From assembly GCA_041158505.1 (NCBI GenBank), contig JBEBBG010000009.1, forward strand, positions 5,157 through 69,156: a stretch of DNA of 64,000 bases. The letters are read 5' to 3'. Below the pieces are notes generated by a model that was given only the letters and a program-made list of their open reading frames with translations, did not search any database and was not told the origin of the DNA. Positions 1 through 64,000 of the stretch are shown here, piece by piece. Numbering within the stretch: the stretch's first letter is position 1; each line of letters begins with the position of its first letter. The position numbers were made by a program, and so were the translations under genes. The stretch is from Candidatus Parcubacteria bacterium (GTDB taxonomy: Bacteria; Patescibacteriota; Minisyncoccia; Phycocordibacterales; JAACPR01).

Positions 1-633
1 TACAAGGAGCATGGTCTTAAGACACCGCTGTGGTTTGTTGCAGTAAAGACGAGCGACACCGAGCTACAGGCGCATGATATTTTGAGAAAAATGCCGCTGC
101 CGGTGATTTTGAAGCCTGTTGACCGCGGCTCGTCAGTTGGTATTACCATTGCAAACTCGTACCATGCGCTGGTTGATGGGCTCAATGCGCTCTACCAGTT
201 TGTAGACTCTGTACTCGTTGAGGAATACATTCGTGGCAAAGAGGGAACTGTTGGCGTAATTGAACAGTTTCGAAATCAAGAGCTGTATCCGTTACTACCG
301 ATTGAAATCATCCCTCCAGCCCACAAAGAATTTTTTGATTATGAGTGTAAGTATGACGGTAGTACGCGTAAAATCTGCCCAGGCACCTTTACGCGTGCCG
401 AAAGCGAGGCAATGCAGCGAGCCGCTGTTGCAGCTCACCGCGCGCTAGGGCTTCGTCACTACTCACGCACTGATTTTATTGTGCACCCAAAGCGTGGGGT
501 GTACGTGATCGAAACCAATGCGCTTCCAGGCCTCACCAGCGAGTCGTTACTACCGTCTGCGCTGGCACCGGTGGGGGCAACCTACCGTGGGTTCCTCGAG
601 CACATTATCGGCCTTGCACGGGACGGAAAATAG
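1..633 (+). CDS. ddl: D-alanine--D-alanine ligase, C-terminal (ATP-grasp) part; the 5' end lies upstream of the window
   Basis: The frame is open from nt 1. The translation ...ILKPVDRGSSVGI...VEEYIRGKE...FFDYECKYDGSTRKICP...IETNALPGLTSESLLP matches the Ddl ATP-grasp C-terminal domain. Confidence 0.8.
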   Translation, partial: YKEHGLKTPLWFVAVKTSDTELQAHDILRKMPLPVILKPVDRGSSVGITIANSYHALVDGLNALYQFVDSVLVEEYIRGKEGTVGVIEQFRNQELYPLLPIEIIPPAHKEFFDYECKYDGSTRKICPGTFTRAESEAMQRAAVAAHRALGLRHYSRTDFIVHPKRGVYVIETNALPGLTSESLLPSALAPVGATYRGFLEHIIGLARDGK

Positions 634-737
634 GGTAGAATGTTCCTCACGTACGTTTTGGTGCTTCCACCGCAACGTCCGTGCCCAGCGATTGGGCCTT
701 GTAAGCAAAGCTTAGAGGTCTTCATCTTTAATTTAAG

Positions 738-813
738 GGCCTGTAGCTCACTTGGTAGAGCGCCTCATTTGCACTGAGGAGGCAGCGGGTTCGAATCCTG
801 TCAGGTCCACCAC
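738..813 (+). tRNA. tRNA-Ala (anticodon TGC), 76 nt with encoded CCA
   Basis: Cloverleaf read by hand: acceptor stem GGGCCTG/CAGGTCC with the G3:U70 wobble that is the alanine identity element; D-arm GCTC..GAGC; anticodon stem CCTCA/TGAGG with loop TTTGCAC (anticodon TGC); T-loop TTCGAAT; CCA at 811-813. Confidence 0.85.
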
Positions 814-911
814 ATCGTTAAGTAGAAAATTCTTGAGTTTTCTGAATCGAGAAGTATGCAAAATAAAAAATAAAGACATTCTTACTTGCTACGTTTATTG
901 GTGTCTTTGTA

Positions 912-1547
912 GTGTATGGAGGTTTTTTGTACATTAAACATCAGCAGCCTGTGCAGCCACAAACTGCAGATTTGCCTACAGCAGAAACTCAGGAAAAAGT
1001 AATGATAGAAAACGAGGGTCAGGTTGCAGCTGAAGTGTCGTTGCAAGAAAAAGTGTTACAGATCGTAAACGATGAAACTGGTCAGATGTCTTTGTACGAT
1101 ATTTCTGTTTCTCCAGATCAAAAATACGCATATGCAACATTGATGCATCCACGAGGTGGTTTGTTCTACCATTTGTTTGATTTGGAAAATAAAAAAGATT
1201 TATTTGACGGATACACCGTTGCCGGAAGTGGGGAATTAAATACAACAAATCATGTTTGGACGAATGATGACAGATTGATTTTGGTAAGCGATATTAACGG
1301 GCATGGGGGAGAAGGCTTCCCTGGTATTTTGGTGGTTAATTTAGCAGATCAAACAATGTATCGGTTGGTTGATATGACGAACAAGTGTCCACATGCATCA
1401 ATTTCAGATTGCAGGCACGGATATCGTTTTTGGATTGAATCGTTTCAAAATAATACGCTGGACTATCTGGTCGTATTTGACAGCGAATCAATAGGGTACG
1501 ACTCATCATACTCATACGAAGCATCAGAGAGTATCACGGTTCGGTAG
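912..1547 (+). CDS. hypothetical protein (GTG start)
   Basis: 211-aa ORF directly downstream of the tRNA. The start codon is GTG. No recognisable motif. Confidence 0.4.
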   Translation: MYGGFLYIKHQQPVQPQTADLPTAETQEKVMIENEGQVAAEVSLQEKVLQIVNDETGQMSLYDISVSPDQKYAYATLMHPRGGLFYHLFDLENKKDLFDGYTVAGSGELNTTNHVWTNDDRLILVSDINGHGGEGFPGILVVNLADQTMYRLVDMTNKCPHASISDCRHGYRFWIESFQNNTLDYLVVFDSESIGYDSSYSYEASESITVR

Positions 1548-1620
1548 TGCACTCGCTATTCTTGTTAGATGTTTATAGTTTCCGTTTGTATCTCACCGCA
1601 AATGCGCTATATTCAAAGCA

Positions 1621-2616
1621 ATGAAAATCAAGCAAACACATAAAACACCTTTCTTTACCACTATTGCCGTTGTCGTCGTTATTGCCGCCGTACTACTCAT
1701 TGCAATGAGAGTTTTTGAAGAAGAGCTGGTCAGCTGGTATGCAGGTAGTAGCGATATTTCAATGAGCTTTGAGCAGTCGGCTGATGAGATGGAATTAGTA
1801 ACACCGCCAGAGGAGGCACGTTTTGTTCCGTTTATATGCAGTCCTGATGTAGTCGCTGAGATCGGGCCAATCCTCTCAAGTTCGTTTTCGGTACTCAATG
1901 CAATGCACGCAGCAGTCGTCGATTTCATAAAACGTAACCCGTGTGACGTCTTACCAAAGCAGCCTGAGTTGGTGAGTGCAGATTCCGCGTCACGTGTCTT
2001 GGAGCTTGATCCAGAAGGATGGGGTGTCGTTGTGTATACGACTGATGCCTTCTTTGTGAAAGTTCGTGCCACAGAAGATGCTGCGAATACGCCTGCTATC
2101 AATACCCTTACCGAGATTATGACCACAAAGCTTACGGAAGCAGGGTTTACCGAAAAGCAGCAATACCCGATTCGTGGTGCTGCAACTCCGGAAGAAACAC
2201 GCAATGTTTCATTTAGTAATGGTGAGGAACGCTGCGTCATTGAGTCTCTTGCAGATAGGTACTATGAGAGTGAGACTCGTGAATCGTACACAATTATGGG
2301 TGTAAATTGCTTTACCCAGAGCGACTTTGAAAATGCTCGTCGCGAGCAGATGCCATTTCTAAGCGCGCTTGGTGAGAAGGGAGTTTTTCTTGATGACATT
2401 AAGGTTGTCGATGGAGATAAAGCTAAGATGGGAATGACCGAAGGTTTCGGCGGTGGGCGCGGCTTTATGTATAAGGCAGATGGTGTCTGGAAGCCAATTG
2501 TACTGTGGCGCCAAGATGCGCCGGACTGTAGTGAGCTTGCAAGTATTCCACAAGAATACTGGATAAGCTGTTTTGATGATGTAGCAAATGAAATCCGCTA
2601 CGGCTGGGAGCAGTAA
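1621..2616 (+). CDS. hypothetical membrane-anchored protein
   Basis: 331-aa ORF with an N-terminal hydrophobic helix (FFTTIAVVVVIAAVLLIAM). No known motif. Confidence 0.5.
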   Translation: MKIKQTHKTPFFTTIAVVVVIAAVLLIAMRVFEEELVSWYAGSSDISMSFEQSADEMELVTPPEEARFVPFICSPDVVAEIGPILSSSFSVLNAMHAAVVDFIKRNPCDVLPKQPELVSADSASRVLELDPEGWGVVVYTTDAFFVKVRATEDAANTPAINTLTEIMTTKLTEAGFTEKQQYPIRGAATPEETRNVSFSNGEERCVIESLADRYYESETRESYTIMGVNCFTQSDFENARREQMPFLSALGEKGVFLDDIKVVDGDKAKMGMTEGFGGGRGFMYKADGVWKPIVLWRQDAPDCSELASIPQEYWISCFDDVANEIRYGWEQ

Positions 2617-2623
2617 GACGTAA

Positions 2624-3340
2624 ATGAAAATCTTCTCACCCCTCCAAAACCATATTCTCGCGAAGCTCAAGAATGCGTCTGCGCTTCGCTACAGCGAGCT
2701 GATGCCTGAGCAGAAAGTTGCAAACGATCTCTTTAACTACCACTTACAGTATTTGGTTGATAAGGGCTACGTCACCAAGCATAATGACGGGTACTCACTG
2801 TCTGAGGCAGGTGTGCAGCATGTGGCGGATCCATTTCCAGTAGATATGGACCGTGAGCAGAAGATTACGAGCCTCTTTAAGCTGAATGTTATTACCATCG
2901 TTTCTCGAGTCGAAAATGGCCGATTGCAGATTCTCAATCAGCTACGAAAGAGTAATCCATCGTATGGAAAAATTGGTGTGATGGGTGGCGTTGTCTACAA
3001 AGGTGAGACAATCACAGGCGGTGCGACGCGAAAACTCAAAGAAGAAACTGGCCTCTATGCAACCTTTACGCTCGTTGGCATGACACGTCGCATGCTCTAC
3101 AAAGAGGGTGAACTTTTTTCTGATGTGCTGTTCCCAATTGCGTATGCAAGTGAAAGTGCTGGTGATTTACAAACAGAAACTGGTTTTGGAGAGAACTTCT
3201 GGGTAGATATTGATCAGGCGCTCGAAAATGATAAGCCACAGCACGATTCAATTAAGGGTATTTACGAGGCGCTTGAGCGGATCAAGGCTGGAACAATACA
3301 TGAACAGCCTTTCTTTTTTACCGAAGACATTCATCTGTAG
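2624..3340 (+). CDS. winged-HTH domain fused to a C-terminal Nudix hydrolase domain
   Basis: The N-terminal ~70 aa look like a wHTH (ILAKLKNASALRYSELMPE...NYHLQYLVDKGYVTKHNDGYSLSEAG). Nudix box G-VVYKG-E-TITGGAT-RKLKEETGL (GX5EX7REUXEEXGU with REU as RKL) at nt 2987-3055. Confidence 0.7.
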   Translation: MKIFSPLQNHILAKLKNASALRYSELMPEQKVANDLFNYHLQYLVDKGYVTKHNDGYSLSEAGVQHVADPFPVDMDREQKITSLFKLNVITIVSRVENGRLQILNQLRKSNPSYGKIGVMGGVVYKGETITGGATRKLKEETGLYATFTLVGMTRRMLYKEGELFSDVLFPIAYASESAGDLQTETGFGENFWVDIDQALENDKPQHDSIKGIYEALERIKAGTIHEQPFFFTEDIHL

Positions 3341-3461
3341 TGTCTTGTAGGAGGCTTCATTGAGGCTTGTTTTTTACCGAGGAGCTCCTCGCTTTTTTAT
3401 TTGTGTCGTTCTCGTAGCATGGGTGCGGGTAGAACAATCCATTACACCTAACGAGTACGTT

Positions 3462-4298
3462 ATGCAACAAGACATTCATTTGTTTAAAACAGAGGGCGCG
3501 GTCACGGTGCCGTACAGTCCAACCCTTCGAGCAGCAGTAGAAGCAATGGAGGAAAGTTGGCGTGCATTTTGTGCGCTGCCACTCGAGCAGAAGAAGCTGT
3601 TTCCCTATAGCGAAGAGAGTGCAGGTGTGGGCTATGAGTACAAAGACACACCCGGGGCAACACTCGATCTGAAGGAGAACTTCCACCTTACACTTGGGCG
3701 GTACGGGTGGCTCATGCAAGCAGCGCGTGCCACTGGACTTCCAGAGGCAGTAACGCTTGTAGAGCGGTGCCGTGATGTGGCGCTTGAGTTGCAACCTGAA
3801 GTTGAGCAGTTCGCCCGCGATGCAGAAGCTACGTGTGACATCCCCGGCTTTGCAACGGAGGTTGCTGGCAGCTCGGACATTTACTACGTTCGCCTCATTC
3901 ACTACTTTGGTGATCGAACGCCAGGGGATGAGACGGCAACTGCGCACTGTGATAAGAGTGGATTCACTTTTCACCTCTACGAAGACACACCAGGCCTTGA
4001 GCGTCTGACGTATGATGGTGCATGGGTCCCAATGCACGTGTCGCCCGGAGAAACACAGGTAATTCCAAACATGCAGCTGCAGTATCGAACTGGTGGTGCA
4101 ATCAAAGCAACGTGTCATCGTGTGGTGGCTACCGAGGCTTCAGCCAAAACTGGACGCTACGCAGCCGTCTGCTTCGTGATGCTCAAAGATACGCCACGCT
4201 ACAACAAACGTGCTGCAGGCCGTCTCCAGGAACGTGAGCCAGGTTTCAACTACACCTGTCCACCAGAGGAGTTTGCAAAGCTGTTTGCTACGGAGTAG
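3462..4298 (+). CDS. 2OG-Fe(II) oxygenase superfamily protein
   Basis: HxD...H facial triad plus RxS-like motif: ATAHCDKSGFTFH ... CHRVVA ... RYAAVCF. The ORF is open from 3360, but the first ATG with a plausible N-terminus (MQQDIHLF) is at 3462. Confidence 0.6.
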   Translation: MQQDIHLFKTEGAVTVPYSPTLRAAVEAMEESWRAFCALPLEQKKLFPYSEESAGVGYEYKDTPGATLDLKENFHLTLGRYGWLMQAARATGLPEAVTLVERCRDVALELQPEVEQFARDAEATCDIPGFATEVAGSSDIYYVRLIHYFGDRTPGDETATAHCDKSGFTFHLYEDTPGLERLTYDGAWVPMHVSPGETQVIPNMQLQYRTGGAIKATCHRVVATEASAKTGRYAAVCFVMLKDTPRYNKRAAGRLQEREPGFNYTCPPEEFAKLFATE

Positions 4299-4403
4299 TT
4301 GTATGCAACGGCTTGCCGCAAGTCAGTCTAGCCAAAATCTCGGACGTGTCCGAGATTTTTCTTTATTGCACCGCCACACAACCTGTGCTTTCATACTTCC
4401 ATT

Positions 4404-5321
4404 ATGAGTCACACCGTCCTCTTGTACTATAAGTACGTACTAATCGATAACCCTGAACAGTTCCGGGACGAGCAGCGTGCGCTTTGCGAAAAACTTGGCC
4501 TCAAGGGGCGAATTATCGTTGCGCACGAAGGTCTAAACGGAACAGTTGAGGGAACAACAGAAAATACTGCTGCGTATGAAGCCGCTATGCACGCTGACCC
4601 GCGTTTTGCTGACATGGTCTTCAAAAAGAGTGCGGGTACTGGGCAGGCATTCCCACGTCTTTCGGTAAAGGTTCGAAAAGAGATTGTGACGGCCAGTCTG
4701 GCCGAGCAAGATATTAATCCTGCTGAGTTTACTGCTCCGCACCTTGATCCAACAGAGCTCGATACGTGGTATGAAGCAGACAAAGATTTTGTTGTTGTTG
4801 ATATGCGCAACGATTACGAGTTTGAAGTTGGCCACTTTGAAAAATCAGTGATGCCTGGGCTTCGATCATTTCGTGAGTTACCAGAGCGGCTCAATGAACT
4901 TGAGCAGTACAAAGATAAAACCGTTGTGACGGTCTGTACTGGCGGCGTACGCTGTGAAAAGGCGAGTGGCTACTTGCTGAAGCAGGGGTTTACCGATGTG
5001 TACCAACTGGATGGTGGTATGGCAACCTACATGGACCGGCACCCAGGAAAGCATTTCCGTGGAAAGCTCTACGTGTTTGATAACCGAATTGTTGTTGGCG
5101 ATGGTAGTGAGCGCGATGATGTAGTCGGCAAATGTAAAAACTGTGAGACCGCATGCGAGGAGTATGCAAACTGTGGCAATGAGGATTGTCACCTACACTT
5201 TATCTGCTGCGATGCGTGCATTCGTGATGATGGTAAAGCATTCTGCTCAGCGCAGTGCGAAGCGACCGGGCGCATCGTACCGGGTACCAAAGCCCGTCGT
5301 GAGGCGCAGGGAGTCGTGTAA
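4404..5321 (+). CDS. trhO: rhodanese-domain tRNA uridine(34) hydroxylase TrhO/YceA family (UPF0176)
   Basis: LLYYKYVLIDNPEQFRDE...IIVAHEGLNGTVEG and the rhodanese active-site loop CTGGVRCEKASGYLLKQGF match E. coli YceA closely. Cys-rich C-terminus. Confidence 0.75.
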   Translation: MSHTVLLYYKYVLIDNPEQFRDEQRALCEKLGLKGRIIVAHEGLNGTVEGTTENTAAYEAAMHADPRFADMVFKKSAGTGQAFPRLSVKVRKEIVTASLAEQDINPAEFTAPHLDPTELDTWYEADKDFVVVDMRNDYEFEVGHFEKSVMPGLRSFRELPERLNELEQYKDKTVVTVCTGGVRCEKASGYLLKQGFTDVYQLDGGMATYMDRHPGKHFRGKLYVFDNRIVVGDGSERDDVVGKCKNCETACEEYANCGNEDCHLHFICCDACIRDDGKAFCSAQCEATGRIVPGTKARREAQGVV

Positions 5322-5357
5322 TTTCGAATAACGGTCATCCGTGCTACCATACACACC

Positions 5358-5960
5358 ATGTTTGATTGGGCGCTTGGGGTGATGGAAGCGAGTGGGTACC
5401 TGGGGATTTTTGGTCTCATGGTGCTTGAGAATGTCTTTCCACCGATCCCTTCAGAAATAATTATCCCTGTTGCTGGCTATGCCGCTGCAAACGGTACATT
5501 CAGTATTATTTGGGTAATTCTGATTGCGGCGCTTGGTGCAACGGTTGGCGCAACCGTGTGGTACATCATTGGCCGAATGTTCGGTGTTGAACGCCTGCGT
5601 TCACTTTCCGGTCGTTACGGTAGATTGCTAACGCTTGCCCCAGAGGATATTGATGCCGCGGAGCAATGGTTTACCCGTCATGGCCGTAAAGCGGTTCTAA
5701 TTGGTCGAATTATTCCAACAATCCGCACTCTCATTTCAATTCCTGCAGGCATTGCACGAATGCCCGTTCTCGAATTTCTTTTCTTTACGTTCGTGGGCAG
5801 TCTTGTGTGGAGTGCTGCGCTCGCTATTGTTGGATATGTATTGCAACAAAATGCAGCAGCTGCGACCCACTGGTTAAACCCGCTCTCCGATGCAATTGTA
5901 TTGCTCATTGTGTTTGTCTACATCTATCGAGTGCTTACCTTCAAGAAGCGTGTTGCGTAG
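5358..5960 (+). CDS. DedA/SNARE-associated family membrane protein
   Basis: Multi-TM protein with the DedA signature region VFPPIPSEIIIPVAGYAAANG and a GRIIPTIRTLISIPAG re-entrant motif. Confidence 0.75.
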   Translation: MFDWALGVMEASGYLGIFGLMVLENVFPPIPSEIIIPVAGYAAANGTFSIIWVILIAALGATVGATVWYIIGRMFGVERLRSLSGRYGRLLTLAPEDIDAAEQWFTRHGRKAVLIGRIIPTIRTLISIPAGIARMPVLEFLFFTFVGSLVWSAALAIVGYVLQQNAAAATHWLNPLSDAIVLLIVFVYIYRVLTFKKRVA

Positions 5961-6017
5961 TGCATCCACATGTTTGAGTCTCTATTTATCGCGGCTGCGG
6001 TATACTAAAGGTACGCA

Positions 6018-6989
6018 ATGCGACGAACAGTGGCAGATACTATTGGAAAAACAGTAAAGTGGCTGATTCCAGCTGCAATTGTGTTTGCGCTTGTCTATGC
6101 TGTAAGCGAGAGTCGCGAACCAGCACTTGTTGTCACTGAGCAGGTTGCAAGTGAGGATGTGGTACTCGAAGATCTCTATGAGCGTGGATACTTTGCAAAC
6201 GCGCTGTCATATAACATTGTTCGAATCGCCGTGACGCTCGGTTTTGATATGGAACCAGGAGCGTATTCACTCACTAAGGGTATGGGGGCTTTTTCATTTC
6301 TCTCTGCGGTATCTGCGCCCGAGTACGTGTACATCACTGTACAGGAAGGGTTGCGGCGAGAGCAGGTTGCAAAGATTGTTGGAGACAAGCTTGATTGGTC
6401 GCAAGCAGAACGTGAGCGTTTCATGAATGATTTGCCGCTGTGCGCATTTACTGGTGGTGAAGGATACTTTTTCCCAGGAGTGTACTTAGTACACAAGAAT
6501 GAGACACCTGAGATGGTTCGGGAACGAATGTTGCAACGCCTTAAGGAATCATTCGAGGAACTTGCAGGTGAACAGACGACGCGCGTTCTTAATTTGCATC
6601 AAATTCTTACGATTGCCTCACTGATTCAGCGAGAAGCAGCAGGCAAAGGTGACATGCGTTTAATTTCTGGAGTAATTTGGAACCGCCTGTTTCAAGAAAT
6701 GCCACTGCAAATTGATGCTACGTTGCAGTACGTAAAAGCAGAAGACGCCGAGAAGTGGTGGCCGCAAGTGCGTTCTGATGATAAGTATCTCGAATCTCCG
6801 TACAATACGTATCAAAATAAAGGCTTACCACCAGGACCGATTGCTAACCCAGGCCTAGCTGCTATCGAGGCCGCACTTAATCCACTCGATACAAAGTGTC
6901 TTTTTTACATTCATGATAATTCACGCAACATCCACTGTGCCTCAACCTACGAAGCGCACAAACGAAATATTAGCTACTATCTAAAGTAG
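6018..6989 (+). CDS. mltG: endolytic murein transglycosylase MltG/YceG family (paralog 1)
   Basis: N-terminal TM. YceG motifs LASLIQREA, MPLQIDATLQY, SPYNTYQNKGLPPGPIANPG, FYIHDNSRNIHCASTYEAHKRN. Confidence 0.8.
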   Translation: MRRTVADTIGKTVKWLIPAAIVFALVYAVSESREPALVVTEQVASEDVVLEDLYERGYFANALSYNIVRIAVTLGFDMEPGAYSLTKGMGAFSFLSAVSAPEYVYITVQEGLRREQVAKIVGDKLDWSQAERERFMNDLPLCAFTGGEGYFFPGVYLVHKNETPEMVRERMLQRLKESFEELAGEQTTRVLNLHQILTIASLIQREAAGKGDMRLISGVIWNRLFQEMPLQIDATLQYVKAEDAEKWWPQVRSDDKYLESPYNTYQNKGLPPGPIANPGLAAIEAALNPLDTKCLFYIHDNSRNIHCASTYEAHKRNISYYLK

Positions 6990-7004
6990 GGTATACTACG
7001 TCAT

Positions 7005-7325
7005 ATGAAACTCGGTATTTTCTTGGGGAGTGTTGTGGCGATTGTTGCCGTTATTTTTGCATTTCAAAATCAAAACACGATTACCGTAGAATTTTTCTCA
7101 TTCGTATTTACAGGGAGTGCGGCACTACTCATCCTCTCTGCGCTGCTTGTTGGTTTTTTGATCGGCACCTTACTTTTTGTTCCAAGCAACCTTTCACTCC
7201 TTTGGAAAGCGCGACAGCTTGCTCGAGAAAACGATTTATTAAAGCGAAAAGCGCATGATGAAACTATTCAGTACGAAGCTCCTGGGCTTGGTGAAGAGGG
7301 TGAAGGACAAATTGATATTGCATAG
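7005..7325 (+). CDS. small membrane protein, LapA/DUF1049-like
   Basis: Two TM helices followed by a coiled-coil tail (LWKARQLARENDLLKRK), as in the LapA/YciS family. Confidence 0.5.
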   Translation: MKLGIFLGSVVAIVAVIFAFQNQNTITVEFFSFVFTGSAALLILSALLVGFLIGTLLFVPSNLSLLWKARQLARENDLLKRKAHDETIQYEAPGLGEEGEGQIDIA

Positions 7326-7332
7326 GTCGCAT

Positions 7333-7575
7333 ATGGGAAAAGACAAAAAGAAACATACAGGACAATCGCAAGCCTCTCTTGAGCAGGTGTTGCGACGAAT
7401 TGATGGTCGATTCAACACGTGGTACCGAGTCTTTTGGTATGGCATGCTACAAGGAGCTGGTGCAGTGCTCGGTGCCGCACTATTTGTACTCATCGTTGCA
7501 CTTATTCTTGAAGCACTTGGGTTAACTGAATTGTCGGAAGCGTTTCGTCACTACGGGAGATACGGCAATCTTTAG
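7333..7575 (+). CDS. small membrane protein, hypothetical
   Basis: First ATG downstream of the previous stop in an ORF that is open from 7255. Basic N-terminus and one TM helix (AGAVLGAALFVLIVALIL). Confidence 0.4.
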   Translation: MGKDKKKHTGQSQASLEQVLRRIDGRFNTWYRVFWYGMLQGAGAVLGAALFVLIVALILEALGLTELSEAFRHYGRYGNL

Positions 7576-7629
7576 TACGTTATCAACAGCTGTACGGGAG
7601 CACTCTTTTTCTCTGTTACTATTAGCGGT

Positions 7630-9006
7630 ATGAGATTTGTTTTTGTTGCAACACTCCTTCTTTCTTTCCTTGCGGCACCATTTGTTGGTAGTGCGCAGAG
7701 TGATGATATTCCCGCGGCTGAGGAGCAGACACAATTCTACGTAAGTGATGTTGTGTTTACGCGCCCATCCTACGCTGCTAGCGATGTCGTTGCGGGTACG
7801 TTCACCTTTCATAATCTAAGTGATGAAGTTGTTACTAATGCGCAATACCGCATTGAGTTAGTCACGTTACTTAGTGATGGAGCGGGCGGAGTGTACCCAT
7901 CAGATGCCCTTGATGCTACCGAGGCAGTTCGAATGCAGGCTTCAGAACCTGGCAAGACGCTCTCGGTACCGTTTACCTACACGATGCCACAGCACGTGCC
8001 TGAGGGTGAGCTCGGCATACTTGTTCAAACGTATATTGGTGAATTGCTAACTCCTGTAGCTCTTGAGTACGTCCCGCTTACTGTTTCTGGAGATAGGGTT
8101 ACATATCTGCCACGTGCAGCTTCGTTGATTGTGAATGATGAAGAGTCTTACGAAACGCTCGCGGGACCAACCGTTGATCAACGAGAACAGGTTGTCCTTG
8201 AGCTGTATGTTGAAAATCCATCAGATGCGCTTGTAACGATCCGCCCAACACTTTCAGTCGTTGAAGGAAAGACATCAACCGGTGCTCAGATCCTTACACA
8301 ACCACAAGCCGACGTTGCTATTGCGCCAGGTGCCGCAAAGACAATCCCGATCACCATTCCATTACTGCAGCTTAACCCCGCAGTTTATACACTTATTGTT
8401 GATGCTGTTGATGTAAAGACTGGTGTGCCAGTGTTTGCTCCTATTGAAGCGCGGTTAGTTGTTGCTGGACTAGAGCCAAGTATTGAGCGTGTAAGCTACA
8501 GTACGCTTGATTTAACGAAACCACTCGCTTCTTTTGACGTGACTGTTTCATACCTTGATGCGCCAATTAATTTTCGTGTTGCTGATGATGGAAAACCAAA
8601 AGACATCCGCGTAGCACAAGCACTGATGCCATCAAGTACTATTGAAGATTGGATACGCGCAACTGGCGCCGCGGCAGTGGTACGCATTGAAGACGCGGAT
8701 CGACAAACCGTACTTAGAGAGCAGCGGCTTGCTTTTACAGACAGCAATGAGGCAACCGCACGTTTTGGGGTGTGGGCTGGAACAGAGCGCGTGCGTGTCT
8801 TGGTAACACTTGAACAGTATGGCAAAGTTATCGATACCTACACTGAGGATCTAACACTCACTGTTCCGCCGTACCCGTTGTGGCAGCGCTTGTGGTACGA
8901 AAATCCACTACTTGTCCTAGGTGTAGGTATTGGTGTTTTGTGTATCGTGGTGCTTGCCGTTGGGGTACAGGTACTACGTCGCCGACGTGTACAAACAATG
9001 ATGTAA
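7630..9006 (+). CDS. large secreted, C-terminally anchored surface protein (cassette copy 1, protein A)
   Basis: Signal peptide MRFVFVATLLLSFLAAPFVGSAQS. C-terminal TM LLVLGVGIGVLCIVVLAVGV followed by RRRR. Paralogous to 10652-12064. Confidence 0.6.
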   Translation: MRFVFVATLLLSFLAAPFVGSAQSDDIPAAEEQTQFYVSDVVFTRPSYAASDVVAGTFTFHNLSDEVVTNAQYRIELVTLLSDGAGGVYPSDALDATEAVRMQASEPGKTLSVPFTYTMPQHVPEGELGILVQTYIGELLTPVALEYVPLTVSGDRVTYLPRAASLIVNDEESYETLAGPTVDQREQVVLELYVENPSDALVTIRPTLSVVEGKTSTGAQILTQPQADVAIAPGAAKTIPITIPLLQLNPAVYTLIVDAVDVKTGVPVFAPIEARLVVAGLEPSIERVSYSTLDLTKPLASFDVTVSYLDAPINFRVADDGKPKDIRVAQALMPSSTIEDWIRATGAAAVVRIEDADRQTVLREQRLAFTDSNEATARFGVWAGTERVRVLVTLEQYGKVIDTYTEDLTLTVPPYPLWQRLWYENPLLVLGVGIGVLCIVVLAVGVQVLRRRRVQTMM

Positions 9007-9012
9007 TTACGT

Positions 9013-10302
9013 ATGCCATTCCTTTCAAACAAAAAACAGATACTGAAAACAGCACGACATCTTTTCCTTATGGGCGCGCTCGTTGTTGGTCTTTTTGGTT
9101 TGTTCACAGCAGAGGTTGCTCATGCTGGGTTCCCATACTTCGCAACAAAGGTAACAGTAAATACTCCGAAGCCGCCAGAAGTTCGTACATACAAGCCAGG
9201 AGAGGCAATGCAATTTAGTGGTCAGTTTAGTTGGTCGTACTGTGGTAACGCGGGCAACTTCCGTGTCTATGGTCGAACAACTCGACCTGTTGCTGTTTCA
9301 GAGAGTCATGCAGGATTTTCTCCGTGGACCGAAATCACATCAACCACCGGAAGAAAAACGTACACGAGTGCATTCACTGCTCCAACAAAACCTGGAGTTT
9401 ACAAATTTAAGTATGAAATTGAATTTGGTCAGCCGTGTGTCGGTATTCGTGGTGCCTCATGTAACGGATTTACGCTCATGTCTAAGTACGAGGCGCTGCC
9501 AAAGCAGGGGGCTCGTGGCATAAAACTTGGAGTTCCTCCAAGTTATACCTATGTGCGTAGTGGTGTTGTTACATTTGAGGTAAAAGATGATGTAAAAAAA
9601 CCAGTATGTCCTGCGGATACCATCGAGGTACTTCGTGATGGTAAAACAGTTTGTGTCCCACAGGTACTCTCGCTAACTTGTTCTGTATCAGCAAATCGGA
9701 TTGAACCTGGCGAATCAGTAACATTTGAAGCTGTAACAAACGAGCAGGCGACCTTTACGTGGTACGAAGGAGGTGTTGCAAGCGGCACTATTCTTGGTGG
9801 TCCAGAGACTGGTACAAAGAGTACGCTAACTAGAACCTTTAGTCGTGTAGGTCAGTATCAGGTAACGGCGTATGCACAGAATGCTCGTGGGGCTGGAGCA
9901 TGTACGCGTGGTGTAACTGTCGGTGATGTTCCGGAAGAGGAAGAAGAGGAGGAGGTGCGAGATGAGTTTAATAACCTTGTACAAGAAGACGGCACGCTCC
10001 TCACCGCGACTGGCAAGCGTATCGGTTTTGATCCAAAGGCGGGGCCAGCAGCTATTATGTTTGAACTGGACCCAACGCTAACTAACACGACGTGTGGAGC
10101 GACATGGTCTGCGCAAAACGTCGCACAGTGCTACATGGTTGCATCAGGAAACAGAAGCCGTGCAGCAGCAATTGACGCATCAGGTGAAGCGCAAGTTGTT
10201 CCTGCAACGTACCGTGTTGAGTGTTTGGCACTTCGTGATGGCGCCATTGTGTCATCAGAGATTCGTATTTGTCGTCAAAACTTCGATACGCGAGAGCGGT
10301 AG
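9013..10302 (+). CDS. secreted/anchored protein with acidic E-run and Cys-containing C-terminal domain (cassette copy 1, protein B)
   Basis: N-terminal signal/anchor LFLMGALVVGLFGLFTAEVAHA. An EEEEEEE run. Conserved block TFTWYEGG...TLTRTFSRVGQYQVTAYAQNARGAGACTRGVTVG. Paralogous to 12070-13329. Confidence 0.6.
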   Translation: MPFLSNKKQILKTARHLFLMGALVVGLFGLFTAEVAHAGFPYFATKVTVNTPKPPEVRTYKPGEAMQFSGQFSWSYCGNAGNFRVYGRTTRPVAVSESHAGFSPWTEITSTTGRKTYTSAFTAPTKPGVYKFKYEIEFGQPCVGIRGASCNGFTLMSKYEALPKQGARGIKLGVPPSYTYVRSGVVTFEVKDDVKKPVCPADTIEVLRDGKTVCVPQVLSLTCSVSANRIEPGESVTFEAVTNEQATFTWYEGGVASGTILGGPETGTKSTLTRTFSRVGQYQVTAYAQNARGAGACTRGVTVGDVPEEEEEEEVRDEFNNLVQEDGTLLTATGKRIGFDPKAGPAAIMFELDPTLTNTTCGATWSAQNVAQCYMVASGNRSRAAAIDASGEAQVVPATYRVECLALRDGAIVSSEIRICRQNFDTRER

Positions 10303-10343
10303 GGCTTTACCCTCAAGGTGTTTGTTGGTACCATGGTCGCACT

Positions 10344-10571
10344 ATGAATTTTTTGATGAAAGCAATGTTGAAGCGCCAACTAAAAGCGCTTCCTGCAGAT
10401 CAGCAGGATATGATTATTCGGGCAATTGAGGAAAACCCAAAGCTATTTGAAACAATTGCAAAGGAGATTCAAGAAAAGGTGAAGAAAGGTGTTGATAAGC
10501 AGACGGCGGCAATGCAAGTGATGATGGCGCACCAGAATGAGCTTCGCACAGCAATGCAACCAAAAAAGTAG
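10344..10571 (+). CDS. small hypothetical protein (75 aa), helical and Lys/Gln-rich
   Basis: Plausible start MNFLMKAML within an ORF open from 10269. No known motif. Confidence 0.35.
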   Translation: MNFLMKAMLKRQLKALPADQQDMIIRAIEENPKLFETIAKEIQEKVKKGVDKQTAAMQVMMAHQNELRTAMQPKK

Positions 10572-10590
10572 CACATACATTTAGGTAGTT

Positions 10591-10630
10591 ATCAACACGC
10601 GCCGGGCACTTGTGCCCGGCGCGTGTTGAT
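10591..10630 (+). terminator. long near-perfect palindromic hairpin (ATCAACACGCGCCGGGCAC..GTGCCCGGCGCGTGTTGAT)
   Basis: A stem of about 16-19 bp read directly in the sequence between the small gene and cassette copy 2. It shares its core with the hairpin at 19487. Confidence 0.45.
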
Positions 10631-10651
10631 TTCGACGTATACTATACAGTA

Positions 10652-12064
10652 ATGCATACGCGGGGTTTACGGTACATTGGTATTTTTGTTGCACTAAGTG
10701 TGCTTTGCGTTCCCGCAATACTCCTCGCACAACAAAATGGTACTCCTACGTCCGAACCAGTAACTACTGACAACCAACTGTACGTTGATGAGATTCAAAT
10801 AGAGCCAGGGACATTTGCTCCTGGAGATGCAGTTCGCGGCACCTTTATGCTCTACAATGTTAGCGAAAGTATACTCTCTGGAGTTACATACAGAGTAGAG
10901 CTCGTTAAGCTTGCTGTTGTCGATGAAATTCTGGTTATTTCTGAGCCGCTCGATGCTGGACCACTCAGTAGTAAGGCTACTGTGCCAGCCGGAGGAATTT
11001 CAGTTCCTTTTGTCTATACGTTACCAAGGCTTCTTCCAAAAGACGGCGGTGTTGGGCTTCTTATCCAATCATACGAACAGGGTGGTGCACCTTCGGGATA
11101 TGAGGTAGTTGAGCTTTCTGTTGATGCAAGTAGTGGTGCCGCTTACCTGCCATTCCAAGCAGTTGTTTCTGTTAATGGTACCGAAACCTACGAACCACTT
11201 GAAGGCCCAACAATTCAACCAACTGAAGAAGCTGTGCTTGAGGTTCGACTAGTAAACACGCTCGATACGGCAACCACCCTGACGCCAAAAATTACCATTG
11301 TTCGGGGCCCAACAAGTGGTGGAGATGTTGCGTATGAAAAAGTATTAGATTTTCTAACACTACCAGCAGGGGAAACTGTACTTGAACAAGTGCCGCTACC
11401 GCTCGATCAGGAGCCAGGAGTGTATACAGTGCTTCTTTCTTTTGCTGATCCTACAGATGCTGCGGCAGTTGCTCCAATTGAAGCTCGTTACATTATTGCA
11501 GGTCTGAAACCAAAGATTGAACAGGTTCGTTACGATACGACAAACATTGCCGCAGCGAATGATACGCTCACAGTACACGTTAGTTTTATGGATGTACCGC
11601 TCAACATTCGCGTATCAGCAGATGGGGTGTTTCAAGACCCGCGAGCTGAGCGATTCTTTACCAGTACGTCATCTGATGCTGGGTACGAACAGTCTCTGCA
11701 GCAGCTGCTTCCCGAGGGAATGTCGGCACGAGTAACACTCGCCGACCCAAATACAAGCGAAATTCTTGCACAGGAGAATGTTGGTTTTACAGGAGGAACT
11801 GCTGAAGCAACCGTTTCATTCCCTGACCTCACCGGTCTAGATGGAGTATACGTAGAAGTTGTGTTGCTGCAGCGTGGGGAAACTGTCGACTCTTTTGGAG
11901 AAACGCTCATCCTTACAACTCGAGACGATCGCGCTGGCATTTTACTCTTCTGGGATGAGCATCCATTTATTTCAATGACGGGTGTCTTGGTGCTCCTTGT
12001 GGGCGTCTGGTTTTGGTGGGTGCTTGCACGACGACAACAAGCAACAGGTATACTAAAAAAGTAA
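10652..12064 (+). CDS. large secreted, C-terminally anchored surface protein (cassette copy 2, protein A)
   Basis: Signal peptide from MHTRGLRYIGIFVALSVLCVPAILLAQQ. The annotated 10610 start lies inside the upstream hairpin. C-terminal TM GVLVLLVGVWFWWVLARRQQ. Collinear similarity to 7630-9006, for example IEARLVVAGLEPSIERVSY versus IEARYIIAGLKPKIEQVRY. Confidence 0.6.
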   Translation: MHTRGLRYIGIFVALSVLCVPAILLAQQNGTPTSEPVTTDNQLYVDEIQIEPGTFAPGDAVRGTFMLYNVSESILSGVTYRVELVKLAVVDEILVISEPLDAGPLSSKATVPAGGISVPFVYTLPRLLPKDGGVGLLIQSYEQGGAPSGYEVVELSVDASSGAAYLPFQAVVSVNGTETYEPLEGPTIQPTEEAVLEVRLVNTLDTATTLTPKITIVRGPTSGGDVAYEKVLDFLTLPAGETVLEQVPLPLDQEPGVYTVLLSFADPTDAAAVAPIEARYIIAGLKPKIEQVRYDTTNIAAANDTLTVHVSFMDVPLNIRVSADGVFQDPRAERFFTSTSSDAGYEQSLQQLLPEGMSARVTLADPNTSEILAQENVGFTGGTAEATVSFPDLTGLDGVYVEVVLLQRGETVDSFGETLILTTRDDRAGILLFWDEHPFISMTGVLVLLVGVWFWWVLARRQQATGILKK

Positions 12065-12069
12065 TTCGT

Positions 12070-13329
12070 ATGCAGAACATGCAAAAACAGCAAAAAAGAT
12101 TTTGGTACACAACAGTGTCTGCATTTGTTGCAGCACTTGTACTTGTTGGTGCGGCGTACATGCAGGTTGGTGAACAGCGTGTTGCTGACGCGGGTAAGCC
12201 ATACTTTAAAAATGCGATTACTGTTACCAATCCAAAGCCACCACAGGTTCGTGAGTATGCCCCAGGTTCAGACATTCCACTTCGTCTCGATTTCGATTGG
12301 ATTTACTGTGCAAATGAGGGCGGTGGCGCTGTCTATGGACGCACATCAAACATTGTTCCAGCTGATAAGCCACTTCCTGCTCCAAAGGGTGCATGGCGAG
12401 CGGGCGTTGCTGGTTGGCCAGGCACAGCGGGTCCTGCTGCGAAGGGTAAAGAGCAAGCGTATGCACCACGCAAAGGTGTGTACAGTGAGAACCTTCGTGC
12501 CCCAATGAAACCTGGTAAGTATCAACTCGCGTATGAAATTGAACTACGAACTCCAGAGGGTAATTTGTCTCGACAAGGAAGAGTTGTCTTTGAAGTACGG
12601 GACAAAGAGCGAAATCCAGGAGCAAACTGTCCAGCAAATCAAATTACCATTCGACAAAATGGAGGACTTGTTTGCGTGCCGAATACCGTTGATGTTGATT
12701 GCGATGTCTCGTCGACACAAGTTGATGTAGGGGAATCAGTAACCTTTAGTGCATCAACTGCAAAAACAGCAACCTTTACATGGTATGAAGGACCACATGC
12801 TGGTGGTACTGTTCTGGCTGGCCCAAAAACCGGCACACAGAGCACGCTAACTCGAACCTTTAGTCGTGCAGGTCAGTATCAGGTAACAGTTCTTGCAAAA
12901 AATGCACAAGGCTCATACGGTGCATGTACACGCGGCGTGCGCGTTGGTTCATTAGAAGATGAAATTGAAGAAGAGGAAGTAACTGATGAATTCGGTAACA
13001 TCTTTAATAGCGTAGACGGTACCATTATGACACCTGATGGACAGATCCTAACCATTGATCCAAGTGCACCTCCTGCGTCAGTTACACTCACCTTCGATAG
13101 AGCGCTTACAAACACTACCTGTGCTGCAACGTGGCAAGCTCAGAATGTTCTCCGTTGTTACATGGTTCGGGGTAATGAGCGTACAAATGCACCGGTGATT
13201 GGTGCGTCAGGTACTGAGCAGGTTGTTCCTGCGACGTATCGAGTTGATTGTCTTGCTCGACGTGATGGTAAAATCGTCTCTTCTGAAACTCGTATCTGTA
13301 GTAATAACCCAGATGCTCGTGAGCAGTAA
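12070..13329 (+). CDS. secreted/anchored protein (cassette copy 2, protein B)
   Basis: Start MQNMQKQQKRFWYTTVSAFVAALVLVGAAY is 6 nt after the previous stop. Blocks GKPYFKNAITVTNPKPPQVREYAPGS, TFTWYEGPHAGGTVLAGPKTGTQSTLTRTFSRAGQYQVT and an EEEE run align with 9013-10302. Confidence 0.6.
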   Translation: MQNMQKQQKRFWYTTVSAFVAALVLVGAAYMQVGEQRVADAGKPYFKNAITVTNPKPPQVREYAPGSDIPLRLDFDWIYCANEGGGAVYGRTSNIVPADKPLPAPKGAWRAGVAGWPGTAGPAAKGKEQAYAPRKGVYSENLRAPMKPGKYQLAYEIELRTPEGNLSRQGRVVFEVRDKERNPGANCPANQITIRQNGGLVCVPNTVDVDCDVSSTQVDVGESVTFSASTAKTATFTWYEGPHAGGTVLAGPKTGTQSTLTRTFSRAGQYQVTVLAKNAQGSYGACTRGVRVGSLEDEIEEEEVTDEFGNIFNSVDGTIMTPDGQILTIDPSAPPASVTLTFDRALTNTTCAATWQAQNVLRCYMVRGNERTNAPVIGASGTEQVVPATYRVDCLARRDGKIVSSETRICSNNPDAREQ

Positions 13330-13369
13330 TGCTTGCAGGCTTTCGCACTATCGACTAAGCTAGGACCCT

Positions 13370-14473
13370 ATGTCACTTTCAATCGGTATTGTAGGGCTTC
13401 CAAACGTTGGTAAATCGACGCTTTTTAACGCACTTACAAAAAAATCAGTTCCTGCAGAGAACTATCCATTCTGCACTATTGACCCTTCAGTGGGTGTGGT
13501 TGGTGTGCCTGATGAGCGTCTCTACAAGCTCGCAGCATTTAGTAATACGCAGAAGACGATTCCTGCAGCTGTTGAGTTTACCGACATCGCAGGCCTGGTA
13601 AAGGGTGCCGCACAAGGTGAAGGTCTTGGTAATAAATTCCTTGCAAACATTCGGGAAGTGGATGCAATTGCACATGTGGTGCGTCTCTTTGAGAATGCCG
13701 ACATTACGCACGTGCATGGTGGTGTGAACCCGCTCGATGATATTCAGGTTATTAACCTGGAGCTCATCATGGCGGATGCCGAAAGTGTCGCAAATCGTAT
13801 TGCGCGCCTCGGTCGCGATCTAAAGCGGGGGGATAAAGCGATTGTGAAAGAGCACGAGCTGCTGCTTAAGCTCGAAGCTGTCCTTGCTGCTGGAAAGCTC
13901 GCACACACACTTACGAGTACACTTGCAGACGACGAACTACCGGTACTCAAATCGCTTCACCTGCTTACGGCAAAGCCAATGCTCTACGTCCTTAACCGAC
14001 AGAGCGGCGCAAAAAACATTGATGAAGGGGATGATCCTCGCTACAAAGCCTTGATGGACTTTTTGCATGCAGAAAATGCGCTCTATGTAGTCGTGGATGC
14101 TGCCACAGAGGCTGCGCTTACCGACGTTGATGCCGCAGAGAAGCAGGAATTTCTAGAATCAGTTGGTATTAGCGAAAGTGGTGTTGATGCCCTCATCCGG
14201 AAGGGGTACGAGCTTCTAGGCCTAATCACATACTTCACGACCGGAGAAAAAGAAACACGAGCATGGACTACGTTTGTGGGAGCAACGGCACCGCAAGCGG
14301 GTGCTTCAATTCACTCTGATTTTGAGCATAAGTTTATTCGAGCCGAGGTTATCGCCTGGGATAAGTTGCTCGAAGCTGGTTCGCGCGGCGTTGCACGAGA
14401 AAAGGGGTGGATTCGCACCGAAGGCAAGCAGTACATCGTCCAAGACGGCGACGTCATTGAGTTTTTGGTGTAA
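13370..14473 (+). CDS. ychF: ribosome-binding ATPase YchF (Obg-family)
   Basis: G1 motif [18 protein letters not shown], then DIAGLVKGA, and the C-terminal TGS domain ...[16 protein letters not shown]... Confidence 0.85.
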
Positions 14474-14511
14474 TTGAACTTTGCTCCCACCTGCGGTACG
14501 CTAAGACGTAT

Positions 14512-15465
14512 ATGGAACAATCAGTAAAAATGACGCCAAAAGACTTCTTTTTGCACTTGGGGGTGGTAGCAACGTTATACGTAAGCACGGTCGCATTTAT
14601 CAGCTTCGTGTTTGCGGTCATCAATCTTGCTCTTCCAGACGTCGCCGCGGGAGCATGGGTCTATGAAAATAGTCGATCAAGTATCGCCTGGTCGCTTTCG
14701 GTCTTCATTATTGTCTACCCAGTATTCCTCTATTTACTTTTTAAGGTTAGTCATTACTTGCTCGAAAGTAAGGAGCGTGCGGCGGTTTCAATTCGCAAGT
14801 GGTTTATCTACCTCACCATTTTCCTCACTGCCGCCACGTTGATTGTTGATGGTATTGTGCTTCTCACTACGTTCTTGCAGGGCGAGCAGCTGACGTTGCG
14901 ATTTGTGCTCAAGGTGCTCACGATTGTTATCGTTGCACTCACCATTTTCTGGTTCAGCATCAAAGAGCTTCGCAATACATTCATTACTAATCCAAAAACG
15001 CTTACACGTGCAGCTGTGGGCACATCACTTTTCGTACTTGTTTGTATTATTGTTGGCTTTGCATACATGGGATCACCACGCCAAGCCCGACTTGCACTTG
15101 AGGATGCACAACGAGTGCAGGATCTAAGTTACATTCAGAGCGAAATCATTGAGTACTGGCGTGCCACAGAAACGCTTCCAACATCACTTGAAGCTATCAA
15201 TGACCCAATCCGTTACGTGCAGGTGCCAGTCGATGCTGTCACAAAAGAGCCATATGAATACAACGTTTTAAGCGCAACAAGCTTTGAGTTTTGTGCCGTA
15301 TTCGCAACAAGTAATGCAGATAGCGTTGCTGTTATGGAAACATCAATTCCTGCACTGAACGCATTCACCGAAGATGACACGCACTTTATGCACGACGCAG
15401 GGCGAACCTGCTTTACCAGAACTATCGACCCAGCACGTATTACACCGTATCCAGCTAAGGGGTAA
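14512..15465 (+). CDS. hypothetical polytopic membrane protein
   Basis: Four to five TM helices followed by a soluble C-terminal domain. Ends 2 nt before leuS. Confidence 0.5.
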   Translation: MEQSVKMTPKDFFLHLGVVATLYVSTVAFISFVFAVINLALPDVAAGAWVYENSRSSIAWSLSVFIIVYPVFLYLLFKVSHYLLESKERAAVSIRKWFIYLTIFLTAATLIVDGIVLLTTFLQGEQLTLRFVLKVLTIVIVALTIFWFSIKELRNTFITNPKTLTRAAVGTSLFVLVCIIVGFAYMGSPRQARLALEDAQRVQDLSYIQSEIIEYWRATETLPTSLEAINDPIRYVQVPVDAVTKEPYEYNVLSATSFEFCAVFATSNADSVAVMETSIPALNAFTEDDTHFMHDAGRTCFTRTIDPARITPYPAKG

Positions 15466-15467
15466 GT

Positions 15468-18308
15468 ATGAAGCAGTACAATCACAGCGAAATTGAAAAG
15501 AAGTGGCAGCAAGAGTGGGCTTCGGCACGCGCTTTTGAAACGCCGGATACTGTGGCAGGAAAAGAAAACAGCTACATTCTTTTTGAGTTTCCATATCCAT
15601 CGGGAAACTTGCACGTTGGACATTGGTACGCTTTTGCTCTTACCGACATCTACGCACGATTTGAACGTCTCCGTGGCAAGAACGTGCTCTTTCCTGTCGG
15701 ATTCGATGCGTTTGGATTACCTGCCGAGAATGCGGCAATCAAGCACGGTCTTAACCCACGAACGTGGACCTACCAAAACATGGACAGTATGCGCGCACAG
15801 ATGCGTGCTATGGGGTGCACGTTTGATTGGTCTCGTGAAGTGGTTACCTGCGCACCTGAGTATTACAAGTGGACGCAATCACTTTTCTTAACGTTGTTTA
15901 ACGCGGGATTGGTGCAGAAGAAAACAACAACCGTAAACTGGGACCCTGTCGATAAAACGGTGCTTGCAAATGAACAGGTGCTTGCTGATGGCACTGCAGA
16001 ACGCTCTGGTGCGCTTGTAGAGCAAAAAGAAATGGATCAGTGGACTGTTTCAATTACAAAGTACGCCGATCGTTTGATTGATGACCTTGAGCCGCTTGAT
16101 TGGCCAGAAGCGATCAAAGATTCACAGCGTAACTGGATTGGACGGAGTGAAGGAGCAAAGCTCACCTTTACCCTCAGTGGTTCGTATGGTTCGCTCCAGG
16201 TGTTTACCACGCGCCCTGATACGCTCTACGGTGTGACGTACCTTGTCGTCGCGCCTGAGCATGAACTGGTGAGTGTTGCACTTCCTGCACTTGCTAACAA
16301 AGATGCAGTTGAAGCATACATCACAGCTGCAAAACGAAAAACAGAACGTGATCGTTTGATTGGCGAGAAAGAAAAAACAGGAGTACTCCTTGATGGGGTT
16401 ACCGCAACACATCCGCTTACCGGTGAATCATTACCAATCTACACTGCCGACTACGTACTTAAAGGGTATGGTACTGGAGCTATTATGGCGGTACCGGCAC
16501 ATGATGAACGAGACGCCGCGTTTGCGGAGGCATTCGGCTTGCCCGTAAAAAAGGTGATTGCGCCACGTCTTGTTGATGATCGAAATCCTCACGTGGAAGG
16601 TAAAGAGGTAGTCACCCGTAACGCAGTGATTGCTGTCGTCCGAAATCCAGAAAACGACACGTATTTGACATTACATTGGCCAGCGCAGCAGTGGCACACC
16701 TTTGTTATCGGTGGTGTTGAAGGAGAAGAAGATTCAGTTGCTGCGGCTCTGCGTGAAATCACTGAGGAAACGGGGTACACGGATGTACGATTTGTGCGTA
16801 AGTTGGTCGGCCCGACTCGTTCAGAGTTTTTTGCAGCACATAAGGATGTTAATCGAATCGGATACTTTGATATCCACCTCTTTGAACTTGGGAGCCTCGA
16901 ACAAAAAGTTGTCGCAGAGGAAGAAGTTAAAAAGCAAACGTATGAGTGGGTACCACGGAGTGCATTGACTACCGCCATGACCCATACAGAAATGCCGTTC
17001 ATTCTTGAGTCCCTAGATACAGGTAAGGAATTCTTTTGGAGTGGTGAGGGTATCCTCGTAAACTCAGGCGAACATACCGGCCTTTCATCTGCAGAGGCAA
17101 AGCAGCGCATTACTGAAGCGGCAGGCGGGGAACTTGTTTCTACGTACAAGCTTCGAGATTGGATTGTCTCACGACAACGCTACTGGGGCTGTCCAATTCC
17201 TATTATCAACTGTCCACATTGTGGGCCGGTCGCTGTTCCTGAAGATCAGTTACCAGTGGTACTTCCTGAAATCGATGACTACATGCCACGAGATGATGGT
17301 CGCTCACCACTTGCAAAAGCAACTGAATGGATGCAGGTGAGCTGTCCGTCGTGTGGAGGTAATGCAGAACGTGAGACGGATACCTTGGATACCTTCGTGG
17401 ACTCTTCGTGGTACTACTTACGGTATGCAGACGCAAAAAATGAGCAAGTCTTTGCTGATCGTGAAAAACTCAACGCGTGGATGCCAGTAAACTTCTACTC
17501 AGGAGGAGCTGAGCACACAACCATGCATCTCCTCTACGCACGATTCTTCAATAAGGCACTCTTTGATCTAGGGCTTGTTCCATCTGCAGAACCATTCACC
17601 AAACGCCTTAATCGCGGCCTCATCCTCGGTACTGACGGTAACAAGATGAGCAAATCGAAGGGAAATGTGATTGATCCAGATACTGAGGTTGCGCGATTTG
17701 GAGCAGACACCGTGCGAAGCTACCTTGCGTTCATCGGTCCGTACAATGAGCCAGGGAACTATCCGTGGGATCCAAACGGTATCGTGGGTGTGCGACGTTT
17801 CCTTGAGCGTGCAGCGGCCATTCCAGAGCACGTAGTGGTAGAGACGCCAGCGCACGTGCGTCAGCTTGTGCATCAATCAATAAAAAAAGTTGCAGAAGAT
17901 GCAGCGCGCTTCAAATTCAATACAGCAATCGCGCAGCTTATGGTGCTCACCAGTGCTATCTGTAAAGATGGTATTGGTAAAGACGATGCGCAGCTCGTTG
18001 CTGTTATCCTCTCGCCCTTCGCGCCGCACCTCGCAGAAGAGCTCTGGCAGCAGCTCGGAGGTATCTCACTTGTCGCGCATGAACCATGGCCACAGTATGA
18101 TGCATCGCTCCTTGAACAGGCGACTGTAATCATTGCGGTGCAGGTAAATGGAAAAGTTCGTGGGCAGGTAGAGGCCTCAAAAGACGCGACAGAGGCAGAT
18201 GTGTTGCATGCTGCATTGGGGCAAGAAAGCATTCAAAAGTGGGTTGGTGATACTGATCCAAAAAAGGTCATTTACGTCCCAGGGAAGCTCCTTTCCATCG
18301 TTGTGTAG
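15468..18308 (+). CDS. leuS: leucyl-tRNA synthetase carrying an inserted Nudix hydrolase domain
   Basis: HIGH region PYPSGNLHVGHWYAFALTDIYARFERLRG. CP1 motifs TTRPDT and GTGAIMAVPAHDERD. RLRDW-type KLRDWIVSRQRYWGCPIPI. KMSKS as NKMSKSKGNVIDP. C-terminal anticodon-binding region VIIAVQVNGKVRG. A perfect Nudix box GGVEGEEDSVAAALREITEETGY lies at nt 16710-16778, inside an extra ~145-aa block. Confidence 0.9.
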   Translation: MKQYNHSEIEKKWQQEWASARAFETPDTVAGKENSYILFEFPYPSGNLHVGHWYAFALTDIYARFERLRGKNVLFPVGFDAFGLPAENAAIKHGLNPRTWTYQNMDSMRAQMRAMGCTFDWSREVVTCAPEYYKWTQSLFLTLFNAGLVQKKTTTVNWDPVDKTVLANEQVLADGTAERSGALVEQKEMDQWTVSITKYADRLIDDLEPLDWPEAIKDSQRNWIGRSEGAKLTFTLSGSYGSLQVFTTRPDTLYGVTYLVVAPEHELVSVALPALANKDAVEAYITAAKRKTERDRLIGEKEKTGVLLDGVTATHPLTGESLPIYTADYVLKGYGTGAIMAVPAHDERDAAFAEAFGLPVKKVIAPRLVDDRNPHVEGKEVVTRNAVIAVVRNPENDTYLTLHWPAQQWHTFVIGGVEGEEDSVAAALREITEETGYTDVRFVRKLVGPTRSEFFAAHKDVNRIGYFDIHLFELGSLEQKVVAEEEVKKQTYEWVPRSALTTAMTHTEMPFILESLDTGKEFFWSGEGILVNSGEHTGLSSAEAKQRITEAAGGELVSTYKLRDWIVSRQRYWGCPIPIINCPHCGPVAVPEDQLPVVLPEIDDYMPRDDGRSPLAKATEWMQVSCPSCGGNAERETDTLDTFVDSSWYYLRYADAKNEQVFADREKLNAWMPVNFYSGGAEHTTMHLLYARFFNKALFDLGLVPSAEPFTKRLNRGLILGTDGNKMSKSKGNVIDPDTEVARFGADTVRSYLAFIGPYNEPGNYPWDPNGIVGVRRFLERAAAIPEHVVVETPAHVRQLVHQSIKKVAEDAARFKFNTAIAQLMVLTSAICKDGIGKDDAQLVAVILSPFAPHLAEELWQQLGGISLVAHEPWPQYDASLLEQATVIIAVQVNGKVRGQVEASKDATEADVLHAALGQESIQKWVGDTDPKKVIYVPGKLLSIVV

Positions 18309-18325
18309 CAAGGCTTTTTAGGGCC

Positions 18326-18354
18326 TTGACACTATCTATGGGCAGTGATAATGT
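18326..18354 (+). promoter_or_regulatory. putative sigma70-type promoter, TTGACA-17-TAATGT
   Basis: Read directly: TTGACA at 18326-18331, a 17-nt spacer, TAATGT at 18349-18354, about 75 nt upstream of the 18429 start. A small hairpin CAAGGC..GCCTTG sits between the leuS stop and this site. Confidence 0.3.
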
Positions 18355-18428
18355 TCTGTTACTTGCCAAATAGAGAAAGTGTGGCACAAGACATTCGTTG
18401 CCATTAGCGAGTAAGCACAAAACCTTTC

Positions 18429-19466
18429 ATGTCAATTACACTCAGTTTCAAACCAAAGCAAATCTCTAAAAAACTTTTGGAGACACTTCCGGAGCGTTCA
18501 CGTGACATTCTTACGAGTCGCTACGGTCTTGGTGAGGACGCAGAGACAAAAACGCTTGAAGCAATCGGTCAGGCATACGGCATCACCCGTGAGCGTGTCC
18601 GACAAATCGAAGAGTACTCACTTGCAAACATTCGCAAGTCTGATGAATTCGAAAAAACCATTCCTGTTTTTGAAGAACTCAAAGAGTCAGTAAAGACACT
18701 TGGCGGCGTTGTTCCTGAGCAGGAGCTTCTCGACGTCATTTCATCAAATAAGAGCATCCAGAACCATCTCCACTTCTTGCTCGTCCTCGGCGATCCTTTT
18801 GTAAAACTTAAAGAGGATAATCAGTTTACATGCCGATGGTGTGTTGATGAGCCGCTCGCAAAAAAGATTGAAGACTCAATCAAAAAGCTCTACAGCAGCT
18901 TGAACGATGACGACATCATCCCTGAATCAGAAATGATTACGATGTTCCTCGACCATATTAAGGAAGTATCTGATGTGTACAAAGACAAAGAGGTGCTCAA
19001 GCGATGGCTCGGCATGTCAAAGAAGATTGGACGAAATCCACTTGGTGAGTGGGGACGCGCAGATTCTCCAAACATTAACGTAAAGGGTATGCGTGACTAC
19101 GCGTACCTCGTGATTCGCCGTCACGGTTCACCAATTCACTTCCGTGAAGTTGCACAGCAGATTGAGCAGCTTTTTGGAAAGAAAGCCCACGTTGCCACAA
19201 CGCACAACGAATTGATCAAGGACAAACGATTCGTACTTGTAGGTCGCGGACTCTACGCGCTTTCTGATTGGGGATACATGAGTGGTGTTGTTCGCGATGT
19301 TATTGTGAAAATTCTCAAGAAGCACGGACCACTTACAAAGGATGAAATCATTGATAAGGTGCTCAAGGAGCGATACGTCAAAGAAAACACTATCCTTGTA
19401 AACCTCCAGAACCCAACCTTCTTTAAAAAGGATGCAAAGGGGCGATACGCTCCCGTGACTGCATAG
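18429..19466 (+). CDS. protein with an N-terminal sigma-70 region-4-like HTH and a ~250-aa unknown C-terminal domain
   Basis: LPERSRDILTSRYGLGEDAETKTLEAIGQAYGITRERVRQIEEYSLANIRK matches the sigma-70 region 4.2 consensus (..R.R.IL..RFGL....TLEEIG..FGVTRERIRQIE..AL.KLR). No regions 2 or 3 are present. Confidence 0.55.
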   Translation: MSITLSFKPKQISKKLLETLPERSRDILTSRYGLGEDAETKTLEAIGQAYGITRERVRQIEEYSLANIRKSDEFEKTIPVFEELKESVKTLGGVVPEQELLDVISSNKSIQNHLHFLLVLGDPFVKLKEDNQFTCRWCVDEPLAKKIEDSIKKLYSSLNDDDIIPESEMITMFLDHIKEVSDVYKDKEVLKRWLGMSKKIGRNPLGEWGRADSPNINVKGMRDYAYLVIRRHGSPIHFREVAQQIEQLFGKKAHVATTHNELIKDKRFVLVGRGLYALSDWGYMSGVVRDVIVKILKKHGPLTKDEIIDKVLKERYVKENTILVNLQNPTFFKKDAKGRYAPVTA

Positions 19467-19486
19467 GTTGTTTCAATCCAACTAAT

Positions 19487-19518
19487 CAACAAAGCCGGGC
19501 CTTGTGCCCGGCTTGTTG
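19487..19518 (+). terminator. palindromic hairpin CAACAAAGCCGGGC-CTTGT-GCCCGGCTTGTTG followed by TATTATT
   Basis: Stem-loop read directly in the sequence. It shares the ATCAACA...GCCGGGC...GCCCGGC...TGTTG core with the 10591-10630 hairpin. Confidence 0.4.
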
Positions 19519-19549
19519 TATTATTGGCATGTTACAATAGCAAGCACGT

Positions 19550-20791
19550 ATGGTGGAGTTCGATATCATTGAGAGAGTCATTGATGTACTCATTATGGTG
19601 CTTCCAATTTTGATTCCGATTGGCTTGGCAGCAATTCTTGTTGATTTGTATGTTGATGCAAATAAGCGCGCTTTTCTTGCGAGTCAGGAGTACATGTTGC
19701 TTGAAATCATGCCGCCACAAGACATATTTAAATCGCCAGCCGCGATGGAGCTTTTCTTGATGGCAATTTACCAAACAAGTGGTGAGAGCACGTGGTATGA
19801 TCGAAACGTAAAAGGAAAAAGCCGCGCATGGTTTTCACTTGAAATCGTTTCGACAGAAGGTAATGTCCGTTTCTTTATTTGGACTCGAACAGCGTTTGCA
19901 AAGTTGCTTGAGACACAGCTCTACGCACAGTTTCCGGGAATTGAGGTAACTCGATTGAACGATGATTACACACACGGCTGGGAGTATGATCCAGACCGTG
20001 TTGAACTTTTTGGCCTTGAGTATGCGTTGACCCAGCCAGATCCATATCCAATTAAAACGTACGTTGATTACGGGCTCGATAAAGAGCAAGAGGAAGACTA
20101 TAAAGTTGATCCCATTACGCCAACAATCGAGTTTCTTGGAAGCCTCGGCCCCGGAGAGCACGGATGGATTCAGATTATAGTTCGTGCACACAAAAAAGAA
20201 GATCCAGATCCAACAAAGTGGTTTGGCGTGCGAGATAACTGGAAAGAAACCGCCAAATCGGAAATTGCAAAAATCCGAAAAGAGGGACTTATTGATGCGG
20301 GAGAATCAAAGCAGGTGCAGACCACAAAGGGTCAGGAGCTTCGCATTGCTGCAATTGAGCGCAGCGTCTCAAAGCTTGCCTTCGACACCGGTATTCGAAG
20401 TATTTACATAACTGAAAAAGCTGCGTTTCAAGGAAGCAACATTAGTGTGATGGTGGGAGCGTTCAAACAGTACGGTTCACTAGAGCTTAACGGATTTAAA
20501 CCTGCATGGACGACAAGTTTTGACTACCCGTGGCAGGATCCGACGGGGCGAAAAGTCGCGGCGCTCAAACAAGAAATTCTAGAAGCATACAAAGGGCGTG
20601 AATATTTCTTCCGAACGCGCCCACAGTTCCGCACCTTATTACCTGCAAAAATTGTAGATCGAGAGCACTTTGTGCTTAATACAGAAGAATTGGCTACCAT
20701 CTATCACTTCCCAGGTAAGGTTGTTGGTACACCGTCAGTACAGCGCGTCACCTCAAAGAAGGCGACACCACCACCAAATCTTCCTGTATAA
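19550..20791 (+). CDS. hypothetical membrane-anchored protein
   Basis: N-terminal TM (VLIMVLPILIPIGLAAILVDLYV). 413 aa. No recognisable motif. Confidence 0.5.
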   Translation: MVEFDIIERVIDVLIMVLPILIPIGLAAILVDLYVDANKRAFLASQEYMLLEIMPPQDIFKSPAAMELFLMAIYQTSGESTWYDRNVKGKSRAWFSLEIVSTEGNVRFFIWTRTAFAKLLETQLYAQFPGIEVTRLNDDYTHGWEYDPDRVELFGLEYALTQPDPYPIKTYVDYGLDKEQEEDYKVDPITPTIEFLGSLGPGEHGWIQIIVRAHKKEDPDPTKWFGVRDNWKETAKSEIAKIRKEGLIDAGESKQVQTTKGQELRIAAIERSVSKLAFDTGIRSIYITEKAAFQGSNISVMVGAFKQYGSLELNGFKPAWTTSFDYPWQDPTGRKVAALKQEILEAYKGREYFFRTRPQFRTLLPAKIVDREHFVLNTEELATIYHFPGKVVGTPSVQRVTSKKATPPPNLPV

Positions 20792-20809
20792 TAATCCCGA
20801 CCTATACTC

Positions 20810-21799
20810 ATGGAACGACTACGCGCATATTTTTCTGTCATTCGTACACACCTGGCCCGCACGCATGGGTGGTTGCTTGTACTCATTATTGCACTACTGC
20901 TTTCTATCGTGTGGGTGTGGGCAACAACAGCTCCAAGCGCGCTTGTTGTGCCAGTTGCAATCGACGTGCCGAAAGGAGCAACGGTGAAAGAGATTACGCA
21001 GCAGCTCAAGGACGCAGGCCTCATTCGTTCACGGGCCGTAACAAATACCATCATTATTGTGAGCGGGCGTGATACAAAGATTGTTTCAGGAACATACCTG
21101 TTTGAGCGCCGGCCGAGCACGTTTGAAGTTGTGCGTCGTGTGACACGAGGAGATTTTGGTGTCGAAACAAAAGAGGTGCGCATTCCAGAAGGTGCTACAA
21201 CCAAGCAAATTGGTGAATTGTTTGAACAAGAGTTTGCGTATTTTGATAAAGATGCCTTTTACCAGCTCACTGAAGGTAAAGAGGGGTACTTGTTCCCTGA
21301 CACGTATCAATTTTTAGAAACGGTTAAGGCGTATGAAGTTGTTGCTGCTCTAGAAGAAAATTTTGCGAAGCAGACAGCTGCATTACTTCCACTAATGAAA
21401 GCATCAGAAAGAACACTGGAAGATGTCGTTATTATGGCCTCAATTATTGAGCGCGAAGCAACTGCAGATTCTCGGCAGGCAGTTGGTAATATTTTATGGA
21501 AACGAATTGAAATTGAAATGCCACTGCAAGTTGACGCTACGTTCGTGTACTCAGTGGGGCGCGGCACATTTGATTTAACAAAGGCAGATTTAGCAAATGA
21601 GGATAATCCTTACAATACGTATACACACAAAGGTTTGCCCCCAACAGCAATTAGTAATCCTGGATTTGAATCATTGAAGGCGGCCGCCACAAAAGAGGAT
21701 ACTGACTATCTTTTTTTCCTAACTGGACACGATGGTGAGATGTACTACGCAGAAACCTTTGAAGGGCATAAGCGGAATCGTGCGCGCTACCTAAACTAG
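20810..21799 (+). CDS. endolytic murein transglycosylase MltG/YceG family (paralog 2)
   Basis: N-terminal TM. MPLQVDATFVYSVGRG, NPYNTYTHKGLPPTAISNPG, LFFLTGHDGEMYYAETFEGHKRN. Same family as 6018-6989. Confidence 0.75.
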   Translation: MERLRAYFSVIRTHLARTHGWLLVLIIALLLSIVWVWATTAPSALVVPVAIDVPKGATVKEITQQLKDAGLIRSRAVTNTIIIVSGRDTKIVSGTYLFERRPSTFEVVRRVTRGDFGVETKEVRIPEGATTKQIGELFEQEFAYFDKDAFYQLTEGKEGYLFPDTYQFLETVKAYEVVAALEENFAKQTAALLPLMKASERTLEDVVIMASIIEREATADSRQAVGNILWKRIEIEMPLQVDATFVYSVGRGTFDLTKADLANEDNPYNTYTHKGLPPTAISNPGFESLKAAATKEDTDYLFFLTGHDGEMYYAETFEGHKRNRARYLN

Positions 21800-21802
21800 C
21801 GC

Positions 21803-21837
21803 TGCAAAAGAAAAAGCGATTCCCATATGGGAATCGC
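21803..21837 (-). terminator. perfect 22-nt palindrome GCGATTCCCATATGGGAATCGC with a T-run on the minus strand
   Basis: The palindrome lies at 21816-21837. On the minus strand it is followed by TTTTTCTTTTGC (complement of 21804-21815), and it sits immediately 3' of the minus-strand ORF 21869-22192. Confidence 0.4.
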
Positions 21838-21868
21838 AGTGATGCGATGATGCACTGGTTGTTGCTTT

Positions 21869-22192
21869 TCAGGCCGCATATGCGGCAGACAACGGAACGA
21901 TGTTCTCGGGCTCCGGAGTGTTCTCACTTGCCGGCATACCGGCAAAGAGTCGGGTCACGTCAGGGTTCGCTTGTGCAAACTTGCTGGCGAAGAGCTGGCT
22001 CGCTTTGCTCCACTTTCCAGAGTTTGCACCACGAACGAACGATTGTTCGCAGGGTGCACAGGTGACCAGCTGAATGTGGTCACCCTGCTCGAGGTGGATT
22101 TTCGGACGCTTGCCGGCGATGTGTTCATGGAACGCATCGCAGCAGGAACAGCCAGTTTCGGTGGGGACGGAAGGAACGGGTATTGCTTTCAT
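21869..22192 (-). CDS. small Cys-rich hypothetical protein (CxCC...CxxC), GC-rich with C-ending codons
   Basis: 107-aa ORF filling the gap between the convergent MltG and divergent mnmA genes. Strong third-position C periodicity. Codon usage differs from its neighbours. No Shine-Dalgarno sequence is evident. Confidence 0.35.
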   Translation of the reverse strand: MKAIPVPSVPTETGCSCCDAFHEHIAGKRPKIHLEQGDHIQLVTCAPCEQSFVRGANSGKWSKASQLFASKFAQANPDVTRLFAGMPASENTPEPENIVPLSAAYAA

Positions 22193-22231
22193 AAGGGCAC
22201 TAGTGCAAGATGGTCACATATATACAAAAAT

Positions 22232-23308
22232 ATGTCAAGCAAGCGGCTGGGGAAAGGTACAAAGCAGCGTATTTGTGTAGGCGTCTCAGGCGGCGTTGAT
22301 TCTTCTGTTGCGCTAGCCTTGCTTAAGGAACAGGGGCATGATGTGACAGGTGTTTTTATCAAAATCTGGGACCCTGAATTGTCTCAGTGTGACTGGCGTG
22401 CCGAGATGCAAGACGCTATGCGTGTCTGTGCACAGCTTGATGTGCCATTCAGAATGGTTGATTTATCCGATGTGTATCGATCAGAAGTGATTACCTACAT
22501 GATTGAGGCATACACACAAGGTATGACACCGAATCCGGATGTTATGTGTAATAAAGCAGTTAAATTCGGTGCATTTTTTACATGGGCAATGGAGCAGGGG
22601 TTTGATGCGGTAGCTACAGGACACTATGCCACAGTATCTGCTACTGGTGAACTACGAGTGGCGAAAGATGCTGCAAAAGATCAGAGCTATTTCCTCTGGA
22701 ATGTTCCAAAGGAGCGTTTGAAAAAAACACGCTTTCCTGTCGGTGAATACACAAAGATGGATGTTCGGGAACTCGCAAAACGTTTTAATCTGCCTACTGC
22801 AAATAAAGCAGACAGCCAAGGTCTCTGTTTTATTGGGCCGGTTGATGTAAAGACGTTTCTAGCGAGCAGAGTGCAGGTTTCTCCTGGTTTGGTTCTCGCT
22901 ACAAATGGAGAAACTATTGGAACTCATAAAGGCGCACTTCTGTATACGCTCGGTGAGCGACACGGTTTTTCTATAACAACACACGATACTGCCCGCAAAC
23001 CATACTATGTAGTGGCGCGTGATATACACGCAAATACCATTACCGTTTCCCGCGAACCTCGTATAGATGGAGCCGTACGATCTGTACTACTGCAGAACAC
23101 AAACTGGTTCGAAGAAGGTACTGACATGCGAGTCGATGCTGTTATTCGTTACCATGGCACACGCCACCCAGCAACACTTACCCGTACCGCAGACGGCGCG
23201 CTCGTTGTATTTGATACTCCAGTGCCAGGTGTTGCCCTTGGACAATCAGTTGTTTGTTACCAAGGAGATGTATGTGTGGTAGGTGGTAGCGCATCTGCAA
23301 CGTCCTAG
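22232..23308 (+). CDS. mnmA: tRNA-specific 2-thiouridylase MnmA
   Basis: PP-loop CVGVSGGVDSSVALALL. GHYA, and the catalytic Cys region QSYFLWNV...QGLCFIG. Start MSSKRLG sits within an ORF open from 21971. Confidence 0.85.
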   Translation: MSSKRLGKGTKQRICVGVSGGVDSSVALALLKEQGHDVTGVFIKIWDPELSQCDWRAEMQDAMRVCAQLDVPFRMVDLSDVYRSEVITYMIEAYTQGMTPNPDVMCNKAVKFGAFFTWAMEQGFDAVATGHYATVSATGELRVAKDAAKDQSYFLWNVPKERLKKTRFPVGEYTKMDVRELAKRFNLPTANKADSQGLCFIGPVDVKTFLASRVQVSPGLVLATNGETIGTHKGALLYTLGERHGFSITTHDTARKPYYVVARDIHANTITVSREPRIDGAVRSVLLQNTNWFEEGTDMRVDAVIRYHGTRHPATLTRTADGALVVFDTPVPGVALGQSVVCYQGDVCVVGGSASATS

Positions 23309-23326
23309 TGTTATACTAGGTTTGTT

Positions 23327-23788
23327 ATGCAAAAGACAACCACAGGAGTACTGATTGCTGGGTGTATTATTATTGGCATTGCAATTGCACTCTACGTTTC
23401 GACAAAGACAGAGCAGTACATTGAAACGCCGCGAGAAGAGATGATTGAGGAGCTTGCCTCTACACCAACGACAACCGTTATGGTAAAGCACCAGTACAAA
23501 GATGGTGTTCATACCTTTGCAGGTGTTGTTGAGACACCAACCCCTTGTTACGATACGCGCGCAATTATCGTCAGTGGCGATGTGAACGAGATTCAAATCA
23601 GGACAGAGGAACAAGCTGTTGAGGTTTGTGCCCAGACAGTTACTGACCAACCATTTAAGGTAAGTCACCAGTCAGCGCCTGATGCTCGATTCCTCATGAC
23701 GCTAAATGGAGAACTGGTAAACATGAACCAGTTTGATATTGATGCAGATGTGGATATCGATACCGTAGAGGTGCTCATTAAGGGGTAA
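23327..23788 (+). CDS. hypothetical membrane-anchored protein
   Basis: N-terminal TM GVLIAGCIIIGIAIALYV. 153 aa. Confidence 0.45.
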   Translation: MQKTTTGVLIAGCIIIGIAIALYVSTKTEQYIETPREEMIEELASTPTTTVMVKHQYKDGVHTFAGVVETPTPCYDTRAIIVSGDVNEIQIRTEEQAVEVCAQTVTDQPFKVSHQSAPDARFLMTLNGELVNMNQFDIDADVDIDTVEVLIKG

Positions 23789-23800
23789 TACTAACGTTGT

Positions 23801-24658
23801 ATGCGCACGGTCCAGATTGTAAAAGGGAATGGTGATCGTGAGTCATTTGATCCAGATAAACTGAGGCAATCACTCTTGCGCGCGCACGCCACCACGATTG
23901 CGGCAGAGGCTGTTGTTGACGCAATTACAAAAGAAATTCGGGCAGGGATGAGTACTGGTGATATCTATCGTCGCGCCTTTACTCTGCTTAGTTCTACTGA
24001 GCATAGTGCCGCGCTTACGTATAGCATTAGACGCTCAGTTCTTAACTTAGGACCGACAGGTTTTCCTTTTGAGCGCTACATTGCCGAATTGCTTGCAGAG
24101 CAGGGCTACAAAACAAGAACTGGTCAGCACATACAAGGGCGCTGCATTGAACATGAGGTTGATGTTGTCGCTTGGAACAATGAGCAGCTGCTATTTGCTG
24201 AGGTTAAATTCCATAATGAATTAACAATGAAAAGCGATACAAAAACCGCTTTGTACGTTAAGGCGCGTTTTGATGACCTCTACGATCACACGCATCGAAT
24301 TGAGGGCAAAGAGAGAACCTTGACCCGCGGCATGCTCATTACAAATACAAAATTCACGCAAGGGGCAAAAGAGTATGCGTCATGCGTGGGAACATTCGAC
24401 ATGATTAGTTGGGATTACCCTGAGCATGGAAATTTGTACGACATGATTGCTCAAACAGGACTGCACCCAATGACATGCCTCCCAAGTCTCTCTGAACATG
24501 ATAAAAGAGAGTTGCTCAAACGTGGTATTTTGCATTGTAAGACGCTGCAAGAAGATCCATCGATTATGCGTAGCATTGGTTTGCCCGATACTGCGATTGA
24601 AACAGTCGTGCGTGACGTTGAACAGCTCCGGAAGCCAAAGCGGTCGCACGACCTGTGA
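23801..24658 (+). CDS. ATP-cone domain fused to an Mrr-like PD-(D/E)xK restriction-endonuclease-fold domain
   Basis: ATP-cone: RTVQIVKGNGDRESFDPDKLRQSLLRA...AEAVVDAITKEIRAG (compare NrdR/RNR ATP cones, VIKRDG..E.F...KI). Nuclease core: HEVDVVAWNNEQLLFAEVKFHNE (D...EVK). Confidence 0.6.
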   Translation: MRTVQIVKGNGDRESFDPDKLRQSLLRAHATTIAAEAVVDAITKEIRAGMSTGDIYRRAFTLLSSTEHSAALTYSIRRSVLNLGPTGFPFERYIAELLAEQGYKTRTGQHIQGRCIEHEVDVVAWNNEQLLFAEVKFHNELTMKSDTKTALYVKARFDDLYDHTHRIEGKERTLTRGMLITNTKFTQGAKEYASCVGTFDMISWDYPEHGNLYDMIAQTGLHPMTCLPSLSEHDKRELLKRGILHCKTLQEDPSIMRSIGLPDTAIETVVRDVEQLRKPKRSHDL

Positions 24659-24703
24659 GTAAGGTTTTACCTTTAGCTATAAAAACGTTCTATACTAGTA
24701 CGT

Positions 24704-25873
24704 ATGTTAGGTTGGGGAACACGCAAGCAGCGTGCCGAGTGTAAACTTATTGTTGATATTCGAAGTGCCTCTGTAGGCGCAGCGCTTGTCGTCTATGGAG
24801 AAGCTGCTCCATCGTACGTGTATGGTACTCGAGTGCCTATTGATGCCGCCGCATCTAAAGATGCGGCGGCCATAACACCTGCAATGCTTGCTGCACTTGC
24901 GCAGGTGGGGCAAAAGGTTGTGGCTGAAGGTTTGCCACGTTTGGCAGTAAGCACGGGCGCTCCGCGTGTCACAGAGGCAGTCATTGCCTTTGCTGCGCCA
25001 TGGTATACAGCGCTGGTACATGATATTTCAGTAAAAAAAGAAAAGCCGTTTATTCTTACGAGGCACGCATGGAAGCAGTTGCTCGAAGAAAAGCTTACTA
25101 CTGTTGCCAAACAGCCAACAGGTTACAGCAACCTAGAACACGACATCACTCGCGTGATGGTGAATGGGTATGAACTAAAAGATCCATTTCATAAAAAGGT
25201 TCAGGAGATGCTCATCGCTCTTTACACCAGCTTTGTAAGCGAGCAAACAAAAACCGCTGTGGCAGAGGCAGTCCAAAAGCATTTTCACGGAGTTCCTTGT
25301 ACGTACAAGACAATGCCGCTCATCTCTTTCACGACACTCCGAGATATGTTTTGGAATGTCGATCGATTTACGTTTTTTGATGTCGGAGGGTTGGTTACCG
25401 AAGTTGGTGTTGTTGAGGGGGGAACGATAACGCATATTATGAGCGTCCCCTATGGATCACAGCATATGCTCCAGGCGGTACAAGCGGCATGCAGTATGGA
25501 TGATGCTACGCTAACCTCTGCAATGAGCATGCTTGCAAAAAACGAACTGCATCCATCGTGTACGGAAGCACTTGCTACAGCACGGACCGCGGCGGAACAA
25601 GCTTGGGTTACGGCAATTCGAACCCAGCTCGATGTCGAGGGTATTACATTGCCACCACGAGTTTTTGTTCAAGTCGCCCCAAGTCTACAGCCAATATTTG
25701 GAGCCCTCTTTGGGGCACCACAGCATCGCAAAACACTCTTTGGGTCAGACCAAGAGATACAGGTTGCTGTACTCACGCAGGATCATGTTCGAAAGTACAT
25801 TGATATACCAAAAGACACCCTGATTGACCCTTTTATGCTATTAACAGCTCTTTTCTTGCGTACTTCAAGGTAG
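24704..25873 (+). CDS. hypothetical protein, possibly actin-like ATPase (ASKHA) fold
   Basis: N-terminal LIVDIRSASVGAALVV and a later FFDVGGLVTEVGVVEGG resemble the ASKHA phosphate-1 and phosphate-2 motifs. The assignment is weak. Confidence 0.4.
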   Translation: MLGWGTRKQRAECKLIVDIRSASVGAALVVYGEAAPSYVYGTRVPIDAAASKDAAAITPAMLAALAQVGQKVVAEGLPRLAVSTGAPRVTEAVIAFAAPWYTALVHDISVKKEKPFILTRHAWKQLLEEKLTTVAKQPTGYSNLEHDITRVMVNGYELKDPFHKKVQEMLIALYTSFVSEQTKTAVAEAVQKHFHGVPCTYKTMPLISFTTLRDMFWNVDRFTFFDVGGLVTEVGVVEGGTITHIMSVPYGSQHMLQAVQAACSMDDATLTSAMSMLAKNELHPSCTEALATARTAAEQAWVTAIRTQLDVEGITLPPRVFVQVAPSLQPIFGALFGAPQHRKTLFGSDQEIQVAVLTQDHVRKYIDIPKDTLIDPFMLLTALFLRTSR

Positions 25874-25876
25874 CTT

Positions 25877-27340
25877 GTGGTACAATTTTCAAGTATGACA
25901 AACGAGGTTCCCCAAGACGCACAACCACACAAGCGCTCAATTAGAAACATTCCTTTGCCAGACAACCGTCGTCGCATTGTGACAAGCTACGACATTGAAT
26001 CGGTTGCACCTCCAACGCCACCACGTCCGCAGCAAATGCATGATGAACGACCAGCCCCTGTACGAGAAACAGTAACCACACGCCTAACTTCAGAATCAAT
26101 GACACCTCCAGCGTACAATCAGGAACAAGAAGAGACCGAATACGAAGTACCACGACGAGCTCGGCAGAGCAGTGCGTCAGCGCCTCGTAGAGCTTCTCGA
26201 AAGCGGTCATACGTCTTGCTTACTTCAATTGCGGTCATCGTTATTGCAGTTCTTGGCATGTTCTTCTCATTTGGTGGCGCAACGGTGACTGTGTACCCAC
26301 GACAAGTAACAACTACGCTAAGCGCCGAGGTAGAGGCTCAAAACCTCGCAACCCCTACATCAAGTCCTGCGCTCTCTTTTACAGCAGAATCAATCGTTGC
26401 TGAAGCTACACGTGAGGTTGTGGCGACTGGTGAAGAAGAGGTTGTAGAAAAGGCAAAGGGCCGAATTACTATCGTGAATGAGTATTCAGAAGAAGAGCAG
26501 CGTCTTCTCAAGAATACCCGTTTTGAATCACCAGATGGTCTTATCTTTAGAATTCCTGATTCAGTAGTGGTTCCAGGATTTACTCGAGATGCCTCTGGAA
26601 ATGTGGTGCCAGGTAAGCTTGTTGCTGAAGTGGTTGCTGATCAACCAGGTAAAGAGTACAACATTGGCGCAACGAACCGCTTTACCGTACCAGGTTTTAA
26701 AGATATGCCACAGTACAGCAGCTTCTACGCTACGTCTGATAGTCAGATGGTTGGAGGATTTAACGGTGTAAAGAAGATTGTTTCTGCAGAAGACAGAAAT
26801 CGAGCAGAGCGAGAGCTTCGGGATGATATTAAGCAGCAGCTTGCAGCCCGTGCGGCTGAACGAAAGGTTGAAGGGAGCGTTATTCTTACCGACGACAGCT
26901 TAACGCTCTACGAGACACTCGAAGAGACAAGTGAGGGTGATACAGTAACACTTGGTATGCGCGGTACTACAAAGGCGGTTATGGTACGAGCAGACGCGCT
27001 CGCACAAGTCCTTGCACAAACCGATTTAAACTCATACACAGAAGGAGACATTGTTAGCATTACCAACCTTGGGGAGCTTCGTATGCGAGCCTTTGCAAAA
27101 ACTGGAGACACAACGTTTAGCACCGTTAGAATTGCCGTTGAAGGTGATGCAACCTTCGAATGGGTACTTGATGAGGCGGCATTTAAGCAGGCGCTCGCTG
27201 GCAGCGATAAAGATGACCTCGCAACTATCGTGCCTACCTTTAAGGCAATTACTAAGGCAAGTGCCAAGATCCGACCTATTTGGAAAGGTTCATTCTCTGA
27301 AAATACCGAAAAAATTACCATTGTTTATGCAAAAGAGTAG
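25877..27340 (+). CDS. hypothetical bitopic membrane protein with Pro-rich cytoplasmic N-terminus
   Basis: 487 aa. TM at YVLLTSIAVIVIAVLGMFFSF after a ~115-aa P/R/Q-rich N-terminal region. Confidence 0.45.
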   Translation: MVQFSSMTNEVPQDAQPHKRSIRNIPLPDNRRRIVTSYDIESVAPPTPPRPQQMHDERPAPVRETVTTRLTSESMTPPAYNQEQEETEYEVPRRARQSSASAPRRASRKRSYVLLTSIAVIVIAVLGMFFSFGGATVTVYPRQVTTTLSAEVEAQNLATPTSSPALSFTAESIVAEATREVVATGEEEVVEKAKGRITIVNEYSEEEQRLLKNTRFESPDGLIFRIPDSVVVPGFTRDASGNVVPGKLVAEVVADQPGKEYNIGATNRFTVPGFKDMPQYSSFYATSDSQMVGGFNGVKKIVSAEDRNRAERELRDDIKQQLAARAAERKVEGSVILTDDSLTLYETLEETSEGDTVTLGMRGTTKAVMVRADALAQVLAQTDLNSYTEGDIVSITNLGELRMRAFAKTGDTTFSTVRIAVEGDATFEWVLDEAAFKQALAGSDKDDLATIVPTFKAITKASAKIRPIWKGSFSENTEKITIVYAKE

Positions 27341-27387
27341 CGTTTCGTTTGACGGCGCAACCTCGGCTAATGTATAGTGTGCAGCAC

Positions 27388-27618
27388 ATGAAAGCGGCAG
27401 CAAAACCAGAATCAGAAGCAAAAAAGGGAGTCGAAGGGACTGTTATTGAGGCCCTTCCAAATACCATGTTTCGAGTTTTGCTCGAAGACAATACTGAGCT
27501 GTTAGCTTTTTTGGCAGGCAAGATGCGTATGCACAGAATCCGCGTTATGGTGGGTGACCGTGTCGCAATGGAGCTCGATCCGTATGGAGGAAAAGCCCGA
27601 ATCTTTAAGCGCCTGTAG
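27388..27618 (+). CDS. infA: translation initiation factor IF-1
   Basis: KKGVEGTVIEALPNTMFRVLLEDNTELLAFLAGKMRMHRIRVMVGDRVAMELDPYGGKARIFKRL is the canonical IF-1 S1-fold sequence. The ORF is open from 27349; the start is taken at the ATG at 27388. Confidence 0.85.
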   Translation: MKAAAKPESEAKKGVEGTVIEALPNTMFRVLLEDNTELLAFLAGKMRMHRIRVMVGDRVAMELDPYGGKARIFKRL

Positions 27619-27663
27619 GGGACTTTACTATTTTTAACCTTTCTGCTACACTAGCCACTCGTA

Positions 27664-28044
27664 ATGCGTATTCAAGGTATTACACTTCCAGATAACAAGC
27701 GAATGGAGATCGCATTGACGGCGATTTTTGGCGTTGGACGCCCACTCGCGCATCAGATTCTCGACGCTGCTAAAGTCGATTACGGTAAAAAGCCGGGCGA
27801 TTTAACTGCTGACGAAGAGAACGCAATCCGAGCAATTGTTGAAGGATACCGCATTGAGGGAGACCTCAAGCGTGAAATCTCTGCAAACATTAAGCGTTTG
27901 AAGGATGTTGGTAGTTACCGAGGTAGTCGACATGCTCGACGACTTCCTGCACGAGGTCAGCGAAGCAAGACAAATAGCCGAACCGTTCGTGGAAACGTTC
28001 GAAAGACTATGGGTTCTGGCCGAAAGACCGTAGAGAAGAAGTAG
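27664..28044 (+). CDS. rpsM: 30S ribosomal protein S13
   Basis: MRIQGITLPDNKRMEIALTAIFGVG...GSYRGSRHARRLPARGQRSKTNSRT. Confidence 0.9.
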   Translation: MRIQGITLPDNKRMEIALTAIFGVGRPLAHQILDAAKVDYGKKPGDLTADEENAIRAIVEGYRIEGDLKREISANIKRLKDVGSYRGSRHARRLPARGQRSKTNSRTVRGNVRKTMGSGRKTVEKK

Positions 28045-28057
28045 TTTTTAATACACT

Positions 28058-28483
28058 ATGGGAAAGAAACGAATCGTTAAGAAAGGAGATAAAGAACAGA
28101 CACTCAAGTCTGGCTCAACAAAAGTTTCACGAAAGAAGCTTGATCGAGGTATTCTCTACGTTCAGTCTACATACAACAACACTAAGCTACTCCTTACCGA
28201 TACACACGGTAATGCAATCGCAGCATCTTCATGTGGAGCTCTTGGTTTCCGAGGAGCAAAGAAGGGCACACCGTTTGCTGCAGCGAAGGCTGGAGAGGTG
28301 CTTTCAGAGAAGGCAGAGCTTCTCGGTCTTAAGGAGGTAGACGTTGTTGTTAAGGGTGTGGGTGCAGGCCGTGAGTCTTCAATTCGAAGCTTCGTTGCAA
28401 AGGGTGTTCAAATCCGAAACATTCGAGACATTACCCCAGTGCCGTTTAATGGACCAACTCGCCGTAAGCCACGACGCGTATAG
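28058..28483 (+). CDS. rpsK: 30S ribosomal protein S11
   Basis: ...GILYVQSTYNNTKLLLTDTHGNAIAASSCGALGFRGAKKGTPFAA... Confidence 0.9.
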   Translation: MGKKRIVKKGDKEQTLKSGSTKVSRKKLDRGILYVQSTYNNTKLLLTDTHGNAIAASSCGALGFRGAKKGTPFAAAKAGEVLSEKAELLGLKEVDVVVKGVGAGRESSIRSFVAKGVQIRNIRDITPVPFNGPTRRKPRRV

Positions 28484-28492
28484 TAATAGCAT

Positions 28493-29101
28493 ATGAAACT
28501 AGGACCTAAGTACAAAATTGCACGTCGACTTGGAGCATCTGTGTTCGAGAAAACACAGTCTCCTAAGTTTGCTCTTCGAGCAGAACGAAAAGGCCGCGAC
28601 ACACGTCGCCCAAAGAGTAAGACAAACTTCGGTATTCAGCTTCTTGAGAAGCAGCGAGTGCGCTTTACCTACTGTCTCACCGAAAAGCAATTCGCTAAGT
28701 ATGTTGGACAGGTTATCGAAAAGAAGGGAGTAAATCCTGCAGAAATGCTCTACACGTTGCTTGAGCGACGTCTCGATAACGTTGTACTACGTGCTGGTCT
28801 CGCACCAACTCGCATGGCAGCACGTCAGCTTGTTTCTCATGGTCACATTACCGTCAACGGTAAAAAGATGACAATTCCATCGTACCTTGTACACGTTGGT
28901 GATGTCGTTGCTATTCGTGAAGGAAGCAAGCAGAAGACCGTATTTGCAGAGCTCGATGAAAAGATGAAGGATGTTACTTTCCCAACATGGTTTTCAGTAC
29001 AGCAGGCAAAGAAGGAAATCACTATCACCGGAGCTCCGGTGTACGTGTCAACCGACCTGGCGTTTGATCTCCAGACGGTAATCCAGTTCTACAAACGCTA
29101 A
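28493..29101 (+). CDS. rpsD: 30S ribosomal protein S4
   Basis: MKLGPKYKIARRLG...RLDNVVLRAGLAPTRMAARQLVSHGHITVNGKKMTIPSY (S4 domain). Confidence 0.9.
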   Translation: MKLGPKYKIARRLGASVFEKTQSPKFALRAERKGRDTRRPKSKTNFGIQLLEKQRVRFTYCLTEKQFAKYVGQVIEKKGVNPAEMLYTLLERRLDNVVLRAGLAPTRMAARQLVSHGHITVNGKKMTIPSYLVHVGDVVAIREGSKQKTVFAELDEKMKDVTFPTWFSVQQAKKEITITGAPVYVSTDLAFDLQTVIQFYKR

Positions 29102-29173
29102 TCTTGCCTAAGTGTCAAGGTTAGGGTACTATAGGAGTCCTACAAGCAACCGTTAGCAGTAATTCAAAAAGGT

Positions 29174-30136
29174 ATGTCTGATCAGAACATCGCGTTGCCA
29201 TCAAAGCCAAAGATCGTTAGCGAGGAAGGGCAGCGAGGCGTATACGAAATTGAAGGTTTGTTTCCAGGGTACGGGCACACGCTCGGTAACTCTCTTCGAC
29301 GCATTATTCTTTCATCATTGCCAGGAGCAGCGATTACCCAGATTAAAATCAAGGGTGTCAATCACGAGTTCTCAGCAGTGCCGGGCATTAAAGAAGACGT
29401 CATTACTATCTTGCTCAATGTCAAAAAGATTCGATTGAGCCTAGATAGCGACGAGGCACAAACTATTCGCATTAAGGTTAAAGGAACAAAAGATGTAACC
29501 GCAGGTGACATCGAAGCTCCTTCACAGGTGACTATCATGAACAAGGATCTCCACTTGTTTAGCGTTACCGATAAAAATGCTGACGTTGATGTGGAGATGG
29601 TTGTTGAGCGTGGTCTTGGCTACGTTCCAAAAGAGTTGATGCACCGAGAGCGTGTTGAAGTTGGTAGCATCGCACTTGATGCAATCTTTACTCCAATTCG
29701 ACGAGTATTCTACGAAATTGAAAACATGCGTGTTGGCGATCGAACAGACTTCAACCGACTTCGAATTACTATCGAGACCGATGGTACCATCACACCAAAG
29801 CGAGCACTTGAACGATCAATCGAGACCATGATTGCACAGCTCAAGGCAATTGTTGGCTTCAAGGAGGAGCTCGAACTCGAGGAGCAGGTTCAGGCTAAGG
29901 CCGCACCAGCACCATCTGTTGATGCTACTGACATGGAAGATTTCCTCAAGACACGTATTGAGTCACTCGACCTTTCAGCACGAACAGCAAATGCACTTGA
30001 GAACGCAGGTATCCGAACAGTAGGAGGTCTTGCTCGAAAGAAAGAGGAGGACATTCTTGAGCTCGAGGGTCTTGGAGACAAAGGACTCCAGGAAATCAAG
30101 CGAATCCTTGGCGATAAGGGTATTATTCTCAAGTAA
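29174..30136 (+). CDS. rpoA: DNA-directed RNA polymerase subunit alpha
   Basis: GYGHTLGNSLRRIILSSLPGAAIT... and the C-terminal domain SLDLSARTANALENAGIRTVGGL. Confidence 0.9.
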   Translation: MSDQNIALPSKPKIVSEEGQRGVYEIEGLFPGYGHTLGNSLRRIILSSLPGAAITQIKIKGVNHEFSAVPGIKEDVITILLNVKKIRLSLDSDEAQTIRIKVKGTKDVTAGDIEAPSQVTIMNKDLHLFSVTDKNADVDVEMVVERGLGYVPKELMHRERVEVGSIALDAIFTPIRRVFYEIENMRVGDRTDFNRLRITIETDGTITPKRALERSIETMIAQLKAIVGFKEELELEEQVQAKAAPAPSVDATDMEDFLKTRIESLDLSARTANALENAGIRTVGGLARKKEEDILELEGLGDKGLQEIKRILGDKGIILK

Positions 30137-30177
30137 CGCTTTACAGTAACGATAAAGTACGGTAGGTTAGTTGGACT

Positions 30178-30534
30178 ATGAAGCATCACAAGAAACAGCG
30201 AAAATTCGGACGAGAGAGCAATCAGCGCATTGCGCTCATGCGTTCACTTGCACGAAACCTGATTCGTGATGAGGCTATTACTACAACCGAAGCAAAGGCG
30301 AAGGAACTTCGACCATACGTTGAGGAACTTGTAACCAAGGCTCGAGTAGCATCAGTTGCAACGCGCCGACTTATTACTGCTCGACTTGGCGGTGATGATG
30401 ATCTCGCAAAAAAGCTCATCGAAGATATCGCGCCACAGTACGCAACTCGACCGGGTGGATACACTCGTATTACCAAGCTTCCGCTTCGTCAGAATGACGC
30501 TGCAAAGATGGCGCATATTGAATTTGTAAAGTAG
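30178..30534 (+). CDS. rplQ: 50S ribosomal protein L17
   Basis: MKHHKKQRKFGRESNQRIALMRSLARNLIRDEAITTTEAKAKELRPYVE... Confidence 0.9.
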   Translation: MKHHKKQRKFGRESNQRIALMRSLARNLIRDEAITTTEAKAKELRPYVEELVTKARVASVATRRLITARLGGDDDLAKKLIEDIAPQYATRPGGYTRITKLPLRQNDAAKMAHIEFVK

Positions 30535-30538
30535 GTAT

Positions 30539-30880
30539 ATGAAAGAAATTAACGCACAAGGAAAGAGCTTGGGACGAGTCGCATCAGAAGCGGCAAAAAT
30601 GCTCATGGGCAAGGACAGCGCAGCGTATGAACCTCACCTCGTACAGGGTAATGGTGTACACATCGTAAATGCAGCACAGGTTGCAATGACCGAAAAGAAG
30701 CTCAAGCAGAAGCAGTACGGTCGCTACACTGGCTACCCAGGAGGTCTTAAGTTCCAAACACTCGAGCAGCTTGTGGCACGAAAAGGATACGCAGAAGCAT
30801 TCCGAAAAGCAGTCTACGGCATGCTCCCAGACAACAAGCTCCGCGCCCGCTTAATGAAGCAGCTAAAGGTAACCGAGTAA
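30539..30880 (+). CDS. rplM: 50S ribosomal protein L13
   Basis: ...GKSLGRVASEAAKMLMGK...YGRYTGYPGGLK...LPDNKLRARLMKQLKV. Confidence 0.85.
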   Translation: MKEINAQGKSLGRVASEAAKMLMGKDSAAYEPHLVQGNGVHIVNAAQVAMTEKKLKQKQYGRYTGYPGGLKFQTLEQLVARKGYAEAFRKAVYGMLPDNKLRARLMKQLKVTE

Positions 30881-30887
30881 TACACGT

Positions 30888-31295
30888 ATGGCAAAAGCAT
30901 CTGATCAAAAATATATTGAAGGAGTAGGACGACGAAAGACAGCCGTTGCTCGTGTACGTCTTACACCAGCAGCAAAAAGCTCATACAAAGTTAATGGTAT
31001 GGCACTTGCAGACTACTTCACGACTCTATCACTCCAGAAGACCGCAGAGGCAGCATTTGCAGCGCTTGAGGGAGCAAATCACTACGAGGTAACCGTACAG
31101 GTACTTGGTGGCGGTAAGGCAGCACAAGCAGAGAGTATGCGACTTGGTGTTGCGCGAGCACTTGTTTCAGAGAATGAGACTACTCGTAAGCTCTTGAAGC
31201 CAAAGGGATTCCTTAAGCGTGATCCTCGCAGCAAGGAACGAAAGAAGTTCGGTCTCAAGAAGGCCCGCAAGGCAGCACAGTGGAGCAAGCGATAG
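30888..31295 (+). CDS. rpsI: 30S ribosomal protein S9
   Basis: ...YIEGVGRRKTAVARVRLTP...VLGGGKAAQAESMRLGVARAL...KRDPRSKERKKFGLKKARKAAQWSKR. Confidence 0.9.
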   Translation: MAKASDQKYIEGVGRRKTAVARVRLTPAAKSSYKVNGMALADYFTTLSLQKTAEAAFAALEGANHYEVTVQVLGGGKAAQAESMRLGVARALVSENETTRKLLKPKGFLKRDPRSKERKKFGLKKARKAAQWSKR

Positions 31296-31351
31296 TCTTG
31301 CTGGTGGATTATTGGCAGTAACCGTGTCGTACATCGTACGCACTTCTACCT

Positions 31352-31936
31352 ATGTCAGATACACTACAAACCCCAGACGATATGCAGGAAGATATTGTTG
31401 TTGATGCAGACAACGTGTCTGATTACGACCTTTCTGATGACACATCACCGGAAGACGTGGTGCGAAAGCTCAAACAAGACCTCAAGGTCTGTAAGCAAGA
31501 ACGTCAGGAGTACCTCGATGGCTGGCAACGCGCTAAAGCCGATTTACTTAACGCAAAGAAACGCGCTAGCGACGATCAGATTACCTTTCTTGAGCGTGCC
31601 GGCTCTACCTTTGTTGAAGAGTTGCTGCCAGTACTCGACAGCTTTGATATGGCATTTAAAAATAAAGAAGCATGGGAGCAGGCGCCTGAGCAGTGGCGAC
31701 GAGGTGTTGAGTACATTCACACACAACTCATGAACATTGTTACCTCACGCGGTGTGCAGGTGCTTGACCCAGTAGGTAAACCTTTTAGTCATCATGAACA
31801 CCACTCTGTTCGCACGGTAGCCTCGTCACCCGAACAAGACGGCATTGTCGTTTCTGTTATTCGTAAAGGGTACAAGGTACAAGATATGGTCATTCGACCA
31901 GCAGATGTGGAGGTAGGAAGTGCAGACGCATCATAA
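31352..31936 (+). CDS. grpE: nucleotide exchange factor GrpE
   Basis: Coiled-coil N-terminus, then ...LDGWQRAKADLLNAKKRASDD...FVEELLPVLDSFDMAF... and the C-terminal beta-domain DGIVVSVIRKGYKVQDMVIRPADV. Confidence 0.8.
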   Translation: MSDTLQTPDDMQEDIVVDADNVSDYDLSDDTSPEDVVRKLKQDLKVCKQERQEYLDGWQRAKADLLNAKKRASDDQITFLERAGSTFVEELLPVLDSFDMAFKNKEAWEQAPEQWRRGVEYIHTQLMNIVTSRGVQVLDPVGKPFSHHEHHSVRTVASSPEQDGIVVSVIRKGYKVQDMVIRPADVEVGSADAS

Positions 31937-32019
31937 ATCGCACTTCTTTACAGGGCTTCTCGAACATTTTATAATTCCGAAGCTCTAGCACTTTATTCGG
32001 CTAACGATTCACTACACGT

Positions 32020-33909
32020 ATGGGAAAAATCATTGGTATCGACCTTGGAACAACTAACTCTGCAATTGCGTTTGTAGAGGGTGGAGAACCAGTCATCATT
32101 GAAAATGCAGAAGGTAACCGCACCACACCGTCAATTGTTGCAATCGCAAAAAACGGTGAGCGCCTCGTAGGATTGTCTGCAAAACGACAGTCAGTCACAA
32201 ACCCAAGCAACACCGTCTTTGGTGTAAAGCGATTCATCGGACACGCGTACGATGAGGCGTCGGTAGCGAAGGATAAAGAAACAATTCCATATAGCATCAG
32301 TAAAGCAGACAACGGCGGTGTGCTCATTTGCATGAATGACGCTGACTACCGACCAGAAGAGGTGTCTGCAATGATTCTCCAGAAGCTCAAGGCAGACGCA
32401 GAAGCACGACTCGGTGAACCAGTTACTGAGGCGGTTATTACGGTGCCTGCATACTTTAACGACTCACAGCGGCAAGCAACCAAAGATGCGGGAAAAATCG
32501 CAGGTCTCGAGGTAAAGCGAATCATCAACGAACCAACCGCAGCTGCGCTTGCGTACGGTTTCAACACAAAGAAAGATCAGCAGATTGTCGTCTTTGACCT
32601 TGGAGGCGGAACGTTCGACGTTTCAGTGCTCGAAGTTGCTGACGATGTTATTGAGGTAAAGGCAACCGGTGGTGACAGCCACCTTGGTGGTAAAGACCTC
32701 GACCAGAAGATTATTAAGTGGATTGTAACTGAATTCAAGAAGCAATCAGGCATCGATGTATCAGGAGATCCGCTTGCAATGCAGCGACTCTACGAAGAAG
32801 CAGAAAAGGCGAAGATTGAGCTCTCTTCATCACTCCAGACTGAAATCAACATTCCATTTATTACCTCAGGCCCAAATGGTCCAGAGCACCTTGCACTCAA
32901 GCTCACTCGCGCAACCTTGAACGAAATCGCGCAGGAGTTTATTGACCGCGCAATTGATATCACCAAGCGAACGCTCGAGGATTCACCATTTGGTATCAGC
33001 GATATCGACGAAATCATCCTTGTTGGTGGACAGACACGTATGCCACTCGTACAGGAGCGCGTAAAGGAATTCTTTGGTAAAGAGCCAAACAAATCAATCA
33101 ACCCGGACGAAGTGGTTGCTCTTGGTGCGGCACTTCAGGGAGGTATTCTTCAGGGTGACGTGAAAGATGTGCTCTTGCTCGATGTTATTCCACTTTCACT
33201 CGGCATCGAGACACTCGGCGGTGTTGCGACGAAGCTTATTGAGAAGAACACCACTATTCCAGCCACGAAGTCACAGGTCTTCTCAACTGCTGCAGACAAT
33301 CAAACGCAAGTAGAGATTCATGTGGTACAAGGAGAACGGGCAATGGCAGCAGACAACAAGTCGCTCGGCCGTTTTATTCTCGATGGTATTCCACCAGCAC
33401 CACGAGGTATGCCACAAGTCGAGGTAAGCTTTGACGTCGATGCAAACGGTATCCTTAAGGTAACTGCTAAAGACAAAGCGAGTGGTAAAGAGCAGTCAAT
33501 TCGAATTGAGGCGAGCTCAGGACTCTCGGATGCAGATATCAAGCGAATGCAGGATGATGCAGCCGCACACGCTGCAGAAGATGCAAAAAAGAAAGAGCTC
33601 ATTGATCTTCGCAATACCGCAGATCAGCTCATCTACACCACAGAGAAAGCGGTCGCAGACGCAGGAGACAAAGTTCCGGCAGATGTAAAGTCTGGTATTG
33701 AAGCTAGGCTTAGCGCGCTCAAAGAAGCTAAAGACAAAGATAATGTCGAAGCAATCAAGACTGCGCAAACCGAACTCTCAAACGAAATTCAGAAAATTGG
33801 TCAGTACATGAATCAGCAGGCAACACCTGAGCAAGGCGCTGCACCAGAAGAGCCTGGTATTCGTGATGCCGAAGTAGAAGACACGCCAGGAGACAGCGAC
33901 GGGAAGTAA
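32020..33909 (+). CDS. dnaK: chaperone DnaK (Hsp70)
   Basis: [36 protein letters not shown], and other canonical Hsp70 signatures. Confidence 0.95.
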
Positions 33910-33915
33910 CCTCGC

Positions 33916-34806
33916 ATGGGAAAGGACTACTACAGCACCCTTGGCATAAGCAAGAGCGCGTCTCAGGACGAGATTAAAAAAGCATTTCGAAAACTTGCAC
34001 AGCAGCACCACCCCGACAAACCAGGTGGCGATGAAGCAAAGTTTAAAGAAATTAACGAGGCATACGGCATTCTTGGTGATGCCAAGAAACGTGCCCAGTA
34101 CGATCAGTTTGGTAGCACTGGTAACTTTGGTGGTGGTCAGCAGGGAGGTTTCGGTGGATTTGGAGGATTTGATTTCAGCAACTTTGCACAAGGATTTGGT
34201 GGGCAAGGAGGCAACGTTGAGTTTGATTTAAACGACCTCTTTGGTTCAATCTTTGGAGGTGGGCGTGGCGGACGTCGTGTCCCACGCGGTCGAGATATCG
34301 TCATTGATGTTTCGATTTCATTCAAAGAATCTATCTTGGGTGTAAAAAAGACCGTAACGGTTGACCGTGAGAAAGGTGGCAAGGAAGAAATCACCTTCAC
34401 CATTCCTCCAGGGATCGACAACGGCGAAATGCTTCGCATGAACGGAAAGGGTGAACCAATTGAAGGTGGCACTCCAGGAAACTTGTACGTTCGTGTTCAT
34501 GTTGATCCGCACAAAACACTTCGCAAAGAAGGCATCCACCTCATCATGCGTCTGCCGGTAAAGCTCACCGATGCAATCTTGGGAGCAAAAGTAGACATCG
34601 ATACACTCGATGAAGAGAAGTTTGTGCTCAAAATACCAAAAGGTATTACGCACGGAGAGATACTTCGTGTTCGAGGCAAAGGCGTTCCAATGCCAGCACG
34701 TGGCGGTTCTGGAGATCTCCTTATTCAGGTTGAAGTTCCGACACCAACCAACCTCTCTGGTAAAGCAAAGAAAGCGATCGAAACATTGCAAGAAGAGGGA
34801 TACTAA
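33916..34806 (+). CDS. dnaJ: J-domain co-chaperone (DnaJ/CbpA-like; no Cys-rich zinc-finger region)
   Basis: J domain YYSTLGISKSASQDEIKKAFRKLAQQHHPDK. G/F-rich linker. C-terminal substrate-binding domains. No CxxCxGxG repeats. Confidence 0.75.
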   Translation: MGKDYYSTLGISKSASQDEIKKAFRKLAQQHHPDKPGGDEAKFKEINEAYGILGDAKKRAQYDQFGSTGNFGGGQQGGFGGFGGFDFSNFAQGFGGQGGNVEFDLNDLFGSIFGGGRGGRRVPRGRDIVIDVSISFKESILGVKKTVTVDREKGGKEEITFTIPPGIDNGEMLRMNGKGEPIEGGTPGNLYVRVHVDPHKTLRKEGIHLIMRLPVKLTDAILGAKVDIDTLDEEKFVLKIPKGITHGEILRVRGKGVPMPARGGSGDLLIQVEVPTPTNLSGKAKKAIETLQEEGY

Positions 34807-34877
34807 ACGTACCTACCACCGCAGTTCTGCACAGGAGGTATTTTTATGATTACTGTGCACACCGTATACTATACGTA

Positions 34878-35348
34878 ATGTTTTCAATTGGATTTCTAAC
34901 GCTCGACCTCATCATCCTAACGGTAGTATTTGTTGCGTGTGTGTTTATATCAATGACACGAGGCGAGCACGTGCTCACGCGCGCGGTGCTCATTACCTAT
35001 CCAGCAATGCTTTGCTACACACACCTTCCGTATGTGACCGTACGAGACGCTTTTGCAAACATTGCGGCGTTTATTGGTGTTTTTATCGTTCTTCATCTCC
35101 TCCTAAAACGTTTAGTTACTGCGCGCCGATCGTATACAAAAGGGAAGCAGCTCATTGATGCTATCCTCCTTGCGCTCGCAACGACGGTGACACTGCTTAC
35201 ACTCTACTATCACGTCCTACCCGTTGAGCAGCTCTACAGTTTCACCATTCCATTTGCATACCTCTTTACCACAACGCTCCCGTTTGGAGTTTGGTTGGTG
35301 ATACCGCTTGTCCTCCTCGCATTTGCAAATCGAGGCAGCCACAATTAA
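34878..35348 (+). CDS. hypothetical integral membrane protein
   Basis: 156 aa with 4-5 hydrophobic helices. Confidence 0.45.
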   Translation: MFSIGFLTLDLIILTVVFVACVFISMTRGEHVLTRAVLITYPAMLCYTHLPYVTVRDAFANIAAFIGVFIVLHLLLKRLVTARRSYTKGKQLIDAILLALATTVTLLTLYYHVLPVEQLYSFTIPFAYLFTTTLPFGVWLVIPLVLLAFANRGSHN

Positions 35349-35742
35349 TCTGCACGAACCTGCTTGCCTAAAGGGTCAAGAGATTGCCTGGTTGTTTTTT
35401 CTTTGCTAGGGTACTAGTGAATCTATGCCGCCTCGTCAAATCAAGGGGCGGCGGAAGACCGAGGCGTATTGGAATCAGGGAGGACAGATTGTCAGTCGTA
35501 GGAGGCGCTATCGTCGCACCAAACGAACACGGCAAATCTCTGGCCATTCTGGAGGAACATCTTCCGAAGCGACACTGCGTCGCAAAAAGAAGAAAGTCCA
35601 GAAACCTGGAAGGAAAAATCTCCGGTACGCATCTCCGAAGCCCGCCGCACTCACAGCGCCCGAAGTTCCACCTGCACTCGTTGCAGTACTGTGAATCTCG
35701 GCGCTTTTTCTTTACTGTAGTCTGTTACAATAGTGAACGACT

Positions 35743-36780
35743 ATGACGTTCGCAAGTGCATACGTCCTCTTTTTACTTGTTGCGCTCGTTGCGACACTTT
35801 TTTTGGTGCTCACAAATACCAGACGAGCAAAACTTCCCATCAAACATATTTCTGGGTATGTACTTGGCGTTGAGCTGTTGGTGCTCGTACTCTGGAGCAT
35901 AAGTTTTGCCGCACTCTACAACGCGCCACACGGTTGGCCAACATACCTCTATGCGTGTTTCCTCTGCATCGCAAGTATCGGTGGATGGTTTTTAATTAAA
36001 GCAAGTACAGGACACGATGCTGAGCGAGCAGCGCTTCGTACTAAAGCGGCATCGCTTGGAGAAAGTAACGGCCGTCTTGCAGAAATAGATACCCAGAAAA
36101 CTGCTTTTATTTCTATCGCCTCACACCAGCTCCGGGGTCCACTGACGGCAATTCATGGACAAGTTTCAATGCTACTTGAAGGAGAGTATGGTGATGTTCC
36201 TGAACATCTACGGCAACCGCTCGAACGCGTGCAGACATCAAGTCAAACGTTGCGAACGCTCATCAATGATTTCCTTAATGTCGCACTCCTTGAACAGGGA
36301 AGATTACAGTACGTTATTGCACCGTTCGATATCGTTGAGGTACTCAATCAAGCCATCACGCTGTCACGTCCTCACTTTAAAAAAGCAGGGATCGCACTTA
36401 CTCCTGTTTTTACAACAGATCATCCGATGATGGTTCTGGGCGATGCAGCAAAAACAAAAACCGTTTTTATGCAACTCCTCGATAATGCTCTCAAGTACAC
36501 ACCTGCCGGTAGTGTCACCGTTAGCATTGCGTGCAAAAATGACGATGTCATTGTCACCATTCTTGATACAGGTATTGGCATTCCCGACGAAGACAAGAAG
36601 CGCCTGTTCCAAAAATTTACACGCAGCGATGACGCAATTCATCAATCGGTGTACGGTAGCGGACTCGGCCTCTTTGTTGCAAAAGAAATGATTGAGGCAC
36701 AGCATGGCCACATCTGGTTTGAATCTGCTGGCCGCAACAAAGGATCTCGCTTTTTTGTAGCATTACCGTTGGCGCGTTAG
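35743..36780 (+). CDS. sensor histidine kinase
   Basis: Two N-terminal TM helices. H-box FISIASHQLRGPLTAIHG. HATPase_c N/G boxes LLDNALKYTPAG ... DTGIGIP ... GSGLGLFVAKEMIEAQHG. Confidence 0.8.
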   Translation: MTFASAYVLFLLVALVATLFLVLTNTRRAKLPIKHISGYVLGVELLVLVLWSISFAALYNAPHGWPTYLYACFLCIASIGGWFLIKASTGHDAERAALRTKAASLGESNGRLAEIDTQKTAFISIASHQLRGPLTAIHGQVSMLLEGEYGDVPEHLRQPLERVQTSSQTLRTLINDFLNVALLEQGRLQYVIAPFDIVEVLNQAITLSRPHFKKAGIALTPVFTTDHPMMVLGDAAKTKTVFMQLLDNALKYTPAGSVTVSIACKNDDVIVTILDTGIGIPDEDKKRLFQKFTRSDDAIHQSVYGSGLGLFVAKEMIEAQHGHIWFESAGRNKGSRFFVALPLAR

Positions 36781-36820
36781 TCGACGAGGACTCCCGATTG
36801 GCGTATAATCCACCTACGAG

Positions 36821-38323
36821 ATGGAGCAGACCAAACGTTCAGCAAAGAAAAAAGTTGTCATTATTGGTGCTGGACCAGGAGGATTGAGCGCGGGAATGAT
36901 CCTAGCCGCGCGTGGATACGACGTACATATCTACGAACGTCAGGCAGTACCAGGAGGCCGTAATGCATCGATGCAGGTTAATGGCTTTACGTTCGACATC
37001 GGCCCAACATTCCTGCTCATGAAGTACATTTTAGACCAGACTTTTGCGCTCGCTGGTAAACGCTCAGAAGACTACCTCACATTCACAAAGCTTGATCCTA
37101 TGTACGTGCTCAACTTCCCGGATGCCAAGCTCAACGTTTCTTCAGATCACGACAAAATGTATGAGGAAATTAAGCGCGTTTTTCCTGGTGATGAAGAAGG
37201 ATTTCGCGCCTTTCTTACAGCAGAGAAAAAGAAGTTCGATACCATGTACCCATGCCTTGAAACGGACTACTCATCGCTCAAACGAATGTTCTCTCGTAAG
37301 TTACTCCGTGCACTTCCGTATATGGATGCCTTTAAGAGCGTATATGACGTTGCGGCAAAGTACTTTAAGCACGAGCTTTTGAGACTCTCATTTACCTTTC
37401 AAGCAAAGTACCTCGGCATGTCACCATGGAAGTGTCCTGGCGCATTTGGGATTCTGTCATACATCGAGCATGTTGCCGGTATTTACCACGTTGAAGGAGG
37501 TCTTAGTTCAATTTCTGAAGCTATGGCAAAGGTTATCACCGAGCTTGGCGGAACGATTCACTACAACACTTCGGTCGCATCAATTGAAACTGCTGGTCGA
37601 ACCATCACCGGCCTCACGCTTGCCAACGGTGAACATGTAGAGGGCGATGTTTTTGTACTCAATGCAGACTTTGCATATGCAACGACGCACCTTTTTAAAG
37701 AGGGGGCGCTCAAGAAGTACACAAAGAAAAAGGTGGAAAAGCTCGAGTACTCATGCTCAACGTACATGCTCTACCTTGGCGTTGATAAAGTCTACGATGA
37801 GCCGCACCATCAAATCGTGTTTGCAAATGACTACCATGCAAACTTGAATGACATTTTTGACAACCATAAGCTCTCAAAAGATTTTTCACTCTACATTAGA
37901 AACGCAACACCGCGTGATGCAACACTGGCGCCAGAGGGAAAGAGTTCTCTGTACGTTCTTGTTCCAGTGCCAAACAACCAAAAATCCGGCATCGATTGGG
38001 CAATAGAGGGGCCACGAATTCGTAAAGAGATTTTCTGTGTTCTCAAAGAGCGTACCTCATTTACAGATCTCGAAGAGCACATTGTAACCGAACGCATCAT
38101 CACACCAAAAGATTGGGAGGGGGGACATAACGTCTTTTTTGGCGCGACCTTTAACCTTTCACACAAACTCTCACAAATGCTCTACCTCCGACCTCGTAAC
38201 CGTTTCGAGGAATTTACCAACTGCTACCTCGTTGGTGGCGGAACACACCCGGGCAGCGGTTTACCAACAATTTACGAGAGCGCACGTATTAGCAGCAACT
38301 TAATTGATCAGTACCATGGGTAG
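36821..38323 (+). CDS. phytoene desaturase (CrtI)-family FAD/NAD(P)-binding oxidoreductase
   Basis: Rossmann GxGxxG motif KVVIIGAGPGGLSAGMILAARGYDVHIYERQAVPGGR. CrtI-like C-terminal ...CYLVGGGTHPGSGLP. Confidence 0.7.
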   Translation: MEQTKRSAKKKVVIIGAGPGGLSAGMILAARGYDVHIYERQAVPGGRNASMQVNGFTFDIGPTFLLMKYILDQTFALAGKRSEDYLTFTKLDPMYVLNFPDAKLNVSSDHDKMYEEIKRVFPGDEEGFRAFLTAEKKKFDTMYPCLETDYSSLKRMFSRKLLRALPYMDAFKSVYDVAAKYFKHELLRLSFTFQAKYLGMSPWKCPGAFGILSYIEHVAGIYHVEGGLSSISEAMAKVITELGGTIHYNTSVASIETAGRTITGLTLANGEHVEGDVFVLNADFAYATTHLFKEGALKKYTKKKVEKLEYSCSTYMLYLGVDKVYDEPHHQIVFANDYHANLNDIFDNHKLSKDFSLYIRNATPRDATLAPEGKSSLYVLVPVPNNQKSGIDWAIEGPRIRKEIFCVLKERTSFTDLEEHIVTERIITPKDWEGGHNVFFGATFNLSHKLSQMLYLRPRNRFEEFTNCYLVGGGTHPGSGLPTIYESARISSNLIDQYHG

Positions 38324-39521
38324 CATTCAATTCATACAGCTCATTTGGGAACTGTACTTTAAAAAAGGACTACCTAATCTCGAAAAAATACAGCGGTGGG
38401 GAGTACTTGCTATTAAAATTGCACAGGTGCACGCACTGCGCATTGATTTCCTTGGTCCAGAAAAAACGACACACCTTGCAAAGCTCTACCGTGGTAGCAC
38501 ACCAATCAGTGCAGAGAAGATTGCACCAGTACTTGATCGTTTTATGGCTACACACGGCACCGAGGTTGCACACCTGGAACGCGAGCCTTTTGCAGCGGCA
38601 TCAGTTGGGCAGGTGTATCGCATGAAGCTTCGCAATGGAGATGATGCAGTACTCAAAGTGCTCAAACAGGATTTCAAGAAAAACTTTGCTCGAGACGTCG
38701 CGCGCATTAAGCGTCTTTTTAAGACGTTTATTTTCTTCTACCCAAAACTCAAGAGTGTCGGCAACCCACTCGGTATCATTGAAGACATTGAGACCTACAC
38801 ATTAACGGAACTCGACTTACGAAATGAAACCAAAGGTCAGCAGACACTGCGCGATATCAAAGATCAGTATAAAACAAAACTCGACTTAGAAGCGCTCGAT
38901 TTTGTGCAGATCTATGAAGACCTCTCATCGGAGGATGTGCTCGTCTCTCGGTTCATTGACGCACCAACCTTTGACGAGCTACTCAGTGAGGGGAAACTTA
39001 CCTACGACGACCTCCTCAAACTGTTTTACGTACACGGTTTTTATATGTTTATTGTTGGTACCTTTCATGGCGACGTACATCCAGGCAATGTGCTCTACAA
39101 AGATGGGAAGCTATACTTTGTTGACGCTGCATACATTGGTACCGTGAGTACCAAGCTTCGCCAGGGTCTCTTCTCATTCTTTACCGGGCTTGCAAACGAC
39201 GACTTCACACTCTCTGCGCAAGCGCTGCACAGTATGTCTGATGTCCAGCTCTCAGAAACGCAGTACGCTGCATTTGAGAAAAAGTTCCTAGAGCTCTACA
39301 GTGACTTTGGTGGTAAAACGGTTTCAGAGAAAAGCCTCACTACCCAGATGATGCAAACTATTAAACTTGGCATCATGCACGGCATGCACTTTGAGCAAGG
39401 TATTTTTGCAATTATTCGCAGCCTCATGTACCTTGATGGCATGGTACTACGTTGCAAGCCAGACGCAGTTATCTTGCATGACATGCGCCGCTTCATTGAC
39501 GCGTACAAGCCGCTCGTCTAG
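38304..39521 (+). CDS. ABC1/UbiB (ADCK) atypical kinase family protein
   Basis: ...AAASVGQVYRMKLRNGDDAVLKV... (Lys motif) and the catalytic FHGDVHPGNVLY...FVDAAYIG. The start may instead be the ATG at 38316, which overlaps the previous stop by 8 nt. Confidence 0.7.
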   Translation: MISTMGSIQFIQLIWELYFKKGLPNLEKIQRWGVLAIKIAQVHALRIDFLGPEKTTHLAKLYRGSTPISAEKIAPVLDRFMATHGTEVAHLEREPFAAASVGQVYRMKLRNGDDAVLKVLKQDFKKNFARDVARIKRLFKTFIFFYPKLKSVGNPLGIIEDIETYTLTELDLRNETKGQQTLRDIKDQYKTKLDLEALDFVQIYEDLSSEDVLVSRFIDAPTFDELLSEGKLTYDDLLKLFYVHGFYMFIVGTFHGDVHPGNVLYKDGKLYFVDAAYIGTVSTKLRQGLFSFFTGLANDDFTLSAQALHSMSDVQLSETQYAAFEKKFLELYSDFGGKTVSEKSLTTQMMQTIKLGIMHGMHFEQGIFAIIRSLMYLDGMVLRCKPDAVILHDMRRFIDAYKPLV

Positions 39522-39530
39522 TATAAACCC

Positions 39531-40508
39531 ATGGCAAAACCAATTCTCCTCTCAGGTGTAAAGGCAACCGGTGATCCGCACATCGGTAATTACTTTGGTG
39601 CAATCAAGCAGTTTGTGGACATGCAGCACGACTACGACACGCACGTATTCATTCCAGACCTGCACTCACTGACGAGCGTCAAAGACCGCGCACAGCTCGA
39701 GCACAACATTTTTGAAACAATGCTCACGTACCTTGCTGCAGGACTCGATCCAAAGCGAGTAACCTTCTTTAAGCAATCAGACGTACCACAGGTAACTGAG
39801 CTAACCTGGATGTTTAACTGCCTCACCACAATGCCGTACCTGATGCGTGCACACGCGTTTAAGGATGCAGAAGCAAAGAATAAAGAAATCAACGTCGGTA
39901 TTTTTGATTACCCAGTCCTGATGGCCGCAGATATCCTGCTTCCGGGAGCGGCAATTGTACCTGTGGGCAAAGATCAGGAGCAGCACGTCGAAATTGCGCG
40001 TGACATCGCTGAGAAGTTTAACCGCACGTACGGCGACACGTTCTCACTTCCAAAAGCACTGATCAAAGAAGACGTAGCGGTCGTGCCAGGTACTGACGGA
40101 CAAAAAATGAGCAAAAGCTACGGCAATGTCATCTCACTCTTTGCAACCGATGATGAAATCGACAAGCTCGTGGCAACCATTCCAACTGATTCAACACCCG
40201 TTGATGCTCCCAAAAACCCAGACACCAGCAACATTTTCAATATTCATAAGCTCTTGCTCGATGAGGCGGGTGTTGCAGCTCTTCGAAAACGATACGAAAC
40301 TCCAGGCATGAGCTACAAAGATGCAAAGGATGCCCTGAAGCAGGATCTCAAGGCTTTTATCGCACCATTTCGAGAGCGCCGAGCATACTGGGAAAAGAAT
40401 CGCGGCAAAGTCCTCAAAATCCTCAAAAAGGGTGGGGCAAAAATGCACAAGCGTGCCGAAGCAACCATGCGCGATATCCGCACCAAAGTTGGGTTGACCC
40501 TCTCATAG
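39531..40508 (+). CDS. trpS: tryptophanyl-tRNA synthetase
   Basis: Class I HIGH-type GDPHIGNYFG and KMSKS. ~325 aa, as typical for TrpS. Confidence 0.9.
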   Translation: MAKPILLSGVKATGDPHIGNYFGAIKQFVDMQHDYDTHVFIPDLHSLTSVKDRAQLEHNIFETMLTYLAAGLDPKRVTFFKQSDVPQVTELTWMFNCLTTMPYLMRAHAFKDAEAKNKEINVGIFDYPVLMAADILLPGAAIVPVGKDQEQHVEIARDIAEKFNRTYGDTFSLPKALIKEDVAVVPGTDGQKMSKSYGNVISLFATDDEIDKLVATIPTDSTPVDAPKNPDTSNIFNIHKLLLDEAGVAALRKRYETPGMSYKDAKDALKQDLKAFIAPFRERRAYWEKNRGKVLKILKKGGAKMHKRAEATMRDIRTKVGLTLS

Positions 40509-40585
40509 TAAGCTGCGCTCAGCGCTTTATCATATCTTCATAACCTGCTAGAATAGGCCCGTTATAAGGCGTAATTGGGGAATAT

Positions 40586-41197
40586 ATGAAAATCGTACTT
40601 GGAATTGTTGTTGTACTCGTGATCATCGCGGCAGCGGTGCTACTCTTTAGCCCAAAAGCACCACAGGACGTGCAGCAGGCGGTCGTTGGTGATGCTCCAG
40701 CAGCAGAGCAGGCAACCACCACAGAAGCAGCCATGGTAGATGCAGGCGTTGAAATTACTTCATTTAACTTTACTGGATACGGCCCTGGCAAATCACATCT
40801 AGGTACCTTTGAGCAGTACGAAGTAAGCAATGTTGCAGTTGATGCAAATGGTCTTCCAACCGCTGGTACCGTTACCTTCTACGTTGACTCTATCAAGACA
40901 GATGCGGCAATGCTCGACACCCACCTTAAGGAAAAGAAAGAATTCTTTGAGAGCGCAACGTACCCAACGGTTACCTTCAAGCTCGCAAGCGTTGCTGACA
41001 AAGGAAACGGTATGTACGACGTGACTGGAGACCTTACCGTAAAGAACGTTACCAAGCGCATTACCTTTGGTGTAACTGCTGCAGCAGACAAAACCTTTAG
41101 CTCAGAATTTCGTGTAGCGATGGATCAGTTTGGATTTACTGCACCTGGCATTGTCGACAACGAAGTACTCGTGAAGTTTAGCGGTAAGGCACAGTAA
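40586..41197 (+). CDS. YceI-like (polyisoprenoid-binding) domain protein, secreted or anchored
   Basis: N-terminal TM or signal. YceI beta-barrel signature ...FYVDSIKTDAAMLDTHLKEKKEFFESATYPTVTFK...GDLTVKNVTKRITF. Confidence 0.7.
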   Translation: MKIVLGIVVVLVIIAAAVLLFSPKAPQDVQQAVVGDAPAAEQATTTEAAMVDAGVEITSFNFTGYGPGKSHLGTFEQYEVSNVAVDANGLPTAGTVTFYVDSIKTDAAMLDTHLKEKKEFFESATYPTVTFKLASVADKGNGMYDVTGDLTVKNVTKRITFGVTAAADKTFSSEFRVAMDQFGFTAPGIVDNEVLVKFSGKAQ

Positions 41198-41223
41198 TCG
41201 CCTTCGAAGCAGTATCACTTCTC

Positions 41224-42588
41224 ATGACAACACCACTACACAAGCTCACGGAGCACACAGGACAAGAAGTAACCATTGGCGGATGGGTTGATGTTCGTCG
41301 CGACCACGGCAAGCTCATCTTCATGGATATCCGTGATGGTAGTGGGTACGTGCAGGCAGTGGTGCTTCCTGAGCACACAGATGCACTCGCTGTTGCAACC
41401 ACGCTTCGCAGCGAAGACGTCGTACGCGTCACTGGCAAGGTAAATGCTCGTCCGGAGCGCATGGTCAAAGAGGGAATGAACGGCTCAATTGAACTTGAGG
41501 TGCTTGGTATCGAGGTGCTCAGCAAAGCGCAAGAGCTTCCGTTTGATCCAGACACCGACCTTAACCTCGACACCTTGCTCGACTACCGACCGTTGACGCT
41601 CCGCAGCCGACGCGAGCGAGCAATCTTTAAGGTGCAGGCAGAAATCGTGCGTGCGTACCGAGAGTTCCTTAACAAAGAAGGCTTCACCGAGTTCCAATCA
41701 CCAAAGCTCGTAGGTGGGGATGCAGAAGGAGGTGCAGGTGTGTTTAAGGTTGAGTACTTCAAATCACAAGATGCATACCTCGCAACCAGCCCACAGTTCT
41801 ACAAGCAGATGATGGTTGGCGTCTTTGAGCGCGTCTTTGCAATTGGTAACGTGTACCGCGCAGAGAAGCACTCAACCTCTCGTCACATCAATGAGTACAC
41901 CAGCATGGACCTCGAAATGGGCTTCATCAACGACCACACCGACATCATGGCGATGGAAACACGCCTCCTGCGACACATGATCACGCACCTCGAAGCAACG
42001 GTTGCCGAAGAATTCAAAACGCTCGGTGCCACACTTCCTGTTGCTCCAGAAACGTTCCCGTCATTTAAGCTCCGCGAAGCACAGCAGCTCATCAAAGAAA
42101 AAACAGGTGAGGACTGCACCCAGGAACCTGACCTTGAGCCACAGCACGAGCGTTGGCTTTCAACGTACGCAAAGGAAGAACTCGGCTCAGACTTCGTGTT
42201 CATCACGCACTACCCAGTGTCAAAGCGGCCTGCGTACACCTTTGAAGATGAAGCAGACCCTGGATTTACCAAGAGCTTCGACCTACTCTTCCGTGGCGTC
42301 GAAATCACCACTGGCGGACAGCGTATTCACAACCACGACCTACTCGTTGAGAAGCTCAAAGCAAAAGGGCTTGACCCAGCAAACTTCAGCTTCTATCTCC
42401 AAGCATTCAAGTACGGCATGCCACCACATGGCGGGCTTGGTATGGGTCTTGAGCGATTAACCGCAAAGATGCTCGGTCTCGACAATGTTAAAGAAGCAAC
42501 ACTTTTCCCACGAGACCTTAACCGTATCGACACCTTGCTTTCAAAGGGAAGCAGCGCGCCTGAGGAAGATACATCGGCTGCGGCCTAA
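41224..42588 (+). CDS. aspS: aspartyl-tRNA synthetase, archaeal/type-2 (class IIb; likely non-discriminating)
   Basis: N-terminal OB fold. Motif 1 region. FKVEYFKSQDAYLATSPQFYKQ (the AspRS type-2 QSPQLYKQ signature). Motif 3 MPPHGGLGMGLERL. 454 aa. Confidence 0.8.
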   Translation: MTTPLHKLTEHTGQEVTIGGWVDVRRDHGKLIFMDIRDGSGYVQAVVLPEHTDALAVATTLRSEDVVRVTGKVNARPERMVKEGMNGSIELEVLGIEVLSKAQELPFDPDTDLNLDTLLDYRPLTLRSRRERAIFKVQAEIVRAYREFLNKEGFTEFQSPKLVGGDAEGGAGVFKVEYFKSQDAYLATSPQFYKQMMVGVFERVFAIGNVYRAEKHSTSRHINEYTSMDLEMGFINDHTDIMAMETRLLRHMITHLEATVAEEFKTLGATLPVAPETFPSFKLREAQQLIKEKTGEDCTQEPDLEPQHERWLSTYAKEELGSDFVFITHYPVSKRPAYTFEDEADPGFTKSFDLLFRGVEITTGGQRIHNHDLLVEKLKAKGLDPANFSFYLQAFKYGMPPHGGLGMGLERLTAKMLGLDNVKEATLFPRDLNRIDTLLSKGSSAPEEDTSAAA

Positions 42589-42594
42589 CACTCT

Positions 42595-43329
42595 ATGCAG
42601 CGCGACTTCACCGTCAAAACAGACGTCTTTGAAGGACCGCTTGAACTCCTACTCAACCTGATTGAAAAGCGAAAGCTGCTTATCAACGACATCGCGCTTT
42701 CGCAGGTTACCGACGACTACATCAGCTACATTAAAACGCATGAAGCCGAATTTCCAATCGGTAAAATTTCACACTTCATCGTGGTTGCCTCAACGCTGCT
42801 GCTGATTAAATCGAAGTCGCTACTCCCAACACTTGAGCTGACCGAAGAAGAAACTGCATCAGTTGAAGACCTTGAGCTACGTCTCAAAATCTACCAGCGC
42901 ATGAAGCTTGCAAGTGAAACGGTACGAAATACGCTTGGTAAAAATCCACTCTTTAGCAAGCAGTACGTTCGCCAAGAAGCAACGCCAACGTTTGCACCGC
43001 CTGCCGCACTTTCACTCGAGCAACTCACTGCAGCCGTCAAAGACTTTACAAAATCGCTGCCAAAGATTGAGCGCATTCCGCAAGCAGTCATCAAAAAAGT
43101 GGTCAGCCTTGAGGAAATGATTGGCCGCCTCACCACACGTATTCGTTCAGGTCTCCAGATGCGCTTCAAGGATTTTGCAGGAGTAGGGAAAGCAGAAAAG
43201 GTCGATGTGATTGTGAGCTTTCTCGCTATGCTAGAATTGGTGAAGCAAGGATTGATTGCAGTTGAGCAGCACAGTGATGGCGACATTCACATGCAGACAA
43301 ACGACGTCAGTACACCGAGCTACATGTAA
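42595..43329 (+). CDS. scpA: segregation and condensation protein A
   Basis: ...FEGPLELLLNLIEKRKLLINDIALSQVTDDYISYI... Confidence 0.8.
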   Translation: MQRDFTVKTDVFEGPLELLLNLIEKRKLLINDIALSQVTDDYISYIKTHEAEFPIGKISHFIVVASTLLLIKSKSLLPTLELTEEETASVEDLELRLKIYQRMKLASETVRNTLGKNPLFSKQYVRQEATPTFAPPAALSLEQLTAAVKDFTKSLPKIERIPQAVIKKVVSLEEMIGRLTTRIRSGLQMRFKDFAGVGKAEKVDVIVSFLAMLELVKQGLIAVEQHSDGDIHMQTNDVSTPSYM

Positions 43330-43334
43330 TACGT

Positions 43335-43949
43335 ATGGAACTTTCTTTGCAATCACAACTCGAAAGCTTGCTCTTCTGGAAAGGGGAACCTGTATCACTC
43401 GCCGAGCTCGCAAAGCTCACGGGTAGTACCCCTGCAGACTGTAGCGTTGCCCTTGAAGCACTCCAGCAGCACCTCGCCAGCGAAGCGCGGGGTATTGTGT
43501 TAGTTGTTGCCGGTGACACGTACGAGCTTGCGACCGCTCCTGCAATGGCAACAAAAATTGCCGCGTTGACCCGCGAAGAACTGACTAAAGATCTCTCAAA
43601 AGCAGCCCTTGAAACGCTCTCAATCGTGCTCTACCGCGGTCCGATTCGACGTAGCGAAATCGACTACATTCGCGGCGTTAACTCACAGTTCATTTTGCGC
43701 ATGCTCGCGATTCGCGGTCTCGTTGTCCGCACCAGCGATCCACACGATGAACGCGCCTTTACCTACGGCCCAAGCATTGAGCTCCTCAAGCTGCTTGGTG
43801 TAGAATCTGCAGCATCATTGCCTGATTTTGCACAAGTAAACGCAGACATCGAAGGATTTATCGCCGCACAACGAGGAGAAGAGAAGCAGACACCAACCGA
43901 CGCCGTAACCGAAACAAATGCACATGGATCAGATCAACCAGCAGCTTAA
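43335..43949 (+). CDS. scpB: segregation and condensation protein B
   Basis: ...LESLLFWKGEPVSLAELAKLTG... tandem winged-helix ScpB pattern ...IVLYRGPIRRSEIDYIRGV... Confidence 0.8.
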   Translation: MELSLQSQLESLLFWKGEPVSLAELAKLTGSTPADCSVALEALQQHLASEARGIVLVVAGDTYELATAPAMATKIAALTREELTKDLSKAALETLSIVLYRGPIRRSEIDYIRGVNSQFILRMLAIRGLVVRTSDPHDERAFTYGPSIELLKLLGVESAASLPDFAQVNADIEGFIAAQRGEEKQTPTDAVTETNAHGSDQPAA

Positions 43950-44919
43950 AAAAATGGAGGAGCATAAGGAGCTCTTTTTGACTGCGGGGATTATTACCAT
44001 TCTCGTCCTCATTCTGCTTGGCATGTTTTTATTTATGAGCAACCGAAGTGCGGTCGACGCAGCCCAAGAAGGAGATGCTGCTGCACTCGCAACTACCACC
44101 GAACCTGTCTACAACCCGTTTGATGACGTTCGGATTGCCGCCCAAGCGGCAATTGTAAAAGACCTCCGCTCGGGCAAGGTGCTTTACGAGAAAAACGCAT
44201 ACGCACCACTGCCACTGGCCTCAATCACCAAGGTAGTAACTGCACTTACCGCAGCAGACATCTTTAAAGCCGAGGGCAAAACCGCAGTTCAAATTACTGC
44301 AGCACACTTGGCACCAGAAGGCGACGATAGCCTTATTCCAGGCGAACACTTCACTGTACCTGACCTCCTCAACTACACCCTGGTCGCATCATCAAACGAC
44401 GGTGCACGTGCACTGGCACAAAGCGCAGGATCACTCATTGCCACACCTCCACAAACAGGGCTCGAAGCATTCATCGCTCGCATGAACACGGTAGCGGCAA
44501 CAGCCGGCATGGAAAAGGCAACCTTCTACAACGAATCAGGACTGGATGAAGATGAAGCCGCACGAGAAGCAGGCGCATTTGCATCGGCGCGCGACGTTGC
44601 GGAACTCTTTGCGTACACGCTCAACAACGCACCGCAGCTCCTCGAAGCAACACGTGCCGACAACCTGACCGTAGAATCAAAGGAAGGCTACGCACACAAA
44701 ACTGCAAACACCAACAAGGTCGTCGGAGACCTCCCAAACATCATCGGCTCAAAAACCGGCTACACCTACACTGCAGGCGGCAACCTGGCAGTGGTGATTG
44801 ATCCATCACTTGGCCAGCCAATCGTGATCGTTGTCCTTGGTTCATCAAAGGAAGGTCGCTTTGCAGACGTAGAGCGCCTCGCAGCTGCAACGCTTGAGCA
44901 GCTCTCACTTAGCGAGTAA
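43918..44919 (+). CDS. D-alanyl-D-alanine carboxypeptidase (PBP5/DacA-like serine peptidase)
   Basis: N-terminal TM. SxxK (LASITKVV), SxN (SSND), KTG (SKTGYT). The start may be a downstream ATG (43924 or 43957). Confidence 0.7.
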   Translation: MHMDQINQQLKKMEEHKELFLTAGIITILVLILLGMFLFMSNRSAVDAAQEGDAAALATTTEPVYNPFDDVRIAAQAAIVKDLRSGKVLYEKNAYAPLPLASITKVVTALTAADIFKAEGKTAVQITAAHLAPEGDDSLIPGEHFTVPDLLNYTLVASSNDGARALAQSAGSLIATPPQTGLEAFIARMNTVAATAGMEKATFYNESGLDEDEAAREAGAFASARDVAELFAYTLNNAPQLLEATRADNLTVESKEGYAHKTANTNKVVGDLPNIIGSKTGYTYTAGGNLAVVIDPSLGQPIVIVVLGSSKEGRFADVERLAAATLEQLSLSE

Positions 44920-44928
44920 CATACACCT

Positions 44929-46005
44929 ATGGAAATCCTCGATATCATCAAAGTCATTGTCCCAACCACGCTCTCGTTCTTTGTTGGTATCGCGATTACA
45001 CCAACCATCACCAACTTTCTCTACAAACATGAAATGTGGAAGAAAAAAGCAGGGAAGGTGGCAGTGACCGGTGAGGCAACACCAATCTACGACAAGCTCT
45101 ACGAGAAGCGCGACGTCGGCACGCCACGTATGGGTGGCACGGTGATTTGGCTCTCGGTGTTTATCGTTGGCGCACTCATCTGGACACTCTCTCGCTTTAC
45201 CGACACTGGCCTCTTCGACAAAATCGAGTTCGTCAGCCGTAACCAAACCTGGATTCCATTCTGGGCGCTGCTCATTGGCGCGCTCGTTGGACTGCTCGAT
45301 GACTGGCTCGAGATCAAAGGCTCACGCAACCACGTTGCAGGAGGGCTGTCGCTCAAGCTCCGGCTCTGCATCGTGGCGATGATTGGTATTTTTGTAGGAC
45401 TCTGGTTCTTTACCAAGCTCGACGTAGTGGCAATCGGCGTACCGTTTCTGGGCATGATTACGGTTGGGTGGCTGATTGTGCCGTTTTACGTGGTTATTAT
45501 GCTTGCAGTCTATGCAGGTGGAGTGATTGATGGCCTCGACGGCCTCTCTGGTGGCGTATTTGCGTCTATTTTTGCCGCGTACGGCATCTACGCCTTTTCA
45601 CTCGGACAGCTCGACCTAGCGGCATTTTGCGGCTTGCTCGTTGGTAGTATTTTGGCCTTCCTTTGGTTCAACATTCCACCAGCACGCTTCTACATGTCTG
45701 AGACCGGCTCAATGGCGCTCACCATCACCGTTTCAATTCTAGCCTTTATGACCGACAGCTTGGCAGGCGGCATGGGTATCGGCATCTTGCCAATCGTGGC
45801 AATTCTCCTCTTTGCAACGGCTGCATCGAGCTTGCTCCAAGTCCTCTCAAAGAAGCTCCGGGGAGGGAAGAAGATTTTCCTCGCGGCACCGCTCCACCAC
45901 CACTTCGAAGCAATCGGCTGGTCCCAGTACAAGATTGTCATGCGCTACTGGGTCCTCGCAGTCATCTTTGCCGCACTGGGGCTGTTGGTGGCATTTGTGG
46001 GGTAG
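44929..46005 (+). CDS. mraY: phospho-N-acetylmuramoyl-pentapeptide transferase MraY
   Basis: Ten TM helices. GTPRMGG, LLDDWLEIKG (DDxxD), VIDGLDGLSGG, and the C-terminal HHHFE motif. Confidence 0.85.
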   Translation: MEILDIIKVIVPTTLSFFVGIAITPTITNFLYKHEMWKKKAGKVAVTGEATPIYDKLYEKRDVGTPRMGGTVIWLSVFIVGALIWTLSRFTDTGLFDKIEFVSRNQTWIPFWALLIGALVGLLDDWLEIKGSRNHVAGGLSLKLRLCIVAMIGIFVGLWFFTKLDVVAIGVPFLGMITVGWLIVPFYVVIMLAVYAGGVIDGLDGLSGGVFASIFAAYGIYAFSLGQLDLAAFCGLLVGSILAFLWFNIPPARFYMSETGSMALTITVSILAFMTDSLAGGMGIGILPIVAILLFATAASSLLQVLSKKLRGGKKIFLAAPLHHHFEAIGWSQYKIVMRYWVLAVIFAALGLLVAFVG

Positions 46006-46016
46006 AAACAAAGTAA

Positions 46017-46568
46017 ATGACTCAATACAAAATAAATAGCGGCGCGCAAAATAAAAATACAATCTCTATAGCAGAGTTGAAAGAACAAATTAAACAAGAA
46101 GCTTTTCGTCATTTAAAACACATTAAAGACAGTAGGAGTCATGCAGCTTTTAATCTAGCTTTCTTAAAGGCGACTATTTACATCGAAGAAATTCTAAAAG
46201 ATGTAAATTTTCATTTTGATAAGAATTTAAAAGACAAACCTCTAGGTAATCAAATTAACGCAATTAAAAAATATATTAATCTTGAACAAGAAACGGAGGA
46301 AGATCAAAAAATATACGAATCTGCTTTTGAAAAATTAGATTTTATTAATGAGATTCGGAAAAAGATTGCACATGATTTAGAATATAACTTAATTAATGAT
46401 AAAAATGCCTTAAATTCTATGCGGATAACAATCTTAGACTCAGAAGAAGAAAAAGCCAAAAAAGTTGCCTTATACTTTAAAGGTATTATTTTTCCTTTTC
46501 TTCACTTTAAATTAGGAATTAAGAACTTTGATAATTTCTTAATTCCCCTAGAACATGAATCCAATTAA
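46017..46568 (+). CDS. hypothetical protein; first gene of an AT-rich accessory operon
   Basis: 183 aa, Lys/Asn/Ile-rich, no motif. Starts 11 nt after the mraY stop. Overlaps the next gene by 14 nt. Confidence 0.45.
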   Translation: MTQYKINSGAQNKNTISIAELKEQIKQEAFRHLKHIKDSRSHAAFNLAFLKATIYIEEILKDVNFHFDKNLKDKPLGNQINAIKKYINLEQETEEDQKIYESAFEKLDFINEIRKKIAHDLEYNLINDKNALNSMRITILDSEEEKAKKVALYFKGIIFPFLHFKLGIKNFDNFLIPLEHESN

Positions 46569-46902
46569 ACGCCTCACAAAAGAAATAATTGCGTTTCGAA
46601 ACCGACGGAAGTGGAAACAATTCCATAATCCAAAAGACGTCGCACTTTCTTTAGTACTTGAGGCGACAGAGGTTATGGAACATTTTCAATGGAAAAGTCC
46701 TGAGGAAATGAAAACATACGTTAAGAAGAATAAAACAGCAATTAGCGAAGAACTTGCTGATGTTTTGTACTGGGTACTGCTGCTATCACACGATCTCAAT
46801 ATTGATATCGAGAAAGCACTAGACAATAAAATAAAAATCAATAACGAAAAATATCCTGTATCAAAAGCAAAGGGGAGTCATGCAAAGTACACAGAACTAT
46901 AG
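46555..46902 (+). CDS. MazG-like nucleoside triphosphate pyrophosphohydrolase (all-alpha NTP-PPase)
   Basis: LVLEATEVMEHF...EELADVLYWVLLLSHDLNIDIEKALDNKIKINNEKYP matches the MazG/DCTPP1-type EExxE...EELGDxL metal-binding pattern. 115 aa. Confidence 0.65.
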   Translation: MNPIKRLTKEIIAFRNRRKWKQFHNPKDVALSLVLEATEVMEHFQWKSPEEMKTYVKKNKTAISEELADVLYWVLLLSHDLNIDIEKALDNKIKINNEKYPVSKAKGSHAKYTEL

Positions 46903-48466
46903 TATGTCTGAGATTAAAACATTTAAATTTGATAGCAAAAATTTCGATGAAATTCGGGCGTACAAATTTGGTACAAATTGGCCCGTGGTTTACCTCATTG
47001 AGGATGGAAAAGAAATCTATGTAGGAGAGACCGTAAATGCATACCAGCGGAGTAAGCAGCACTTAGAAAACGCCGCTCGTGCGCGTCTTAAACGCATTCA
47101 CATTATCGGTGACGAAGAGTACAACAAATCAGCAACTCTCGATACAGAATCGTGGCTTATTCAGTACATGTCTGCTGAAGAAAAGTTTGTACTTCAAAAT
47201 GGAAACCGGGGCCTCAAAAATCACAGCTACTTTGATCGTGAAAAATATAGAGCAAAATTCGAACGAACATGGCAAAAGTTAAAAGAGATGGCCATCGTCC
47301 AAAAAGATTTAGTGCAGATTCGCAACAGCGACATTTTTAAATATTCTCCATATAAAGCACTGACGCAAGATCAAATGCTTGTTGTGCGAAAAATTGTAAA
47401 GCACCTTATTTTACAAAAAGAGCACACGTTTATCATTAATGGAAAGCCAGGAACAGGGAAAACAATCCTTGCTGTCTATCTCATAAAATACCTAAAAGAA
47501 CGAGAGGAAACAAAGCATTTAAATGTTGCCCTTGTGGTACCCATGACCTCACTTCGAAAAACAATTCAGAAGGTTTTCCGAAAAGTTTCTGGGCTCAGTT
47601 CTAGTATGGTAATTGGTCCAAACGACGTCACCAGCAAACAGTACGATTTACTTATTGTTGATGAGGCGCACCGATTGCGCAGGCGTGTGAATATCACAAA
47701 TTTTCGTTCGTTTGATACAACTAATAAAAAACTTGGTTTTACAAATGAAGGTACTGAGCTTGATTGGGTTTTGCGCTCGGCAAAAAATCACATTTTATTT
47801 TACGACAAAAACCAGAGCGTTCGCCCCTCAGACATACCCCATGCCCGTTTCGACGCATTAGAAGCAACTCACTTTGAACTAGAGAGTCAGTTGCGAGTAG
47901 AAGGCGGGGAAGAGTATGTAACTTTCATTGATAATCTTTTTGACACAGCTGTACAAAACAAAATAGCTATCAAAAACTATGATTTTAAGTTGTATACGAA
48001 CATTGTTCAGATGGTTGAGGATATAAAGCAAAAAGATAAGGAGTTTGGTTTGTCTCGAATGGTTGCCGGTTATGCGTGGAACTGGAACACAAAACGCGGC
48101 GGAGAATATGACATTGATATCGACGGACTAAAACTTACGTGGAATAGTAGCGCAAGCGACTGGGTAAATTCACCGAATGCACTGAATGAAGTTGGTTGTA
48201 TTCACACAGTGCAAGGATACGATCTTAACTATACCGGCGTAATTATTGGACCAGAAATTTTTTACAATAAAGAAATTAGAAAGATTTGCGTAAGTCCGCA
48301 AAAATATAAGGACATCAACGGCAAGCGCTCAGTCTCTGATCCCGAAGAATTAACTCGATACGTCATCAATATTTATAAAACATTAATGACTCGGGGTATT
48401 AAAGGGACGTACGTATACATTGTGGACCGAGATTTACGAGAATATATAGAATCTCAGCTTGTCTAG
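46880..48466 (+). CDS. GIY-YIG nuclease domain fused to a DUF2075-type P-loop (SF1 helicase-like) ATPase
   Basis: GIY-YIG: VVYLIEDGKEIYVGETVNAYQRSKQHLEN. Walker A INGKPGTGKTILAVYL. Walker B/DEAH LLIVDEAHRL. C-terminal GYAWNWNTK...IHTVQGYDLNYTGVIIG, typical of DUF2075. Overlaps the upstream gene by 23 nt. Confidence 0.7.
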   Translation: MQSTQNYSMSEIKTFKFDSKNFDEIRAYKFGTNWPVVYLIEDGKEIYVGETVNAYQRSKQHLENAARARLKRIHIIGDEEYNKSATLDTESWLIQYMSAEEKFVLQNGNRGLKNHSYFDREKYRAKFERTWQKLKEMAIVQKDLVQIRNSDIFKYSPYKALTQDQMLVVRKIVKHLILQKEHTFIINGKPGTGKTILAVYLIKYLKEREETKHLNVALVVPMTSLRKTIQKVFRKVSGLSSSMVIGPNDVTSKQYDLLIVDEAHRLRRRVNITNFRSFDTTNKKLGFTNEGTELDWVLRSAKNHILFYDKNQSVRPSDIPHARFDALEATHFELESQLRVEGGEEYVTFIDNLFDTAVQNKIAIKNYDFKLYTNIVQMVEDIKQKDKEFGLSRMVAGYAWNWNTKRGGEYDIDIDGLKLTWNSSASDWVNSPNALNEVGCIHTVQGYDLNYTGVIIGPEIFYNKEIRKICVSPQKYKDINGKRSVSDPEELTRYVINIYKTLMTRGIKGTYVYIVDRDLREYIESQLV

Positions 48467-48505
48467 TACTGTTTTTAATTTTAGTTCTACAAAAATATTT
48501 ATTTA

Positions 48506-48533
48506 TTGAAATTTCACATAAATGTGGTATAGT
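48506..48533 (+). promoter_or_regulatory. putative sigma70-type promoter, TTGAAA-16-TATAGT
   Basis: Read directly, 10 nt upstream of the HicB-like ORF start. Confidence 0.3.
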
Positions 48534-48542
48534 GCTTGTACT

Positions 48543-48815
48543 ATGAATGAGCAAGATGTACGGGCCGCGTTGAAAGCCTTTTTGGGCGACAAAATTCTTA
48601 CGTTTACCGTTGAGGACCACCCGAACGGTGAATGGTCTGCAATCTGTAATGAAATTCCAGCAATTATTACAGGAGGAGATGCCCAAGATCGTAATGAAAA
48701 AGAGGCGCTTATGCGTGATGCTATTTTTACAGCAGCGGGTATCCCAAAAGCATTTTGTAATGACGCGCTCTTGCGCGATGCGTCACTCCAGGTTGCAGCG
48801 TATGCAGTTTCATAA
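48543..48815 (+). CDS. hicB: HicB-like antitoxin (UPF0150 fold)
   Basis: ...ILTFTVEDHPNGEWSAICNEIPAIITGGDAQDRNEKEALMRDAIF... matches the HicB/UPF0150 pattern (E.DGGY.A..PELPG..TQGDT.EEAL.N.REAI). Confidence 0.55.
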   Translation: MNEQDVRAALKAFLGDKILTFTVEDHPNGEWSAICNEIPAIITGGDAQDRNEKEALMRDAIFTAAGIPKAFCNDALLRDASLQVAAYAVS

Positions 48816-49143
48816 TCGCCACTCACATCAAGCAATCACACTTGAATACGGCGGTTTAGTTGATAGATTAAAAAATACTAAGCAAAAAGACTGGATTAAA
48901 GCATGCCGTTCTCTCGGCTTGGTTGTGCAGGAAGACAGAGGAAAAGGAAGCCACTGTCGAGTTGTCCGAAGTGAAGATTGCAATCCATCGGAACCAGATT
49001 GTTTAGTGATGACTATTCCCAGAACACAGCTCTCGGCAAACCAACGAGCGCACGTTAAGCAATTAGTAGCATTCGGTCTTGCATATGATCGATACACCGA
49101 AAAAGATGTCTGGGAAGCATTGGGAATTAAGATTAAGCACTAA
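48802..49143 (+). CDS. hicA: HicA-like mRNA interferase toxin (YcfA family)
   Basis: ...DWIKACRSLGLVVQEDRGKGSHCRVVRS...LVMTIPRTQLSANQRAHVKQLV... resembles HicA (..L...GF......GSH......T.P.H). Overlaps the HicB stop by 14 nt. The true start is uncertain. Confidence 0.5.
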   Translation: MQFHNRHSHQAITLEYGGLVDRLKNTKQKDWIKACRSLGLVVQEDRGKGSHCRVVRSEDCNPSEPDCLVMTIPRTQLSANQRAHVKQLVAFGLAYDRYTEKDVWEALGIKIKH

Positions 49144-49183
49144 CTACGCATGTTCAGCAGCCAAATGCTATACTTACCCCAAC

Positions 49184-50005
49184 ATGCATAAACACATCAC
49201 CCACACAGCGTTACTCCTCGCTCTATTATGTACCAGCATCAGCGCACAACCAGCACACGCCGCAACAGAGGCACCACTTCCTGAAGTTGTGGCAAATGCA
49301 ACGTTTGCCATTGTAGATGGGCGAGATTTAAGGCCGCTACCAACCAACACTGTTTTCTATAAAAACGATAGCATCAATGTGTCGCTCGATTTGGTGACAC
49401 CACACGAGAAGGTTCAGGTGGAATACTTTTTGGTAAACGCAAAGGGTAACAAGAAGGTGAAGCTCAATCCAAAACCAAAAAAGATAACACTCGAAGAAAA
49501 TTCACAGGGATGGGGTATCGGCCAAATCGTTACTCAGGAACCAGGGACGTACTACTTTTTGGTAGACATGAAAGTAGGAAAGAAAACCTACAAGCTTAAA
49601 ACGCAGCCGTTTGTGGTGAAAGCGACAACGGCAGCCGCAGCTGACGCAGCAATTCCTGAAGACCTTAGCATCGCCCTTATACCGTTGGAATTCTCGCAGA
49701 CATCCGCAGATCGTGAGTACCGCCTTAGCTTTACTGCACCAGCAAGTCGGCGAACAAACGACCTGACTGGCGCACTCCATGTGACCTGCTCACAAAAAAT
49801 TACCCTATACGAAAAGGGAGGTAGCACGACGTGTGACAAGAAAAAGCGAATGGTCTATGCATCGCTCAATAACTTAGATGCGAACTTTCTCGTCGATGCC
49901 GATGACCTGCAAAAGCCAGTAGAAATCAAAGCTGAGTTTATCCTCAAGAATGCAAAGAATAAAACAGTCGCGAAGCTCAAAGACTCACTCTACGCGGCTT
50001 TGTAG
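49184..50005 (+). CDS. hypothetical secreted protein
   Basis: Signal peptide MHKHITHTALLLALLCTSISAQPAHA. Lys-rich beta-strand-like repeats. Confidence 0.45.
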   Translation: MHKHITHTALLLALLCTSISAQPAHAATEAPLPEVVANATFAIVDGRDLRPLPTNTVFYKNDSINVSLDLVTPHEKVQVEYFLVNAKGNKKVKLNPKPKKITLEENSQGWGIGQIVTQEPGTYYFLVDMKVGKKTYKLKTQPFVVKATTAAAADAAIPEDLSIALIPLEFSQTSADREYRLSFTAPASRRTNDLTGALHVTCSQKITLYEKGGSTTCDKKKRMVYASLNNLDANFLVDADDLQKPVEIKAEFILKNAKNKTVAKLKDSLYAAL

Positions 50006-50088
50006 GCGACCCAAGCACCACGGTTCGGTAAGTCGGCATAATTGACACCACTCCCACGACCCGTACTATAGACGCAAATAGAAAGGAT

Positions 50089-50108
50089 GGGGCATAAAGC
50101 CCTTTTTG
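50089..50108 (+). terminator. short hairpin GGGGC-ATAAA-GCCC followed by TTTTTG
   Basis: Read directly downstream of 49184-50005. Confidence 0.35.
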
Positions 50109-50109
50109 A

Positions 50110-50667
50110 TTGACAGTTATGGAAAAGCTCATTGTTATGGCGTTGTTTGCGCGTGGCGGTTTTTCGGAGCAGTTGGTCACCCAATTTGGTCAGATTATTT
50201 TCTCATGGAACATCTCGCGTTCCAGAAGGAAGGAAGTGTTTCTCACCGGCGAAGTCGTCGGAGGAGACTACATGACCAATGCGCGTGATCGTGGTCCGGA
50301 GCTGCTGCCGATGGCAAAGTTTGAAGCTGACATTCCACGCGCCTGCATGCAAGGACCGGAAGCGTTCACCAAGAGCGTGACGCATCTGATGACCGCACAC
50401 CTCGCCTGTGCACGGTTTAGCGCTGGAGGAACAGTTCGGGTAGGCCCACAGCTTGGCGGAGTATCGTTTGGAGGCATTCGCCCTGTACTCGTACAAGCGA
50501 CATTTCTCGGGCAAACCATCGTCCTGATGCCGGACAAACCTGAGGAAGCCCCCGGCTCTCCCAACGAAAAACCCGCCTCCGCAGAGGCCGAGCAACCCAA
50601 CGGCGAGAGCCCAATTGACACCAACAACCCCGTTGTCCGCAATATCCTCACAGTGCCTGGCGGCTAA
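50110..50667 (+). CDS. hypothetical protein in a GC-rich segment
   Basis: 185 aa, Gly/Ala/Pro-rich. Composition differs from the flanks. No motif. Confidence 0.4.
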   Translation: MTVMEKLIVMALFARGGFSEQLVTQFGQIIFSWNISRSRRKEVFLTGEVVGGDYMTNARDRGPELLPMAKFEADIPRACMQGPEAFTKSVTHLMTAHLACARFSAGGTVRVGPQLGGVSFGGIRPVLVQATFLGQTIVLMPDKPEEAPGSPNEKPASAEAEQPNGESPIDTNNPVVRNILTVPGG

Positions 50668-50714
50668 AAGCCATTGGCGCCGCGAGGACATTTTCTTTTG
50701 ACTTTTTACTCGTT

Positions 50715-51635
50715 TTGTTGTATTGTGCTATACGAAATACAGTGCGCGGCATGGTGCCAAACACTGCAAACCTCAAACCCGTTCTCTCACCAATGAAAAT
50801 TCGTTTCACTCTCTGGGCCCTGATGGGCCTTGTCCTCCTGATTGCTCTCGTGCTGCTGAAGCGCGACCTTGCCACCGATCTGTCGGCGGGCAAACGTGCC
50901 ACAGTCGTCGCCCTCTTTGCGATGTGCACTGCGGTGTCAGCATACGGTGCGGTTCACTTTGGACTGCGCCGTGCGTACCAAAACATGCATCAGCCGTTAC
51001 CACCACAGGTAGTGATTGCGTTTCTGCTCTTCTATGCAGTGACTATCGCTGTGTTTGTGGCGGCCGTCGAAACCGGCCAGCACCAGATTCTGAAATTGCT
51101 CTTGTTGACCAACCTGAGCATGTTTGGAACGTCTGCCCTCTACTCAGGGCTTATCGTCTGGTTGCTGCGCAAGCAGCGGCTGGAAGTGCCCATGCTCACG
51201 CAACTGCGTGAGCGGTACGGCAATGTCCTCATGCTCGACAGCGAGGACATCACCAGGGCAACGTCTCGCAGCACGATGGTACACCGGAGCATTCACCCAG
51301 ACATATCGTTTCCCGCTAATTCTTTTTGGGAGAAGGAAGGGTACATCCTCAAGAACGTGCCGTGGGATACATTGGACATTCCGCGTCTAATTCTGGACTA
51401 CTGCATGTTTCTGGCCTTTACCGGCGAGACCATCCAGAAGGATGGAGCAAACAGAAACCCAGTGACGAATGCCGCAACGGAGTTCGTCACGTACAACGAC
51501 AGCACCGCCGAAGCAACCTTACACAGGCTCTGCTTCTCGACCACAAAGGATGGTTCCTGCACGATCTTCATCGTGAAGACTTGCTCTGTGGAAATCCTCG
51601 GAACGCCGGTTCGTACGTTTGTGAGCGCTCTGTGA
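50715..51635 (+). CDS. hypothetical membrane protein in a GC-rich segment (start uncertain; MKIRFTLWALMGL at 50793 is an alternative)
   Basis: About four TM helices followed by a soluble C-terminal domain. No motif. Confidence 0.45.
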   Translation: MLYCAIRNTVRGMVPNTANLKPVLSPMKIRFTLWALMGLVLLIALVLLKRDLATDLSAGKRATVVALFAMCTAVSAYGAVHFGLRRAYQNMHQPLPPQVVIAFLLFYAVTIAVFVAAVETGQHQILKLLLLTNLSMFGTSALYSGLIVWLLRKQRLEVPMLTQLRERYGNVLMLDSEDITRATSRSTMVHRSIHPDISFPANSFWEKEGYILKNVPWDTLDIPRLILDYCMFLAFTGETIQKDGANRNPVTNAATEFVTYNDSTAEATLHRLCFSTTKDGSCTIFIVKTCSVEILGTPVRTFVSAL

Positions 51636-51655
51636 ACGAACTCCGTGGCACCGAC

Positions 51656-51689
51656 AAGGTTCCACGCCCGTCCCGCCACCCAGCGGGAC
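51656..51689 (+). terminator. rho-independent terminator GTCCCGC-CACCCA-GCGGGAC + ATTTTCTTTT
   Basis: Perfect 7-bp stem followed by a T-rich tail, immediately after the 51635 stop. A similar tail GGACATTTTCTTTT recurs at 50687. Confidence 0.5.
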
Positions 51690-51711
51690 ATTTTCTTTTA
51701 TTGAATTAAAG

Positions 51712-52350
51712 CTACAGCGCACACGCACCATCTGCCCACAATCCTTGCTGTGCGGCACGAGCAGCCTCCTCGGCTCGCACAAATGCATCTTGATACTGGT
51801 AGGGCACTGCATCGTCATAGGTGTACTCGTACGCGTACCCGTGGGCGATCATCAATTCATTCAAAGAGCTACTGCTATTTTCTAAAAACACATACGCGAG
51901 CGTCCGATCATATGCGTCAGTCATGCCTTGCGATTCATCAAAAACAAGCGTGACCACGTGTCCTTCTGCACGTGCCTGCAAGTACACTGCCGCCTCCTTT
52001 CCAAAGCACTCCACGGGCTTAGTAGGGTGTACCGACTCGGGCGTATCAATGCCAATGAGCCGTACCCGCGTCTGTTCTCCTTCACGAGCCGCAATCAATG
52101 TGTCACCATCAACCACACGAAGTACGTACCACTGATCAGGCGCAAGGGGAGGAAGAGCCGCTGCGGTCGTGTCCGATGAAGCAATTTGCTCACCTGCACG
52201 TTCTTCCGCGCGCACAGCAGTATCCAACGTAGTACTAAGGAATGCTTCAAACTCAGATTCTGCACCAAGCACACTCGCAACAACACCCGCCGCAACCAAG
52301 AGTACTGCAGCGATGACGGCTTTTACTTTAGGTGATCCAGTTATACCCAT
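51712..52350 (-). CDS. secreted thermonuclease (staphylococcal nuclease/SNase-like)
   Basis: Signal/TM AVIAAVLLVAAGVVASVLG. SNase core WYVLRVVDGDTLIAAREGEQTRVRLIGIDTPE...KPVECFGKEA...YDRTLAYVF... Confidence 0.75.
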   Translation of the reverse strand: MGITGSPKVKAVIAAVLLVAAGVVASVLGAESEFEAFLSTTLDTAVRAEERAGEQIASSDTTAAALPPLAPDQWYVLRVVDGDTLIAAREGEQTRVRLIGIDTPESVHPTKPVECFGKEAAVYLQARAEGHVVTLVFDESQGMTDAYDRTLAYVFLENSSSSLNELMIAHGYAYEYTYDDAVPYQYQDAFVRAEEAARAAQQGLWADGACAL

Positions 52351-52403
52351 GCAGCCATTCTACTACGAGCGCGGCAGACATCGATGCACGGTATACTAGG
52401 GCA

Positions 52404-53510
52404 ATGAAAAAGCGCCCGATCGACATGCCGCTCCTCGTCTTTGTGAGCATTTTGGTGATTGCGGGTTTTATCATCTTTCTTTCTGCAGCGCTTGGCATTA
52501 CCGCAAGCAGCCAAACTAAGTACTCGTCAATTGTCTTTAATCAGCTCGTCCTTGGGCTCATCTGTGGTGGTGGCGCGGCACTCGCAGCTGCGTACCTGCC
52601 ATACATGCACTGGCGCAAATGGTCATTCTGGATGTTTATTGCCTCAATTATTGTCACGCTTGCCGTTTTTATACCAGGGCTTGGTATGGAAGCCGGTGGC
52701 GCAACGCGCTGGTTGCGGCTTGGCCCTATTTCATTTCAGCCATCTGAATTTCTAAAAATTGCATTCGTGCTGTACTTTGCAACATGGATTTCAATGGTAG
52801 GGAAAAAGGGAATTAAAACCTGGAAGTTTGGGTTTTTGCCGTTTGTTATTTTGGCAACAGTGCTCTCCGTCGTCATGCTTGCACAACCAGACACCGACAC
52901 ACTCGTCATTATGCTCGTTGCAGGTGCAGCAATGTACTTTGTGGCAGGCGGCCCAATCAAACACTTCCTCATTCTTGGACTCGTTGGCGTTATCGGTCTT
53001 TCGTTACTGATTCTGTCACGCCCATACCTCATGGACCGTATCATGACCTTCGTCCATCCAACCCAAGCAGACGAACAAGGATCTGGATACCAAATCAGAC
53101 AGTCACTAATTGCAATCGGCTCAGGTGGTTTTGCAGGGCGCGGCTTCGGACAGAGCCTACAGAAGTTTAACTACCTGCCAGAACCAATTGGCGACTCAAT
53201 TTACGCAGTGGCAGCAGAAGAGTTTGGCTTCCTTGGTGCATGTGGGCTGATTATCTTGTTCTTTCTCTTTGCCTGGCGTGGCCTCAAAATTGCCTCCAGG
53301 GTACCCGACACCTTTGGTGGACTAGTCGCCGTTGGCCTTGTTATACTCATTACTACCCAGTCCTTTTGGAACATTGCGGCCATGCTTGGCGTTATCCCGC
53401 TATCGGGGCTACCGCTGCTCTTTGTGAGTCATGGAGGTACCGCACTGTTCTTTACGCTCGTTGCCACGGGTATTTTGCTCAACATTTCCAGGTATCAGAA
53501 AACACCGTAA
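52404..53510 (+). CDS. ftsW: SEDS-family peptidoglycan glycosyltransferase FtsW/RodA
   Basis: Ten TM helices. ...RWLRLGPISFQPSEFLKIAFVLYFA... and ...IAIGSGGFAGRGFGQS...PEPIGDSIYAV (SEDS signature). Start taken at MKKRPIDMPL. Confidence 0.8.
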   Translation: MKKRPIDMPLLVFVSILVIAGFIIFLSAALGITASSQTKYSSIVFNQLVLGLICGGGAALAAAYLPYMHWRKWSFWMFIASIIVTLAVFIPGLGMEAGGATRWLRLGPISFQPSEFLKIAFVLYFATWISMVGKKGIKTWKFGFLPFVILATVLSVVMLAQPDTDTLVIMLVAGAAMYFVAGGPIKHFLILGLVGVIGLSLLILSRPYLMDRIMTFVHPTQADEQGSGYQIRQSLIAIGSGGFAGRGFGQSLQKFNYLPEPIGDSIYAVAAEEFGFLGACGLIILFFLFAWRGLKIASRVPDTFGGLVAVGLVILITTQSFWNIAAMLGVIPLSGLPLLFVSHGGTALFFTLVATGILLNISRYQKTP

Positions 53511-53513
53511 CGT

Positions 53514-54644
53514 ATGAAGATTATTTTTACAGGAGGAGGCACCGGCGGACACTTCTATCCGATTATTGCTATTTCGCAAGAAATTAGAAATATCGTCAAG
53601 GAACAGAAATTGCTCGAACCAAAACTCTACTTCCTTGCGCCACACCCATACAGTCCAGGACTTCTCTACGACAATGGCATTGAGTACAAGCGCGTGTATG
53701 CCGGTAAGGTACGCACCTACGCCTCACCGCTCAATTTCTTCGACAAGTTCAAGACGTTTGCCGGTATCCTCAAAGCAATGTGGACGGTCTTTTGGATTTT
53801 CCCAGACGTCATCGTTAGTAAGGGAGGGTTTGGTAGTTTTCCAGTAACGGTTGCTGCACGCATCCTTCGTATTCCACTCATCATTCATGAATCAGATAGT
53901 GCACCAGGGCGCGCAAACGCGTGGGCAGGGAAATTTGCACAAAAGATCGCCGTCTCATATGCGGATGCAGGACAGTATTTTACACATCGTGACAGAGTTG
54001 CATGGACAGGTAATCCGATTCGTGAAGAGATCAAGCACAAAGCAGTTGAGGGAGGGTACGAATTCCTCGAGCTCGAAAGTAAGCGCAAAACAATTCTCGT
54101 ACTTGGTGGTTCACTCGGTGCAAAACGAATCAATGATGCCATCCTCGATGTTCTTCCAGACCTTCTCGAAACCTACCAGATAGTACACCAAACAGGTAAG
54201 CAGCATTTTGATGAAGTGACAAAAACAGCCGCATTCCTCGTCCCCGAGCAAGAAAAGCAGGCTCGGTACAAAGCCTTCCCATATCTTAACGATGTTGCCA
54301 TGCGCGTTTCTGCAGGTATTGCAGATCTCATTATCACACGCGCAGGTTCAACGCTCTTTGAAGTTGCAAACTGGGGCGTGCCAGCAATTGTTATCCCCAT
54401 TACAGACTCAAACGGCGACCACCAGCGTAAAAATGCATTCGCGTACGCTCGCGCCGGAGCAGGTACCGTCATTGAAGAAAACAACCTCACCCCGACAGTT
54501 CTCAAACAAGAAATTACCCGTATACTAGAGGACCCTTCGGTAGTTGAGGCAATGCAGCAGGGCGCTGGAACATTCGCTAAACCAGAAGCGGCACGCACCA
54601 TTGCAGAAGCAGTTATGAGCACTATTCTACGACACGAAAAATGA
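53514..54644 (+). CDS. murG: undecaprenyldiphospho-muramoylpentapeptide beta-N-acetylglucosaminyltransferase MurG
   Basis: MKIIFTGGGTGGHFYPIIAI... and the C-terminal ...ADLIITRAGSTLFEVANWGVPAIVIP... Confidence 0.85.
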   Translation: MKIIFTGGGTGGHFYPIIAISQEIRNIVKEQKLLEPKLYFLAPHPYSPGLLYDNGIEYKRVYAGKVRTYASPLNFFDKFKTFAGILKAMWTVFWIFPDVIVSKGGFGSFPVTVAARILRIPLIIHESDSAPGRANAWAGKFAQKIAVSYADAGQYFTHRDRVAWTGNPIREEIKHKAVEGGYEFLELESKRKTILVLGGSLGAKRINDAILDVLPDLLETYQIVHQTGKQHFDEVTKTAAFLVPEQEKQARYKAFPYLNDVAMRVSAGIADLIITRAGSTLFEVANWGVPAIVIPITDSNGDHQRKNAFAYARAGAGTVIEENNLTPTVLKQEITRILEDPSVVEAMQQGAGTFAKPEAARTIAEAVMSTILRHEK

Positions 54645-56263
54645 TTCGATTTTTAATCAAAAAACTCCGCGCGCTTCTCAAGCGTCAAATGCGTGATATT
54701 GCACTGTACCAAGACACGCACCCTACAACTCCGGTACCCACGGCAGTAGCGACGCCTGTCCTTACTCCAGTGCAAGAACCAAGCGAAGAAGAGCTTGAGG
54801 CAGATATCCCATCACCAAAAGCAATTGGAGTAGATGCAGCAGATGCACCAGCAAAGGAGGAGGTTGCTGATTCACCTGTTTCGGTCGCAGGCGCTTTTGT
54901 ACCAATGCAAGCGTTTAACCCAAACGTGGTCATCACACGCGTGCCGCCATCTCCAACAGGATCACTGCACGTTGGTACTGCGCGCACCATGCTCTTTAAC
55001 TACCTCTTTGCGCGTCAGAACGGCGGCAAACTCTACCTGCGCATGGAGGATACTGACAAGGAGCGCAGCAAAATTGAGCATGAAGCAGACATCATTGAGG
55101 GTCTGCAGTGGCTTGGACTAACCTGGGACAACAGCGACACCATTTACCGGCAGAGCGAGCAGACCGAACGCTACCGCGAAGCGCTTGAGTATTTGATCGC
55201 AACAGGCACAGCCTACGTTTCAAAGGAAGCAGCAGAAGAAGGGAAACGAGCAGAGGTGATTCGATTTAAGAATCCAAACAAGGTTGTCACCTTTACCGAT
55301 ATTATTCGTGGCGATATTAGCTTCGATACCACAGAGCTTGGCGATTTCGTGATTGCGAAATCGCTCGACGAACCGCTCTACCATCTTGCCGTCGTTGTTG
55401 ATGATATCGACATGGCAATTACGCACATCATTCGTGGTGAAGATCACATTTCAAACACACCTCGACAAATTCTTATCCAAGAGGCACTTGGTGCACCGCG
55501 TCCACAGTATGCACACGTACCGCTCCTACTCGGCGAAGACAAAGCAAAACTCTCGAAGCGTAAGGGTGCAAAATCAATTGATCAGTTCAAAGCAGAGGGA
55601 TACCTACCGCAAGCCGTGCTGAACTTCCTCGCGCTCCTTGGTTGGAATCCAGGAGATGATCGAGAACTATTCAGCCTCGAGGAACTCATTACCGCTTTCT
55701 CACTCGAAAATGTTCAGAAGGGAGGTGCCGTTTTCTCAGAGACAAAGCTCCGCTGGTTTAACCATGAGTACCTCAAACTGCTCACTCCTGAAGCCCAGAA
55801 AGAGCTCCTCAATAGCATCAAAGCAGCGCTTGAGGCTCATGGTGCCCCAAAAGCGCTTGCGCGTTCACTCACACCGCTCGTGTCTGAACGAATCGACATA
55901 CTCAGCGATGTCACCAAGCTTCTTGAAAGTGGTGAGTTGCAGTACTTTTTTGAGGCACCTACCTACGACGTTAATGGGTTGCTGTGGAAGAAGGCCGAGA
56001 GCCTTGCTGAGATGAAAACACACCTCAGCGCCGTTCGCGATATGATTGCACCACTTGAAACGTGGACACTCGAGCAGATTAAAGCAGTGGTCTGGGACTA
56101 CGCTGGTGAGCACGGTCGTGGCAATGTCCTTTGGCCATTTCGATTTGCGCTCTCAGGACGCGAGCAATCTCCTGACCCATTTGAGATTGCTGAAATTTTG
56201 GGAAAAGAAGAAACCCTTGCTAGAATTGATACTGCAGTAGCACGTATCAATGAGCACGCCTAA
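54641..56263 (+). CDS. gltX: glutamyl-tRNA synthetase with a ~90-aa low-complexity N-terminal extension
   Basis: VITRVPPSPTGSLHVGTARTMLFNYLFAR (HIGH-type). KLSKRKG (KMSKS). ATGA start overlap with murG. An alternative internal start MQAFNPN lies at 54905. Confidence 0.85.
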   Translation: MIRFLIKKLRALLKRQMRDIALYQDTHPTTPVPTAVATPVLTPVQEPSEEELEADIPSPKAIGVDAADAPAKEEVADSPVSVAGAFVPMQAFNPNVVITRVPPSPTGSLHVGTARTMLFNYLFARQNGGKLYLRMEDTDKERSKIEHEADIIEGLQWLGLTWDNSDTIYRQSEQTERYREALEYLIATGTAYVSKEAAEEGKRAEVIRFKNPNKVVTFTDIIRGDISFDTTELGDFVIAKSLDEPLYHLAVVVDDIDMAITHIIRGEDHISNTPRQILIQEALGAPRPQYAHVPLLLGEDKAKLSKRKGAKSIDQFKAEGYLPQAVLNFLALLGWNPGDDRELFSLEELITAFSLENVQKGGAVFSETKLRWFNHEYLKLLTPEAQKELLNSIKAALEAHGAPKALARSLTPLVSERIDILSDVTKLLESGELQYFFEAPTYDVNGLLWKKAESLAEMKTHLSAVRDMIAPLETWTLEQIKAVVWDYAGEHGRGNVLWPFRFALSGREQSPDPFEIAEILGKEETLARIDTAVARINEHA

Positions 56264-57599
56264 GACCACACACCCAAGAGCACGACGACGAGCGCTCGCA
56301 GGTCTCTGCGGGCTCTTTGTTATGGTTGGCATACTCATGGGTACACCTCCAGAGTTTGCACTCGCTGATGAAGAAAAGATTGAAGAACTCCAAAAAAACA
56401 TTGGCGCACTAAACGACAAGCTCGACGAAATTAACCAAGCAATTAAGGAAGCAGAATCGCGTGTCGCAGCGTCGAGTGCAGAAGCGGCAAGTATTGCAAG
56501 CAGGGTCCGCCAGCTCGAAGCGAGCCGCTCAAAGATTGAGAAAGACATTTCGTATACCGAAACACAAATCCAAAAAACGCAGCTTGAAATTGAAAAAATC
56601 GGCTACGAAATTTCAGACAAGGAAACGCGCATCGCTCGCAATACTGAAGCACTGGCTGTTGCCATTAAAGAGCTCGATGCAATGGAATCACTCTCTTTGA
56701 TTGAGCTTTTGCTGGCATACGACAACCTTGGCGACTTTTTTAATCAGGTCCAGGCAATTGAAACATTCCAAGACACCGTGCAGGATACCGTGCTTACGCT
56801 TCGTGGCCTCAATACCGAACTTCGTACCAAGCAGCAAGCAGAAGCCCAAGAGAAGCAGCAACTTGAGTCGAGCAGAAAGCTATTGAGCGGTGAACGAGAA
56901 GCAGTTGCGAGCACAAAATCAAAACAACAAGAGCTCCTCACCGTTGCTCAAAAAACCGAAGCAGAGCAACGTGCGTACCTTGCTCAAAAGCAGCAAGAGA
57001 AGCAGCAGTTCGAATCAGCACTCCTCGAATTTGAATCAGAACTCAAAACGCTCATCGATCCAACGAGCTTTCCGAGTGCACGACAAGGAGTGCTGAGCTG
57101 GCCGGTTGATACCGTTCGCATTACACAGCAGTTTGGTGGTACGCAATTTGCAAAAAACAACCCACACATCTACGGTCGCGCAATGCACAATGGTACAGAC
57201 TTCGGCGTTCCTGTTGGTTCAAAGGTATATGCCGTCACCGATGGTGTGGTCCAAGCAAGCGGCAATACCGATGCATACCCAGGCTGCCGTTCATGGGGAA
57301 AGTGGATACTGGTAAAGCACACCAACGGCCTCAGTTCACTGTATGCACACCTCTCGAGCATTTTGGTAAATGAGGGAGATTCAGTCACTAAGGGGCAGAA
57401 TATTGCACTATCAGGCAATACAGGCGTCTCAACAGGACCACACCTACACCTCACCCTATATGCATCACAAGGTGTACAGGTAGTGAAATTTAACGAGTTC
57501 AAACCAGGCGCAACGGGATGTGCTGCGACCGGCGCTGCAACTCCAGTGGCACCACTTGAGGCATACCTCGATCCGATGACGTACTTGCCTAGTTTATAG
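56250..57599 (+). CDS. M23-family metallopeptidase with N-terminal coiled coil (EnvC/NlpD-like)
   Basis: Signal/TM. A long coiled-coil region. M23 motifs HNGTDFGVPVGSKVYAV and ...GNTGVSTGPHLHLTLY. Confidence 0.75.
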   Translation: MSTPKTTHPRARRRALAGLCGLFVMVGILMGTPPEFALADEEKIEELQKNIGALNDKLDEINQAIKEAESRVAASSAEAASIASRVRQLEASRSKIEKDISYTETQIQKTQLEIEKIGYEISDKETRIARNTEALAVAIKELDAMESLSLIELLLAYDNLGDFFNQVQAIETFQDTVQDTVLTLRGLNTELRTKQQAEAQEKQQLESSRKLLSGEREAVASTKSKQQELLTVAQKTEAEQRAYLAQKQQEKQQFESALLEFESELKTLIDPTSFPSARQGVLSWPVDTVRITQQFGGTQFAKNNPHIYGRAMHNGTDFGVPVGSKVYAVTDGVVQASGNTDAYPGCRSWGKWILVKHTNGLSSLYAHLSSILVNEGDSVTKGQNIALSGNTGVSTGPHLHLTLYASQGVQVVKFNEFKPGATGCAATGAATPVAPLEAYLDPMTYLPSL

Positions 57600-57654
57600 T
57601 GGAAAAATAAAAGCCGGCCAGTGATATGGGTGGTATACTTATGAGGTATACAGC

Positions 57655-58488
57655 GTGCGTATGAGGGGGATTATTTTTAAAAAAAGTGCTTTTTCTTTGC
57701 TATGCGTAGCGTTAGTGTCTGCGCCATTTCTCGTATTTAGCCAGGAAGTAGTTTCCGATGCCCCTAGCGCACCATCGCAAGGATACTTTATCGATAATAC
57801 GAAGCCTGAAAACGAGCGCGTTGTTGAATCCGCAACGTTTGATAATGAATCGAGCAGTATTGTCCGATCAACAAACTCAGAAACACAAGAGGCTACTACT
57901 GAAACCGATACTCCCACCGAAGATCCTGCCGCAGCAGAGCAACCATCCGGAGAAGCAGAGAACGCTGCTGATGCTGCCGCTCCAGAACCTCAGGAAGAGG
58001 CACCTACAGCACAAGCAGCAGAAGAGGCACCAGCAGCAGAAACCACAACGGAACCTGCTCCCGAACCCGTTGCAGAAAAACCTACTCCTGCTCCAGTAGC
58101 GCAACCACAGGAAGAAGTTGAACCGCCAATGCGAACCTTCACAAAAAAGATTTTTGTGAATAAAGATGCTGTACACACCTGCACCGCAGAAGTCTTTAGT
58201 GTCGACATGAGCGGTCGCACCACCGCTCAAAACACCCTACAGCTCACCAAAGAAGCTGACATCGCATACGAACTCGAAGTTGGAAGTTTGCCAACAGGTA
58301 TCGATGTACGTTTTACAGACGGTAATAGCTACTACAAAAATATCGGTCTTGAAGACGAGAGCGCCGACTTTACGATTAGCCTCGAAAGCAACGCCGCAAA
58401 GGGAAGCTTTACTATCCCTATTATTTACACACAAAAGGGTGTCTTTGACTCATCAGTAGTTTGCCAGGTTAACGTAGTGAACCAATGA
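57655..58488 (+). CDS. hypothetical secreted protein with acidic P/A/E-rich linker
   Basis: Signal peptide LLCVALVSAPFLVFSQE. A low-complexity region EAPTAQAAEEAPAAETTTEPAPEP. A folded C-terminal domain. Confidence 0.5.
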   Translation: MRMRGIIFKKSAFSLLCVALVSAPFLVFSQEVVSDAPSAPSQGYFIDNTKPENERVVESATFDNESSSIVRSTNSETQEATTETDTPTEDPAAAEQPSGEAENAADAAAPEPQEEAPTAQAAEEAPAAETTTEPAPEPVAEKPTPAPVAQPQEEVEPPMRTFTKKIFVNKDAVHTCTAEVFSVDMSGRTTAQNTLQLTKEADIAYELEVGSLPTGIDVRFTDGNSYYKNIGLEDESADFTISLESNAAKGSFTIPIIYTQKGVFDSSVVCQVNVVNQ

Positions 58489-59435
58489 GTAAGTATCTGA
58501 ACCAGCGCGCACTATCGCTACTAACGCTGCTCCTGTTTGTACTCTGTATAGTACTTACTATTTTTTATTTCCGGGAGAGGGAAAGTAATCCTGCGCACGC
58601 ACTCGAAACGTATAGCTTTATTAACCCTACTCGAAACCTCATTGAGCAAAAGCACTTCTTCTCAACACTTCAACCACTTCGTGAAGATATTCGTAACACC
58701 ATCGCTGACTACGAAGCCGAAGGATACCGAGTTGGTTTGTACTTTGAATACCTCAACACAGGTGGCAACATCTCGGTAAATCCGGACATGCGCTTTTGGC
58801 CTGCATCACTGAGCAAAATGCCAACGGCCTTTGTGGTCATGAAAAAAATACAAGATGGCGATTGGGAACTTTCAAATGAACTGGTCCTTTTTGAAGAAGA
58901 TCGAGATAATCGTTTTGGAATGCTCTACACAGAACCAGTTGGTACACGCCTCACTGTTGAAGAACTCCTCAAGAAGCTACTCGTCGAGTCTGATAACACG
59001 GCACACAAGATGCTTATTCGTAACGTTGCAAGTACTGAATTTGACATGCTTATTGAAGCGCTCGGTATGGGAGAGCTCTTCGATAAAGAATACGACATCA
59101 CCGCAAAAGAGTACTCGCGCATCTTTAGTGCACTCTTTAATGCAAGCTACCTAGACAGAGAGCATTCACAGATGCTTTTAACATACCTTGCAGAAACACC
59201 GTTTACAGAATTTATCGATAGCGGTATCCCGGATGATGTTGTCTTTTCACATAAAATCGGCGAGGAATTTGAGAAATCAGTCTTTTTGGATAGCGGTATT
59301 GTCTACGTACCAAATCGACCATACCTCATCACCATCATGGTCGACACGAGTGCTAACGACGGGGGTGTAGAGAAGGCAAAGGAAATTATGAAAACGCTTT
59401 CAGAAAAAGCATACAACTATGTGGCAAGCTATTAA
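58485..59435 (+). CDS. serine hydrolase with class-A beta-lactamase/PBP-like fold
   Basis: N-terminal TM. SxxK (ASLSKMPTAF), SDN (ESDNTAHKML), and a KTG-like HKIGEE. ATGA overlap with the upstream gene. Confidence 0.6.
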   Translation: MSKYLNQRALSLLTLLLFVLCIVLTIFYFRERESNPAHALETYSFINPTRNLIEQKHFFSTLQPLREDIRNTIADYEAEGYRVGLYFEYLNTGGNISVNPDMRFWPASLSKMPTAFVVMKKIQDGDWELSNELVLFEEDRDNRFGMLYTEPVGTRLTVEELLKKLLVESDNTAHKMLIRNVASTEFDMLIEALGMGELFDKEYDITAKEYSRIFSALFNASYLDREHSQMLLTYLAETPFTEFIDSGIPDDVVFSHKIGEEFEKSVFLDSGIVYVPNRPYLITIMVDTSANDGGVEKAKEIMKTLSEKAYNYVASY

Positions 59436-59463
59436 ACAAGCAGCGAAGAAAGTATTTGTATGC

Positions 59464-62400
59464 ATGCTCATACTCTTTTTGTTTCTTTCTGGTTTTCCAA
59501 GTAAAGACTTCTTTGCGTTTGCGCGAGATGCATTTCGAGATCGAAACGTAATCGACAGCCTGTACTTAGCGCTTCAGGATAAGGATGTAGTTGACCGAGA
59601 TGCTCAGCTTTTACTGAACTCACCAGTACCTAAAGCATCAGCCGCAACGTTTCAAATGAACTCTGGTTACTATATCGGTAACGGAGGTGTGAAAACTATT
59701 TCCGGACTTGGATTTCGTCCTGAATTAATCTTATTAAAATCTAACAGTGCAACAATCGCCAGTGTCTTTCACACAAATATCATGCCAGATGATACCACTG
59801 CATACATGGGTAGCGCCACAGCAGACAGTACCGCAGGATTTGTGAGAATTGAGGAAGATGGGTTTGAAGTGTACTCAACAGCAAACACTGCAAACACACG
59901 GTACACATGGGTTGCATTTGCTGGATCTGACTGTAGTGCTTCAGGCACTATGTGTATTGGAAGCTACGTGGGTAACGGTGCATCCAATCAAGCAATAACC
60001 TCCGTTGGTTTCCAACCTGATTTAGTATGGACAAAACGAACTACAAACGAACGATCCGCCACATGGAGATCCTCATCCATGTCTACTAACTACGGGCAAT
60101 ACTTCTCCGCCACCACACAAGATACGACGGGTGTGCTTTTCCAAACACTCGACGCGACAGGCTTTACTGTTGGGTTAAGCAATAACACAAGTACTGGTAT
60201 CTATTACTACGTCGCATTCAAAGAGGTATCTGGGTTTATGGATGTGGGCACCTATACGGGAAATGCTACAGACAACAGAAGTATTACAGGGGTTGGCTTT
60301 AAACCCGATTGGGTTTTCTTAAAAAATGCAAATGCAGGCACACCTGTTGCTGCCTCATTCTCACAAAAAGAAATGTACGGTGATTCAACAGGTCTGTTTA
60401 CAGCAGCTCAAAATATATCCGACTCTATCCAAACATTAGAAAGTGATGGATTTCAGGTTGGTGCAAATTCCAGTTCAAACGGAACAACCAACACTGTGCA
60501 CTATGCCGCTTTTAAAGGTGTTCCTGCAGTAAGTTCATCTGGTACATTCAAAATGGCAAGCGGTTCATACACTGCAGACAGCACCATTAAAATCATTGAG
60601 GGATTGGACTTCAAACCAGACCTAGTCATTATCAAAGGAGAAACCACGCAAGCCGGAGTATTTCGAACAAGTCTGATGGGAGGAAACTCTACTGCATATT
60701 TAGACTCCGCAACAGCAAACTTTTCCGGAGGTATTACTGCAATGAACCACGACGGTTTTACCATTGGTGAACACGCTACGGTAAACACCCACGGAATTAC
60801 GTACCACTGGCAAGCCTTTGGAGGTGCATGGAATCCAGAAACTAAATCAGGTTCATCTGATTTTTATATTGGCGCATACTACGGAAACACCCTTGATAAC
60901 AGAACTGTAGCAGATCTCCCGTTTCAAGCTGACTTACTTGTTGTAAAAAGATTTGGTGCCAGCGGTGGAGTGTTTAAGACATCAGCCCACACTGGTGACA
61001 CAACAAGTTCTTTTGCAGCAACAGCTGATGTGGCTGATTACATTCAAACTATAAATGCAGATGGTTTTCAGGTTGGGAACGGAGGATCATCAATTAATGC
61101 AAATGGGCAAATATACTTTTACTTTGGCTTTAAAGAAGGGAGTGATTTTGATGTGGGTACGTACTCTGGTAATGCTTCAGACAACCGCGATATCACAAAC
61201 CCTGGATTTGACCCTGACCTCGCTTGGATAAAGAGAAGCACAGCGGTAGCCGGCGTTACTCGTCCAAGCACGCTTGCCGGGGACCTGACACAATATTTTA
61301 TTACTACTGCACAAGCTGCTGGAAGAATTAAATCTTTTGTGACGGGTGGTTTTAGATTGGGAACCCAAACAGAAGTAAATGCCAGTGGCGGAACCTACTA
61401 CTACGCAACATGGGATGTAAACAGTACTCAGTCTGCCGTAGATCCAGTAGATTACGCCATGAGAACTGGTTACTACATGGGAAATGGAACACATCAAGAA
61501 ATTACAGGACTTGGCTTTAGGCCTGAGATGGTAATTATCAAAGCCAACACCAACGCTGGACACGGAACGGTGTACAAGAACGAGTATATGCCCGAAAGTG
61601 CTGTGAATGGCCTTGGTCTAAACTCGTCGAGCGCAGTCCTCACAGAAACAGCAACGTACGATATTATTTTTCAAGCAGACGGATTCCGTGTTGTTGGTGC
61701 AAACACAAATACTGTAAACGCGGGGTACACTTGGATTGCGTTTGCTGGATCAAACTGTACCATCACGGGCGCATTCTGTACGGGTGGATACCTTGGAACA
61801 TATGGTGTCACCAACGGTGTACCTGTATTTGGTAGAAAATTAAAAACTGGTTTTCCACCAGGACTGTTAGCAATTAGTACCAAATCAGCTGGAATCGGAC
61901 CAATTTTTACAACACAAGATTTTCAGACAGATATCGGGACACACGGTGCATTTGCAGCAGATTTCGGTGCTGCATCTGCTGCTACAGAACTCATGAAAAC
62001 TAATGATTTAGGAATCGGAATACTAAATGGTAACTACTCTATTAGTGCCATAGGACACTACTTCTTTGGATTTGCTGGCAAATCGGGCACATACGACACT
62101 GCGACATACGAATGGACTCGCACCGCAGGACCAACTGCTGGAAACGCGTTGAGCGGAAATAGCATAACTGTAGATAGTGTTGATGGAGACGTTTTTGTAG
62201 GAGGAAACTTTACTGGAACTGTTGATTTAGATCCTACAAGTGGTACGGATAGTCGCACTGCCACAGCCGGTGATATTTATCTAAGTAAGTACACCGCAAG
62301 TGGGTCGTATGGATGGAGCAGAGTATTTGGTGGGTCAGGATCAGATGCTGCAAGTAGTGTGGCAGCAGACAGTAGCGGAAATATCTTTGTATCAGGAAAC

Positions 62401-63999
62401 TTTTCCAACTCTGTTGATTTTGATGACACGGGGGGAACAGATACTAAAGCATCGGTTGGGTCATCAGACGTCTTTGTAACCAAGTACAACGCAGACGGGT
62501 CGTATGGATGGACTCGCAACTTTGGCAATAGTTCTGAAACTGAAAAAGCAATTACAACGGATCCAAGCGGCAATGTCTTTATTGTAGGAAGTTTTGGAGC
62601 CACAATCGATTTTGATGGCACCGCAGGAACTGATAGCAAAGGAGTATCGGGAAATATCGATGCTTTTCTTACTAAATACAACGCAGACGGGTCGTATGGG
62701 TGGACGAGAGCAGTAGGTGGAACAGCAGCTGATTCGGCTAACAGCGTTGCAACAGACAGTAGTGGTAATGTTTTTATAACAGGCAGCTTTACAGGAACTG
62801 TTGATTTGGATGGAACCGCAGGAACTGACAGCCGAACATCAAATACATCGTCAACTGATGTATTTATAACCAAATACAACGCAGACGGTACATATGGATG
62901 GAGCAGAGTATTTGGAGGAACCACTTCAAATGATCAGGGTATCGGTATTTCAGTTGATGGTGATGGAAATGTTTACACGACAGGAGAATTTGAGGGAACA
63001 GTTGACTTTGATGATAACGGAGGAACAGATAACGTAACGCCATTTAACAGCAAAGACGTCTTTGTAACCAAGTACAATGCAGATGGGTCGTATGGGTGGA
63101 CTAAACGTATGGGAACAAACGGTAACGACCTAGCTGCAGGTATTGCAGTTGACACCGACGGCAACAGTTTCACCTTAGGACATTACGCATCAGGTAGAGC
63201 ACTCATTCAATTGAGTTCGAGCGGTATCTTTAAAACAACAAATACCATACCGGATGTGCGTTCCACAGGAGCAAATGCCTTTACTGGTCACAAAGTCGCA
63301 ATTAATGGTGCTGATGTGCATGTCGTTGGTAACTTTAAGAATACAGTAAACTTTGATGACACTGGTGGAACTGATACCCACGTAGGAACTCCTATCGATA
63401 CCGAAAACCTCTTTACCATGAAGTACTCGTTTGGCACATACAACTACACGACGACACATAATGATGTGATTGAGAGTGATTCGTATGCAGGCGATGGCAC
63501 AAGCCGAACCATTACTACAGGTTTCAGCCCAGACTTCGTTTGGGTACGAGGAAATAACGGCAGTGCGTACAGTATTTTTAATACAAAAAACTCATTTGGT
63601 AGCAACACAAGTTTCATAAACGACCTCGCAAACCTTGTTGGTGGCATTACTGGACTTGGTACAAATAGTTTCCAAGTTGCAAACAACATTAACGCCAATC
63701 AAAGTGCTATAAACTACTACTACACAGCACTCAAAGAAACAGCTACTCCTGCCACACCAAGTGGATCATTCACCATGGAAACAGGTACGTACACAGGTAA
63801 TGGCGCATACAAACGAATCGGGGGATTAAGCGGTAAACCGGATTTACTAATTATCAAAGGCGAAACTACACAGCAATCAGTATTCCGCACAAAGGTAATG
63901 CCTTCAAACTCAACTGCGTATCTGGGTTCTGCAACGGCAAACCTTGGACTTGCGATTTCATCATTGAACCATGACGGGTTCAATGTCGGTAACAGTGCT
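59464..63999 (+). CDS. giant secreted repeat protein (at least 1512 aa, 3' end beyond the window) with SBBP-like beta-propeller blades and a reiterated ~100-aa module
   Basis: The frame was read by hand and is open from the ATG at 59464 to the window end, with no in-frame stop (checked in several stretches). There are no plus-strand entries in the ORF track because no stop falls inside the window. Blades YNADGSYGWTR.FGG...SGN.F..G.F....DFD.T.GTD appear at least six times in the region 62150-63200. Modules G.Y.GNG....I.GLGF.PDL.I.K...//DGF.VG recur along the whole protein. Confidence 0.6.
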   Translation, partial: MLILFLFLSGFPSKDFFAFARDAFRDRNVIDSLYLALQDKDVVDRDAQLLLNSPVPKASAATFQMNSGYYIGNGGVKTISGLGFRPELILLKSNSATIASVFHTNIMPDDTTAYMGSATADSTAGFVRIEEDGFEVYSTANTANTRYTWVAFAGSDCSASGTMCIGSYVGNGASNQAITSVGFQPDLVWTKRTTNERSATWRSSSMSTNYGQYFSATTQDTTGVLFQTLDATGFTVGLSNNTSTGIYYYVAFKEVSGFMDVGTYTGNATDNRSITGVGFKPDWVFLKNANAGTPVAASFSQKEMYGDSTGLFTAAQNISDSIQTLESDGFQVGANSSSNGTTNTVHYAAFKGVPAVSSSGTFKMASGSYTADSTIKIIEGLDFKPDLVIIKGETTQAGVFRTSLMGGNSTAYLDSATANFSGGITAMNHDGFTIGEHATVNTHGITYHWQAFGGAWNPETKSGSSDFYIGAYYGNTLDNRTVADLPFQADLLVVKRFGASGGVFKTSAHTGDTTSSFAATADVADYIQTINADGFQVGNGGSSINANGQIYFYFGFKEGSDFDVGTYSGNASDNRDITNPGFDPDLAWIKRSTAVAGVTRPSTLAGDLTQYFITTAQAAGRIKSFVTGGFRLGTQTEVNASGGTYYYATWDVNSTQSAVDPVDYAMRTGYYMGNGTHQEITGLGFRPEMVIIKANTNAGHGTVYKNEYMPESAVNGLGLNSSSAVLTETATYDIIFQADGFRVVGANTNTVNAGYTWIAFAGSNCTITGAFCTGGYLGTYGVTNGVPVFGRKLKTGFPPGLLAISTKSAGIGPIFTTQDFQTDIGTHGAFAADFGAASAATELMKTNDLGIGILNGNYSISAIGHYFFGFAGKSGTYDTATYEWTRTAGPTAGNALSGNSITVDSVDGDVFVGGNFTGTVDLDPTSGTDSRTATAGDIYLSKYTASGSYGWSRVFGGSGSDAASSVAADSSGNIFVSGNFSNSVDFDDTGGTDTKASVGSSDVFVTKYNADGSYGWTRNFGNSSETEKAITTDPSGNVFIVGSFGATIDFDGTAGTDSKGVSGNIDAFLTKYNADGSYGWTRAVGGTAADSANSVATDSSGNVFITGSFTGTVDLDGTAGTDSRTSNTSSTDVFITKYNADGTYGWSRVFGGTTSNDQGIGISVDGDGNVYTTGEFEGTVDFDDNGGTDNVTPFNSKDVFVTKYNADGSYGWTKRMGTNGNDLAAGIAVDTDGNSFTLGHYASGRALIQLSSSGIFKTTNTIPDVRSTGANAFTGHKVAINGADVHVVGNFKNTVNFDDTGGTDTHVGTPIDTENLFTMKYSFGTYNYTTTHNDVIESDSYAGDGTSRTITTGFSPDFVWVRGNNGSAYSIFNTKNSFGSNTSFINDLANLVGGITGLGTNSFQVANNINANQSAINYYYTALKETATPATPSGSFTMETGTYTGNGAYKRIGGLSGKPDLLIIKGETTQQSVFRTKVMPSNSTAYLGSATANLGLAISSLNHDGFNVGNSA

Positions 64000-64000
64000 A

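What the first reader, a model, noticed from the sequence alone, without database searches (positions are those of the whole stretch)
46017..48466. Candidate novel defence operon: hypothetical, MazG-like NTP pyrophosphatase, and GIY-YIG nuclease fused to DUF2075 ATPase
Three genes in an AT-rich block are translationally coupled (14-nt and 23-nt overlaps). The largest combines a GIY-YIG endonuclease motif (VVYLIEDGKEIYVGET...R..H..E.N) with a DUF2075-type Walker A/B (GKPGTGKT / LLIVDEAHRL) SF1-helicase-like ATPase. This nuclease-plus-helicase layout resembles single-protein nuclease-helicase immunity proteins (Nhi-like) and DUF2075 proteins found in defence islands. Here, however, it is coupled to a MazG-type nucleotide pyrophosphohydrolase, which suggests nucleotide depletion or alarmone hydrolysis as part of the mechanism, and to a 183-aa protein with no detectable homology. 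I am not aware of this exact three-gene combination being described.
Basis: partly seen in the sequence, partly recalled or inferred. Interest (0 to 1): 0.8.

Follow-up and report, generated by a model that had tools for sequence, protein, structure and literature searches.

The report
Pyrophosphatase and nuclease-helicase gene pair
A horizontally acquired two-gene cassette (a dCTP-pyrophosphatase-like enzyme plus a nuclease-helicase of the Schlafen/Nhi type) recurs in hundreds of bacterial genomes and sits here with an unrelated small HEPN-type gene inserted in front of it. It is a plausible but unproven anti-phage module that one earlier screen nominated and did not validate.

Summary
The three ORFs, their motifs and the AT-rich block are real. 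The "three-gene operon" is composite.

**Conserved unit: two genes.** A 115-aa MazG-like enzyme of the DCTPP1 type sits directly upstream of a GIY-YIG + DUF2075 (SLFN-g3, SF1B-like) nuclease-helicase. Every assessable related locus has this pair (84 of 85; the 85th is cut off upstream). Most are Patescibacteria. The pair also occurs on Bacillus thuringiensis and Lactiplantibacillus plasmids. Its G+C is lower than its flanks in 69 of 77 loci.

**The 183-aa gene is a separate insertion.** It is absent from a sister genome at the same site, from all 85 loci, and from the MazG/DUF2075 neighbourhood in all six contexts of its own relatives. It is not homology-free: it belongs to a rare HEPN-fold family with an invariant Rx4H motif.

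**The 23-nt overlap depends on the start codon.** The family-conserved start, ATG 46904, lies one base after the MazG stop.

**Prior knowledge.** Nuclease + DUF2075 proteins (Nhi, Nhi-like) are proven defence proteins. Millman et al. 2022 (Table S2) tested a "Pyrophosphatase" + DUF2075 candidate: one construct showed no defence and one failed to clone.

**Verdict.** This is a new variant of a known kind, of moderate interest, with function untested.

The parts
46555..46902 (+). MazG-like all-alpha NTP pyrophosphohydrolase of the DCTPP1 type (115 aa). This is the first gene of the conserved two-gene cassette. The metal-binding motifs are E36-x-x-E39 (46660-46671) and E66-x-x-D69 (46750-46761).
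   Evidence: PF12643 2e-19, 70 bits against a cut-off of 27. The best solved relative is dCTP pyrophosphatase 1/RS21-C6, 4.7e-20 over residues 4-115 including the KYTEL tail. The ExxE and ELAD motifs are kept in at least 90% of 79 orthologues. The gene is directly upstream of the helicase gene in 84 of 85 loci.
46904..48466 (+). GIY-YIG nuclease fused to a DUF2075/SLFN-g3 SF1B-like helicase ATPase (520 aa, short form without the S24 peptidase). This is the second gene of the cassette. The mechanical ORF starts at 46880, but the family-conserved start is 46904.
   Evidence: PF09848 7e-67. More than 7,900 homologues exist, the best 120 at 60-88% identity over the full length. All aligned homologues begin MSEIK. 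The stop TAG of the MazG gene at 46900-46902 is followed by T and then ATG.
46976..47218 (+). GIY-YIG nuclease domain (about residues 25-105 of the 520-aa protein).
   Evidence: PF01541 1.4e-4, 22.5 bits against 22.6. It hits in 23 of 33 members. Y30, Y39, G41, R49, H53, E82 and N99/N101 are invariant. hhalign against small GIY-YIG proteins aligns the same motifs. PADLOC PDC-S14 8.6e-6 over residues 9-147.
47423..48427 (+). DUF2075 / Schlafen group-3 helicase domain. Walker A GKPGTGKT is at 47441-47464. It also carries Walker B DEAH and the motifs CIHTVQGYD and YKTLxTRG.
   Evidence: PF09848 covers residues 174-508 and profile positions 2-354 of 354. The motifs are invariant in alignment A1. 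PADLOC Nhi and AbiO give partial matches to this core only.
46017..46568 (+). ORF1, a 183-aa HEPN-fold protein with an Rx4H motif (R114-H119, 46356-46373). It is a lineage-specific insertion and not part of the conserved cassette.
46005..46549 (.). Indel relative to the sister genome. This 545-bp segment carries ORF1 and lies exactly between the mraY stop and the MazG start.
   Evidence: blastn of the window against L001/L002 is colinear up to 46004 and resumes at 46550 with no gap on the sister side. In the sister locus the MazG gene starts 5 nt after mraY. G+C is 27.3% here against 36-39% for the cassette.
46515..46546 (+). 14-nt inverted repeat (hairpin, 4-nt loop) at the right end of the inserted segment, just before the MazG start codon.
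   Evidence: the repeat finder pair I4, 93% complementary. Its function was not tested.
48506..48533 (+). Promoter-like site (TTGAAA-16-TATAGT with an upstream TG) after the cassette. It marks the likely 3' limit of the transcription unit.
   Evidence: This is the best site in the scan at 10 of 12 matches, but the number of sites in the region is not above the shuffle expectation.

Best explanation
**What it is.** The functional unit is a mobile two-gene cassette, not three genes. A DCTPP1-type MazG-like pyrophosphatase is translationally coupled to a nuclease-helicase made of a GIY-YIG domain plus a DUF2075/SF1B ATPase.

**How it most likely works (inferred).** It is most likely an Nhi-like nucleic-acid defence module against phages or other invading DNA. 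By analogy with Nhi, the helicase domain loads on or translocates along foreign replication intermediates and the GIY-YIG domain cuts them. The MazG-like partner acts on the deoxynucleotide pool by hydrolysing dCTP or, more likely, non-canonical 5-modified dCTP-type nucleotides, as DCTPP1 does. This would starve or 'unmask' phages that rely on modified bases, or stop modified nucleotides being re-used. In about half of the family a C-terminal LexA/UmuD-type S24 peptidase probably ties activity to RecA-ssDNA. The copy in this window lacks that domain.

**The upstream gene.** ORF1 is a separate HEPN-type putative RNase gene that inserted upstream and is probably co-transcribed. Together they form a small defence/toxin islet inside the cell-wall (dcw) gene cluster.

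**Shown:** the gene pair, the domains, the conserved catalytic residues, the low G+C, the variable context and the insertion of ORF1.

**Inferred:** the defence role, the substrates, and any physical complex between the two proteins.
For: **The pair is obligate.** MazG lies directly upstream in 84 of 85 loci, and the 85th is cut off upstream. MazG and the helicase are the only two families conserved across 82 loci.

**The pair is kept across phyla.** It is kept at 28-34% identity on B. thuringiensis and L. plantarum plasmids. It is also kept when the N-terminal domain of the helicase protein is a different one (L092). Of three close MazG homologues sampled, two are followed by a DUF2075 gene and one by a D12 methyltransferase plus an AlwI restriction enzyme.

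**Catalytic residues are conserved.** They are invariant in the helicase protein and kept in at least 90% of 79 MazG orthologues.

**It looks horizontally acquired.**
- The cassette's G+C is below its flanks in 69 of 77 loci, with a median of -5.4 points and none above +3.
- Its genomic context varies from locus to locus.

**Neighbours include defence and toxin genes.**
- Roughly one in seven of 148 immediate neighbours is a type IV restriction, Mrr, NYN, Fic/SoFic, AbiEii or PemK-type gene.
- The B. thuringiensis copy lies near a zeta toxin and an HNH nuclease.
- The L. fermentum copy lies next to a type III-A CRISPR locus.
- The Paenibacillus copy has a type IV REase-like gene in the place of MazG.

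**Related proteins are proven defence factors.**
- Nuclease + DUF2075 proteins are experimentally anti-phage: Nhi (preprint 10.1101/776245) and Nhi-like (10.1101/2022.05.11.491447).
- The Sorek-lab screen itself cloned a pyrophosphatase + DUF2075 pair as a candidate defence system.

**The MazG partner resembles DCTPP1.** DCTPP1 is the closest solved relative. It hydrolyses abnormal cytosine-derived dNTPs (PMC13510388, PMC4491611).
Against: - The only tested relative (SG192, Bacillus firmus) showed no observed defence. That construct has a pyrophosphatase 44% identical to this one and a different N-terminal domain on the helicase protein. SG193 failed to clone.
- No PADLOC model matches the full-length protein, and none matches the MazG partner.
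- The proteins are unusually well conserved for defence genes: mean pairwise identity is 57% (helicase protein) and 55% (MazG) across Patescibacteria classes.
- Most immediate neighbours are not defence genes, and I computed no matched genomic baseline.
- Co-evolution of the two proteins is only weak (Mantel r 0.21, p 0.002).
- The role proposed for MazG rests on similarity to DCTPP1 only. No substrate was tested.
Confidence: 0.5

Rival explanations
1. DNA-damage and nucleotide-pool hygiene module. The DCTPP1-like enzyme removes modified or damaged dCTP-type nucleotides from a pool that, in Patescibacteria, is thought to depend largely on salvage (my own background knowledge, not tested here). 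The GIY-YIG helicase excises or processes DNA that has incorporated such nucleotides. The S24 (UmuD-like) forms are switched on by RecA-ssDNA during an SOS-type response.
For: - DCTPP1 is a pool-sanitising enzyme (PMC13510388), and the partner here is its close relative.
- About half of the family carries an S24 peptidase (PF00717, best 4.8e-25) with GDSM, a conserved Lys and a UmuD-like C-G site. Of 82 loci, 41 have the long form.
- Sequence conservation is high.
- The family is enriched in Patescibacteria.
- No defence was observed for SG192.
Against: - The cassette has lower G+C than its flanks and a different genomic context in each lineage.
- It is carried on plasmids beside toxin, restriction and CRISPR genes.
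- No repair genes recur as neighbours.
- The window's copy has no S24 domain.
Confidence: 0.2
2. Selfish addiction or maintenance cassette. The nuclease-helicase is toxic and the co-translated MazG-like protein restrains it, directly or through a nucleotide. The pair would then persist as a toxin-antitoxin-like element of plasmids and genomic islets, with or without any benefit to the host.
For: - Gene order is strict and the two genes are joined stop-to-start, 1-10 nt apart in most loci.
- SG193 could not be cloned.
- The cassette has a horizontal-transfer signature.
- It has PemK, Fic, AbiEii and zeta-toxin neighbours.
Against: - MazG keeps all its catalytic residues, which is not expected for a mere protein inhibitor.
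- SG192 was cloned.
- Relatives of the helicase protein occur without MazG on some plasmids.
- A MazG gene occurs without a DUF2075 gene in one locus.
Confidence: 0.1
3. One reading: a genuine three-component system in this genome, in which the HEPN-type ORF1 works together with MazG and the nuclease-helicase (for example an RNase arm plus a DNase arm).
For: - ORF1 overlaps the MazG start by 14 nt and lies 11 nt after mraY, so it is probably co-transcribed.
- ORF1 has a HEPN fold and a conserved Rx4H motif.
- HEPN RNases such as HepS are defence effectors (one search lists the HepS structure).
Against: - ORF1 is found in 0 of 85 related loci.
- It is absent from the sister genome at the same site.
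- Its composition differs from the cassette: 27% against 36-39% G+C.
- In six contexts of ORF1 relatives, none has MazG or DUF2075 nearby.
Confidence: 0.07

Closest known systems
Millman et al. 2022 candidate system 'Pyrophosphatase' (constructs SG192 from Bacillus firmus LK28 and SG193 from B. thuringiensis Lr3/2; Table S2 of 10.1101/2022.05.11.491447)
   Same: It has the same two-gene layout, with a small MazG-like pyrophosphatase directly upstream of a DUF2075 protein. The SG192 pyrophosphatase is 44% identical to the window's and 64% identical to the B. thuringiensis plasmid copy. The SG192 DUF2075 protein is 54% identical to the partner of a MazG that is 80% identical to the window's (L092).
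   Different: The N-terminal domain of the SG192/SG193 DUF2075 proteins is not GIY-YIG. By eye it has a D...ExK-type motif, but Pfam finds nothing. Identity to the window's protein is only about 29%, and only over the helicase core. The outcome there was 'x' (no observed defence) for SG192 and 'Cloning failed' for SG193, so the system is nominated but not validated.
Nhi (SERP2475, Staphylococcus epidermidis; Bari et al.) and the 'Nhi-like' protein (SG141, Bacillus cereus; Millman et al.)
   Same: Both have an N-terminal nuclease plus a DUF2075/SF1B helicase in one polypeptide, and both have demonstrated anti-phage activity. The PADLOC Nhi model matches the window's helicase core at 3.6e-17.
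   Different: The Nhi nuclease is PD-(D/E)XK, not GIY-YIG. Nhi works as a single gene, whereas here a MazG partner is essentially obligate. The Nhi HMM covers only residues 92-385, so the match is not full length.
DCTPP1 / RS21-C6 (mammalian all-alpha dCTP pyrophosphatase 1)
   Same: It is the best solved relative of the MazG-like protein: 4.7e-20, aligned end to end, sharing the W..FH, ExxE, FQW and EELxD motifs and the KYT(D/E)L tail.
   Different: DCTPP1 is a eukaryotic stand-alone housekeeping enzyme of 170 aa. The bacterial protein is 115 aa and is locked to a nuclease-helicase gene. Its substrate is unknown.
Schlafen group III helicase domain (for example human SLFN11, SLFN5 and SLFN13)
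   Same: They share the same Pfam family, PF09848, matched here at 7e-67 over the whole profile.
   Different: Schlafens carry an N-terminal SLFN/AlbA-type tRNA nuclease, not GIY-YIG. The recently described bacterial Schlafen defence proteins are defined by that RNase domain, which is absent here (abstracts).
HepS and other stand-alone HEPN defence or toxin RNases (for ORF1 only)

Membership tests
DUF2075 / SLFN-g3 helicase (PF09848) | Full-length match to the family HMM above the gathering score | tested here: met
   7e-67, 226.6 bits against a cut-off of 24, profile positions 2-354 of 354. All 33 aligned homologues match.
DUF2075 / SLFN-g3 helicase (PF09848) | Intact P-loop ATPase motifs (Walker A GxxxxGKT, Walker B DExH) and SF1-type C-terminal motifs | tested here: met
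   GKPGTGKT, DEAH, CIHTVQGYD and YKTLxTRG are invariant in A1. ATPase and helicase activity were not assayed.
GIY-YIG nuclease superfamily (PF01541) | HMM match above the gathering score | tested here: inconclusive
   22.4-22.5 bits against a cut-off of 22.6, E 1.4e-4, covering only the first half of the profile. 23 of 33 members hit at E<=0.01. hhalign P-value 0.006.
GIY-YIG nuclease superfamily (PF01541) | Catalytic constellation: GIY Tyr, YIG Tyr-x-Gly, Arg, His/Tyr, Glu, Asn | tested here: met
   Y30, Y39, G41, R49, H53, E82 and N99/N101 are invariant in 33 sequences. The same motifs are present in the Bacillus and Lactobacillus homologues.
MazG-like / DCTPP1 all-alpha NTP pyrophosphatase (PF12643) | HMM match above the gathering score, and similarity to solved DCTPP1 | tested here: met
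   PF12643 70 bits against 27. DCTPP1 4.7e-20 over residues 4-115.
MazG-like / DCTPP1 all-alpha NTP pyrophosphatase (PF12643) | ExxE ... ExxD metal-binding motif | tested here: met
   E36/E39 and E66/D69 are present and kept in at least 90% of 79 orthologues.
MazG-like / DCTPP1 all-alpha NTP pyrophosphatase (PF12643) | dCTP or 5-modified-dCTP pyrophosphohydrolase activity | not testable with these tools
   This needs an enzyme assay.
Nhi (nuclease-helicase immunity) | N-terminal PD-(D/E)XK nuclease domain | tested here: not met
   The N-terminus is GIY-YIG-like. Nhi's is PD-(D/E)XK.
Nhi (nuclease-helicase immunity) | Full-length match to the PADLOC Nhi model | tested here: not met
   PDLC02372 3.6e-17, but only residues 92-385 against profile positions 113-373 of 470.
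Nhi (nuclease-helicase immunity) | Acts as a single-gene system | tested here: not met
   A MazG-like gene is directly upstream in 84 of 85 loci. Whether it is functionally required was not tested.
Nhi (nuclease-helicase immunity) | Protects against phage | not testable with these tools
   The only experimental datum for a related pair is negative or uninformative: SG192 'x' and SG193 'Cloning failed'.
HEPN superfamily (ORF1) | Rx4-6H motif | tested here: met
   R114-K-K-I-A-H119. R and H are invariant and A118 is at least 90% conserved in 10 sequences.
HEPN superfamily (ORF1) | All-alpha HEPN fold | tested here: met
HEPN superfamily (ORF1) | Significant match to a curated HEPN sequence model | tested here: not met
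   No Pfam or NCBIfam hit at E<=0.1. PADLOC Csx1/Csm6 scores only 0.028. The PDB profile search hits the Csm6 HEPN region at 0.008.
LexA/UmuD S24 peptidase fusion (long form of the family) | C-terminal PF00717 domain | tested here: not met
   The window's protein ends at residue 520 with no S24 domain. 15 of 33 aligned homologues and 41 of 82 loci have it.

The most novel reading that the evidence does not exclude
The DCTPP1-like partner is not a helper. It is the sensor or gatekeeper of a nucleotide-pool-sensing immunity. It recognises phage-made non-canonical dNTPs (hm-dCTP, hm-dUTP, dZTP-type), and its turnover or binding state licenses the attached nuclease-helicase. In the long forms, licensing would also run through RecA-triggered S24 self-cleavage. 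This would be a defence logic that reads the chemistry of the dNTP pool rather than nucleic acid or protein. It would also link two families (DCTPP1 and the SLFN11-type helicase) that in humans both shape responses to nucleoside analogues and replication stress.
Probability: 0.1. Interest if true: 0.85.

Novelty: new variant of a known kind. Interest (0 to 1): 0.5.

Why it matters
If the cassette is a working defence system, it would add an obligate nucleotide-pool enzyme to the Nhi-type nuclease-helicase effectors. That would be a rare explicit link between dNTP chemistry and DNA-targeting immunity.

It would also be one of the commoner accessory modules of the little-studied Patescibacteria.

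The cassette has culturable representatives on B. thuringiensis and L. plantarum plasmids, so it can be tested directly.

The earlier negative result (SG192) was for a different N-terminal variant, so the question is still open.

For annotation, the practical lesson is that the unit is two genes. The 183-aa gene is an independent HEPN-type insertion.

Tried and rejected
- A single-sequence AF2 model of ORF1 was useless (pLDDT 38.9). It was replaced by an alignment-based model.
- The afdb50 fold library was unavailable.
- A profile of the large protein against PDB sequences gave nothing at 1e-3.
- The Millman supplements did not contain pfam12643 or pfam09848 strings, and one file was truncated when stored. 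I therefore could not retrieve their defence-enrichment score for this family.

**Ideas tested and rejected**
- Phage or prophage origin. No relatives were found in IMG/VR with the patterns used. GenBank phages gave only four weak matches, the best on an unverified faecal contig. The flanks are housekeeping genes.
- Housekeeping helicases. RecD, RecG, PriA and DnaC matches are far below their NCBIfam cut-offs.
- A mobile-element signature. No flanking direct or inverted repeats of note and no adjacent tRNA.
- Promoter and terminator scans were not above the shuffle expectation.
- My by-eye idea that the two small ORFs downstream (48543-48815 and 48802-49143) are a HicB/HicA pair found no support in Pfam, NCBIfam, PADLOC or PDB.
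- My by-eye reading of a PD-(D/E)XK motif in the N-terminus of the L092/SG192 variant has no Pfam support. It is left as inference.

**Literature searches that returned nothing relevant**
- DUF2075+MazG, Schlafen+MazG, DCTPP1+anti-phage, and MazG+'defense island'+helicase.


Full report
**1. What is in the sequence**

Three same-strand ORFs lie at 46017-46568 (183 aa), 46555-46902 (115 aa) and 46880-48466 (528 aa). They sit directly after mraY (44929-46005). A staphylococcal-nuclease-type gene, ftsW and murG lie further downstream. The host is a Candidatus Parcubacteria MAG, going by the source's name for ORF1.

The block is AT-rich: ORF1 is 27.3% G+C, the MazG gene 36.2% and the large gene 39.2%. 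Both flanks are about 50%.

ORF1 overlaps the MazG start by 14 nt. The reported 23-nt overlap between MazG and the large gene exists only if ATG 46880 is used. All aligned homologues and the public gene call (520 aa) begin MSEIK at ATG 46904. That start lies one base after the MazG stop at 46900-46902. The two genes are therefore joined stop-to-start and do not overlap.

**2. Domain calls**

- *115-aa protein.* It matches PF12643 MazG-like (2e-19, 70 bits, cut-off 27). Its closest solved relative is dCTP pyrophosphatase 1 (DCTPP1/RS21-C6), at 4.7e-20 and aligned end to end including the C-terminal KYTEL. The metal-binding ExxE and ExxD motifs (E36/E39 and E66/D69) are kept in at least 90% of 79 orthologues.
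- *Large protein, helicase part.* It matches PF09848 (DUF2075, now 'Schlafen group 3 helicase') at 7e-67 over the whole profile. Walker A, DEAH and SF1-type C-terminal motifs are invariant.
- *Large protein, nuclease part.* The GIY-YIG match is marginal (22.4 bits against 22.6). It recurs in 23 of 33 family members, and the catalytic positions are invariant. I accept it as a divergent GIY-YIG domain.
- *Other models.* Housekeeping helicase models are far below their cut-offs. PADLOC gives only partial, helicase-core matches to Nhi (3.6e-17) and AbiO (6.8e-15), plus weak matches to candidate families PDC-S14 and PDC-S41. It gives nothing for the MazG protein.

**3. The conserved unit is two genes**

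The large protein has more than 7,900 homologues in the protein collection. The best 120 are 60-88% identical over the full length. Nearly all are Patescibacteria.

I called ORFs in 85 fetched loci and searched them with the three window proteins.
- A MazG-like gene lies immediately upstream of the helicase gene in 84 loci, usually 1-10 nt away.
- The one exception is truncated 48 nt upstream of the helicase gene.
- ORF1 has no match in any locus.

All-against-all clustering of the flanking genes finds only these two families conserved. The next most frequent family is in 12 loci.

In the reverse direction, two of three close MazG homologues on long contigs are followed by a DUF2075 gene. The third is followed by a D12 methyltransferase and an AlwI-type restriction enzyme.

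The pair survives at much greater distance.
- On B. thuringiensis plasmid pIS56-233, a 'nucleotide pyrophosphohydrolase' 51% identical to the window's precedes a GIY-YIG/DUF2075 protein that is 34% identical.
- On an L. plantarum plasmid the same order holds at 30% and 28% identity.

The pair also survives replacement of the N-terminal domain. The helicase partner of a MazG that is 80% identical to the window's has a different roughly 250-aa N-terminus (L092).

About half of the family (41 of 82 loci, 15 of 33 aligned proteins) carries a C-terminal LexA/UmuD-type S24 peptidase. It has GDSM, a conserved Lys and a C-G site. Short and long forms cluster separately. The window's copy is the short form.

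**4. ORF1 is a separate insertion and is not an orphan**

A sister genome (helicase protein 88% identical) has MazG starting 5 nt after mraY, with no ORF1. By blastn the two genomes are colinear up to 46004 and again from 46550. The window's 46005-46549 is therefore a clean 545-bp indel carrying ORF1. Its composition (27% G+C) differs from the cassette's.

The word-indexed search finds only the protein itself. Full HMMER over 1.84 billion representatives finds nine relatives at 30-39% identity. R114 and H119 (Rx4H) are invariant among them.

Six genomic contexts of ORF1 relatives contain no MazG or DUF2075 gene. Several sit just after the 3' end of a housekeeping gene, as here.

**5. Is it a defence cassette?**

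*For.*
- The cassette's G+C is below its flanks in 69 of 77 loci, with a median of -5.4 points and none above +3.
- Its genomic context differs between lineages.
- It occurs on 110 plasmid records.
- About one in seven of 148 immediate neighbours is a type IV or Mrr restriction, NYN, Fic/SoFic, AbiEii or PemK-type gene.
- The B. thuringiensis copy lies near a zeta toxin and an HNH nuclease. An L. fermentum copy abuts a type III-A CRISPR locus. A Paenibacillus copy has a type IV REase-like gene where MazG would be.
- Nuclease + DUF2075 proteins are proven anti-phage effectors. Nhi degrades phage replication intermediates, and there is also an 'Nhi-like' protein.

*Against.*
- Table S2 of Millman et al. 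2022 lists a candidate called 'Pyrophosphatase'. SG192 (B. firmus; pyrophosphatase + DUF2075) is marked 'x' under 'observed defense', and SG193 (B. thuringiensis) is marked 'Cloning failed'.
- SG192's pyrophosphatase is 44% identical to the window's. Its DUF2075 protein belongs to the non-GIY-YIG variant: 54% identical to L092's, and 29% to the window's over the helicase core.
- The proteins are unusually conserved for defence genes (mean 57% and 55% identity).
- No matched baseline for neighbour enrichment was computed.
- Co-evolution of the two proteins is only weakly detectable (Mantel r 0.21, p 0.002).
- No phage origin is indicated.

**6. Mechanism**

This is inference, apart from the anatomy described above. 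The most likely mechanism is an Nhi-like DNA-targeting module. The SF1B-type motor engages foreign replication intermediates and the GIY-YIG domain cuts them. The co-translated DCTPP1-like enzyme acts on the dNTP pool. DCTPP1 hydrolyses abnormal cytosine-derived triphosphates (PMC13510388, PMC4491611). Type IV, modification-dependent nucleases also recur nearby. I therefore favour removal of non-canonical pyrimidine dNTPs used by phages over bulk dCTP depletion, but nothing here tests this. Long forms are probably gated by RecA-stimulated S24 self-cleavage.

Confidence is about 0.5 for 'defence cassette'. It is much lower for the specific role of MazG. Three rivals remain:
- a nucleotide-pool hygiene and DNA-repair module linked to SOS (0.2);
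- a toxin-antitoxin-like addiction cassette (0.1);

**7. Novelty and verdict**

- The GIY-YIG-DUF2075 fusion has been noted before (PMC6765204).
- The nuclease-DUF2075 defence principle is known (Nhi).
- The pyrophosphatase-DUF2075 pairing was nominated and tested without success in one supplementary table.
- The main text of every paper I could search is silent on the pairing.

New here:
- the pairing is essentially obligate;
- it dominates in Patescibacteria;
- the GIY-YIG and S24 variants are untested;
- the 183-aa gene is an independent HEPN-type insertion.

This is a new variant of a known kind. It is of moderate interest and is experimentally tractable through the Bacillus and Lactobacillus plasmid copies.

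Noticed in passing
window 46005-46549; L086 1597-2100; L099 5001-5501: Genes of the rare ORF1 (HEPN-like) family tend to sit a few bases after the stop codon of a co-oriented housekeeping gene. Here it is mraY (11 nt), in L086 a class II aminoacyl-tRNA synthetase (5 nt), and in L099/L100 RNase R (13 nt). They look like small hitch-hiking cassettes that rely on read-through transcription.
   Followed up: partly
window 46515-46546: A 14-nt inverted repeat (93% complementary, 4-nt loop) lies at the right edge of the ORF1 insertion, 9 nt before the MazG start codon. It could be a remnant of the insertion or a structure that affects MazG translation.
   Followed up: no
window 48543-48815 and 48802-49143: Two small ORFs overlap by 14 nt directly after the cassette. 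They lie in the tail of the AT-rich block (41.9% G+C) and are preceded by the best promoter-like site of the region (48506-48533). By eye they recall a HicB/HicA-type pair, but Pfam, NCBIfam, PADLOC and PDB searches gave nothing.
   Followed up: partly
window 48415-52336 compared with L001/L002: The stretch between the cassette and ftsW is a variable spot. Only 49243-49857 aligns with the sister genome, at 64.5% identity, while the flanks are 81-86% identical. It holds unannotatable ORFs (a 308-aa gene at 49079-50005 and a 306-aa gene at 50715-51635) and a thermonuclease-like SNase gene on the minus strand (51712-52350).
   Followed up: no
alignment A1 columns about 590-740 (for example P0003, P0016, P0028); 41 of 82 loci: About half of the family has a C-terminal LexA/UmuD-type S24 peptidase with GDSM, a conserved Lys and a conserved Cys-Gly (the UmuD cleavage-site type). 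This suggests RecA-ssDNA-triggered self-cleavage of a nuclease-helicase.
   Followed up: partly
L094 (Bacillus sp. PGP15 plasmid p1) 1-4581: A MazG-like gene is followed by two paralogous proteins with near-identical GIY-YIG N-termini. One is fused to a KAP-family P-loop NTPase (686 aa) and the other to DUF2075 (560 aa). The same nuclease head is therefore shuffled between NTPase bodies.
   Followed up: partly
L093 5001-9532: A MazG-like gene 73% identical to the window's is followed by a D12-class adenine methyltransferase and an AlwI-type restriction endonuclease, not by a DUF2075 gene.
   Followed up: no
L090 (Paenibacillus amylolyticus plasmid) 3555-6614: A full-length GIY-YIG/DUF2075 homologue (34% identity) has no MazG gene upstream. 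A DUF3578-containing protein sits there instead, and it matches PADLOC's type IV methyl-directed restriction enzyme model.
   Followed up: partly
L092 5352-6101 and SG192/SG193 of Millman et al. Table S2: A second architectural variant of the MazG-partnered DUF2075 protein has a roughly 250-aa N-terminal domain with a D...E-x-K-like motif (IDFIITG...VLVELKQW). This is suggestive of a PD-(D/E)XK nuclease, but Pfam gives no match.
   Followed up: partly

What the first reader, a model, noticed from the sequence alone, without database searches (positions are those of the whole stretch)
59464..63999. Giant secreted protein (over 1500 aa, truncated by the window) with a reiterated novel ~100-aa module and an SBBP-like beta-propeller
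A single open frame read by hand from the ATG at 59464 to the window end is absent from the ORF track only because no stop occurs inside the window. It contains at least six tandem blades of the form KYNADGSYGWTR.FGG....A......D.SGN.F..G.F.G..DFDG.AGTDS (62150-63200), typical of SBBP/PQQ-like beta-propeller repeats. Before and after the propeller there are at least 8 copies of a module with the skeleton [FY].M.SG.Y.GNG....I.G.GF.P[DE]L...K.......VF.T..M.....AY.GSATA........L..DGF.VG...N..G..Y.W.AF.G. I do not recognise this module. The upstream operon partners are a secreted acidic protein and a beta-lactamase-fold hydrolase. In Patescibacteria-like organisms such giant surface proteins are candidates for host-cell attachment.
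Basis: seen in the sequence. Interest (0 to 1): 0.65.

Follow-up and report, generated by a model that had tools for sequence, protein, structure and literature searches.

The report
Giant tail-fibre-like pilus subunit, CPR bacterium
This is a real 2095-residue exported protein of a Patescibacteria (CPR) bacterium that joins four phage-tail-fibre-like units and a beta-propeller to a C-terminal pilin of the recently described CPR "Pam" pilus, which makes it a candidate for the still-unknown host-binding subunit of that pilus.

Summary
The frame is open to the window end. The true start is ATG 59419, not 59464, and the complete protein is 2095 aa (P0001, Candidatus Parcubacteria MAG).

The "unrecognised" ~100-aa module is not new. 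It is Pfam DUF7483 (PF24299) and also matches phage tail-fibre and virion PHROGs.

- There are 12 modules, 10 of them in the window, grouped into four ~300-aa units of three.
- AlphaFold2 models six modules as one confident body (pLDDT 95, pTM 0.92). The model matches predicted phage proteins strongly (Foldseek E down to 1e-43) and no solved structure closely.
- A 7-bladed SBBP propeller lies between modules 8 and 9. A syntenic relative has the same gene without it.

The main result lies just past the window. The last 350 aa form a beta-sandwich, a linker and a Pam-pilin C-terminal domain (NCBIfam NF058581, 59 bits against a cutoff of 55). The next gene is a Pam pilin, and the one after it looks like a membrane-anchored chaperone. 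Of 120 relatives, 47 end in this pilin domain.

A beta-lactamase-fold gene overlaps the start of the giant gene in 8 of the 11 different gene contexts examined.

Best reading: a pilus-borne adhesin built on the FimH plan. This is inferred, not shown. I rate it a new variant of known kinds.

The parts
59419..63999 (+). Giant gene: codons 1-1527 of 2095. The rest is outside the window, at L001:10001-16288.
   Evidence: No stop codon in the frame. 100% identical to P0001, 'hypothetical protein RL150_390 [Candidatus Parcubacteria bacterium]'.
59419..59523 (+). N-terminal Sec-type signal or membrane anchor (aa 1-35: a basic stretch, a hydrophobic helix, then SGFPS...AFA|RD)
   Evidence: Read from the sequence. 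The same layout occurs in homologues. Whether the signal is cleaved was not tested.
59524..59643 (+). Conserved leader between the membrane segment and the first module (aa 36-75: ..DRNVIDSLYLALQDKDVVD..)
   Evidence: Conserved in relatives. It is present in all 8 looked-up gene contexts that have the upstream beta-lactamase-fold gene and absent from the 3 that lack it.
59644..60525 (+). DUF7483 unit 1 (modules 1-3, aa 76-369)
   Evidence: Pfam PF24299. Module HMM. AlphaFold2 model with pLDDT 95.4.
60526..61437 (+). DUF7483 unit 2 (modules 4-6, aa 370-673). It is a paralogue of unit 4.
   Evidence: Modules 4/5/6 are 60/56/71% identical to modules 10/11/12. The ~300-aa unit matches relatives end to end.
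61438..62079 (+). DUF7483 unit 3, first two modules (modules 7 and 8, aa 674-887). Module 8 is degenerate.
   Evidence: Module 7 matches the 7th module of relatives best (72% identity to P0004).
62080..63453 (+). Seven-bladed SBBP beta-propeller (aa 888-1345), inserted between modules 8 and 9
   Evidence: Pfam SBBP. Seven blades. Among 120 relatives only P0001 and P0003 carry it. The syntenic relative P0002 lacks it.
63454..63747 (+). DUF7483 unit 3, third module (module 9, aa 1346-1443)
   Evidence: Module HMM. It matches the 9th module of P0002, P0004 and P0011 best.
63748..63999 (+). DUF7483 unit 4, start of module 10, cut by the window end. Modules 10-12, the X domain, the linker and the Pam-pilin C-terminal domain follow outside the window.
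58485..59435 (+). Membrane-anchored beta-lactamase-fold serine hydrolase. It overlaps the start of the giant gene by 17 nt and is a conserved partner.
   Evidence: PF13354, E 1e-38. SLSK and SDN motifs. A gene of this family sits directly upstream in 8 of the 11 different gene contexts examined.
57655..58488 (+). Secreted acidic low-complexity protein of 277 aa. It overlaps the next gene by 4 nt.
   Evidence: No family match. Its C-terminal part is not like the pilin domain. A protein of similar size occupies the same position in L014.
56250..57599 (+). Coiled-coil M23 peptidoglycan endopeptidase in the same run of genes
   Evidence: PF01551. Resembles ShyA/MepM by NCBIfam. An M23 domain is fused to the DUF7483 core in relatives P0017, P0089 and P0090.

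Best explanation
The gene encodes a giant subunit of a Pam-type pilus. The Pam pilus is specific to CPR bacteria and assembles by donor-strand exchange, with no outer-membrane usher.

Proposed mechanism:
1. The protein is exported through Sec by its N-terminal signal.
2. [quoted passage not shown] The membrane-anchored protein encoded two genes downstream, a putative chaperone, holds this unit.
3. Strand exchange then joins it to the 357-aa pilin encoded by the next gene.
4. The remaining ~1700 aa are the passenger: four DUF7483 units that AlphaFold2 models as fixed bodies, homologous to units in phage tail-fibre and virion proteins, with a 7-bladed SBBP propeller looped out of the third unit.
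5. The passenger is carried on the pilus, most likely at or near its tip, and recognises the surface of the host bacterium. This is the two-part plan of FimH and PapG: a binding part at the N-terminus and a pilin at the C-terminus.

Shown here by computation: the domain composition, the homologies, the gene neighbourhood and the fact that the propeller is an insertion.
Inferred: export, incorporation into a pilus, position on the pilus, and host binding.
For: **The C-terminus is a Pam-type pilin**
- aa 1746-2095 scores 59.1 bits on NCBIfam NF058581 CPR_Pam_pilin_C (cutoff 55).
- Relative P0002 scores 59.4 bits when scanned at full length.
- The linker plus C-terminal domain is 49% identical over 165 aa to the next gene's product (E 4e-40). 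That product scores 82.4 bits on the same model.
- Proteins of 500-600 aa that share the whole 350-aa unit score 69 and 84 bits.
- The AlphaFold2 model of this region has pLDDT 95.9 and shows two beta domains joined by a strand.
- Its best solved matches are two-domain adhesins: FimH, CfaE, FnBPA and antigen I/II (probability 0.9-0.99, but TM-score only 0.2-0.3).

**The neighbours fit a pam operon**
- The third gene (370 aa) has a signal peptide, a beta-rich body, a C-terminal membrane helix and a basic tail. This is the layout the Pam preprint describes for chaperones PamC and PamD (bioRxiv 10.64898/2026.03.03.709456).
- Genes for a pilin-domain protein and for this 370-aa family lie beside DUF7483 genes in L001, L003, L005/L006, L008, L009, L010 and L013.
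- 47 of 120 relatives end exactly in the pilin domain. The ~130-aa tails of many others resemble it (hhalign probability 97%).
- The preprint reports a 'tail fibre-like protein' consistently located with pam operons.

**The passenger resembles phage receptor-binding hardware**
- It matches PHROG 'tail fiber protein' and 'virion structural protein' families.
- tblastn finds Pelagibacter, Methylophilales, Roseobacter and Synechococcus phage proteins, including a match that starts at the first codon of HTVC011P gp37 'tail fiber protein'.
- Foldseek against predicted viral structures gives E down to 8.6e-43, and one ~300-aa unit superposes at 2.8 A.

**Variable add-ons on a conserved core**
- Relatives carry a propeller, LamG, fn3, M23 or MG2 domains on the same core, which suggests ligand-binding diversity.
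Against: - The Pam-pilin score is barely above the cutoff. The hit was not listed when the full 2095-aa protein was scanned.
- The chaperone assignment rests on protein layout alone. No HMM or solved-structure match supports it.
- The N-terminal membrane segment and leader are conserved, and its signal-peptidase site is not. The protein may therefore stay anchored in the membrane, which fits a tip position poorly.
- The module count is fixed at 6 or 12. That is more typical of a structural scaffold than of an adhesin stalk.
- Some relatives (P0005, P0008) have no recognisable pilin domain and sit in type IV pilus loci.
- No ligand, binding site or expression data exist.
- I could not inspect the model coordinates.
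Confidence: 0.45

Rival explanations
1. Basal stalk or anchor of the Pam pilus. The N-terminal helix stays in the membrane. The 12-module body spans the cell wall. The C-terminal pilin unit donates its linker strand to the last pilin, tethering the filament, a role proposed for PamR in M. amalyticus.
For: - The membrane segment and leader are conserved, and the signal-peptidase site is not.
- The module number is fixed at 6 or 12.
- The model is confident as one body (pTM 0.92).
- The protein is consistently associated with membrane-anchored cell-wall enzymes: the beta-lactamase-fold partner, M23 and LysM.
- The linker strand is present, so donating a strand is possible.
Against: - Homology to phage receptor-binding proteins, and the variable binding-type add-ons (propeller, LamG, fn3), point to an exposed recognition role.
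- The preprint assigns anchoring to a different kind of protein, PamR, which has a C-terminal membrane helix and an N-terminal strand.
Confidence: 0.2
2. A cell-surface adhesin or fibril that is not part of a pilus. It is held by its N-terminal anchor or by non-covalent wall binding through the C-terminal domain, as WxL domains do in Firmicutes. The neighbouring pilin-domain proteins would form a surface complex rather than a filament.
For: - The more divergent versions of the C-terminal domain carry literal W-x-L motifs such as GWTLT and SWSLG.
- 8 of 40 members of the 370-aa family give weak hits to WxLIP_PGBD (precomputed hits).
- The locus layout recalls Gram-positive WxL (Csc) clusters. 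This comparison is from my own knowledge.
Against: - No Pfam WxL hit at E <= 1 among 76 relatives of the C-terminal region.
- The curated model that does match is the Pam pilin domain, which derives from pilins solved by cryo-EM in filaments.
Confidence: 0.17
3. An envelope scaffold of the S-layer type: a widely conserved, rigid, fixed-length lattice protein of the CPR cell surface.
For: - The module number is fixed and the model is rigid.
- The family is large: 2342 representatives at 50% identity with E <= 1e-3.
- The gene is placed among cell-wall and division genes: ftsW, murG and M23.
Against: - The C-terminal pilin domain and the pilin and chaperone-like neighbours are not explained by this view.
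- The termini vary greatly between relatives.
- No data on lattices or abundance exist.
Confidence: 0.08
4. A prophage tail-fibre gene or a remnant of one.
For: Matches to PHROG, phage tblastn and predicted viral structures.
Against: - The neighbours are housekeeping genes (ftsW, murG, gltX) and none is a phage gene.
- The same synteny occurs in relative L014.
- The beta-lactamase-fold/DUF7483 gene pair is conserved across many CPR genomes.
- The protein has a Sec signal, which virion proteins do not.
Confidence: 0.02

Closest known systems
Pam pilus pilins PamA/PamB/PamE/PamT of Candidatus Mycosynbacter amalyticus (Troman et al., bioRxiv 10.64898/2026.03.03.709456; NCBIfam NF058581 and NF058579)
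   Same: - CPR-specific.
- Sec signal.
- Beta-sandwich, linker strand and truncated-Ig C-terminal domain.
- The C-terminal domain HMM scores above its cutoff.
- The adjacent gene is a pilin of PamB size (357 aa), followed by a protein with a C-terminal membrane helix, as in PamC and PamD.
   Different: - It carries a ~1700-aa N-terminal passenger that no described Pam pilin has.
- It scores far below the PamT equivalog cutoff (36 against 240).
- Assembly into a filament is not shown.
- The preprint mentions only a co-located 'tail fibre-like protein', not a fusion.
Two-domain tip adhesins of chaperone-usher pili (FimH, PapG, CfaE)
   Same: - The plan is the same: a receptor-binding part at the N-terminus and a pilin domain with an incomplete Ig fold at the C-terminus.
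- The C-terminal model matches FimH and CfaE in Foldseek (probability 0.95-0.99).
   Different: - TM-scores are only 0.2-0.3 and there is no sequence similarity.
- There is no usher and no outer membrane.
- The binding part is about ten times larger and unrelated to the FimH lectin domain.
- It works like these adhesins but is not a member of their family.
Phage proteins containing DUF7483 (PHROG 24898 'tail fiber protein', PHROG 19943 'virion structural protein'; Pelagibacter phage HTVC011P gp37, HTVC204P, Methylophilales phage MEP301, Roseobacter phage CRP-406)
   Same: - The same ~95-aa, 8-strand module and the same ~300-aa three-module unit.
- One unit superposes at 2.8 A on a predicted phage protein.
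   Different: - This is a chromosomal gene of a cell, with a Sec signal, four units in a row and a pilin at the end.
- The function of the module has not been tested in phages either.
Pilus adhesins with a propeller (PilY1 of Pseudomonas; PilX2 of Nanosynbacter lyticus, PMC11623550) and SBBP surface proteins (Leptospira LipL53 family)
   Same: A seven-bladed propeller displayed on a pilus-associated or surface protein. In PilY1 and PilX2 it is proposed to bind the host.
   Different: - The propellers are of a different type (SBBP here) and belong to a different pilus system.
- Here the propeller is an internal insertion, not a C-terminal domain.
- The LipL53 equivalog cutoff is not reached (133 against 400).
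WxL surface-protein clusters of Firmicutes (WxL domain proteins with DUF916/WxLIP membrane proteins)
   Same: - The locus logic is alike: proteins ending in a shared ~150-aa beta domain, next to a protein with a signal peptide, Ig-like domains and a C-terminal membrane helix.
- Members of the 370-aa family give weak WxLIP_PGBD hits.
- Divergent copies of the C-terminal domain carry W-x-L motifs.
   Different: - No significant match to the Pfam WxL model.
- Any relationship is a lead, not a result.

Membership tests
Pfam DUF7483 (PF24299) | HMM score above the gathering cutoff (27 bits) | tested here: met
   165.4 bits with 9 stretches for the window part. 204.7 bits for the full protein. 6 of 10 single modules reach 27 bits when scanned alone, 3 fall just below it (20.1-25.0 bits) and the degenerate module 8 gives no match.
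Pfam DUF7483 (PF24299) | The domain is a ~300-330-aa unit, here made of three ~95-aa modules | tested here: met
   - Single modules match profile positions 3-110 or 230-327 of 330.
- The 303-aa unit aligns end to end in most relatives.
- Relatives carry 6, 9 or 12 modules.
Pfam SBBP beta-propeller repeat (PF06739) | HMM above the cutoff, with tandem blades closing a propeller | tested here: met
   84.9 bits against 20.5. Seven blades plus a closing strand. The propeller itself was not modelled.
NCBIfam LipL53-family SBBP lipoprotein (NF047494, equivalog) | Score of at least 400 bits over the whole protein | tested here: not met
   121.6 and 132.8 bits. Only the repeats are shared.
Pam pilus pilin (NF058581 CPR_Pam_pilin_C) | C-terminal domain HMM score of at least 55 bits | tested here: met
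   - 59.1 bits for aa 1746-2095, which is marginal.
- The hit was not listed when the full-length protein was scanned.
- Relative P0002 scores 59.4 bits at full length.
- 49% identity to the neighbouring pilin, which scores 82.4 bits.
Pam pilus pilin | Nine-strand beta-sandwich N-terminal domain, a single linker (donor) strand, and a C-terminal domain that is an open truncated-Ig barrel | tested here: inconclusive
   The AlphaFold2 model (pLDDT 95.9) has two all-beta domains joined by a strand at residues 189-193 of the fragment. I could not inspect the coordinates, so neither the strand count nor the open groove is verified.
Pam pilus pilin | N-terminal Sec signal | tested here: met
   A basic stretch followed by a hydrophobic segment at aa 1-35. 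Cleavage was not tested.
Pam pilus system | Operon with further pilins and with PapD/FimC-like chaperones that carry a C-terminal membrane helix | tested here: inconclusive
   - The pilin neighbour is confirmed.
- The 370-aa neighbour has the right layout, and its family lies beside pilin-domain genes in the loci of 7 different DUF7483 proteins.
- It has no HMM or solved-structure match to PapD-type chaperones.
Pam pilus system | Polymerisation by donor-strand exchange into a filament | not testable with these tools
   This needs multimer prediction or experiment.
PamT tip pilin (NF058579, equivalog) | Score of at least 240 bits; a single C-terminal domain with no linker | tested here: not met
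   36.4 bits. A linker-like strand is present.
Chaperone-usher tip adhesins (FimH/PapG) | Homologous lectin and pilin domains; an usher in an outer membrane | tested here: not met
   Only low TM-score fold matches (0.20-0.28). No sequence match to any solved chain. No usher gene in the loci read.
Phage tail fibre | Encoded in a phage or prophage structural gene block | tested here: not met
   The domain is shared, but the neighbours are ftsW, murG, gltX and M23, and this synteny is conserved.
WxL domain surface proteins (Pfam PF13731) | A match to the Pfam WxL model | tested here: not met
   No WxL hit at E <= 1 in any of 76 relatives of the C-terminal region.

The most novel reading that the evidence does not exclude
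Fusions of DUF7483 arrays to Pam pilins are the missing host-specificity subunits of the CPR-wide Pam pilus. On this reading:
- Episymbiotic bacteria recognise their bacterial hosts with the same receptor-binding module that marine phages carry on their tails.
- The modules are delivered on a pilus built by donor-strand exchange in a cell without an outer membrane.
- Lineage-specific inserts such as this propeller retune host range.
- The translationally coupled beta-lactamase-fold protein is a dedicated partner that processes or holds the conserved leader.
- The system may share ancestry with the WxL surface complexes of Firmicutes.
Probability: 0.3. Interest if true: 0.8.

Novelty: new variant of a known kind. 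Interest (0 to 1): 0.6.

Why it matters
How CPR/Patescibacteria find and hold their host cells is largely unknown. The Pam pilus preprint of 2026 states that it is not known how the pilins contact the host, and it names no adhesin.

A protein that joins phage-type receptor-binding units to a Pam pilin gives a concrete candidate that can be tested. It is widespread: the ~300-aa unit matches 2342 cluster representatives.

It would also link phage receptor-binding proteins to the attachment machinery of episymbionts. The variable inserts would give a handle for predicting host range from genomes.

For annotation, the practical lessons are:
- The 'novel' module is DUF7483.
- The gene continues 568 codons past the window.
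- The informative domains lie in that missing part.

Tried and rejected
- **PDB match for the six-module model.** Foldseek against the PDB gave only weak hits: Parkia lectin, APC-beta and the PCSK9 C-terminal domain, with TM-scores at most 0.31. I take from this only a hint of a three-lobed arrangement.
- **Sequence searches of solved structures.** The modules, the C-terminal region (as a single sequence and as a profile) and the 370-aa family found nothing.
- **Literature.** A search for 'DUF7483' found no paper. The Saccharibacteria type IV pilus paper and the Tn-seq paper do not mention this family. The Pam preprint's supplement has nothing on the tail fibre-like protein.
- **Genome scan.** The scan with the alignment failed because no stretch was conserved enough. 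The scan with the single protein found only one relative.
- **WxL idea for the C-terminal domain.** No Pfam support. I kept it as a side note only.
- **Acidic upstream protein as a hidden pilin domain.** Rejected (hhalign probability 0.2%).
- **Alignment across the insertion.** A semi-global alignment did not bridge the propeller. I replaced it with a module-by-module best-hit test and with synteny.
- **ATP synthase and type IV pilus ATPase motifs in the window.** None found. The ATP-synthase association reported for pam operons is therefore not seen within these 64 kb.
- **Prophage origin.** Rejected on gene context.

Full report
**1. The observation.** The frame from 59464 to 63999 translates without a stop (1512 codons).
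- The in-frame stop upstream is at 59389. An ATG at 59419 gives MWQAIKQAAKKVFVCMLILFLFLSGF..., a basic stretch followed by a hydrophobic segment.
- A search of 5.8 billion proteins returned an identical protein. It is P0001, 2095 aa, 'MAG: hypothetical protein RL150_390 [Candidatus Parcubacteria bacterium]'. It starts at this ATG, and close homologues start the same way.
- The window therefore holds codons 1-1527 of 2095. The whole gene was read on a second contig, L001:10001-16288.

**2. The module is known.**
- Pfam matches it as DUF7483 (PF24299): E 2e-48, 165 bits against a cutoff of 27, in nine stretches.
- Scanned one by one, modules match profile positions 3-110 or 230-327 of a 330-position model. 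One Pfam domain therefore equals about three modules.
- PHROGs matches 'tail fiber protein' (phrog_24898, E 2e-33) and 'virion structural protein' (phrog_19943, E 3e-27).
- tblastn against 50,697 phage records finds seven, all marine: Pelagibacter, Methylophilales, Roseobacter and Synechococcus phages. One match starts at the first codon of HTVC011P gp37, annotated 'tail fiber protein'.
- No paper in the library mentions DUF7483.

**3. Anatomy of the full protein.** An HMM built from the protein's own repeats finds 12 modules: aa 82-886 (eight) and aa 1353-1738 (four).
- Modules 4, 5 and 6 are 60, 56 and 71% identical to modules 10, 11 and 12. A three-module unit was therefore duplicated.
- Modules in the same phase of the three-module period are more alike than those out of phase (36% against 29%, p 0.02).
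- Among 120 relatives nearly all carry 12, 6 or 9 modules, or six, an fn3 domain, then six.
- The 303-aa unit aligns end to end with most of 2342 cluster representatives in a library of 1.84 billion.
- The SBBP region has seven blades and a closing strand, aa 888-1345. It lies between modules 8 and 9.
- Evidence that the propeller is an insertion:
  - Module 7 matches the 7th module of relatives best, and module 9 the 9th.
  - Only P0001 and the fragment P0003 carry the propeller.
  - Relative P0002 has the same neighbours (SNase, ftsW, murG, gltX, M23, an unknown gene, the beta-lactamase-fold gene) and no propeller.
- The propeller is therefore a lineage-specific insertion into the third unit.

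**4. Structure.** AlphaFold2 was run on aa 60-672 (six modules) with 98 homologues.
- It gave pLDDT 95.4 and pTM 0.92. Each module has eight strands.
- A pTM this high over 613 residues means the modules are predicted in fixed relative positions, not as loose beads.
- Foldseek against the PDB gave no close match, with TM-scores at most 0.31. The best hits were three-lobed beta structures: Parkia lectin, APC-beta and the PCSK9 C-terminal domain.
- Foldseek against predicted viral structures gave E down to 8.6e-43. One target is named 'DUF7483 domain-containing protein [uncultured Caudovirales phage]', and one superposition covers 304 columns at 2.8 A.
- I could not inspect the coordinates, so a pseudo-threefold packing of each unit remains an inference.

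**5. The C-terminus and the neighbours.**
- The last 350 aa have no Pfam match.
- As a fragment they match NCBIfam NF058581, 'Pam pilus system pilin subunit', at 59.1 bits (cutoff 55).
- The next gene (357 aa, with a signal peptide) matches the same model at 82.4 bits. It is 49% identical to the giant's C-terminus over 165 aa. The alignment starts at a near-identical strand, QSLTFAISDNSVGFG against QSITFTISDNSIGFG.
- The family comes from a June 2026 preprint, bioRxiv 10.64898/2026.03.03.709456. It describes cryo-EM structures of two pilins of Candidatus Mycosynbacter amalyticus.
  - The chaperones PamC and PamD have a C-terminal membrane helix.
  - There is no usher.
  - The system is found only in CPR bacteria.
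- The preprint notes in one sentence that a 'tail fibre-like protein' is consistently located with pam operons. It also says that how the pili contact the host is unknown.
- AlphaFold2 on the 350 aa gave pLDDT 95.9 and two beta domains joined by a strand. The best PDB matches were FnBPA, FimH, CfaE and antigen I/II, with high probability but low TM-score.
- The third gene (370 aa) has a signal peptide, a beta-rich body, a C-terminal membrane helix and a basic tail. It belongs to a large unannotated CPR family.

**6. How general is the association?** I built HMMs of the two C-terminal domains and of the 370-aa family and searched all ORFs of the fetched loci.
- A pilin-domain gene and a gene of the 370-aa family lie beside the DUF7483 gene in L001, L003, L005/L006, L008, L009, L010 and L013.
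- They are absent from L004 and L007, which are type IV pilus loci, and from L011 and L012.
- 47 of 120 relatives end exactly in the pilin domain.
- The pooled ~130-aa tails of 34 others resemble it (hhalign probability 97%, E 6e-11), although that set is mixed.
- NCBIfam recognises the domain in P0002 at full length (59.4 bits) and in 500-600-aa proteins that share the whole 350-aa unit (69 and 84 bits). It does not recognise the more divergent six-module proteins.

**7. The upstream partner.**
- A beta-lactamase-fold gene (PF13354) lies directly upstream in 8 of the 11 different gene contexts examined. In the locus coordinates reported for those 8 contexts the gene ends between 16 nt before the giant gene's start and 23 nt inside it, and it overlaps the start in 7 of them. 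It is absent from L009, L011 and L012.
- The 8 contexts that have it are exactly those whose giant protein begins with the conserved membrane segment and leader. The 3 without it have other N-termini.
- The window copy has a membrane helix and the SLSK and SDN motifs. It scores well below the cutoffs for true class A beta-lactamases (75 against 200).
- An M23 endopeptidase gene lies two genes further upstream. An M23 domain is fused to the DUF7483 core in some relatives.
- The role of these wall enzymes is unknown. A dedicated interaction between the beta-lactamase-fold protein and the leader is my speculation.

**8. Interpretation.** The best-supported reading is a Pam-type pilus subunit with a very large passenger, built on the FimH/PapG plan: a binding part followed by a pilin.
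- Because the passenger shares its units with phage tail-fibre and virion proteins, and because relatives add binding-type domains to the same core, I propose that it recognises the host cell surface.
- Position on the pilus is open. A tip or side position requires that the N-terminal anchor be removed. A basal anchor role would use that anchor, and it explains the fixed length and the wall enzymes.
- My confidence:
  - pilus-borne adhesin, 0.45
  - basal anchor, 0.2
  - surface adhesin or complex not on a pilus, 0.17
  - S-layer-type scaffold, 0.08
  - prophage gene, 0.02
- Nothing here shows export, assembly or binding directly.

**9. Novelty and score.** Each part is catalogued: DUF7483, SBBP and the Pam pilin domain.
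- In the literature I could search, three things are not described:
  - the fusion of a DUF7483 array to a Pam pilin
  - its frequency in the family
  - the propeller insertion
- I rate it a new variant of known kinds, with interest 0.6. The result gives a testable candidate for an open question in CPR biology, but it rests on inference and on a marginal HMM score.

Noticed in passing
window 58485-59435, with 59419-59643; loci L004, L005, L007, L008, L010, L013, L014: A membrane-anchored beta-lactamase-fold gene (SLSK and SDN motifs) lies directly upstream of the DUF7483 gene, overlapping its start in 7 of the 8 contexts. It occurs exactly in the 8 contexts where the giant protein begins with the conserved membrane segment and leader (..GFPS..VVD.LY..), and in none of the 3 contexts with other N-termini. 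This suggests a dedicated partner of the leader.
   Followed up: partly
L001:17475-18587; L008:13270-14193; L013:2869-4056; L005, L010 and L013 small genes upstream: - The 370-aa family (signal peptide, Ig-like domains, C-terminal membrane helix) gives weak WxLIP_PGBD hits in 8 of 40 members.
- Divergent copies of the pilin C-terminal domain carry literal W-x-L motifs (GWTLT, SWSLG, AWSLS).
- Pam pili and the WxL surface clusters of Firmicutes may be related.
- No significant Pfam WxL match was found.
   Followed up: partly
L004 (P0005) and L007 (P0008): Twelve-module DUF7483 proteins without a recognisable Pam domain sit inside type IV pilus clusters (PilB, PilC, a pilin, PilM/PilN). They end in a different, cysteine-rich ~130-aa tail (..FRYKIRICSSDC..INWSP).
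   Followed up: no
window 56250-57599; relatives P0017, P0089, P0090: A coiled-coil M23 peptidoglycan endopeptidase gene lies upstream in the same run of genes. In some relatives an M23 domain is fused to the N-terminus of the DUF7483 core. LysM-bearing members of the 370-aa family occur in L005, L010 and L013. Together these make a recurring link to cell-wall enzymes.
   Followed up: partly
L003:5954-7862; also L005:14361-16085 and L010:7977-9011: Downstream of the pilin and the chaperone-like gene lie two more genes: a secreted protein with dockerin-type repeats, and a cohesin-like protein with a C-terminal membrane helix. Weak cohesin or dockerin hits recur at other DUF7483 loci.
   Followed up: no
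window about 59920-59970 and 61740-61790 (aa 172-179 and 777-786 of P0001): Cysteine pairs (SDCSASGTMC and SNCTITGAFC) sit at the junction of the first and second modules of units 1 and 3. The first pair is more than 90% conserved in the family. This probably marks a disulphide-closed loop and fits an extracellular location.
   Followed up: no
P0001 scanned at full length against its fragment aa 1746-2095: NCBIfam lists the Pam pilin domain for the 350-aa fragment (59.1 bits) but not when the whole 2095-aa protein is scanned. Automatic annotation of such giants may therefore miss the pilin domain.
   Followed up: no
window 46880-48466 (+): A 528-aa ORF has a Schlafen-group-3-type helicase domain (E 7e-67) and a weak N-terminal GIY-YIG nuclease hit. 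It is possibly a defence or repair gene.
   Followed up: no
window 51712-52350 (-): A staphylococcal-nuclease-like gene on the opposite strand lies just before ftsW. It is kept at the same position in the syntenic relative L014.
   Followed up: no
window 62277-62924 (-), and other antisense ORFs between 60501 and 63983: ORFs of up to 215 aa lie antisense to the giant gene. They have no support and are probably shadows of the long repeat-coding frame.
   Followed up: no
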